From an uncultured Candidatus Cloacimonadota bacterium (GTDB lineage: Bacteria > Cloacimonadota > Cloacimonadia > Cloacimonadales > TCS61), in contig CAZAHZ010000002.1 in assembly GCA_964485055.1 (NCBI GenBank), positions 1-33,481 on the forward strand: DNA of 33,481 nucleotides, in the 5' to 3' direction. The translations under genes were made by a program, and so were the position numbers. A model generated the notes under the pieces. The model saw nothing but the letters and a program-made list of their open reading frames with translations. It searched no databases and had not been told where the DNA came from. Of this stretch, positions 1 through 33,481 are shown one piece after another (the first letter of the stretch is position 1; every line of letters starts with the position of its first letter).

Positions 1-2
1 GA

Positions 3-488
3 ATATCGGTATCATTTAGCCGGACTGACGGTTCAATTTGCTCCGGAATATTCAGGAAAACACGTCAAGAATATCTCGTTGATGGCATTTCCGAATTTCA
101 AAAAAGATTAACCCGCTATACCACAATAAAATTAATCGAATTACCGAATTATAAAATAAATCAATCCAGTCATATACAAACCAGGGAAAAAGAAGCAGCA
201 TTATTATTAAAAAACATCAAACCATCAGACTACCTCATTGCTTTGGATGAAGGAGGTAACTCCTTATCATCAAAAGAGTTTGCACAATATCTCGAAAGGA
301 ATATGCGAAATGATATCGTGTTTTGCATCGGTGGAGTTCATGGCTTATCGAAGCAGATTTTGGAAAGAGCCGATTATATATTGAGTTTTTCTCGTTTAAC
401 CTTTACACATCAAATGATCAGGTTATTACTTTTTGAGCAAATTTATCGTGCCTTTAATATTCTACAGGGTGGTCAATATCACAAATAG
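3..488 (+). CDS. rlmH: 23S rRNA (pseudouridine1915-N3)-methyltransferase RlmH (SPOUT family); the 5' end is unresolved at the window edge
   Basis: The frame-3 reading frame is open from nt 3. The C-terminal sequence IGGVHGLSKQILERADYILSFSRLTFTHQMIRLLLFEQIYRAFNILQGGQYHK matches the conserved RlmH C-terminus (IGG..GL....A....LS.S..TF.HQ..R..L.EQ.YRA......PYHK). Upstream, ...EFQKRLTRY..IKLIELP resembles the RlmH N-terminal region. There is no in-frame ATG, GTG or TTG before nt 243, so the true start probably lies upstream of the window. Confidence 0.8.
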   Translation: MSVSFSRTDGSICSGIFRKTRQEYLVDGISEFQKRLTRYTTIKLIELPNYKINQSSHIQTREKEAALLLKNIKPSDYLIALDEGGNSLSSKEFAQYLERNMRNDIVFCIGGVHGLSKQILERADYILSFSRLTFTHQMIRLLLFEQIYRAFNILQGGQYHK

Positions 489-493
489 CTTTA

Positions 494-509
494 TGTTTCA
501 CGTGAAACC
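494..509. promoter_or_regulatory. parS: parS centromere-like site (TGTTTCACGTGAAACC), a 15/16 match to the TGTTTCACGTGAAACA consensus
   Basis: The sequence was read directly between the rlmH stop and the stop of the convergent minus-strand gene. It is palindromic around CACGTG. parA and parB are encoded in the same window. Confidence 0.75.
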
Positions 510-1600
510 TATTGCAATTTATTGAGTTGCGTCATCCATTCCAGTGTTTTCTGATAGTTAATAGTAGCATTCCACAAAATAAATCCATCAGCTTTTGCTT
601 GTTTACAGGCAGCCACTTGGGCAGCTATATATTCCTTTTTATAATTAACCTGCCACGAATTTGCTTGAATATATGGTATCACTTTGCATCTTTTTCTAAT
701 TTTTTGCCTTGTCCGCTTAATACCTTGGAAAACCATATCGAAAGGCTCATTATGAACATTTTCCCGATAACCGAAATTATCGGCAAAATGTGATGAATAA
801 ATCATTGGGTGAATTGCATCCAGATATTTTGACATTCTGATAATATCCTGCCCTGTTTTTTCAATATCCATTGAATTTTGCCAGCAGACAATAGCAAATA
901 TATCAGCAGTTAGATAAATCTTTCTATCTTTATATCTATTTTTTACGTTTTTCAGAAAAGTCTCGATAATATCTGCTTTTGTTCTTTTTGTAAAAGTTGA
1001 ATCAGCAAAATATCTTCTATCATCGTTTCTCATGTAACTAAAAACCGCGGCAGAGATATCTCCCTGGGTCGGAAATCTTATATAATCAAATTGAATTTCA
1101 TCAATATCCTGCCTTAAAACCAAATCAATCAGTGCCAATAAATCTTTCTGTACTATCACATTTGATGGATCAAGCCATTGTGGTCCCTTTTCGTTTATTT
1201 CCACCCATCTATTTCCTAAACTATCCATGGGACAAAAAGCAGAATCTGCTTGTGCTGTCCGGCTATTGTGAAAGGCAACAATTCTGGCAATTGCAATCAT
1301 ATTGGCTTTATGTATTTTTTCAATCACGCTTTGTAGGTTGATCTTCAGATCTCCAGGAAGACTTATCAAAGTCGGACAGTTATCAACATTAATATACACT
1401 CTACCCTTCATATCTTTGATATCGAAAACGATTGCATTTATTTCAGCCTGTTTTGACTTGATCAATAAACTATCAAAATTCGAGCTTGCGACAATATCAG
1501 TTCTAAGGTATATCCCTTTTCTATAGATATCCGTTTCATTACTCCCTAAAAAAGCATAGAAAATAAACATTAAGATAAAATATAAGAACTTCAATTTCAT
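509..1600 (-). CDS. Secreted or membrane-anchored putative glycoside-hydrolase-like TIM-barrel protein (DUF4015 / GHL family)
   Basis: 363 aa with an N-terminal hydrophobic signal or anchor (MKLKFLYFILMFIFYAFLG). Motifs typical of the DUF4015 'putative glycosyl hydrolase' family are present: KGIYL, INAIVFDIKD..G.VY, IARIVAFHN and DIDEIQFDYIRFP. It lies 21 nt downstream of atpC on the same strand. Confidence 0.6.
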   Translation of the reverse strand: MKLKFLYFILMFIFYAFLGSNETDIYRKGIYLRTDIVASSNFDSLLIKSKQAEINAIVFDIKDMKGRVYINVDNCPTLISLPGDLKINLQSVIEKIHKANMIAIARIVAFHNSRTAQADSAFCPMDSLGNRWVEINEKGPQWLDPSNVIVQKDLLALIDLVLRQDIDEIQFDYIRFPTQGDISAAVFSYMRNDDRRYFADSTFTKRTKADIIETFLKNVKNRYKDRKIYLTADIFAIVCWQNSMDIEKTGQDIIRMSKYLDAIHPMIYSSHFADNFGYRENVHNEPFDMVFQGIKRTRQKIRKRCKVIPYIQANSWQVNYKKEYIAAQVAACKQAKADGFILWNATINYQKTLEWMTQLNKLQ

Positions 1601-1621
1601 AATAGTGATAAAAAAATAACT

Positions 1622-4278
<2,657 letters not shown>

Positions 4279-4287
4279 GTCGCGACC

Positions 4288-5787
4288 CTAAAACTTCAAC
4301 TTGATCTTTTCACAGATACTTTTCATTTTATTAAGTATCTCATCGGTCATCTTATCGGAAATCATTTCCTTTATAAATTCTTTGTGCTCAAGATCAAGAG
4401 TATTAAATAGTTCTTCTTCTAAAGTCTTAATTTTATCAAGCTCCACGTCATCAAGATAGCCTTGATTTGCCATAAATATAATGAAAACCTGTTTAGCAAT
4501 TTCGATCGGCTTATATTGACCTTGTTTAAGAATTTCTCTTAGTCTTTCACCCCTTTTCAATTGAGCCAGTGTGGATTTATCCAGATCACTGCCAAATTTT
4601 GCAAATGCCTGTAGTTCTGCGAATTGCGCCAAATCCAGTCTCAGTTGCTGTACAACAGCCCGCATTGCCTTAATCTGTGCACTTCCACCAACTCGAGAAA
4701 CAGACAAACCGGCATTGATAGCTGGTCTTTGCCCGGAATGGAATAATTTGCTGCTAAGGTAAATCTGTCCATCAGTTATAGAGATAACATTTGTAGGTAT
4801 ATAGGCAGAGATATCTTCAGCTTGAGTTTCAATGATCGGCAAAGCCGTCAGTGAACCGCTACCTTCTGCTTCACTAAGTTTTGAGGCTCTTTCCAGTAAT
4901 CTGGAATGAAGATAGAAAACGTCTCCAGGAAATGCTTCTCTTCCAGGAGGTCTGCGAAGAAGCAAAGAAATCTCTCTGTAAGCCACAGCATGTTTGGAGA
5001 GATCATCATATATGATCAGGGCGTGCTTGCCTCTATCTCTGAAATATTCGCCCATTGTGCAACCTGAATATGGTGCAATATAATTCATGGACGCCGGGTC
5101 AGAAGCAGAAGTGCTGATCACAATCGTATAGTCCATTGCTTTATTTTCCTGCAGCTTTTTCACAATCTTGGCAACAGAAGATTTCTTTTGACCAATAGCC
5201 ACATATATGCAGAATACATCACTATCCCGTTGATTAATGATAGTATCCACAGCGATCGCTGTTTTTCCGGTTTGTCTATCCCCGATAATCAACTCCCGCT
5301 GCCCTCGCCCAATAGGGATCATGGAATCGATTGCTTTTATCCCAGTCTGCAATGCTTCCTTCACGGGTTGTCTCTGTATCACACCTAAAGCTTTTCTTTC
5401 AATCGGCTGATATTCTTCGGCAGTGATAGCTCCCTTGCCATCCAAAGGTTCGCCCAGGGGATTTACTACACGCCCCAATAATGCTTTACCAACGGGTATC
5501 TGTAAAATTTTACCGGTTCTGCGAACAATATCACCTTCTTTAATTTCTTTTGTCTCGCCAAAAAGTATGCAACCTACACGAGACTCTTCCAGATTTAATG
5601 CCATTCCCATAATATTTGCGGGAAATTCCAGCATTTCACTTGCCATCACATTATTCAGCCCATGAACCTGAGCAATACCGTCACCTACCTGTATCACTTT
5701 CCCTGTTTCAGCTATATCAATTTCAAATTTGAAAGAACTAATTCTTTCTTTGATTATTGAGCTTATTTCGTCAGGTTGGATTTTCAT
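4288..5787 (-). CDS. atpA: F1 ATP synthase alpha subunit
   Basis: 499 aa. Walker A motif GDRQTGKT is present. Conserved alpha-subunit blocks include [46 protein letters not shown]. Confidence 0.95.
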
Positions 5788-5794
5788 CTTAACC

Positions 5795-6343
5795 TCATTT
5801 GAACTTATTTTGTTGATTATAATTTACAAATTTCCGAAGATTATTCTTAAGCGAAGCATCCACGACCATGTTTCCCGTTTCTGCATAAAATCCACCCAGA
5901 ATATCTTCATTATATTCAATTTCAGCAATTACTTCTTTTTGAAGCACCTTTTCCAGGTATTTAATTATTCTATCAGTAATTTCTTGATCCAATTCTCTTG
6001 CCAGTTTCAGTTTGACACACACAACATTCTGTTTTTCGTAAATATGATTCTCTATTTCCCTTATAATATTCACAATTTGGAGAATTCTACCGTTTTGGAT
6101 TAGCAGAAAAAAGAGTTGTTTCCACATTTCTTTGAGATTCAGTTCTTCTGTGAGAGCATCTATGATAGTAGTTTTTTTGTTTTTTCTTACCAGTCTGGTC
6201 TGCAATATTTCTATTAACTGAGGCTGCTCAGTAAATATAGCCTCTAATAAAGCAATATCCTTCAAACAATCCTTATACGCTTCTTTATCAAGCACTTCAA
6301 CAACTGATCTGGCATATCTGTTAATGATAAATGAGTCTTTCAA
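5795..6343 (-). CDS. atpH: F1 ATP synthase delta (OSCP) subunit
   Basis: 182 aa. N-terminal RYARSVVEV and C-terminal [22 protein letters not shown] match the OSCP/delta pattern. The gene sits between atpF and atpA. Confidence 0.85.
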
Positions 6344-6820
6344 CTAATCACCTTTTTTTATGATCGCTTCGATCAGTTCCTTATCCTGTTTACTATCCAC
6401 TTTTTTATTAAGTAATTTGGAAGCCAGCTCTGAAACTAATGAAGCAATTTCACCCTCTATTTCTTGTTGAGCAACTTCCTGCTTGTGCGTAATTTGCTCT
6501 TCAGTTTCTTTCATTATCTGTTTTTTTCTTTCTTTTGCTTCATCGAGTATTTCTTCTGCTTTAATTTCTGCCTCTTTTTTTGCTTTTTTAGTGAGCACTC
6601 TGATTTCTTCAGAAGATTTTTTCAATTCTTCGTTTCTTTGAGTTAATAATTCATCGGCAGCTTTATTCCTGTCTTGAGCCTGCGAAATCTCCTGCGAGAG
6701 CTTTGCCTGTCTTTCCGCCAGGAATTTTTTCATGGGTTTATAGAGCAGTTTATTGAGAATTATCAACAACAGGATAAAATTCAGAATAACGATTAACATT
6801 GAATAATCAATACTGATCAT
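6344..6820 (-). CDS. atpF: Fo ATP synthase b subunit
   Basis: 158 aa. It has a single N-terminal TM helix followed by a long, highly charged helix rich in Lys, Glu and Ala. Its position in the operon fits atpF. Confidence 0.85.
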   Translation of the reverse strand: MISIDYSMLIVILNFILLLIILNKLLYKPMKKFLAERQAKLSQEISQAQDRNKAADELLTQRNEELKKSSEEIRVLTKKAKKEAEIKAEEILDEAKERKKQIMKETEEQITHKQEVAQQEIEGEIASLVSELASKLLNKKVDSKQDKELIEAIIKKGD

Positions 6821-6861
6821 ACTTCCATCCTTAGTTGCATTTTATGAGCAGATATCACAAA

Positions 6862-7098
6862 TCAGGTTGAAAAAATTAAAAGCAAGGCAATAACCAGTGA
6901 ATAAATACCAGTAGATTCAGATACCGCCTGCCCAACCAGCATTGTTCTGGTGATCAGGCTGGCATGTTCGGGAGCTCTGGCAATACCTTCACAGGCTTTT
7001 CCAGCCACAAATCCTTCTCCAATACCAGGTCCGAGAGCTCCAATTCCCATTGCAATACCCGCACCTAAAAGAGCTGCCGCTCTTGCTAATTGATCCAT
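6862..7098 (-). CDS. atpE: Fo ATP synthase c subunit, single hairpin, with a Na+-type binding signature
   Basis: 78 aa. Helix 1 has the G-rich motif [18 protein letters not shown], the loop is RAPE, and helix 2 is [21 protein letters not shown]. An SD sequence (GGAGGAAACA) lies directly upstream of the ATG. Confidence 0.93.
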
Positions 7099-7123
7099 TG
7101 TTTCCTCCGTTTATTATTTTTGT

Positions 7124-7885
7124 TCATTTCACAGAAAATATTAATAAAAATGAGACTACCAAAGCATAAATCGCTGTAGATTGAGATACAGCAGCTCCCA
7201 GGAACATTGTCCGCATTATATGTGAGCGTTGGGCAGGATATTTCCCAACCATTCTGCAGGCTTTTCCTGCTACATTTCCTATACCTGCTCCAGGTCCTAT
7301 AGACCCTATGCCTATTGCCAGTCCAGCTCCCAAATATGCAATAGCCCTGACTAAAATACTTCCGGTAGTTAAATTTGGAATACTTGCCTGCAAAGGAGTA
7401 GAATAAAGCAGTAATAGACTGACAAGCAAAGCAAATATGCTTGAGGTTTGAGCCAATGCCTGACCAATCAGCATATATCCCAAAATTGCATTTGACTGCT
7501 TTGGCATTCTGCTGATAGCATGACAAGCCTGACCTCCTGCATAACCCGCCCCAGTTACAGGTCCCAGTGAGCCTATCCCTACGGCAATTCCCGCTGAAAA
7601 TAAGGCTGCAAATCTTAACCAACCACCTTCAACAACATTGAAGCCACCAAACATCAGCAGAAGTGCGATAACCAGCGAGAATATCCCTCCGGTTTCAGTG
7701 ACTGCCTGTCCGATAAACATTGATCGAAATAACTGATCATGAGAATCTGGTTGCCTCATTATCCCATGTGAAGCAACTCCGGCGATATAGCCAACTCCCA
7801 TTCCACAAGTGATGGAAGCTATTCCCACACTGATCCCTGCTCCCAGAAAAGCAGCTATTTGTATTGTATCCATTGTAAAATTCAT
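7124..7885 (-). CDS. Triplicated Fo c subunit (three fused hairpins, six predicted TM helices). Only hairpin 1 keeps the ion-binding Glu.
   Basis: This is a 253-aa continuous ORF. Each third aligns residue for residue to the 78-aa c subunit. The helix-1 motifs are LGAGISVGIAS, SAGIAVGIGSLGP and LGAGLAIGIGSIGPG. The loops are RQP, RMP and KYP. The helix-2 motifs are GQAVTETGGIF (E64, codon 7694-7696 GAA), GQALAQTSSIF (Q146, codon 7448-7450 CAA) and GAAVSQSTAIY (Q235, codon 7181-7183 CAA). The gene lies between atpB and atpE. A GGAG sequence sits 10 nt upstream of the ATG at 7885. Confidence 0.85.
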   Translation of the reverse strand: MNFTMDTIQIAAFLGAGISVGIASITCGMGVGYIAGVASHGIMRQPDSHDQLFRSMFIGQAVTETGGIFSLVIALLLMFGGFNVVEGGWLRFAALFSAGIAVGIGSLGPVTGAGYAGGQACHAISRMPKQSNAILGYMLIGQALAQTSSIFALLVSLLLLYSTPLQASIPNLTTGSILVRAIAYLGAGLAIGIGSIGPGAGIGNVAGKACRMVGKYPAQRSHIMRTMFLGAAVSQSTAIYALVVSFLLIFSVK

Positions 7886-7892
7886 ATTATTA

Positions 7893-9182
7893 TTACTCCG
7901 AAATCTCTACACCAATATATGTTAATGCCAGCATAGTAAATACAAATGCCTGCACGGTTCCTACAAATATCCCGAAAAACAGATTTAAACCCACTGGAAA
8001 GACAACGTAATTCACCAGGGATGAAACAACTACAATAATAATCGCACCTCCCAGAATGTTACCGAATAAACGGAATGATATTGATACCACTTTTGAAAAT
8101 TCGCTGACTATATCCAGGAGAGCCAGAGGATTTTTTATCGGATTCACATAATTTTCCAGATGTTTGAAGAAACCTTTCGTCCTGATGGCTGTAAAATGAA
8201 CTACTAATATGACAATTATTCCCATGCCGAATGGCACATTTATATTTCTGGTCGGCTCCATAAAACCTGGAAGCGGAATCAAACCTACCATATTACTTAC
8301 CCAGATAAAAAGAAATATTGTTACAATATAAGGTGTAAAATTAGCTCTCTCTTTTCCAAGAGTATCCGTGACAAATTCCTCAAAAGTATCGTAAATCATT
8401 TCTATGATTATCTGTCCTTTTGATGGTTTGGAGCTTAGACTCTTTTTGACTAGTATTATCAAAGCAAAGAAGATCAAATCAACAATTATCAAAATTCTAA
8501 TAAGATAAAACGCACTTAAAGCTGATGCTTCACCGAATAACTCCCGGAATAAATTAAATAATTTAAAACTGCCAAAAATCCTGGGGAGAAACTCTTGACG
8601 GTCCATCACTGAAGCTGGTATTATACCTTCAATTACTACTCTATTCAATCTGGCATTATCCAATATTGATGGATTTTCACGAGGATTAATGCGTTCTTGC
8701 AGCAGATATTCTTTTTCAGGCAAATCTTTGTCTATATATCCCTTAAAGGATGCTTCATAGAAGCTGTTATTACTGATCACATTCTTATTAAGCTCATTAA
8801 TTAGTTCACTTTGGTTTTCTTCAGTCCATTCCTGATCGGAGACTGCTAAATGATCCTGAAGTCGGGAATTTAATAATGAGAAACATTTTTGCATCACAGG
8901 ATTATTTCTAATCAGATAACCCTTAAATGTGCTGAAGTCCTGTATCTGAAAAAGATGGAACTTAGTACTTTTTAATAAAAACTCATCTCTTTGAAAATCT
9001 TCGGTTATTTTATCCTGAAGATCATAGTAATTTTTCACATTTCGAATTTGGAATCTTCCAGCTTCAAAGCCTATCTGCAGTTTTTTATTGAATCGGGAAC
9101 TTAGAATTACCAGGGCTAATTCTATAATAATAAATATCAGAAATACTAACTTCAGGTTACCCTGTTTCTTTGCCATTATCAC
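7893..9182 (-). CDS. atpB: Fo ATP synthase a subunit with an N-terminal extension of about 200 aa
   Basis: The C-terminal 220 aa or so form a canonical a subunit and include the essential Arg in VSISFRLFGNILGG. The N-terminal part has one TM helix (LKLVFLIFIIIELALVILS) followed by roughly 170 hydrophilic residues not found in typical 230-270 aa a subunits. Confidence 0.88.
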   Translation of the reverse strand: MIMAKKQGNLKLVFLIFIIIELALVILSSRFNKKLQIGFEAGRFQIRNVKNYYDLQDKITEDFQRDEFLLKSTKFHLFQIQDFSTFKGYLIRNNPVMQKCFSLLNSRLQDHLAVSDQEWTEENQSELINELNKNVISNNSFYEASFKGYIDKDLPEKEYLLQERINPRENPSILDNARLNRVVIEGIIPASVMDRQEFLPRIFGSFKLFNLFRELFGEASALSAFYLIRILIIVDLIFFALIILVKKSLSSKPSKGQIIIEMIYDTFEEFVTDTLGKERANFTPYIVTIFLFIWVSNMVGLIPLPGFMEPTRNINVPFGMGIIVILVVHFTAIRTKGFFKHLENYVNPIKNPLALLDIVSEFSKVVSISFRLFGNILGGAIIIVVVSSLVNYVVFPVGLNLFFGIFVGTVQAFVFTMLALTYIGVEISE

Positions 9183-9187
9183 TCCTG

Positions 9188-9553
9188 CTATTTACTGCTA
9201 CCGGGAAACCTGACGAAATATGAAATAAAAATCCATATTTGCCCGGACAGCAATCCCCCGCCGAAAATCAGGATATTCAGGCTCAAATACTTTACTGCTA
9301 ACACTGACACGATTATAAGGATCAAATAACGAATATTAAAATCCTTATAAGCTGTCAATCTTGCTTTCTTCTCACCTAAAACAAGACTCTTTTCAAGTTT
9401 CAGCGACATCAACCAGATATTGACAAGACTCAGAGTAGCTCCACAAATCCAGCTCAAGCTTTCCCTTGTCAACCAAGGCAAAAACAAAAGAGCAATTACA
9501 TTTGTCAAGCAAATTATACTCATTAATTTAATGACTAATTGTATATTTTTCAC
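9188..9553 (-). CDS. atpI: ATP synthase protein I (AtpI)-like small membrane protein
   Basis: 121 aa with about four hydrophobic segments. It lies immediately upstream of atpB, separated by 5 nt. The assignment rests on position and topology only. Confidence 0.5.
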   Translation of the reverse strand: MKNIQLVIKLMSIICLTNVIALLFLPWLTRESLSWICGATLSLVNIWLMSLKLEKSLVLGEKKARLTAYKDFNIRYLILIIVSVLAVKYLSLNILIFGGGLLSGQIWIFISYFVRFPGSSK

Positions 9554-9557
9554 TTAC

Positions 9558-9824
9558 TTAATCACTTGTTTTCATTATCTTTTTCAGCAGTTTATAACTT
9601 CCCATCATTCCAGTTGAAATACCCAGTATGATACCAGCAATCAGCCATACCTGACTAATGTTAAGTATTACTATCAGATAGCGTGCCAGAAAAAACCAGA
9701 TTACTATGCTTGATATCATCACTAAGCCCAGTTGCCCTATCAAAGCGAGAGATTGTAAAAAACCAGTATTTTTACTGCGGATTTTACTGAGCAATTGCTC
9801 CTTAACAGCATCTTTCTTTTTCAT
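9558..9824 (-). CDS. AtpZ-like small two-TM protein (the 'F0F1-ATPase subunit, Ca2+/Mg2+ transporter' family)
   Basis: 88 aa counted from the ATG at 9824; the ORF track begins 2 codons earlier at a TTG. It has two TM helices (GQLGLVMISSIVIWFFLARYL and WLIAGIILGISTGMMGSYKLL), which is typical of AtpZ proteins at the head of atp operons. Confidence 0.5.
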   Translation of the reverse strand: MKKKDAVKEQLLSKIRSKNTGFLQSLALIGQLGLVMISSIVIWFFLARYLIVILNISQVWLIAGIILGISTGMMGSYKLLKKIMKTSD

Positions 9825-9830
9825 TGGCAA

Positions 9831-10463
9831 TTATTTTATAAAGTCACCTGGATCAATGAATTTACCGTCTTTCTGTATTGAATAATGCAAATGAGGACCT
9901 GAACTGAATCCCGTGGAACCAACACTGCCGAGTATTTCCCTTTTTTCTACAAATTCACCTTTCTTTTTTGAAACTTCCTGTAAATGACCATAATATGTAT
10001 AATATCCGTTGAAGTGCTCCAGAATTATCAAATTTCCAAAATATTCATCATAGCTGGATATTTCCACTTTCCCGGCAGCAGTTGCCACAATTTCAGTTCC
10101 ACTGGGCGCCACAAGATCAACACCAGGATGTTTTTCGCTATATTTTTGACTGACCACAACCGTATTATTTATTGGCATAATATCCGGTATAAATCTGTTA
10201 TTTTCAGTATTATCCTGTTCTGCTGTTAAATAATCCTTCTGTTTCTTGATATAGTTTTCCAGAATTTTTTCCATATCCTTGCTTTTCTGGTTTTTCACAT
10301 TTTTCCCATTTGCCTGTTTTTTAGTTGTGTTCTCCATAAATTCTGTTGTCTGCCTGGAAAGAATCCTCTCTAGTTTCTGCCTGATCTGGATATAATCAAT
10401 GATAAAGATAATTCCAGTTAGCAATACTATTATTAATAAATAACAGCAGATTTTATTTCTCAT
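9831..10463 (-). CDS. Membrane-anchored M23 family metallopeptidase
   Basis: N-terminal TM anchor. M23 motifs HPGVDLVAPSGTEIVATAAGKV and GSTGFSSGPHLHYSIQKDGKFIDP (HxxxD and HxH) are present. Confidence 0.85.
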   Translation of the reverse strand: MRNKICCYLLIIVLLTGIIFIIDYIQIRQKLERILSRQTTEFMENTTKKQANGKNVKNQKSKDMEKILENYIKKQKDYLTAEQDNTENNRFIPDIMPINNTVVVSQKYSEKHPGVDLVAPSGTEIVATAAGKVEISSYDEYFGNLIILEHFNGYYTYYGHLQEVSKKKGEFVEKREILGSVGSTGFSSGPHLHYSIQKDGKFIDPGDFIK

Positions 10464-11322
10464 TTTGCTGCAAAGATTTTAACAAAGTATCCATTTCCTC
10501 TTTTGAATTAAAAAAGAAACTTATCCTGCCTTTATTATTATTATTGATAATACTAACTTTCACGGAATAATCTTTATAGAGTTTCGATTCCCATTTTTTT
10601 AAACTTTCTGCTGTTTCTCTGCTATTAATGGATTTCTCAGGGTGGGAAACATTTGCTCTGCTTATCATTTTTCGGGCTGTCTCTTCTGCTGAGCGGACTG
10701 ATAATTGTTTTTTTACAATAATTTCAGCGAATTCCTGCTGCATATCTACTGGAACTTGGAGAATAGCTCTGGCATGACCTGATGAAAGTTTACCTTCCAA
10801 TATCATCATCTGGATATCTTCATTTAGCTTCAATAACCGGATCAGGTTTGAGATCGTTGTTCTGTCCTTACCTACAATTTCACTTATCTGAGAATGGGTA
10901 AGCCCAAATTCCTCGTTGAGACGATGATAAGCTTTGGCTTCTTCAATTGCATTTAAATCTTCTCGCTGAATATTTTCAATAATGGCATATTGTAATTGTT
11001 CCTGAGGTGTAATGCTCCGAATAATAACGGGAATTTCATCTATATTTGCTATTTTAGCCGCTTCCAGGCGACGCTCTCCGGCAACTAATTCATATTGATT
11101 GTCAGTATTCCTTGTCACGATCACAGGCTGTAATATTCCATTAGATTTTATAGATAATGCGAGCTCAGCCAGCTTGTCTGGATCGAATACTTTGCGCGGT
11201 TGATAGCGGTTTGGGATAATACTGCTTATTTTTAAGGTCGTTATCCCTATTGTTCTGTCTGTGGATTCCGGTCCATTAGAGAATAACGCATCTAATCCTT
11301 TTCCTAAGCTTTCTCTTGACAT
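10453..11322 (-). CDS. parB: Chromosome partitioning protein ParB (Spo0J)
   Basis: 289 aa. It contains GLDALF, IIPNRYQPRKVFD, GILQPVIVT, YELVAGERRLEAAK and an HTH motif (LTHSQISEIVGKDRTTISNLIRL). Confidence 0.93.
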   Translation of the reverse strand: MSRESLGKGLDALFSNGPESTDRTIGITTLKISSIIPNRYQPRKVFDPDKLAELALSIKSNGILQPVIVTRNTDNQYELVAGERRLEAAKIANIDEIPVIIRSITPQEQLQYAIIENIQREDLNAIEEAKAYHRLNEEFGLTHSQISEIVGKDRTTISNLIRLLKLNEDIQMMILEGKLSSGHARAILQVPVDMQQEFAEIIVKKQLSVRSAEETARKMISRANVSHPEKSINSRETAESLKKWESKLYKDYSVKVSIINNNNKGRISFFFNSKEEMDTLLKSLQQNEK

Positions 11323-12074
11323 CTTTTCACCACTTCCTTTGCTAAATCTAAATATCCTTTTGATCCTGTTGAGGTTATATCATAGTGAAATATTGATTTT
11401 CCAAAACTTGGGCTTTCTGATAGTTTCACGCTGCGGTGAATTACAGTATCAAATACTTTGTTCTGAAAATATCTCCTTACTTCCCGCGCCACCTGACGTG
11501 ATAAATTCAGGCGCCTGTCAAACATTGTCAATAATATCCCTAAAATATTCAGCGATGGATTTAATGATTTGCGAACCATGTTTATTGTAGTCATCAACTG
11601 AGCAACACCTTCCAAAGCATAATATTCACATTGAATGGGCACTATCACCTCATTACAGGCAGTTAGAGCATTCACAGTTAATAAACTCAAAGATGGGGGA
11701 CAGTCAATAATAATGAATTCATACTTATCATTGATCGGCTCAAGAGCCGATTTCATCTTGCTCTCTCGCAAAAATTCTCGCACCAGTTCAATTTCTGCCC
11801 CGGAAAGATCAACACTTGCAGGTACAACATAAAGATCTTTTAGTGCTTCATAATCACAGGTAACTTCATCAATTGTCTTTTTACCAATTATTGCATCATA
11901 GATATTTGCCTGTTTTTTATCTATATCTAACCCGCTACTGCTGTTTCCCTGAGGATCAAAATCAATCAATAGAGTTTTCTTTTCAAATATTGCCAGTGCT
12001 GCTGACAAGTTAATTGCAGTAGTTGTTTTACCTACCCCGCCCTTCTGATTCACTATCGCTATTATTTTTGCCAT
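11304..12074 (-). CDS. parA: Chromosome partitioning ATPase ParA (Soj)
   Basis: 256 aa. The deviant Walker A NQKGGVGKTTTAINL is present, along with the conserved motifs IDFDPQGN and IIIDCPPSL. Confidence 0.93.
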   Translation of the reverse strand: MAKIIAIVNQKGGVGKTTTAINLSAALAIFEKKTLLIDFDPQGNSSSGLDIDKKQANIYDAIIGKKTIDEVTCDYEALKDLYVVPASVDLSGAEIELVREFLRESKMKSALEPINDKYEFIIIDCPPSLSLLTVNALTACNEVIVPIQCEYYALEGVAQLMTTINMVRKSLNPSLNILGILLTMFDRRLNLSRQVAREVRRYFQNKVFDTVIHRSVKLSESPSFGKSIFHYDITSTGSKGYLDLAKEVVKRCQEKA

Positions 12075-12082
12075 ATACTCTT

Positions 12083-12721
12083 TTATGTTCCACGTGGAAC
12101 ATCTTCCTTTCTCAATTCTACCAATGTCCGAGTACCTATTAACTCGTGTGAAATATCATGTTTCAGCGTTCCGGTCATTATTTCCATATCAACCAGTTTC
12201 TTCGCTTTATATAAATAAATTACCCCCGATCTATTACTAAGATCACAGAGGTTTTGCCAGTATTTTTCTTCTATCTTAACAGAGCGGCTTACTACTACAT
12301 CAAAATAACTATGCCAACTCTTATCCAAGAACTCCACCCGCGAACAAATTGCCAGGCAATCTTGCAGGTCAAGTTTTTTTATTATCTTTTTTAGAGCCTC
12401 CACTTTTCGCTGCTTTGAATCGAGTAAATACATATAACATCCCGGATAAACTATTTTCAGAGGAATTCCCGGCAATCCACCTCCTGTTCCGAAATCAAGT
12501 ACTGTCTTTCCTGTAAGTTCCATCTTCCCCAATGGTAGAAGGCTATCCAAAATATGATTTAACCAAATGTCTTCTTTCTCTACCCGGCGTGAGATTAAAT
12601 TTACCGTTTTATTTTCTTCCATCAGCAGATCTACATACTTAATTAATATCTGCATCTTTTGTATAATTTTATTTATTCTTTTTTCTTCCAGAAATCCTGA
12701 AACTATTTCCCTTCCTTTCAT
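12083..12721 (-). CDS. rsmG: 16S rRNA (guanine527-N7)-methyltransferase RsmG (GidB)
   Basis: 212 aa. SAM-binding motif VLDFGTGGGLPGIPLKI is present, along with the conserved NLIS.....IW..HILDSL block. The rsmG-parA-parB order is conserved synteny. Confidence 0.9.
   Translation of the reverse strand: MKGREIVSGFLEEKRINKIIQKMQILIKYVDLLMEENKTVNLISRRVEKEDIWLNHILDSLLPLGKMELTGKTVLDFGTGGGLPGIPLKIVYPGCYMYLLDSKQRKVEALKKIIKKLDLQDCLAICSRVEFLDKSWHSYFDVVVSRSVKIEEKYWQNLCDLSNRSGVIYLYKAKKLVDMEIMTGTLKHDISHELIGTRTLVELRKEDVPRGT
12086..12101. promoter_or_regulatory. parS: parS site, a perfect 16-bp palindrome TGTTCCACGTGGAACA
   Basis: Read directly. It lies 12 nt upstream of the parA start codon and inside the last codons of rsmG, where it encodes ...VPRGT*. 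It is a known parS variant, with C/G at the symmetric positions of TGTTtCACGTGaAACA. Confidence 0.8.
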
Positions 12722-12949
12722 TGTTTCTCCTAAAGCAATTGTTATCGCTATCCCCGTAATGTCAAGCTTGCTAATTGTTAAATCTTTACCAAAGTGAATA
12801 ATCCTTCATATTTTTTCTCCATTAATCTATATTATTATCTGCCAAAATATCTTTTATATTGACTATATTACAATTTTCGTAATTTTTGCTATGGGTGATG
12901 TTGTGAAGTGTGAGTACAGAAAAGAGTTATTAGTAAAAAAGGGCAGAAA

Positions 12950-14587
12950 ATGACGCATATAGCTCATAATTTTGAGAAACTTCCTATAGACGTCCTTTTC
13001 GTTGAAGACGAAAAGTTGATGCGGAATTCTATTGCGGAAATTATGAGGAGACGTGTTAATAAAGTCTTTGTAGCTGATAATGGTCAAATGGGTTTGGAAC
13101 TATACAAATTGCATCACCCACAAGTAATTTTAACTGATATTCGCATGCCTGTAATGACAGGTTTAGAAATGTTGCAGGAAATCAGGAAAGAAGATGATAA
13201 TACAAAAGTGATTATCATCTCTGCCCATAGTGATACTGAATATTTTCAGAAAGCTATTAATTTGGGAGTTGATGGTTTTCTTCTTAAGCCTGTTAATGTT
13301 GAAATGGTTATCAAGCAGGTTATCAAAGTCACACGCCAGCTTGTATATCAACAGAAAGCTCTCGAATTTGAAGATAAACTACGCAATTTGAATGATCTGA
13401 TCTTTCAAAATAAGACCAGGGCTGCTTATATGCAGGCTTCCATGGCTCCATCCTGGCTGATTTCTGAAAAGAAAATCTTTTTCTCTTCCAATTATATCGT
13501 TAATGAAACCACTCCCAGTGGAGATTTCTTTGATATAATACCTATTTCCGAAACCAGATATATCACTTATCTTGGTCATTTCCCTCATCACGATATCAAG
13601 GGAACTCTCTTTATGCTGACCATTAAGATGACACTAGATACTATTATAAAAAATGAATTCGAACATGCTTCTCCAGGGATTATCCTTGATCGCTTAGTAA
13701 GCATAGTGGGTTCGCAGAATATTTCTGATAACATCGAATTACTTATTTGTCTGATAGACTCGGATTTCGAGTTTGTTCGCTATGCCAAAATCGGCTCTGT
13801 AAACATTCTCCAATATGACACTGAAAAACGAGATTTTTGCACGCTTGCTAAATCAGAAAGTTCACTCTCTACAGACGAGACTGATATTCACAGAAGCTCT
13901 TTTCAGGAATCTGAGTTTTCTTTTAATGAAGATAAATTAACTTTTATCTTTTCCCGTAATCTGAAAAATTATCATAAAAACGGAGATATCATGGGAATCG
14001 ATGGAATAAAGAGCATTCTTATAGGGATCAAAGATACTAATTCCTTCCTTATTCCATATAAGTTCAGGCATGATCTGATCAATCAGGGCTATAAATTCAC
14101 GACCTCAGATTTTTCTTTCCTGCTTTTTAGAACCAATAACCTCATTCAGAATTATGATAATCGTATTCTGGTCACTTTCAAATCTGTTCTTACTAATACC
14201 GGTCGCATCCGAAAAGATTGCGAGAAATTTGTCTTGAAAAAAACTGATCTCGATGAACTTGCCTTTCAAGTTGAATTGGTGATTGCTGAATTACTCACTA
14301 ATGTAATCATCCATGGACTAAAGAATAAACCGGATACTATGGTCGTGCTGTCTTTGGAAATTTTTGACCAAGCCGTCATTAGTGTCTGGGATAAAGGTAT
14401 TGAATGGATTTTACCTGACTTAAAGAAAGAAGAAGCTTTTAACTTCGTTGAAAATGATGCCACTTCTGGACGCGGTCTTCCTATTATTGTCAGCCTTTCT
14501 GATAAAATTGATCGCCGTAGAATTGATAATATCAACCAAACTATAATTTATTTCAATATTGTTCCTGATAAGGAGAGCTTATGCTAA
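12950..14587 (+). CDS. Multidomain partner-switching regulator: a REC receiver, a PP2C/SpoIIE-like domain that may be degenerate, and an RsbW/SpoIIAB-like serine kinase (HATPase_c)
   Basis: REC covers about aa 13-128: acidic pocket VEDE, phospho-acceptor D63 in ILTDIRMP, S91, and K113 in LLKP. The middle domain contains PSGDFFD (compare GGDFYD of SpoIIE-type phosphatases), followed by LGHFPHHDIKG in place of GDVSGHG. The C-terminal domain has the N-box ELLTNVIIHG, VWDKG (G1) and SGRGLPII (G2), as in anti-sigma-factor kinases. Confidence 0.75.
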   Translation: MTHIAHNFEKLPIDVLFVEDEKLMRNSIAEIMRRRVNKVFVADNGQMGLELYKLHHPQVILTDIRMPVMTGLEMLQEIRKEDDNTKVIIISAHSDTEYFQKAINLGVDGFLLKPVNVEMVIKQVIKVTRQLVYQQKALEFEDKLRNLNDLIFQNKTRAAYMQASMAPSWLISEKKIFFSSNYIVNETTPSGDFFDIIPISETRYITYLGHFPHHDIKGTLFMLTIKMTLDTIIKNEFEHASPGIILDRLVSIVGSQNISDNIELLICLIDSDFEFVRYAKIGSVNILQYDTEKRDFCTLAKSESSLSTDETDIHRSSFQESEFSFNEDKLTFIFSRNLKNYHKNGDIMGIDGIKSILIGIKDTNSFLIPYKFRHDLINQGYKFTTSDFSFLLFRTNNLIQNYDNRILVTFKSVLTNTGRIRKDCEKFVLKKTDLDELAFQVELVIAELLTNVIIHGLKNKPDTMVVLSLEIFDQAVISVWDKGIEWILPDLKKEEAFNFVENDATSGRGLPIIVSLSDKIDRRRIDNINQTIIYFNIVPDKESLC

Positions 14588-14934
14588 ATATTACCTTCAA
14601 CCTACATGAAGACATCGGAATTGTTAAAATTAGCGGTGAACTTGATGCTTCTAATTCTAAAGATCTTAGAAAAGCCTTTGATGACTACTTTTTGAGAACT
14701 TCCAAATTTATTCTGGATTTCTCTGAACTCCAATTTATGGATAGTACGGGACTTGGCACTATTATTAGAATTTACAAACATACAGAACTTAAGAATGGTT
14801 ATCTCTGTATTGCCAATCCCAAAAATAAAGCTGCCCGGGTACTCAAAATGACCCAGGCTCATAAAGTTATTAATATCTATGACACTCTTGATGAGGCTTT
14901 GTTAAGTATGACAGGCTCTTCGGAAAACGAATGA
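14581..14934 (+). CDS. STAS-domain anti-sigma-factor antagonist (RsbV/SpoIIAA-like)
   Basis: 117 aa. It carries LQFMDSTGLGTII, the conserved DS(S/T)GLG phosphorylation loop. Its start overlaps the stop of the upstream kinase-fusion gene by 7 nt. Confidence 0.85.
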   Translation: MLNITFNLHEDIGIVKISGELDASNSKDLRKAFDDYFLRTSKFILDFSELQFMDSTGLGTIIRIYKHTELKNGYLCIANPKNKAARVLKMTQAHKVINIYDTLDEALLSMTGSSENE

Positions 14935-15003
14935 TCTGCTGGTCATTATGCTTTTCCGAAAGCCTTGCTTTTATTCATATCTAGATGTTATTTTATTCTT
15001 TGC

Positions 15004-15741
15004 TTAGTAATAATTTCTATCGCTATATAAATTTATTCCCGCTAATTGTGAAATCGCTGAGATCGCTGCCGTCTCTGCTCTTAAAATATGATTACCCAGA
15101 GAAAATGTTGCTATTTGTTCTTCTTTAAAAAATTCTATTTCTGATTTCGTAAAACCACCTTCTGGCCCTATTATTATTCCCATTGATCTATCAGGATTAA
15201 GTCTTTTTAGTTCCAGTAAATTAAGAGTATTCTCTGTTTCCAGAGCCACCACTGGTAAATAGCCATCCTCTTTCATTCTCGATGGTATTTCCCGGAGATT
15301 ATCACATTCGTTAACTTCTGGCAACCAGGCATTGTTGCATTGTTTGATAGCCGATATTGCTACCTTTTGTAATTTGCTTATAAGATTATCTGAACTTCGA
15401 CGGACTGTTCTTTCCGTCTCCAGTGGGTAAAACGATGAGCAACCCAGTTCTGTTACTTTCTCTATGATCATATTATCGTGTTTGTTTTTTAGTAAGGCAA
15501 ATCCCAAAGCCATTTGCGGTGTGCTTCTCTTGTAGTATTCCTTTGATTTGATCTCGATTATCATCATTTTGCGATCTATTTCCAGTATCAGACATTTCGC
15601 CAGTATTCCCGTCCCACTGGTTACCATTATCTCTTCGCCTTCCCGCTTACGCACTACCTGGCTAAGGTGGTGAAATTCTTCTCCTTGAATAACAAAAGTT
15701 TTTTCCTTACTGTCAATTTCCGGAAGATAGCAGCACGGCAT
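15004..15741 (-). CDS. rsmE: 16S rRNA (uracil1498-N3)-methyltransferase RsmE
   Basis: 245 aa. It has a PUA-like N-terminus (EEFHHLSQVVRKREGEEI) and the C-terminal SPOUT motifs IIIGPEGGFTKSEIEF and SLGNHILRAETAAISAIS. Its position downstream of dnaJ matches Firmicutes-type dnaK operons. Confidence 0.88.
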   Translation of the reverse strand: MPCCYLPEIDSKEKTFVIQGEEFHHLSQVVRKREGEEIMVTSGTGILAKCLILEIDRKMMIIEIKSKEYYKRSTPQMALGFALLKNKHDNMIIEKVTELGCSSFYPLETERTVRRSSDNLISKLQKVAISAIKQCNNAWLPEVNECDNLREIPSRMKEDGYLPVVALETENTLNLLELKRLNPDRSMGIIIGPEGGFTKSEIEFFKEEQIATFSLGNHILRAETAAISAISQLAGINLYSDRNYY

Positions 15742-15762
15742 TTATATTTCCTCTAATGATCA

Positions 15763-16917
15763 TTAATCAAATAAATGCTTGAATTTGGCAAAGAAACTCT
15801 TCTTCGGCTCATAAGTCCTGCTCTTGTCCAATTCCAGTAGCTTTTCATAAAGAGATTTCTCTTCTGAAGATATCTTCGTGGGGATCATTACTACTATCTG
15901 GGCAAATAAATCGCCTGTATATCCGCTGTTCAGGTAGGGCAGACCCTGTCCTCTTATTCTGAATATCTTTCCCGACTGTGTTCCGGCTGGAACTTTCATT
16001 TTTACTTTCCCACTCAAGGTTGGCACTTTGATATCACAGCCAAGAACTGCCTGTGATATGCTGATGGGAAAGTTTATGCGAAGATTACTTTCCTCACGCT
16101 CGAATACAGGATGTTCCTTTTCCTTGATATGCACCAGGATATCTCCGTTTTCTCCATCATGTTTACCTTTGTTACCCGTTCCGCGTAATCTGATATACTG
16201 ACCTTCTGCTACTCCTGGCGGAATATCCACCTCTACTGTCTTCATTTTACTCACGCGACCGTCTCCATGGCATAGACGGCATTTATTCTCGATCACTTGA
16301 CCTTCGCCATTACAGGTTGGACACCGCACAACGGTCTGCATGTGACCAAACATTGATCTGGTTGTCTGCATCACCTGACCTGAGCCGTGGCACTGGGGAC
16401 AAGTTTTTGAATTACCATCAGCAGAGCCTGTTCCGTTACAACTTTCACAGGTATCCTTGATATTGATCTTCAGCTTCTTTTTCACACCTTTGGCTATCTC
16501 TTCCAGGGTCAGCGAAAGCGATAATTGTAAATCCTCTCCCTTATTACGGCGTGTTCCTCCCCTTCCTCGACCCATACCACCACCAAATAATCTCTCAAAT
16601 ATCCCACCTAATCCGTCTCCACCAAATATGTCTTCTATATCACTGAAATGCGAAAAATTTCCCCATTCAAAACCACTGCCTCCAAAAGTACCTTCCAGCC
16701 CGGCATGCCCAAATTTATCATATTTTGCCCGTTTATCGGCATCACTTAACACTTCATAAGCTTCCGAAGCTTCTTTAAATCTTCTCTCAGCTTCTTTATC
16801 TCCTGGATTTTTATCCGGATGAAATTTCATTGCCAGTTTGCGATATGATTTCTTGATCTCACTTGCGTCCGCTGTTTTATTTACTTCCAATATTTCATAA
16901 TAATCTCTTTTTTCCAT
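15763..16917 (-). CDS. dnaJ: Molecular chaperone DnaJ
   Basis: The J domain contains HPD ([10 protein letters not shown]). A G/F-rich region follows. There are four CxxCxGxG zinc-finger repeats: [24 protein letters not shown] and CRLCHGDG. Confidence 0.97.
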
Positions 16918-17003
16918 TATTTTTACCTTTCAGATTTTTCTTATACTTCATGTTGATATCCCCTGTTACCAGCTCCGTGAATATCAGCATGAAATATTAG
17001 AAG

Positions 17004-17037
17004 TAATGGCAATGTATCCGCAGACACATTGCCATTA
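17004..17037 (-). terminator. Intercistronic stem-loop between dnaK and dnaJ (12-bp perfect stem, 10-nt loop); a possible attenuator or mRNA-stability element
   Basis: TAATGGCAATGT (17004-17015) pairs perfectly with ACATTGCCATTA (17026-17037). It begins 13 nt after the dnaK stop on the transcribed strand. No clear U-tract follows, so it is not a classical strong intrinsic terminator. Confidence 0.45.
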
Positions 17038-17049
17038 TCTATTCGTTAC

Positions 17050-19032
<1,983 letters not shown>

Positions 19033-19638
19033 CTATTTTTTTCTTTTTTGTTTTGCTGTTTTTGTTTCGGCAGCTTTCACTGGCTTTTCTCCGTTCGATA
19101 CCGCTACTCGCGCTGCTCTGATCACTTTACCATTCATCAAATACCCATTCTGGATTGTTGCAATTATCTTATTCTCCTTCAGGGTTGAGGGTATATGCGC
19201 CAAAGCTTCATGAAATTCAGGATCAAATTCCTTGCCATCCGTTTCTATTTTCTCCACTCCCTCACGCTTTAGTATATTAGCTATCTGTTTCTGGATCATC
19301 TTAATCCCTTTTTGATAGTGTTCCGTATCTCCTGTTGTCTGTACCGAGTCCAGCGCCCGCTCAAAATTATCGGTTACTTCACACAGCTCCAATATCAACC
19401 GCTGATTGGCATTCTTGATCCACGTCATTTTCTCGATTGCACTTCTCCGCCGGAAATTGTCAAATTCCGCTACCGCTCGCAACCATTTATCCTTTAATTC
19501 TGCTTTCTCTTCTTCCAGGCTGAGTATTTTTGCTTCCAAAGATATTTTACCGTTGTCCGATTTTTCACTTTCTTCCACTAACTCTTCTTCAGGGATTTCT
19601 CTTTCCTGATCTGTATCTGGCTTGAAATTATCTTCCAT
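19033..19638 (-). CDS. grpE: Nucleotide exchange factor GrpE
   Basis: 201 aa. It has an acidic N-terminus, a coiled coil, RAVAEFDNFRRR and FDPEFHEA.......GYLMNGKVIRAARVAV. It lies between hrcA and dnaK. Confidence 0.93.
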   Translation of the reverse strand: MEDNFKPDTDQEREIPEEELVEESEKSDNGKISLEAKILSLEEEKAELKDKWLRAVAEFDNFRRRSAIEKMTWIKNANQRLILELCEVTDNFERALDSVQTTGDTEHYQKGIKMIQKQIANILKREGVEKIETDGKEFDPEFHEALAHIPSTLKENKIIATIQNGYLMNGKVIRAARVAVSNGEKPVKAAETKTAKQKRKK

Positions 19639-20683
19639 CTTTCTTTACCATCATTCCCTTTTTCGTTGTTTCTGTTATCGTTCTGGCAAAGTCTCTTACC
19701 AGTGGTATATTCTTTGTATAATTCATCCGGACTGGCCCCACCACGCCTAAATAACCCGGTACTCCGTAAATCTCGTATCGGGCATATACCATCGCATATT
19801 CGACTAATTCCGGACGTATCAATTCCTCTCCCATCAAAACTGAGCATTCATGTTCCTGCTCATGACGCCTCATCAGGTTGATCAAACTATCCTGTCGCTG
19901 AATGAAACTTAAAAAACTTAATATGGATTGACGATCATCAAACTCCGGCTGCTCCAGAAAATTTACACTGCCATCAAAATGGATATAATAACTCGATATC
20001 TGGCTTAATGCATGATGAAGTCCTTTTAAAAAATTCTTAAATAACGCACTCTCTCTCCCTATCTTATTCTGTATCTCCTGAAGATATTTATTCTGGATGT
20101 CATATATCCGTAAGCCACCTAATTCCTCATTGATATGACGAACTATGGTCTGCAACTGCCTCTGATTTATCTCCTGGTCTGTCTGTAGGATCACTGTCTT
20201 GTCCAATCCGGAATCAAGGCTTACCACAAATAATAATTTGCCCTGTGATATCTGGAATACTTCCAGCTTTTCAAGATAACCATAAGATACCTGAGGCTCT
20301 GCCACAAACGACAACTGATCTGTCTCCTTTGCCAATATCTGCATTATATAATGCAATGCCATCGGAGTATCTCGGTAATACTGGATCAGCAGATTGCGCA
20401 ATAACTCATTTTCTGAATATTCCTGATCCCTGATTTCCGGTCCTATCATCGCCAGATATTCCCGATAACCCTTGATCGTCGGTATCCGTCCCGCTGAGGT
20501 ATGGGGCTGATAGATCATGTTGCTCTTTTCAAGTTTATTTAAATCTATCCGGATCGTCGCTGATGAACATTCCGGTAAATATCGGCTGCATATCACCTTC
20601 GACGACACTGCCTCTCGCTGCTCGATATATTCTTCTACCAGATAACGCAGCACTTCTTTTCGCCTCAGATCATTCTTCTTCAT
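19628..20683 (-). CDS. hrcA: Heat-inducible transcription repressor HrcA
   Basis: 351 aa. It has a wHTH N-terminus and the diagnostic PHTSAGRIPTIKGYREY motif. It is the first gene of the hrcA-grpE-dnaK-dnaJ cluster. Confidence 0.92.
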   Translation of the reverse strand: MKKNDLRRKEVLRYLVEEYIEQREAVSSKVICSRYLPECSSATIRIDLNKLEKSNMIYQPHTSAGRIPTIKGYREYLAMIGPEIRDQEYSENELLRNLLIQYYRDTPMALHYIMQILAKETDQLSFVAEPQVSYGYLEKLEVFQISQGKLLFVVSLDSGLDKTVILQTDQEINQRQLQTIVRHINEELGGLRIYDIQNKYLQEIQNKIGRESALFKNFLKGLHHALSQISSYYIHFDGSVNFLEQPEFDDRQSILSFLSFIQRQDSLINLMRRHEQEHECSVLMGEELIRPELVEYAMVYARYEIYGVPGYLGVVGPVRMNYTKNIPLVRDFARTITETTKKGMMVKKDGR

Positions 20684-20703
20684 CTAATCCTTATTCCTTT
20701 TTA

Positions 20704-20730
20704 TTAGCACTCTTTTACTCTCCCTGCTAA
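20704..20730. promoter_or_regulatory. CIRCE-like HrcA operator, proximal to hrcA (TTAGCACTC-N9-CCCTGCTAA)
   Basis: The consensus is TTAGCACTC-N9-GAGTGCTAA. One arm is perfect and the other matches 6/9. The element lies 21-47 nt upstream of the hrcA ATG. Confidence 0.6.
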
Positions 20731-20761
20731 TTCTTGCGCCATCTAATTTATTGCAGAAAAG

Positions 20762-20788
20762 TTGTCAATCTAAAAAATAGAGTGCTAA
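20762..20788. promoter_or_regulatory. Second CIRCE-like element, distal (TTGTCAATC-N9-GAGTGCTAA)
   Basis: One arm is perfect and the other matches 6/9, with the correct 9-nt spacer. On the hrcA-sense strand the degenerate arm reads GATTGACAA and contains TTGACA, which could be a -35 box. Confidence 0.45.
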
Positions 20789-20991
20789 CTTTTTAACCCC
20801 ACTTCTCAATACCAACAGTGTCTCCCTCTATCCAACTCCTCTCTAATATTGCCCTTACACCTCACTGGGAACCATTACCGCAAACCCTTACCACTTGCGG
20901 TAAGGCTTCTCTAATTCTTTGACGGGTGATCAGGAAAGAAAAATTTGACAAAGAACAAGTATAGGGATAAATGAAGAAAGAAGGAGAAACG

Positions 20992-21279
20992 ATGGAAGGA
21001 AGTAATCCTGAAGAGGAATATCGCAAGGAACTAATTGTCACGGGACGAGTTCAGGGAGTAGGTTTCAGGTATTTTACACAACGTCTTGCCGGGCAATATC
21101 ATATTCGTGGAAGAGTAAAAAATCTATTCAATGGTGATGTTCGAGTGCGGGTAATTGGGAATAATCTGGAAGCATTCCTGTCAGAATTACGAAAAGGGCC
21201 TGCATTTGCAGAAATCTGGGATATAGGAATCAAAGAACTATCGAGAACTTTTGATTATGAAGATTTCCAGATCGAATAA
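20992..21279 (+). CDS. acyP: Acylphosphatase
   Basis: It carries the acylphosphatase signature GRVQGVGFRYF and the later block GRVKNLFNGDVRV. The start is placed at the ATG at 20992, which has AAGGAG 5 nt upstream. The ORF track's start at 20971 is 7 codons upstream. Confidence 0.85.
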   Translation: MEGSNPEEEYRKELIVTGRVQGVGFRYFTQRLAGQYHIRGRVKNLFNGDVRVRVIGNNLEAFLSELRKGPAFAEIWDIGIKELSRTFDYEDFQIE

Positions 21280-22213
21280 AATATTCCTTCTATTACTGTT
21301 TTTGTCAACCTGCAATCTTTTCGGCATGAGCAGTCGTCCTTTGTATGTCACCCCATCTGACAAATACCACATAGTCAAGCCGGGAGACACATTAAGCGGT
21401 ATCAGTCGCAAATATGGAATATCGGTTGAGAATCTGAAACTCTATAATAATCTGGAGACTGACCGCATCCTGATAGGTCAGAAAATCTACTTTAAACCAC
21501 ATTTGACAGGAAAATGGATTTATATCACTGAAAGAGAAATACCGGAGAATAAAAAACATGTAGTCAGAGCGGAGGACACTCTTCCCCTGATAGCCAAAAT
21601 GTATGGATTAGACCTGCTTGAATTGATCCACTTTAATACAATATACAGTTGGGAGCTGACAGAAGGAGATACTATATACTTAAGCGAATCAGCTTATCCT
21701 GAAGAGAAACCAGTAAAAAAGCAAAAACCTGAAAACAGGCAGGAAACAGTAACCAGCCAGCCAGCAGAAAAATCTCAGAAAAAAAAGGAACAACCTCTGG
21801 AAAAAAAAGAAAAGAAAATGCAGTTGGCAGATTTAGGAAAGGAATTTTACCAACCTGTGGAGTCATATAAAATAACCCGACGCTTTAATCAGTCGGAGCG
21901 GCATCAGGGAATAGATCTGGCAGCTCCGAAGGGGACTCCGATTTATGCAGTTTTAGGTGGAAAAGTAATCTATGCCGGAGTACAGAAGGGTTATGGTAAT
22001 CTGGTAATTTTGGAGCATGAAAACCGCCTGATGACTGTTTATGCCCATAATGAAACCAATTTCGTAGCGACAGGAGAATTTATTCAGGCAGGAGAGCAGA
22101 TCGCCACAATGGGCAGTACTGGCAGGTCAACCGGAAATCATCTCCATTTTGAAATGAGAAATGCGGGACATCCACTTGATCCTGAGCCTTTTTTGAGAGG
22201 TAATGGAAATTAG
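21257..22213 (+). CDS. LysM-domain M23 metallopeptidase (NlpD-like)
   Basis: It has a signal peptide and two LysM repeats (YHIVKPGDTLSGISRKYGISVENLKLYN and HVVRAEDTLPLIAKMYGLDLLELIHFN). A Lys/Glu-rich linker follows. M23 motifs HQGIDLAAPKGTPIYA and GSTGRSTGNHLHFEM are present. The start is the ATG at 21257; the ORF track uses the TTG at 21251. Confidence 0.88.
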   Translation: MKISRSNKIFLLLLFLSTCNLFGMSSRPLYVTPSDKYHIVKPGDTLSGISRKYGISVENLKLYNNLETDRILIGQKIYFKPHLTGKWIYITEREIPENKKHVVRAEDTLPLIAKMYGLDLLELIHFNTIYSWELTEGDTIYLSESAYPEEKPVKKQKPENRQETVTSQPAEKSQKKKEQPLEKKEKKMQLADLGKEFYQPVESYKITRRFNQSERHQGIDLAAPKGTPIYAVLGGKVIYAGVQKGYGNLVILEHENRLMTVYAHNETNFVATGEFIQAGEQIATMGSTGRSTGNHLHFEMRNAGHPLDPEPFLRGNGN

Positions 22214-22514
22214 AATGAAAGCTAAAGAATTTCTCTATATTGGAGAAGTGGCAAAACTAATAAATATACATGAACAGACGATACGGGAGTATGAGAGAAA
22301 AGGATTAATCAAGCCGGATCGCAGTAGTCGAAAAACGAGACTTTTTTCAAAAATAGATTTGCTTCGCATAGAAATAATCATAACATTAACTCAGGAATTA
22401 GGTCTTAATCTTTCTGGAGTGAAGATAATCTTTACACTTGCGAAAACTGCTGGTATGAATGATGATGAATTGCTTGATTTTATAACAGACAACATACCTG
22501 ATTTTCGGAATTAA
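22203..22514 (+). CDS. MerR-family transcriptional regulator (small, HspR-like architecture)
   Basis: The N-terminal MerR HTH is YIGEVAKLINIHEQTIREYERKGLIKPDRSSRKTRLFS. The ATG at 22215 (MKAKEF...) is an equally plausible start. Confidence 0.7.
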   Translation: MEIRMKAKEFLYIGEVAKLINIHEQTIREYERKGLIKPDRSSRKTRLFSKIDLLRIEIIITLTQELGLNLSGVKIIFTLAKTAGMNDDELLDFITDNIPDFRN

Positions 22515-22627
22515 AAAAAAACATAGGTTGACAAAATGTTTAATGGCGGAAAATTGTAGCCATAGGGAAACTTAAAGGGATAAACCAGAAACTTATGAAG
22601 AATTTAGGAGAGGTAAGGAGCTAATGC

Positions 22628-23500
22628 ATGAGCGAAAATGTGTTTAGTGATCGGGGTTTGCAGTCGTATTTAAATGAAATTGCTAAAATCGATCCTTTGA
22701 CACGAGAAGAAGAGATGGAATTTGCCCTCAAAGCCAAGGAGGGAGACAAAGAAGCAATAAATAAAATTTTAACGGCTAATTTAAAATTCGTAGTTCGTGT
22801 TGCATCTCATTATCAGAATAGAGGATTATCCCTGAGTGAATTAATCAGCGAGGGTAATCTTGGTTTGATCAAGGCAATTGATAAATTCGAACCTGAACGA
22901 CACAATAAATTTATTTCTTATGCAGTGTGGTGGATCAAGCAAAAGATCATCAGTGCCTTAACAGAGAAAAACAATCTGATCAGAATACCCATGGATAAAG
23001 TGAATTTACTAAACAAGATCAAGCATCATAAAGAAATGACTTACAGTATTACAGGAATTCACCCGGATGCAAAGTCATTATCGCACAAAACCAATGTACC
23101 GCTAAAACGGATCAAAAAGGTAGAAAAGCAGGAAATCAACACAATTTCCATTCATGCAAAGAGAGATAATTCTCAGCGAGATCATATCAGTTTCGAGGAT
23201 TATCTTAGCGATGTATCCATTAGCGATCCCAAGGAACTGTATCTGGCTGAGAAACGAGAAAAAAAAATAGAAAGAGCACTAGGCGATTTACCAGCCAGAG
23301 ATTCATTTATCATCAGAGAATATTTTGGGCTTGAGGGTAAAAGGGGGAAGAATTTTGCCCAAATTGCCGAGGAGTTGGGCTTATCTCGCGAACGTGTTCG
23401 CCAAATCCATAAAAAGGCTTTGGAAAAAATTGCGGAGTCTCTGGAATTTGATTTCGAGGAAGAATTCATCTATAACAGTAATATAACTGAATTGCTGTAA
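22628..23500 (+). CDS. RpoD-family sigma-70 factor, compact (no region 1.1)
   Basis: 290 aa. Region 1.2 is YLNEIAKIDPLTREEE. Region 2 is LKFVVRVASHYQNRGLSLSELISEGNLGLIKAIDKFEPERHNKFISYAVWWIKQKI. Regions 3 and 4.2 are also present (LSRERVRQIHKKALEKI). I cannot tell whether it is the primary sigma factor or an alternative one. Confidence 0.85.
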   Translation: MSENVFSDRGLQSYLNEIAKIDPLTREEEMEFALKAKEGDKEAINKILTANLKFVVRVASHYQNRGLSLSELISEGNLGLIKAIDKFEPERHNKFISYAVWWIKQKIISALTEKNNLIRIPMDKVNLLNKIKHHKEMTYSITGIHPDAKSLSHKTNVPLKRIKKVEKQEINTISIHAKRDNSQRDHISFEDYLSDVSISDPKELYLAEKREKKIERALGDLPARDSFIIREYFGLEGKRGKNFAQIAEELGLSRERVRQIHKKALEKIAESLEFDFEEEFIYNSNITELL

Positions 23501-23596
23501 ATTAAATTTCTGTCTAAATAGTGAGTATCAATTCTTAAAAAAAAACCTTTACAATCAAATCGGTCGCAATATCTTATGGAAGATGGAGGTAAATTT

Positions 23597-23965
23597 ATGT
23601 ATAAATTGAATGTAATCTCAGAGTTTTCTTCTGCTCATCGGCTGGAAGGTTACCAGGGAGCGTGTCATAATCTTCACGGACATAATTGGAAAGTGCGCGT
23701 GGGCATTCTGGCATCAAAGACTGATAAAATAGGCATGACTTTGGATTTTGGTATAGTAAAACAGAACCTGAATAAAATCACGGAATCACTTGATCATCAA
23801 TATTTGAACGAATTAGAATGTTTTAAAGAAATAAACCCAACCTCAGAAAATATTGCCAAACTTATATTTGATAGTTTAAGCCTTATGCTGAATGCGGAAT
23901 TTATCAGGGTAGCAGAAGTGGAGGTTTGGGAAAGTGACCGATCCTCAATGGTATATTTTGAATGA
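23597..23965 (+). CDS. queD: 6-carboxy-5,6,7,8-tetrahydropterin synthase QueD
   Basis: It carries FSSAHRL....G.CHNLHGHNWKV, the Zn-binding His/Cys motif of the QueD/PTPS family, and ends with VEVWES. The start at 23597 is preceded by GGAGGT 6 nt upstream. Confidence 0.85.
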   Translation: MYKLNVISEFSSAHRLEGYQGACHNLHGHNWKVRVGILASKTDKIGMTLDFGIVKQNLNKITESLDHQYLNELECFKEINPTSENIAKLIFDSLSLMLNAEFIRVAEVEVWESDRSSMVYFE

Positions 23966-24567
23966 TCAGGTTAACAGGATCAGAATTTATCACAAGTGCA
24001 GTAAATCCTAATCAATATCCTTCCACGAGTTTTGCTGAATTTGCCTTTGTAGGCAGGTCGAATGTTGGTAAATCATCTCTACTCAATACAATACTAAATC
24101 GCCGTTCACTGGTAAAAGTCAGTGGGCAACCCGGTAAAACACGCTTAGTAAATTTCTTTCAGGTAAAATTTAAAGCAGGAGAAGAGGAAGGCTATTTTAC
24201 TTTAGTTGATCTTCCCGGATATGGATTTGCCAAAGTTAGTCATGCCGAACGTGAGAAGTGGAAAATGATGATACATGACTATTTTCAGAGTCGTTTACAA
24301 TTACGGGCTGTTTGCGTATTGATAGATATAAGGCATCCGGCAGACATTAAGGATATTGACGTAGTGAAGATGTTATCAGAAATTGGCAGACCATGCTGCC
24401 TGGTCGCAACGAAAAGTGATAAAGTGCCGTTATCAAAACAGGCAGGCAGACTAAAAGAATTAAATAATAGCTTTGTCCTGGCTAAAGAAAAAATAATTCC
24501 TTTTTCTTCGCTAAAGAAGAAAGGGGTTTCAGAAATATTGAACTGGATAGAAAGTTACGTAATTTAA
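23962..24567 (+). CDS. engB: Ribosome biogenesis GTP-binding protein EngB (YsxC/YihA)
   Basis: FVGRSNVGKSSLLN (G1), DLPGYG (G3) and ATKSDK (G4) are present. The start shares an ATGA overlap with the queD stop. Confidence 0.88.
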   Translation: MIRLTGSEFITSAVNPNQYPSTSFAEFAFVGRSNVGKSSLLNTILNRRSLVKVSGQPGKTRLVNFFQVKFKAGEEEGYFTLVDLPGYGFAKVSHAEREKWKMMIHDYFQSRLQLRAVCVLIDIRHPADIKDIDVVKMLSEIGRPCCLVATKSDKVPLSKQAGRLKELNNSFVLAKEKIIPFSSLKKKGVSEILNWIESYVI

Positions 24568-24577
24568 GAGGTTATTA

Positions 24578-26446
24578 ATGATATTGGAAAAGATGACAAG
24601 CCCTGAAAAGATCAAACTTCTGAATATTGGCGAGTTAAGGGCATTAGCAGAGGAAGTTCGCAAACGGATAATTGAGGTAACTGCCAAGAATGGTGGACAC
24701 GTTGCTCCAAGCCTGGGAGCTACTGATCTGGCGATTGCCTTATTACATGTATTTGATCCGCTCAAAGATCGTATCGTCTGGGATGTGGGACATCAAAGCT
24801 ATGCCTACAAGATACTCACAGGTCGTAATGACCGTTTTGACACTTTACGTCAATATGGCGGGCTTAGTGGCTTTAACCGGATAAGTGAAAGCCCTTATGA
24901 CGCTTTTGGAGCAGGACACAGCAGTACCTCGATATCGGCAGCATTGGGAATAACAATAGCCAAGGAACGCCTGAATGATGAGGGGCTGGCGATTGCCGTG
25001 ATCGGAGATGGTGCACTCACGGGAGGTATGTCTTTTGAAGCCTTAAATCATGCAGGTCACCTGAATAAGAATATAATCGTGATCCTGAATGATAACAATA
25101 TGTCAATTTCTCCTAATGTGGGTGCATTACAGAAATATTTTGCCGATTTTCTGGTGAGCCGGTCTTACAATAAATTAAAAAGTAAAATTTGGGATATGCT
25201 GCAAAGTTTTCCTGCACCAGATCATTATAGAAGAAAAATTATACACTTTGCTCAGAAATTTGAAGGAAATATTATCAGCACTTTTGCACCTAATATTATT
25301 TTTGAAGATTTGGGGTTTAAATATGCCGGACCGATTGATGGTCATAATATTGCCCAGTTGACCAGAACTTTTCGTCGTGCCCGCGATAATATGGAGGGAC
25401 CTGTCCTTTTGCATGTGATAACACGTAAAGGCAAGGGATATGAGCCAGCCGAAGATGATGCTGCCAGATTTCACGGTTTGGGACCTTACCAGGTGGAAAC
25501 AGGTGAATGCCTGAAGGCATCAGAAATCTCTTATTCTAATATATTCGGAGATAAATTAACAGAACTGGCAAAGGATAATCCGCGAATCATAGCTATCACA
25601 GCGGCAATGACCGATGGCACAGGCTTAAAGGAATTTGCGCGTAAATATCCGGACAGGTTCTTTGATGTGGGTATTGCCGAGCAGCATGCCGTAACTTTTG
25701 CTGCGGGTTTTGCAACTCAGAAAATGAAACCAGTGGTGGCTATCTATTCCACTTTTCTACAGAGGGCATTTGATCAATTGATCCATGACGTGGCTTTGCA
25801 GAAACTACCCGTGGTATTTTGTCTGGATCGGGCGGGACTGGTAGGAGAAGATGGACCTACTCATCATGGCAGCTTTGACCTTTCCTATCTGCAATTGATC
25901 CCAGACCTGGTTATAATGTCTCCCAGCAGCAGCAGTGAACTGGAAAAAATGCTGGCTTTCGCCTGTGAATATGAAGCTGGTCCAATTGTAATACGTTATC
26001 CCCGTGGACTTGCAGCAGTCTGTCAGCCCCGAAAAGAAGAAATAGTCATCGGAAAATCTCTGATCATTGAAAAAGGAAAAGATATTGCAATAATAGGAAT
26101 TGGAAATTTCTTTCCCGATGCCAAAGAATTAGCAGGTCTGATCAGACAAAAATATCAGACTAATCCAATATTGATAGACCCCAGATTTATCAAACCACTA
26201 GATTATAACTTGCTGGAAAAACTGAAATCAGAAGTTCACACAATAATCACTCTGGAAGATAATGCTTTAATCGGTGGTTATGGAATGAGCCTCAAAGATT
26301 ACTTTTGCAATACTCCAATCAAGGTTTATTCTTATGGTCTTCCAGACAAATTTATAACTCACGGCAAAGTTGAAATCCTTAAGTCCAGCCTGGGTCTGGA
26401 AGCAGGACAGATAATGAGTAATCTTGAAAACAGGGGAATTTTCTAA
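24578..26446 (+). CDS. dxs: 1-deoxy-D-xylulose-5-phosphate synthase
   Basis: 622 aa. It contains GGHVAPSLGATDLAIALLHVFD, DRIVWDVGHQSYAYKILTGR, GDGALTGGMSFEALN and the transketolase-like C-terminal domains. Confidence 0.95.
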   Translation: MILEKMTSPEKIKLLNIGELRALAEEVRKRIIEVTAKNGGHVAPSLGATDLAIALLHVFDPLKDRIVWDVGHQSYAYKILTGRNDRFDTLRQYGGLSGFNRISESPYDAFGAGHSSTSISAALGITIAKERLNDEGLAIAVIGDGALTGGMSFEALNHAGHLNKNIIVILNDNNMSISPNVGALQKYFADFLVSRSYNKLKSKIWDMLQSFPAPDHYRRKIIHFAQKFEGNIISTFAPNIIFEDLGFKYAGPIDGHNIAQLTRTFRRARDNMEGPVLLHVITRKGKGYEPAEDDAARFHGLGPYQVETGECLKASEISYSNIFGDKLTELAKDNPRIIAITAAMTDGTGLKEFARKYPDRFFDVGIAEQHAVTFAAGFATQKMKPVVAIYSTFLQRAFDQLIHDVALQKLPVVFCLDRAGLVGEDGPTHHGSFDLSYLQLIPDLVIMSPSSSSELEKMLAFACEYEAGPIVIRYPRGLAAVCQPRKEEIVIGKSLIIEKGKDIAIIGIGNFFPDAKELAGLIRQKYQTNPILIDPRFIKPLDYNLLEKLKSEVHTIITLEDNALIGGYGMSLKDYFCNTPIKVYSYGLPDKFITHGKVEILKSSLGLEAGQIMSNLENRGIF

Positions 26447-26447
26447 G

Positions 26448-27803
26448 TTGAATTTTTATCAGGATACAATTGTGGCACAATCAACCGCACCAGGTAAGGG
26501 AGCAATTCATATAATTCGCATCAGTGGCGAAGATGCCATTTCAGTGTGTGACAGGATATTCCGGGGGCATAAATTTCTTAAAGATACTTACAGCCGATAT
26601 TCCAGCTTTGGCAGAATATTTGATGGTGATCAATTGATTGATGAGGTGCTGGCAATTGTTTTTCGAGCCCCGGATAGTTATACGGGTGAAGACCTTGTGG
26701 AAATTTCCTGCCATGGCAGCCAGTATATCGCTGATCTGATCCTGGCTTTACTGCTCCGGTATATACGTTTGGCAGAACCGGGAGAATTCACACAACGCGC
26801 TTTTATTAATAATAAACTTGATCTCACTCAAGCAGAAGCAGTAGGAGACCTGCTGGCTGCTTCCACAAAGCATTCACACGCAATAGCCGTAAATCAACTG
26901 GAAGGCAAATTAAAGAAAAAAATAAAAGCCTGTCTGGATATTATTACGGATTTGAGATTGAAGCTGGAACTGGAAATAGATTTCCCGGAAGATTTCGTGG
27001 AATCCATATCTTATGAGGAACTGGTAGAGAAGGTCAACTTGCTAAGCAAAGAATTGGAGATACTGGTAGCAAGCGGAAGAGACGGCATGATCCTCCGTAT
27101 GGGCTGCAAAGTCTGTCTTGTAGGCAAGCCGAACGTGGGGAAATCAAGTATTTTTAATGCCTTTCTGGAATCTGAAAGAGCTATCGTTACACCCGTGCCG
27201 GGAACAACACGGGATTATCTGGAAGAAGCTATTTCCTTAGAAGGATTTCTGATCATATTCTATGATACAGCCGGGCTTCGTGAAACTGAAAATCAAATTG
27301 AAATGCTTGGCATGAAACGCAGTCTGGAGATCATCAATCGCTCTGATCTGGTGATCTACATTACAGACAGCCTGCAAGGTGATGATGATCTGTCCCATTT
27401 GGAAGCCAGCGTGGAAAACTATAACATCATAAAAACAATTAATAAGACAGATATTCTGGATATGGAAGTTATCACTGATTATGTAAATAAGGGATTTATT
27501 CCCTGTTCAACTATCAGTCCCGATGGTTTGAATGCTCTGAAAAGCCATCTTATTACCCGGATAAATATTAACCCTGAAAAGCTGGATTATCCTCCTTTGA
27601 CCAATGTGCGCCAAATTGCAGCAGCCAATAAAGCATTATCTGAGCTTGAAAGAGTTCATCAAGCATTAGAGCAGGGTGCAAGTATTGAATTCATCGCTTT
27701 TGATCTGCAGCAGGTAAGCCAGGCACTGGAAGAGATCACTGGCATGATAACCACCGAAGAGATACTGGATAAGATATTTTCCAACTTTTGCCTGGGCAAA
27801 TAG
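26448..27803 (+). CDS. mnmE: tRNA modification GTPase MnmE (TrmE)
   Basis: It contains DTIVAQSTAPGKGAIHIIRISG, the G-domain motifs GKPNVGKSS and DTAGLRE, and the C-terminal FCLGK motif. The start is placed at the TTG at 26448, just after the dxs stop, with AGGGGA 10 nt upstream. The ORF-track start at TTG 26424 would overlap dxs by 23 nt. Confidence 0.9.
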   Translation: MNFYQDTIVAQSTAPGKGAIHIIRISGEDAISVCDRIFRGHKFLKDTYSRYSSFGRIFDGDQLIDEVLAIVFRAPDSYTGEDLVEISCHGSQYIADLILALLLRYIRLAEPGEFTQRAFINNKLDLTQAEAVGDLLAASTKHSHAIAVNQLEGKLKKKIKACLDIITDLRLKLELEIDFPEDFVESISYEELVEKVNLLSKELEILVASGRDGMILRMGCKVCLVGKPNVGKSSIFNAFLESERAIVTPVPGTTRDYLEEAISLEGFLIIFYDTAGLRETENQIEMLGMKRSLEIINRSDLVIYITDSLQGDDDLSHLEASVENYNIIKTINKTDILDMEVITDYVNKGFIPCSTISPDGLNALKSHLITRININPEKLDYPPLTNVRQIAAANKALSELERVHQALEQGASIEFIAFDLQQVSQALEEITGMITTEEILDKIFSNFCLGK

Positions 27804-27850
27804 TAATATCATTATAACCACCCATTAGTAATGTTTCAGTCTGAATTTCA

Positions 27851-27878
27851 TTGACAGTAATATGCATAATTTTATAAA
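27851..27878 (+). promoter_or_regulatory. Candidate sigma-70 promoter for ychF (TTGACA, 16-nt spacer, TATAAA)
   Basis: TTGACA is at 27851-27856 and TATAAA at 27873-27878, in the 147-bp mnmE-ychF spacer. This is a pattern match only, and the promoter consensus of this lineage is unknown. Confidence 0.35.
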
Positions 27879-27950
27879 CAAATCGAAGAATAAAAGAAAT
27901 GAAATCGAGAATGAGAAATATAACTATGTATTTAGAGGGGTATTAGCATT

Positions 27951-29030
27951 ATGAAGATAGGATTAATTGGTTTGCAGAATTCAGGGAAGACAACAATTTT
28001 TAACGCTTTAACCGGTTTAAATGCAGAAGTAACCGCCTACAGTAGTCAGAAACTGGAACCTAACATAGGGGTAGTGGAAGTACCTGATGGGCGTATAGAC
28101 TGGCTTTCAGCTCATTACCAGCCCAAGAAGACAATATTTACTCATATAGAATTCACGGATTTTGCCGGTTTAACTTCCAGCAGCAAAAGCGGAGAAGCAT
28201 TTTCCGCTGAATCCCTTGGTTTGATTAAAACTTCGGAAGCACTTGCTTTGGTTGTTCGCAATTTCAATGATGAGATCATCAGCCAGAGTCAGGGAGAACC
28301 CGATCCACTGTCAGATATTGACCAGATAATCGAAGATATGATAATCAGTGATTTGATCCTGGTAGAAAAAAGACTGGAAAGGATCGAAAAAGACAAAAAA
28401 AGGGGTAATAATTCGGCTGAACTGCAAATTGAGGAAAACATTCTTCAACGTATCTGTGAGCAATTAAATAATTCTGCACCTGTCCGCGATCTAAAGGTTT
28501 TGCCAGAGGAAAAAAAAGCGATCAGGGGTTTTAGATTATTAACAGAAAAACCTATTATGATCATCCTTAATTCTGATGAAAACAATTTTGGCGCTAATGG
28601 TGAATTGATCAGCAGGATCGAAGAAAATTACCGGGTAATTGAATTAGCCGGAAATTTTGAGATGGAATTGAGCCGGCTTGATAAAGAAGAAGCTGATATG
28701 TTTATGGAAGATATGAATATTAACGGATCGGCAATTAACCGTCTGATCAGATTTTCTTATGACATGCTGGGATTGATCAGCTTTTTTACTGTAGGCAAAG
28801 ATGAAGTGAGAGCCTGGACGATTACCAGCGGTGACAATGCCGTGGAAGCAGCCGGAAAAATACACACTGATCTGGCGAGGGGATTTATCCGAGCAGAATG
28901 TTTCCATTATAATGACCTGAAACTATTAGGCTCAGAAAAAGCTTTACGTGAAAAAGGGCTCTTTCGACTGGAAGGCAAAACCTATCTTGTACAAGACGGA
29001 GATATTATTAATATAAGGTTTAGTGTGTAA
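27951..29030 (+). CDS. ychF: Ribosome-binding ATPase YchF (Obg-like)
   Basis: It has the P-loop GLIGLQNSGKTTIFNALT and the C-terminal TGS-like block FFTVGKDEVRAWTI..G..A..AAGKIHTDLARGFIRAE. Confidence 0.9.
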   Translation: MKIGLIGLQNSGKTTIFNALTGLNAEVTAYSSQKLEPNIGVVEVPDGRIDWLSAHYQPKKTIFTHIEFTDFAGLTSSSKSGEAFSAESLGLIKTSEALALVVRNFNDEIISQSQGEPDPLSDIDQIIEDMIISDLILVEKRLERIEKDKKRGNNSAELQIEENILQRICEQLNNSAPVRDLKVLPEEKKAIRGFRLLTEKPIMIILNSDENNFGANGELISRIEENYRVIELAGNFEMELSRLDKEEADMFMEDMNINGSAINRLIRFSYDMLGLISFFTVGKDEVRAWTITSGDNAVEAAGKIHTDLARGFIRAECFHYNDLKLLGSEKALREKGLFRLEGKTYLVQDGDIINIRFSV

Positions 29031-29032
29031 TT

Positions 29033-31357
29033 ATGAGTGACAGTAGGGTGTTAAATTTTAAAAGACTTGTTATCTGGCTGCTGCTCTTGATCTTAGCAGT
29101 CTTACTTCTCGTGGCGGTCAGCATTGACAGTCACAATATTCTCGATGATTATGACAGCATTCTTCAAAGTGATATGACTCTTCTTGATATTGTTAAAATG
29201 GATTTCCCGGATTTATATAATCCTATTGGACCTTTTGGCGCCTGTATGAGCTACTGGCTATGTTACATTTTGGGCAGGATACTTTGTATCTCACTTCTTC
29301 TGGGTTTGGCAATGCTGTCATTTTTGAATATTATTTCTTTCTTCCGTGATAATATTCTCGGCAAGATCATCTGTTTTATCATTATGGCTTTCTTTATGAA
29401 TATAATAGTGATAACTTTAACGGGCAGGCAGGCTCTGATACCGGGCTTAATCACGGTTTTCTTTCGCACTTTTCTCAATGGTTTATTTGGCACTGCCGGG
29501 ACAATAATTATTGCCGGAGTAATTATTGTTGTGATGATAATAATTATCTTCGAAATGGGTCCTATCTGGAAATTTTTCTGCTGGGTGGTTCAGATCATCA
29601 ACCGTTTCTTTAAATGGCTTTTTCATCCTCATAAAGATAAAGAAACCAGCAAAAACAAACCTGTAAAAGAAAAGAAACCGCAACAGCCCAGCCTGAAAAT
29701 CCATTCTGAACCTGAATTAGAAAATAATCCCGATCAGCAGATAGACCTGGAAACTAAGCTGGACTCTCAAAAAGAAAAGAAAAAAACCAAACTTCCTGAA
29801 ATTAATAATACTCCCCGAAAATATGAAGAAAAAACTTCCCCGACTCAAAGTATTCGGCGTAACTCATCTAATAATTATCAACCACCTGACGATGGAATAT
29901 TTGTTCTCCCAAAAATTGTTGATTTCCTGCAGGAAAGTATTTCGGAAATCTCAGACCGTGAAGCATTGAAAGAAGATATAGCTATGATCAGCAAGGTGTT
30001 ACAGGACAAACTTGCTGAATTTAATGTGGAAGCTACTGTCCAAAACGTCAATATCGGACCTATAGTTACTCAATATGAATTGAAGCCGGCTCCTGGAGTT
30101 AAAGTTTCCACTTTCAGTAATTTATCTAAAGATTTAACTCTCGCTCTTAAAGCCAAGAGTCTCCGCGTTGAAGCTCCTATACCGGGAAGAGGGTTGATCG
30201 GGATTGAAATTCCTAATATCCATCGTGATATTATTTTCTTGCGAGATATCATGCTCTCATCTCAAATGAAAAAAATGGAAAGCAAACTTGCTTTTGCTCT
30301 TGGCAAAGATATTGCTGGAAATCCCGTGGTAGCTGATCTGGCACGCATGCCACATCTCTTAATCGCTGGTGCCACCGGCTCTGGTAAAAGTGTTTGTGTT
30401 AATTCTATCATTATTAGTCTGCTCCTGAGAACCACTCCGTCTGAGCTTAGATTGATCCTGATTGATCCCAAGCGCATCGAATTAGCCGGTTACGAAGGAA
30501 TTCCTCACTTGATCCAGAATGTGGTTACTGAACCCGACCATGTGATGATCGCTCTCAATTGGGCAGTTTCGGAGATGGATAGACGTTATAAACTGCTGCA
30601 AAATTATAATGTTCGCAATCTTGATGATTTTAATAATAAGATTAGAGAATTGAGAATAATTGGAGAAGACCCTGAAGAAAGTGAATTGCCCTATATCGTA
30701 GTGATAATTGATGAATTTTCTGATTTGATCATGACTGCTCCCAAAGAAATTGAGAGACCGGTCACGCGGCTTGCTCAAATGGCAAGAGCAATTGGTATCC
30801 ATCTGATCCTGGCAACTCAACGTCCCTCAAATAAAGTGATAACAGGCTTAATAAAAGCTAATTTCCCTGCCCGTATCGCCTTCAAAGTTTCCCAGAAAAT
30901 TAATTCCCGCGTTATTCTTGATACCAATGGTGCTGAACAACTTCTGGGCAAAGGAGATTCACTCTTCCTGGGACCTGGTAAAGCAATCCCGGAACGAATT
31001 CACGGTGCTTATGTTTCTGATGATGAGATCAATAATCTGGTTGATTATCTTAGGGTACAACCCAAACCTGACGATGATATAACAATTATTCAGGAAGAAA
31101 GCGCTGCCTTGGAAAATTTTGATTTTGATGATCCGCTTTTCCCGGAAGCTGCTTATGCCGTTGTTACTGCCGGTTCCGCTTCTGTTTCAATGCTGCAGCG
31201 TCACTTTAAAATTGGTTATGCCCGGGCGGGAAGACTGGTTGATCTCCTGGAACAGGCTAAAATAATAGGACCACATCTGGGCAGCAAGTCCAGAGAAGTA
31301 ATTGCCAGTCAGGAAGATTTACGCATCCTGGGCTATTTGCCGGAGGAACTTTTATGA
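29033..31357 (+). CDS. ftsK: DNA translocase FtsK
   Basis: 774 aa. It has N-terminal TM helices, a Lys/Pro/Glu-rich linker and a motor domain with the Walker A LIAGATGSGKS and Walker B VVIIDEF. The C-terminal gamma wHTH is MLQRHFKIGYARAGRLVDLLE. Confidence 0.95.
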   Translation: MSDSRVLNFKRLVIWLLLLILAVLLLVAVSIDSHNILDDYDSILQSDMTLLDIVKMDFPDLYNPIGPFGACMSYWLCYILGRILCISLLLGLAMLSFLNIISFFRDNILGKIICFIIMAFFMNIIVITLTGRQALIPGLITVFFRTFLNGLFGTAGTIIIAGVIIVVMIIIIFEMGPIWKFFCWVVQIINRFFKWLFHPHKDKETSKNKPVKEKKPQQPSLKIHSEPELENNPDQQIDLETKLDSQKEKKKTKLPEINNTPRKYEEKTSPTQSIRRNSSNNYQPPDDGIFVLPKIVDFLQESISEISDREALKEDIAMISKVLQDKLAEFNVEATVQNVNIGPIVTQYELKPAPGVKVSTFSNLSKDLTLALKAKSLRVEAPIPGRGLIGIEIPNIHRDIIFLRDIMLSSQMKKMESKLAFALGKDIAGNPVVADLARMPHLLIAGATGSGKSVCVNSIIISLLLRTTPSELRLILIDPKRIELAGYEGIPHLIQNVVTEPDHVMIALNWAVSEMDRRYKLLQNYNVRNLDDFNNKIRELRIIGEDPEESELPYIVVIIDEFSDLIMTAPKEIERPVTRLAQMARAIGIHLILATQRPSNKVITGLIKANFPARIAFKVSQKINSRVILDTNGAEQLLGKGDSLFLGPGKAIPERIHGAYVSDDEINNLVDYLRVQPKPDDDITIIQEESAALENFDFDDPLFPEAAYAVVTAGSASVSMLQRHFKIGYARAGRLVDLLEQAKIIGPHLGSKSREVIASQEDLRILGYLPEELL

Positions 31358-31959
31358 AATACCTTTTAATTATATCACTTCTGATCTTTGCAGTGTATTT
31401 GCCAGCTTCACAACTTGATGATATTTACAGAAATGTTATCACAGAATATAGCAAGATCAATACTTTTGAAGCTGTTCTGAACCAGAATAACTTTTGGTCT
31501 GAAATTGATCTGGCAAAATCTGCTTCTGGCAGGATATATTATAATAGCGATTCTTTGTTTATTACTTATCTGCCACCTGATGAGCAGGAATTATTCGTCC
31601 TGGGAAATACTGTAATTGTCCATGATATTAAAGGAAGCCAGGCTATCTATATGGACAAGGCTGATTTTTTTATCCGCCCTGTAGAGATCATCAAAGCCTA
31701 TTGGACTGGCAGCGAAAAGGAACTAATTTCCAGTATTGATGATAGCACCCAAATTCTGTTAAAAAAAGATCAGGAAGAAATTCTGATCAGCCTGCAAAAT
31801 GGATTAATATTTTCCGTCCAGATCACGGATAAAGATAACAACTCCGTCAGTTATCAATTTTCTGAGGAAATAATTAATGGAGAGCTGCCGAAAGGTATAT
31901 TCATTCCTGATTTTCCGGAGAATACAAACATCATAGATAACCGTTCTAACGGAGAATAA
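31354..31959 (+). CDS. LolA-like outer-membrane lipoprotein carrier/sorting protein
   Basis: 201 aa with a signal peptide. Its predicted content is mostly beta strand, with LolA-like blocks (F.A.L.Q.......SGRIYY..P..L.I.Y..PDEQ..V..G....V.D). The start shares an ATGA overlap with the ftsK stop, and ftsK-lolA adjacency is a well-known synteny. Confidence 0.55.
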   Translation: MKYLLIISLLIFAVYLPASQLDDIYRNVITEYSKINTFEAVLNQNNFWSEIDLAKSASGRIYYNSDSLFITYLPPDEQELFVLGNTVIVHDIKGSQAIYMDKADFFIRPVEIIKAYWTGSEKELISSIDDSTQILLKKDQEEILISLQNGLIFSVQITDKDNNSVSYQFSEEIINGELPKGIFIPDFPENTNIIDNRSNGE

Positions 31960-31962
31960 CGC

Positions 31963-33018
31963 ATGATTGCATTAATTATGGCAGGAGGTATTGGCTCCCG
32001 TTTCTGGCCCCTTAGCCGTGAAGACCACCCCAAACAGTTTTTATCCATTGTCAGCCCGGATTCCATGATCAGATTAACTGTTGACCGCTTACTGAAAAGG
32101 ATAAATATTAACGATATCTACATCGTCACCTCAACCAGTCAGGTGGAGCTGGTTAAATCACATATTCCTGAATTAAATCCGAATAATATTATTATTGAGC
32201 CTTTTGGCATGAATACAGCCCCCTGCATTGCACTCAGCCTGGCGTGGCTGGAAAATAAATATGATGAAAACGAGATCATGCTGGTAGCTGCATCTGATCA
32301 TCTGATCTCTGATACTCAGGAATTTTACAAATGCCTGGCTATTGCCGAACAAACCGCTAAATTGGATAAACTGGTTACTTTTGGAATAAAACCAACTTAT
32401 CCCGCTGTTTGCTATGGTTATATTGAAACTGGAAAACAGATAGATGATTTCTACTGGCAGGTTGCCCGGTTTAAGGAAAAACCTCATCTCGATACTGCCC
32501 AAAAATATCTGAAAACCGGCAGGTTTTTCTGGAATAGCGGTATGTTCATCTGGAAAATAAAGACTATCAGTCAAGCTTACAAAAACCTTCAACCTGACAT
32601 CTGGAATGTACTGGATAGTATTAAAGTTATCTGGAATAAACACGGTAAACACGAAGACATCACTTCTCTTTATAAGCAAATGCCCAGAATTTCTGTGGAT
32701 GTTGCCATTATGGAAAAATCTGAAAATATCGCCGTTATCCCCTCTGATTTCGGATGGAGTGATGTTGGCAGTTGGAAAGCTCTTTATGAGTTATCTCCTA
32801 AAGATGAAAATAATAATTTCTTTAAAAAAGACTCTCTGGCTATCGAAAGTCATAATAATTTTGTTTACTCTGATAAACTGGTCAGCCTCATCGGTGTGAA
32901 TAATCTGGTGATCATCGAAACCGAAGATGTTATTCTCATAGCTGATAAAGACAAATCAGAGGAAGTAAAAAGCCTGGTTGACTATCTGAACAAAAATAAT
33001 CGGAAAGGATTTGTGTAA
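31963..33018 (+). CDS. Mannose-1-phosphate guanylyltransferase (nucleotidyltransferase domain only, no PMI/cupin domain)
   Basis: The N-terminus ALIMAGGIGSRFWPLSREDHPKQFL is the G-x-G-x-R-x-W-P-x-S motif of the ManC/CpsB family. Later blocks YGYIE, FKEKP and FWNSGMF.W are also present. Confidence 0.85.
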   Translation: MIALIMAGGIGSRFWPLSREDHPKQFLSIVSPDSMIRLTVDRLLKRININDIYIVTSTSQVELVKSHIPELNPNNIIIEPFGMNTAPCIALSLAWLENKYDENEIMLVAASDHLISDTQEFYKCLAIAEQTAKLDKLVTFGIKPTYPAVCYGYIETGKQIDDFYWQVARFKEKPHLDTAQKYLKTGRFFWNSGMFIWKIKTISQAYKNLQPDIWNVLDSIKVIWNKHGKHEDITSLYKQMPRISVDVAIMEKSENIAVIPSDFGWSDVGSWKALYELSPKDENNNFFKKDSLAIESHNNFVYSDKLVSLIGVNNLVIIETEDVILIADKDKSEEVKSLVDYLNKNNRKGFV

Positions 33019-33021
33019 AAT

Positions 33022-33481
33022 ATGGTTGATTCACCGCAAAAATATAAATTTGATCTAAAAGTTTTATACTGCGAAGACGCCAGAGAAGTTCTTCATTCTC
33101 TAAACAAAGCCCTCCTCAAGAGATTCAGAGAAGTAATCCTTGCCTCTGACGGATTAACCGGACTCGCAAAATATAAAACTGAAAAACCTGACCTGATCAT
33201 CACTGATATCAAGATGCCAAATTTGAACGGATTGCAAATGGTTCAACAAATTAGAGAAAATGACAATCATATCAAGATTATCATTATTTCTGCTTATACT
33301 GATGTTGATTACTTTCTGGAAGCTATTGACTATGGAATTAACGCTTTTATTAAAAAACCCGTAGATTACAGGATACTTGATGCTCAATTGCAGGAGATTG
33401 CGAGTGAAATCTTTCTGCAAAAGCGGATCATAGAAGAAGAAAAAAAACGTATCGTCATCCAAAAAGAACACGAAAGATTAT
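33022..33481 (+). CDS. Response-regulator receiver domain protein, 3'-truncated by the window end
   Basis: I translated this myself from the ATG at 33022: MVDSPQKYKFDLKVLYCEDAREVLHSLNKALLKRFREVILASDGLTGLAKYKTEKPDLIITDIKMPNLNGLQMVQQIRENDNHIKIIIISAYTDVDYFLEAIDYGINAFIKKPVDY... It has the REC hallmarks CED, ITDIKMP, SAY and KKP. The frame stays open to the window end, which is why it is absent from the ORF track. It resembles the REC domain of the 12950 protein. Confidence 0.8.
   Translation, partial: MVDSPQKYKFDLKVLYCEDAREVLHSLNKALLKRFREVILASDGLTGLAKYKTEKPDLIITDIKMPNLNGLQMVQQIRENDNHIKIIIISAYTDVDYFLEAIDYGINAFIKKPVDYRILDAQLQEIASEIFLQKRIIEEEKKRIVIQKEHERL

Follow-up and report, generated by a model that had tools for sequence, protein, structure and literature searches.

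The F-type ATP synthase operon of an uncultured Candidatus Cloacimonadota bacterium encodes a c subunit, here called c3, in which three hairpins are fused in one polypeptide and only the first retains an ion-site carboxylate. The architecture, conservation, context and fold of this protein are demonstrated in the sections below. The role inferred for it, to which a probability of roughly 0.6 is assigned, is that of a true rotor component, which would belong to a sodium-coupled F1Fo enzyme, co-assemble with single-hairpin c subunits in a mixed ring and lower the number of Na+ ions per ATP. Ring entry, stoichiometry, ion specificity and physiological direction are all inferences, and no biochemical, proteomic or structural evidence places c3 in the ring or gives its ratio to the monomer.

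The number of ion sites in the c ring sets the ion cost per ATP and decides whether ATP can be synthesized near the thermodynamic limit. The enzyme type of Acetobacterium woodii was previously the sole F-type known to lower this number by means of a fused, partly site-less c subunit. In that type the fused subunit has two hairpins and one site is missing per ring; the uncultivated anaerobes considered here exceed it, as their subunit has a third hairpin and lacks two sites. Beyond a preliminary description of the same DNA, the present analysis adds the variation in carboxylate number among relatives, the existence of a class of c genes with three to six hairpins, and the old and independent origin of the multiplication.

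Architecture of the Triple-Hairpin Subunit

The c3 gene lies at positions 7124..7885 on the reverse strand of the window (the whole stretch of DNA analysed, 33,481 nucleotides) and forms an uninterrupted open reading frame of 253 amino acids with six transmembrane helices. The preliminary description had read it as three c hairpins fused in frame, and had suggested counting PF00137 domains as a check. The Pfam family is indeed found in three separate stretches of the protein (E 6.4e-42; 142 bits against a cut-off of 24), and the NCBIfam models for F0F1 subunit C likewise give three matches each along its length. Curated F-type c models are exceeded as well, namely TIGR01260 (91.5 versus 43.95) and NF005521 (167 versus 122). 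Each hairpin aligns column for column with the 78-amino-acid monomer encoded by the following gene and with the c subunit of Ilyobacter tartaricus.

Hairpin 1 (7634..7885, reverse strand; residues ~1-84) holds the sole membrane carboxylate, E64, encoded by GAA at nucleotides 7694-7696 and equivalent to I. tartaricus E65. At the same position, hairpin 2 (7391..7624, reverse strand; residues ~88-165) has Q146 (CAA, nucleotides 7448-7450) and hairpin 3 (7127..7363, reverse strand; residues ~175-253) has Q235 (CAA, nucleotides 7181-7183). The F-type c criterion of one helix-2 membrane carboxylate per hairpin is met only by E64 and is therefore not fulfilled by c3 as a whole. Both the alignment and the raw sequence agree on these points with the first reading of the DNA, as does the alignment on the replacement of monomer E28 by V31, A113 and I202 in hairpins 1 to 3. 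It had been conceded at that stage that a different acidic residue might serve as the ion site of hairpins 2 and 3. The alignment reveals no such residue: since the complete list of acidic residues in c3 comprises only D6, D47, D50 (loop), E64 and E86 (linker), neither of these two hairpins contains an alternative membrane carboxylate.

The residues of the remaining site are V31, E64-T65-G66 and F69, which compared with the Na+ ligand set (Q/E32, E65, S/T66, T67, Y70) give V-V-E-T-G-F, a partial match. Lacking both the helix-1 Q/E ligand (V31) and the tyrosine (F69), the site may bind ions poorly or in a different manner. Hairpin 3, the c3 unit nearest to the monomer (59% identity), retains S-T-x-x-Y from the sodium motif. 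The three hairpins share 38-41% identity among themselves, and all have the cytoplasmic R/K-x-P loop and the small-residue motif of helix 1. An AF2 model built from an alignment of 106 sequences consists of six helices (pLDDT 94.5, pTM 0.88), while prediction from the single sequence reached a pLDDT of only 51 and is uninformative.

Conservation of the Gene

The c3 gene is genuine and not an assembly error. A total of 106 homologues of 238-256 amino acids, in the same synteny, are present in Candidatus Cloacimonadota, and they were drawn from independent NCBI, JGI, ENA and Logan assemblies. With its counterpart in the related locus L085, c3 shares 89% identity at a dN/dS of 0.053, and atpA and atpD give similar values; in general dN/dS of c3 is ~0.03-0.05, with dS saturated. 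The alignment of the homologues contains 40 invariant columns, including glycines and the loop prolines. As judged from these comparisons, c3 is under purifying selection.

It could still be argued that c3 arose by misassembly of tandem c genes, or that it is a decaying, non-functional duplicate, given that two of its three carboxylates are gone and that the monomer has diverged less than its hairpins. This explanation can scarcely be maintained. The reading frame is uninterrupted, homologues of the same length recur in independent assemblies, the AF2 model is confident, and an identity between hairpins of only 38-41% excludes a collapsed recent repeat. The low dN/dS (with the reservation that dS is saturated) and the invariant glycines and loop prolines point the same way, and a pseudogene or misassembly was ruled out by conservation and dN/dS.

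Organization of the Operon

The order of genes is atpZ-I-B-c3-c-F-H-A-G-D-C, which constitutes a complete F-type operon with a delta subunit, all on the reverse strand. The location of c3 in a canonical, delta-containing F-type operon between atpB and a 78-amino-acid atpE, as originally proposed, is supported by curated family models. The operon begins with an atpZ-like gene (9558..9830) that matches PF09527 (ATPase_gene1) with a score slightly below the curated cut-off; its counterpart in the related loci L001 and L085 bears PF09527. It is followed by atpI (9188..9553; PF03899) and by atpB, encoding subunit a (7893..9182; 429 amino acids); this protein has its PF00119 domain at residues 231-423 and contains the stator arginine motif SFRLFGNILGG. 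For the N-terminal extension of about 230 amino acids of this subunit no family match was obtained. Downstream of c3 are found atpE, encoding the one-hairpin c subunit (6862..7098; 78 amino acids; PF00137), atpF for subunit b (6344..6820; PF00430), atpH for delta/OSCP (5795..6343; PF00213, E 5e-30), atpA for alpha (4288..5787; TIGR00962, 809 bits against a cut-off of 484), atpG for gamma (3421..4278; TIGR01146, 301 bits against 194), atpD for beta (2007..3458; TIGR01039, 825 bits, matching from residue 20) and atpC for epsilon (1622..2014; TIGR01216 and NF009980, both above cut-off). The TTG listed as the start of atpD is probably some 18 codons too far upstream; homologues of the protein are 463-466 amino acids long. 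The synteny of the F-type operon with c3 is matched in L001, L085 and L086. A scan of the operon for promoters and terminators gave no more matches than shuffled sequence did.

In the c monomer the sodium-type motif with two carboxylates is complete: E28 ... V-E61-S-T ... Y66 provides the full Na+ ligand set E-V-E-S-T-Y. The dN/dS of the monomer is as low as 0.006. The c ring of Fusobacterium nucleatum is homomeric, and we know of no fused c subunit in that species. Its c subunit has the same pattern as the monomer, E32 / E65-S66-T67 / Y70 (PDB 3ZK1; PMC3692424), and the two proteins are 60% identical.

The translation signals of the two c genes are different. A strong Shine-Dalgarno sequence, GGAGG (7104..7108, reverse strand), precedes the ATG of atpE by 5 nt, whereas the GGAG of c3 (~7896-7899, reverse strand) lies 10 nt upstream of the gene and overlaps the end of atpB. 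This contrast of a strong monomer and a weak triple-c signal is also seen in L085, L086, L001, L002 and L004. It would fit an excess of monomer over c3, although it is only a weak argument for stoichiometry.

Other identities of the enzyme were also considered. An N-ATPase was rejected, as the TIGR03322 score of 127 does not reach 130.85 even with three hairpins summed and a delta subunit is present; the N-ATPase models TIGR03324, TIGR03305 and TIGR03306 also fail to reach their cut-offs, which the standard models for atpA and atpD exceed by a wide margin. Similarly, an archaeal or V-type origin of c3 was discarded: F-type models score clearly higher (F0F1-C up to 167 bits) and V-type K models stay far below their cut-offs, for instance NF004913 (220 positions) with 68 bits against 211.

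Variation of the Carboxylates within Cloacimonadota

The preliminary description had presented one site in three as the property of the protein. This holds for the source protein but not for its family, in which the 106 Cloacimonadota triple-c proteins contain 0, 1, 2 or 3 ion-site carboxylates; from the relatives aligned, a single site in three is a trait of the source clade. Hairpin 2 has Q in 105/106 relatives, hairpin 3 has E in 86/106 and Q in 20/106, and at least 7-8 E/Q switches have taken place in hairpins 1 and 3. The commonest two-carboxylate pattern is E-Q-E (43/106). In nine of the 106 proteins no ion-site carboxylate is left, yet the operons are intact. A lost site is nearly always replaced by Gln, an isosteric neutral substitute. 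Hairpin identities indicate positional orthology within Cloacimonadota, with the last hairpin always nearest to the monomer, and the monomer itself is 88-93% identical throughout the phylum.

Comparison with Known Multi-Hairpin c Subunits

The closest known system in organization is subunit c1 of the Na+ F1Fo 'F/V-hybrid' rotor of A. woodii and Clostridium aceticum (PDB 4BEM chain J), and the parallel with A. woodii drawn beforehand is well founded. Chain 4bem_J is the best PDB sequence match to c3 (E 2e-27) and also its best fold match, aligning with hairpins 1-2 only, two of the three. Both subunits belong to F-type operons with delta; both loci present atpB, a fused c gene and then one or more single-hairpin c genes (PMC7911925). 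As in hairpins 1 and 2 of c3, the carboxylate of A. woodii c1 belongs to its first hairpin, and Gln takes its place in the second (AQTT); Gln has been described as a neutral replacement in this subunit (PMC7911925). A. woodii is an Rnf-based, sodium-coupled anaerobe, as, by inference, is the c3 source. The differences are equally clear. Both subunits have one site, but A. woodii c1 consists of two hairpins (four helices) and c3 of three (six helices), which leaves c3 with two consecutive neutral positions instead of a single one; the monomer linked to c3 has the two-carboxylate motif E…EST and that of A. woodii Q…ET. The hairpins of A. woodii c1 are 70-71% identical to A. woodii c2, while those of c3 are 38-59% identical to each other and to their own monomer, and 35-47% identical to the A. 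woodii hairpins, with values of 35-46% for those of c1. From this identity matrix it follows that the multiplication of c3 is older and independent, and orthology with A. woodii c1 is ruled out.

Among archaeal enzymes, the triplicated proteolipid (subunit K/c) of the Methanocaldococcus jannaschii A1Ao, which has three hairpins and two sites, resembles c3 in having three hairpins per polypeptide and fewer carboxylates than hairpins. Its two sites in three equal the count of the E-Q-E relatives (43/106) and not the single site of c3. It forms a homomeric ring. It is an A/V-type protein encoded in an A-type operon, while c3 is F-type and always paired with a monomer gene. The V-type c/K subunits (Enterococcus hirae NtpK, 2BL2; eukaryotic c, c' and c'') have one carboxylate per pair of hairpins, but they belong to a different family (22-24% identity to c3), are encoded in V-type operons and have two hairpins instead of three; in the fold search, V-type K structures match two of the three c3 hairpins. 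Fused c subunits have also been engineered, as dimers and trimers in E. coli and as c2 to c10 in Bacillus PS3; they enter working F-type rings and usually keep the carboxylate of every hairpin. Those fusions are artificial, whereas that of c3 is natural and ancient and has lost sites. Related work on engineered c-subunit fusions has been published (PMC8809890).

Proposed Position of c3 in the Rotor Ring

According to the mixed-ring explanation, c3 would co-assemble with several 78-amino-acid monomers into a hetero-oligomeric ring, in the same way as A. woodii c1 with c2/3. Each copy would occupy three ring positions and provide one ion-carrying carboxylate (E64), and the positions of Q146 and Q235 would pass the stator arginine without an ion. 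The diameter of the ring and its contacts with gamma and epsilon would not change, so that fewer Na+ per turn would mean fewer Na+ per ATP. As an illustration, in a ring of 11 hairpins one c3 and eight monomers would give 9 sites and 3.0 Na+/ATP, as against 3.7 for eleven monomers. For a low-energy, Rnf-dependent fermenter or syntroph, this could allow ATP synthesis at low phosphorylation potential; in reverse operation, a steeper Na+ gradient would be built up per ATP. The E/Q switches of hairpins 1 and 3 across the phylum would then look like an evolutionary tuning of the ion/ATP ratio. Cloacimonadota have been described as organisms with Rnf and a Na+ F-type ATP synthase (PMC8542988, PMC12590816), and it has been suggested that a ring of constant size adapts to low driving force by having fewer sites (PMC9171764).

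The support for ring entry is indirect and inferred from purifying selection, from the ever-present monomer partner and from the carboxylate-free relatives; the fold adds to it, in so far as a predicted model can, since its best PDB match, A. woodii c1, is a proven ring member. There are also points against a mixed ring. Experiments on engineered fused c subunits of other bacteria suggest that neutralization of carboxylates can cripple coupling, and we are aware of no characterized F-type ring with two neutral hairpins in series. In addition, the genome might encode a second ATPase outside the 33 kb available.

Two other arrangements would also make c3 part of a rotor. In one of them c3 would form a ring of its own, for example of four copies with 12 hairpins and 4 sites, acting as an ATP-driven Na+ pump with a very low ion/ATP ratio, while rings made only of monomers would synthesize ATP, so that one operon would provide two gear settings. 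All the features needed for ring packing are present in c3, multi-hairpin subunits of V-type and archaeal enzymes form homomeric rings, engineered c trimers work in E. coli, and the E. hirae K ring 2bl2 appears among the fold matches of c3. The idea is nonetheless improbable. The nine of 106 orthologues without carboxylates could not make a working homomeric ring and could only function mixed with monomers, the monomer gene is invariably adjacent, and the Shine-Dalgarno sequence of c3 is weak; furthermore, the ring of A. woodii, the only characterized F-type case, is reported to be mixed and to contain nine one-hairpin subunits and one c1 (PMC9171764). The other arrangement keeps c3 within the ring but gives it a different main role: it could nucleate assembly and thereby set the size of the ring, or it could be a detent that slows wasteful hydrolysis or ion slip at low sodium-motive force. 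The number of hairpins (3-6) and of carboxylates (0-3) varies widely while the monomer is nearly invariant, which suggests that the fused block, and not an exact number of sites, is selected, and hairpin 2 is neutral in nearly all relatives (Q in 105/106). Such a role is unlikely to be the principal one: no known F-type assembly pathway requires a nucleus of this kind, the usual assembly factor atpI is present in the operon, and any neutral hairpin would alter the ion ratio anyway, so that this explanation overlaps with a mixed ring of lowered Na+/ATP ratio without replacing it.

Co-assembly with monomers leads to testable predictions on the ratio of subunits within the ring, on Na+/ATP and on the driving force at which synthesis would set in. 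Operons of the c3 type are candidates for heterologous expression, as has been achieved for A. woodii.

A Wider Class of Multi-Hairpin F-Type c Genes

A survey of multi-hairpin c genes, also suggested at the outset, places c3 in a class with 3, 4, 5 and 6 hairpins that extends over several phyla and is not rare. Its members occur in Cloacimonadota, Desulfobacterales, other Thermodesulfobacteriota, Latescibacterota, Methylomirabilis, Hydrogenedentota and others; the taxonomy of the 4- and 5-hairpin proteins comes from a scan of genome contigs. Within Cloacimonadota F-type operons, the triple-c architecture is typical rather than rare. In 84/84 related loci, as in the window, a single-hairpin c gene directly follows the multi-hairpin gene, and in nearly all of the 84 the ion site of the monomer is E-V-E-S-T-Y. 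The hairpin comparison rests on 77 columns and cannot decide whether the 3- to 6-hairpin proteins of the different phyla share one origin.

The claim that no triple hairpin had been described in a bacterial F-type operon is consistent with the literature, in which no c subunit of three or more hairpins was found for a bacterial F-type enzyme, although a brief earlier mention is not excluded. In a publication of 2022, the Muller laboratory attributes c subunits of 1, 2, 3 or 13 hairpins exclusively to archaea (PMC9171764). It is tentatively proposed, with more doubt than confidence, that these genes represent a class of naturally fused F-type rotor subunits that is widespread and so far undescribed, with 3-6 hairpins and 0-3 carboxylates, always accompanied by an invariant sodium-type monomer. 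Their rings would contain arcs of 2-5 consecutive site-less positions and operate at ~2-3 Na+/ATP, well below any measured F-type synthase, and the ratio would be tuned by E/Q switches at unchanged ring size. If correct, this would speak against the view that coupling requires an ion at each c position of an F-type ring, and would make the 'minimum energy quantum' of syntrophs and fermenters accessible to concrete study. The annotation of the multi-hairpin genes is simply 'ATP synthase F0 subunit C', and a standard enzyme is presumed when the metabolism of these phyla is reconstructed.

Operon context and ion sites of the fused c subunit

The atp genes of the window, all on the minus strand, run from an atpZ-like gene (9558-9830) through atpI (9188-9553), atpB for subunit a (7893-9182), the 253-aa ORF of three fused c hairpins, here the triple c (7124-7885), and the 78-aa atpE, here the monomer (6862-7098), to atpF, atpH, atpA, atpG, atpD and atpC, which extend down to 1622. 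The preliminary description had called this a canonical delta-containing F-type operon, and every gene assignment was confirmed by Pfam and NCBIfam models, OSCP/delta included. The products of atpA, atpD, atpG and atpC lie far above the cut-offs of the standard NCBIfam equivalog models, while the N-ATPase ("alternate F1F0") models all remain below theirs, and that identity was rejected. The order gidB-parA-parB-M23 peptidase-atpZ-I-B-c3-c-F-H-A-G-D-C, in which c3 is the triple c, is shared with three related contigs (L001, L085 and L086).

Three separate PF00137 stretches (E 6.4e-42) are found in the 253-aa protein, in agreement with an in-frame fusion of three hairpins, and the three units match the neighbouring monomer and the Ilyobacter tartaricus c subunit column for column. 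At the ion site (E65 of I. tartaricus), hairpin 1 has E64 (GAA), and hairpins 2 and 3 have Q146 and Q235 (CAA in both), as verified in the nucleotide sequence. In the column of the helix-1 ligand, which is Q32 in I. tartaricus and E28 in the adjacent monomer, the triple c has V31, A113 and I202. The only acidic residues of the protein are D6, D47, D50, E64 and E86; therefore, hairpins 2 and 3 have no alternative membrane carboxylate, and no other acidic residue occupies their ion site, which would have refuted the reading of a single carboxylate in hairpin 1. The factual statements made earlier on this protein, including the loss of the helix-1 Glu to V, A and I, were thus all correct. An archaeal-type origin was also discarded, with V-type K models far below cut-off and F0F1-C models scoring up to 167 bits.

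Evidence for a real gene and relation to known c subunits

Among 5.8 billion proteins searched, 580 matched, and hairpins were counted in the best 120 with a purpose-built hairpin HMM. Three hairpins were found in 108 of these, of which 106 (238-256 aa) were taken as the triple-c family. All members with a source name come from Candidatus Cloacimonadota/Cloacimonetes MAGs, where the named relatives are labeled merely "ATP synthase F0 subunit C". Between the window and L085 the triple c has a dN/dS of 0.053, with dS saturated, and a protein identity of 89%, on a par with atpA (87%) and atpD (88%); the monomer is 100% identical. The 106-sequence alignment contains 40 invariant columns, packing glycines and loop prolines included, and the AlphaFold2 model built with it (pLDDT 94.5, pTM 0.88) has six long helices in three hairpins. 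On the basis of homologues, synteny, dN/dS, invariant columns and model, the gene is real and functional. The conservation data refute an artefact or pseudogene, and the low dN/dS together with the invariant columns bears out the earlier view that the unit has not simply decayed.

By sequence and fold alike, the best solved match is 4bem_J, the Acetobacterium woodii c1 subunit from an F/V-hybrid ring (E 2e-27 in phmmer; Foldseek E 2.8e-8, target-normalised TM-score 0.80). The match extends over hairpins 1 and 2, where c1 likewise has Glu first and Gln second, whereas hairpin 3 is closest to single-hairpin sodium-type c subunits (A. woodii c2, Fusobacterium nucleatum and I. tartaricus). In neither search did a PDB chain span all three hairpins. 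Within A. woodii, the hairpins of c1 share 70-71% identity with c2; the window hairpins share only 38-41% with one another, 47-59% with the adjacent monomer and 35-47% with those of A. woodii. These identities indicate that the triplication is old and independent; judged from sequence, the parallel with c1 that had been drawn holds as one of design, not of descent.

Variation of the carboxylates in Cloacimonadota

Among the 106 triple-c proteins, the ion-site residue of hairpin 1 is E in 55, Q in 41 and G in 10; hairpin 2 has Q in 105; and hairpin 3 has E in 86 and Q in 20. One carboxylate is present in 53 proteins, two in 43, none in nine and three in one. Parsimony on a neighbour-joining tree that left out the ion-site columns requires at least seven changes at hairpin 1 and at least eight at hairpin 3. 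Given the varying counts and repeated switches, "one site in three" is just one state of a character that varies. The window protein sits in a small clade (P0001-P0009, P0014) with the pattern E-Q-Q, from first to last hairpin; its closest E-Q-Q relatives (P0003-P0007, P0009) have Glu at the helix-1 position of hairpin 1, unlike V31 of the window.

The proteins without any ion-site carboxylate (Q/G-Q-Q) are P0066 (L001, 6001-6750), P0068, P0086, P0035, P0090, P0094, P0103, P0018 and P0040. In L001, the sole locus of this kind whose context was inspected, the atp operon is otherwise intact.

Proposed role of the fused subunit in the rotor

To the extent that it could be tested, the interpretation of the preliminary description is supported; the functional consequence, including ion specificity and direction of operation, is inferred. 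The ring of A. woodii is heteromeric, with nine one-hairpin c subunits and one c1 (PMC9171764; PMC7911925). By analogy, the triple c most likely joins a mixed ring with monomers, ring membership and subunit ratio being inferred. It would occupy three ring positions and contribute one carboxylate, so that fewer Na+ would be moved per turn and, at constant ring size, fewer Na+ per ATP. Cloacimonadota have been described as anaerobic fermenters or syntrophs that employ Rnf together with a Na+ F-type ATP synthase (PMC8542988, PMC12590816). For rings of constant size, a reduced number of sites has been put forward as adaptive where driving force and phosphorylation potential are low (PMC9171764).

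A homomeric c3 ring acting as a second "gear" is also possible. The mixed ring, for its part, is not easily accepted: in hairpin 1, V31 stands in place of the helix-1 ligand of the classical sodium site, and F69 in place of its tyrosine. Moreover, we know of no characterised F-type precedent for two consecutive neutral hairpins. Nonetheless, a ring of triple c alone is difficult to reconcile with the obligatory monomer partner, whose gene is always adjacent and extremely conserved, and with the carboxylate-free orthologues in intact operons, which could not work alone. The replacement of the lost sites by isosteric Gln likewise favours a mixed ring, as do the translation signals: in the six operons examined (6/6), a strong GGAGG ribosome-binding site precedes the monomer, and that of the fused gene is weak or overlaps atpB. 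The main function could also lie in assembling the ring or in acting as a detent, a reading that overlaps with the mixed ring. Fused rotor subunits with reduced ion sites are of an already known kind, and the triple c is not a new kind of system; it bears directly on the ion/ATP ratio and goes further than the F-type case described so far.

Multi-hairpin c subunits in other phyla

With an alignment of longer relatives as query, one genome of each GTDB species was scanned. This gave 80 loci, in every one of which the multi-hairpin ORF is directly followed by a single-hairpin c gene. The survey extends c genes of three or more hairpins to several phyla. Most loci belong to Desulfobacterales (mostly four hairpins, some five); other Thermodesulfobacteriota MAGs have three to six, Nitrospinaceae and Hydrogenedentota four, and Latescibacterota, Methylomirabilis, Armatimonadota, Cloacimonadota and an unclassified "bacterium bin47" MAG (L083) three. 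In nearly all loci the monomer site residues are E-V-E-S-T-Y, a sodium motif with two carboxylates known from F. nucleatum. Among the fused proteins, E…E is usual in the first hairpin, with Q in the middle ones and E or Q in the last. E-Q-Q triples occur outside Cloacimonadota in L067, L075 and L078, and the most extreme site reduction is seen in two Thermodesulfobacteriota MAGs, whose six-hairpin proteins keep a single carboxylate (E-Q-Q-Q-Q-Q; L061 5910-7477, L065 1829-3136); in both, a monomer comes next and the operon is a full F1Fo one.

Full operons are also found in the Cloacimonadota, Latescibacterota, Methylomirabilis and Hydrogenedentota loci. In Desulfobacterales, atpB lies directly upstream of the four- and five-hairpin genes, and no F1 gene was seen in the ~1-7.5 kb of downstream DNA per locus (L005-L060, L068-L071); the called genes of a five-hairpin locus (L004) read atpI-B-c5-c-b'-b and then unrelated genes. 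An ectopic duplicate Fo set has been noted in Desulfococcus oleovorans (PMC4154653), and one F1 may be served by two alternative Fo sectors in Desulfobacterales with these loci.

HMMER was also run exhaustively against 1.84 billion cluster representatives, with 1347 matches. In the best 148 of the new representatives, three hairpins were counted in 48, four in 63 and five in four, and single proteins have 7, 11 and 15. The literature searched describes only the two-hairpin c1 of A. woodii and C. aceticum and archaeal multi-hairpin c subunits, and the Cloacimonadota metabolism papers found mention nothing beyond an "F-type ATP synthase". The architecture therefore appears not to have been characterised before, as had been supposed, although an earlier passing mention is possible; the sequences have been publicly available for a long time with only a generic name. 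The triple c is the visible tip of a widespread, apparently undescribed class.

Several variants were observed besides. The proteins of 7, 11 and 15 hairpins (P0201, 524 aa; P0214, 968 aa; P0232, 1139 aa) keep Glu in nearly every hairpin and could be single-chain rotors from archaea, like that of Methanopyrus. A second, more distant four-hairpin family (P0165, P0167, P0176, P0182 and ~40 further representatives; ~30% identity, ~315-321 aa) has the site pattern Q-E-T / S-Q-T-P-F / L-E-T-P-F / S-D-T-x-Y, with Asp in the last hairpin. Locus L024 (~6975-7600) has two monomer genes after the four-hairpin gene, comparable to A. woodii c2 and c3, and L072 a two-hairpin c with the full E-V-E-S-T-Y site in both hairpins. 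Latescibacterota triples (L066, L073, L074) have Ile or His, not Gln, at the carboxylate position of the last hairpin.

Other features of the window

The atpB product is 429 aa long, and subunit-a models cover only residues ~226-428. The N-terminal ~230 aa (8490-9182, minus strand) have no Pfam or NCBIfam match and one predicted hydrophobic stretch near the start. Subunit a is also long in the close relatives L085 and L086 (427 aa), has 296 aa in L001, and is of normal length (224-227 aa) in the four- and five-hairpin operons. The listed TTG start of atpD (2007-3458) overlaps atpG by 38 nt, the model match starts at residue 20 and homologues have 463-466 aa; translation probably begins at the ATG of "MNGKLIQ…", ~18 codons downstream. 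Adjoining the gidB-parA-parB-atp block, 12950-14934 (plus strand) encodes a 545-aa response-regulator fusion protein and then a 117-aa protein that, by eye, looks like a STAS-type anti-sigma-factor antagonist. The homologue of the fusion protein at the same place in L086 has 539 aa and matches PF00072 and PF13581.
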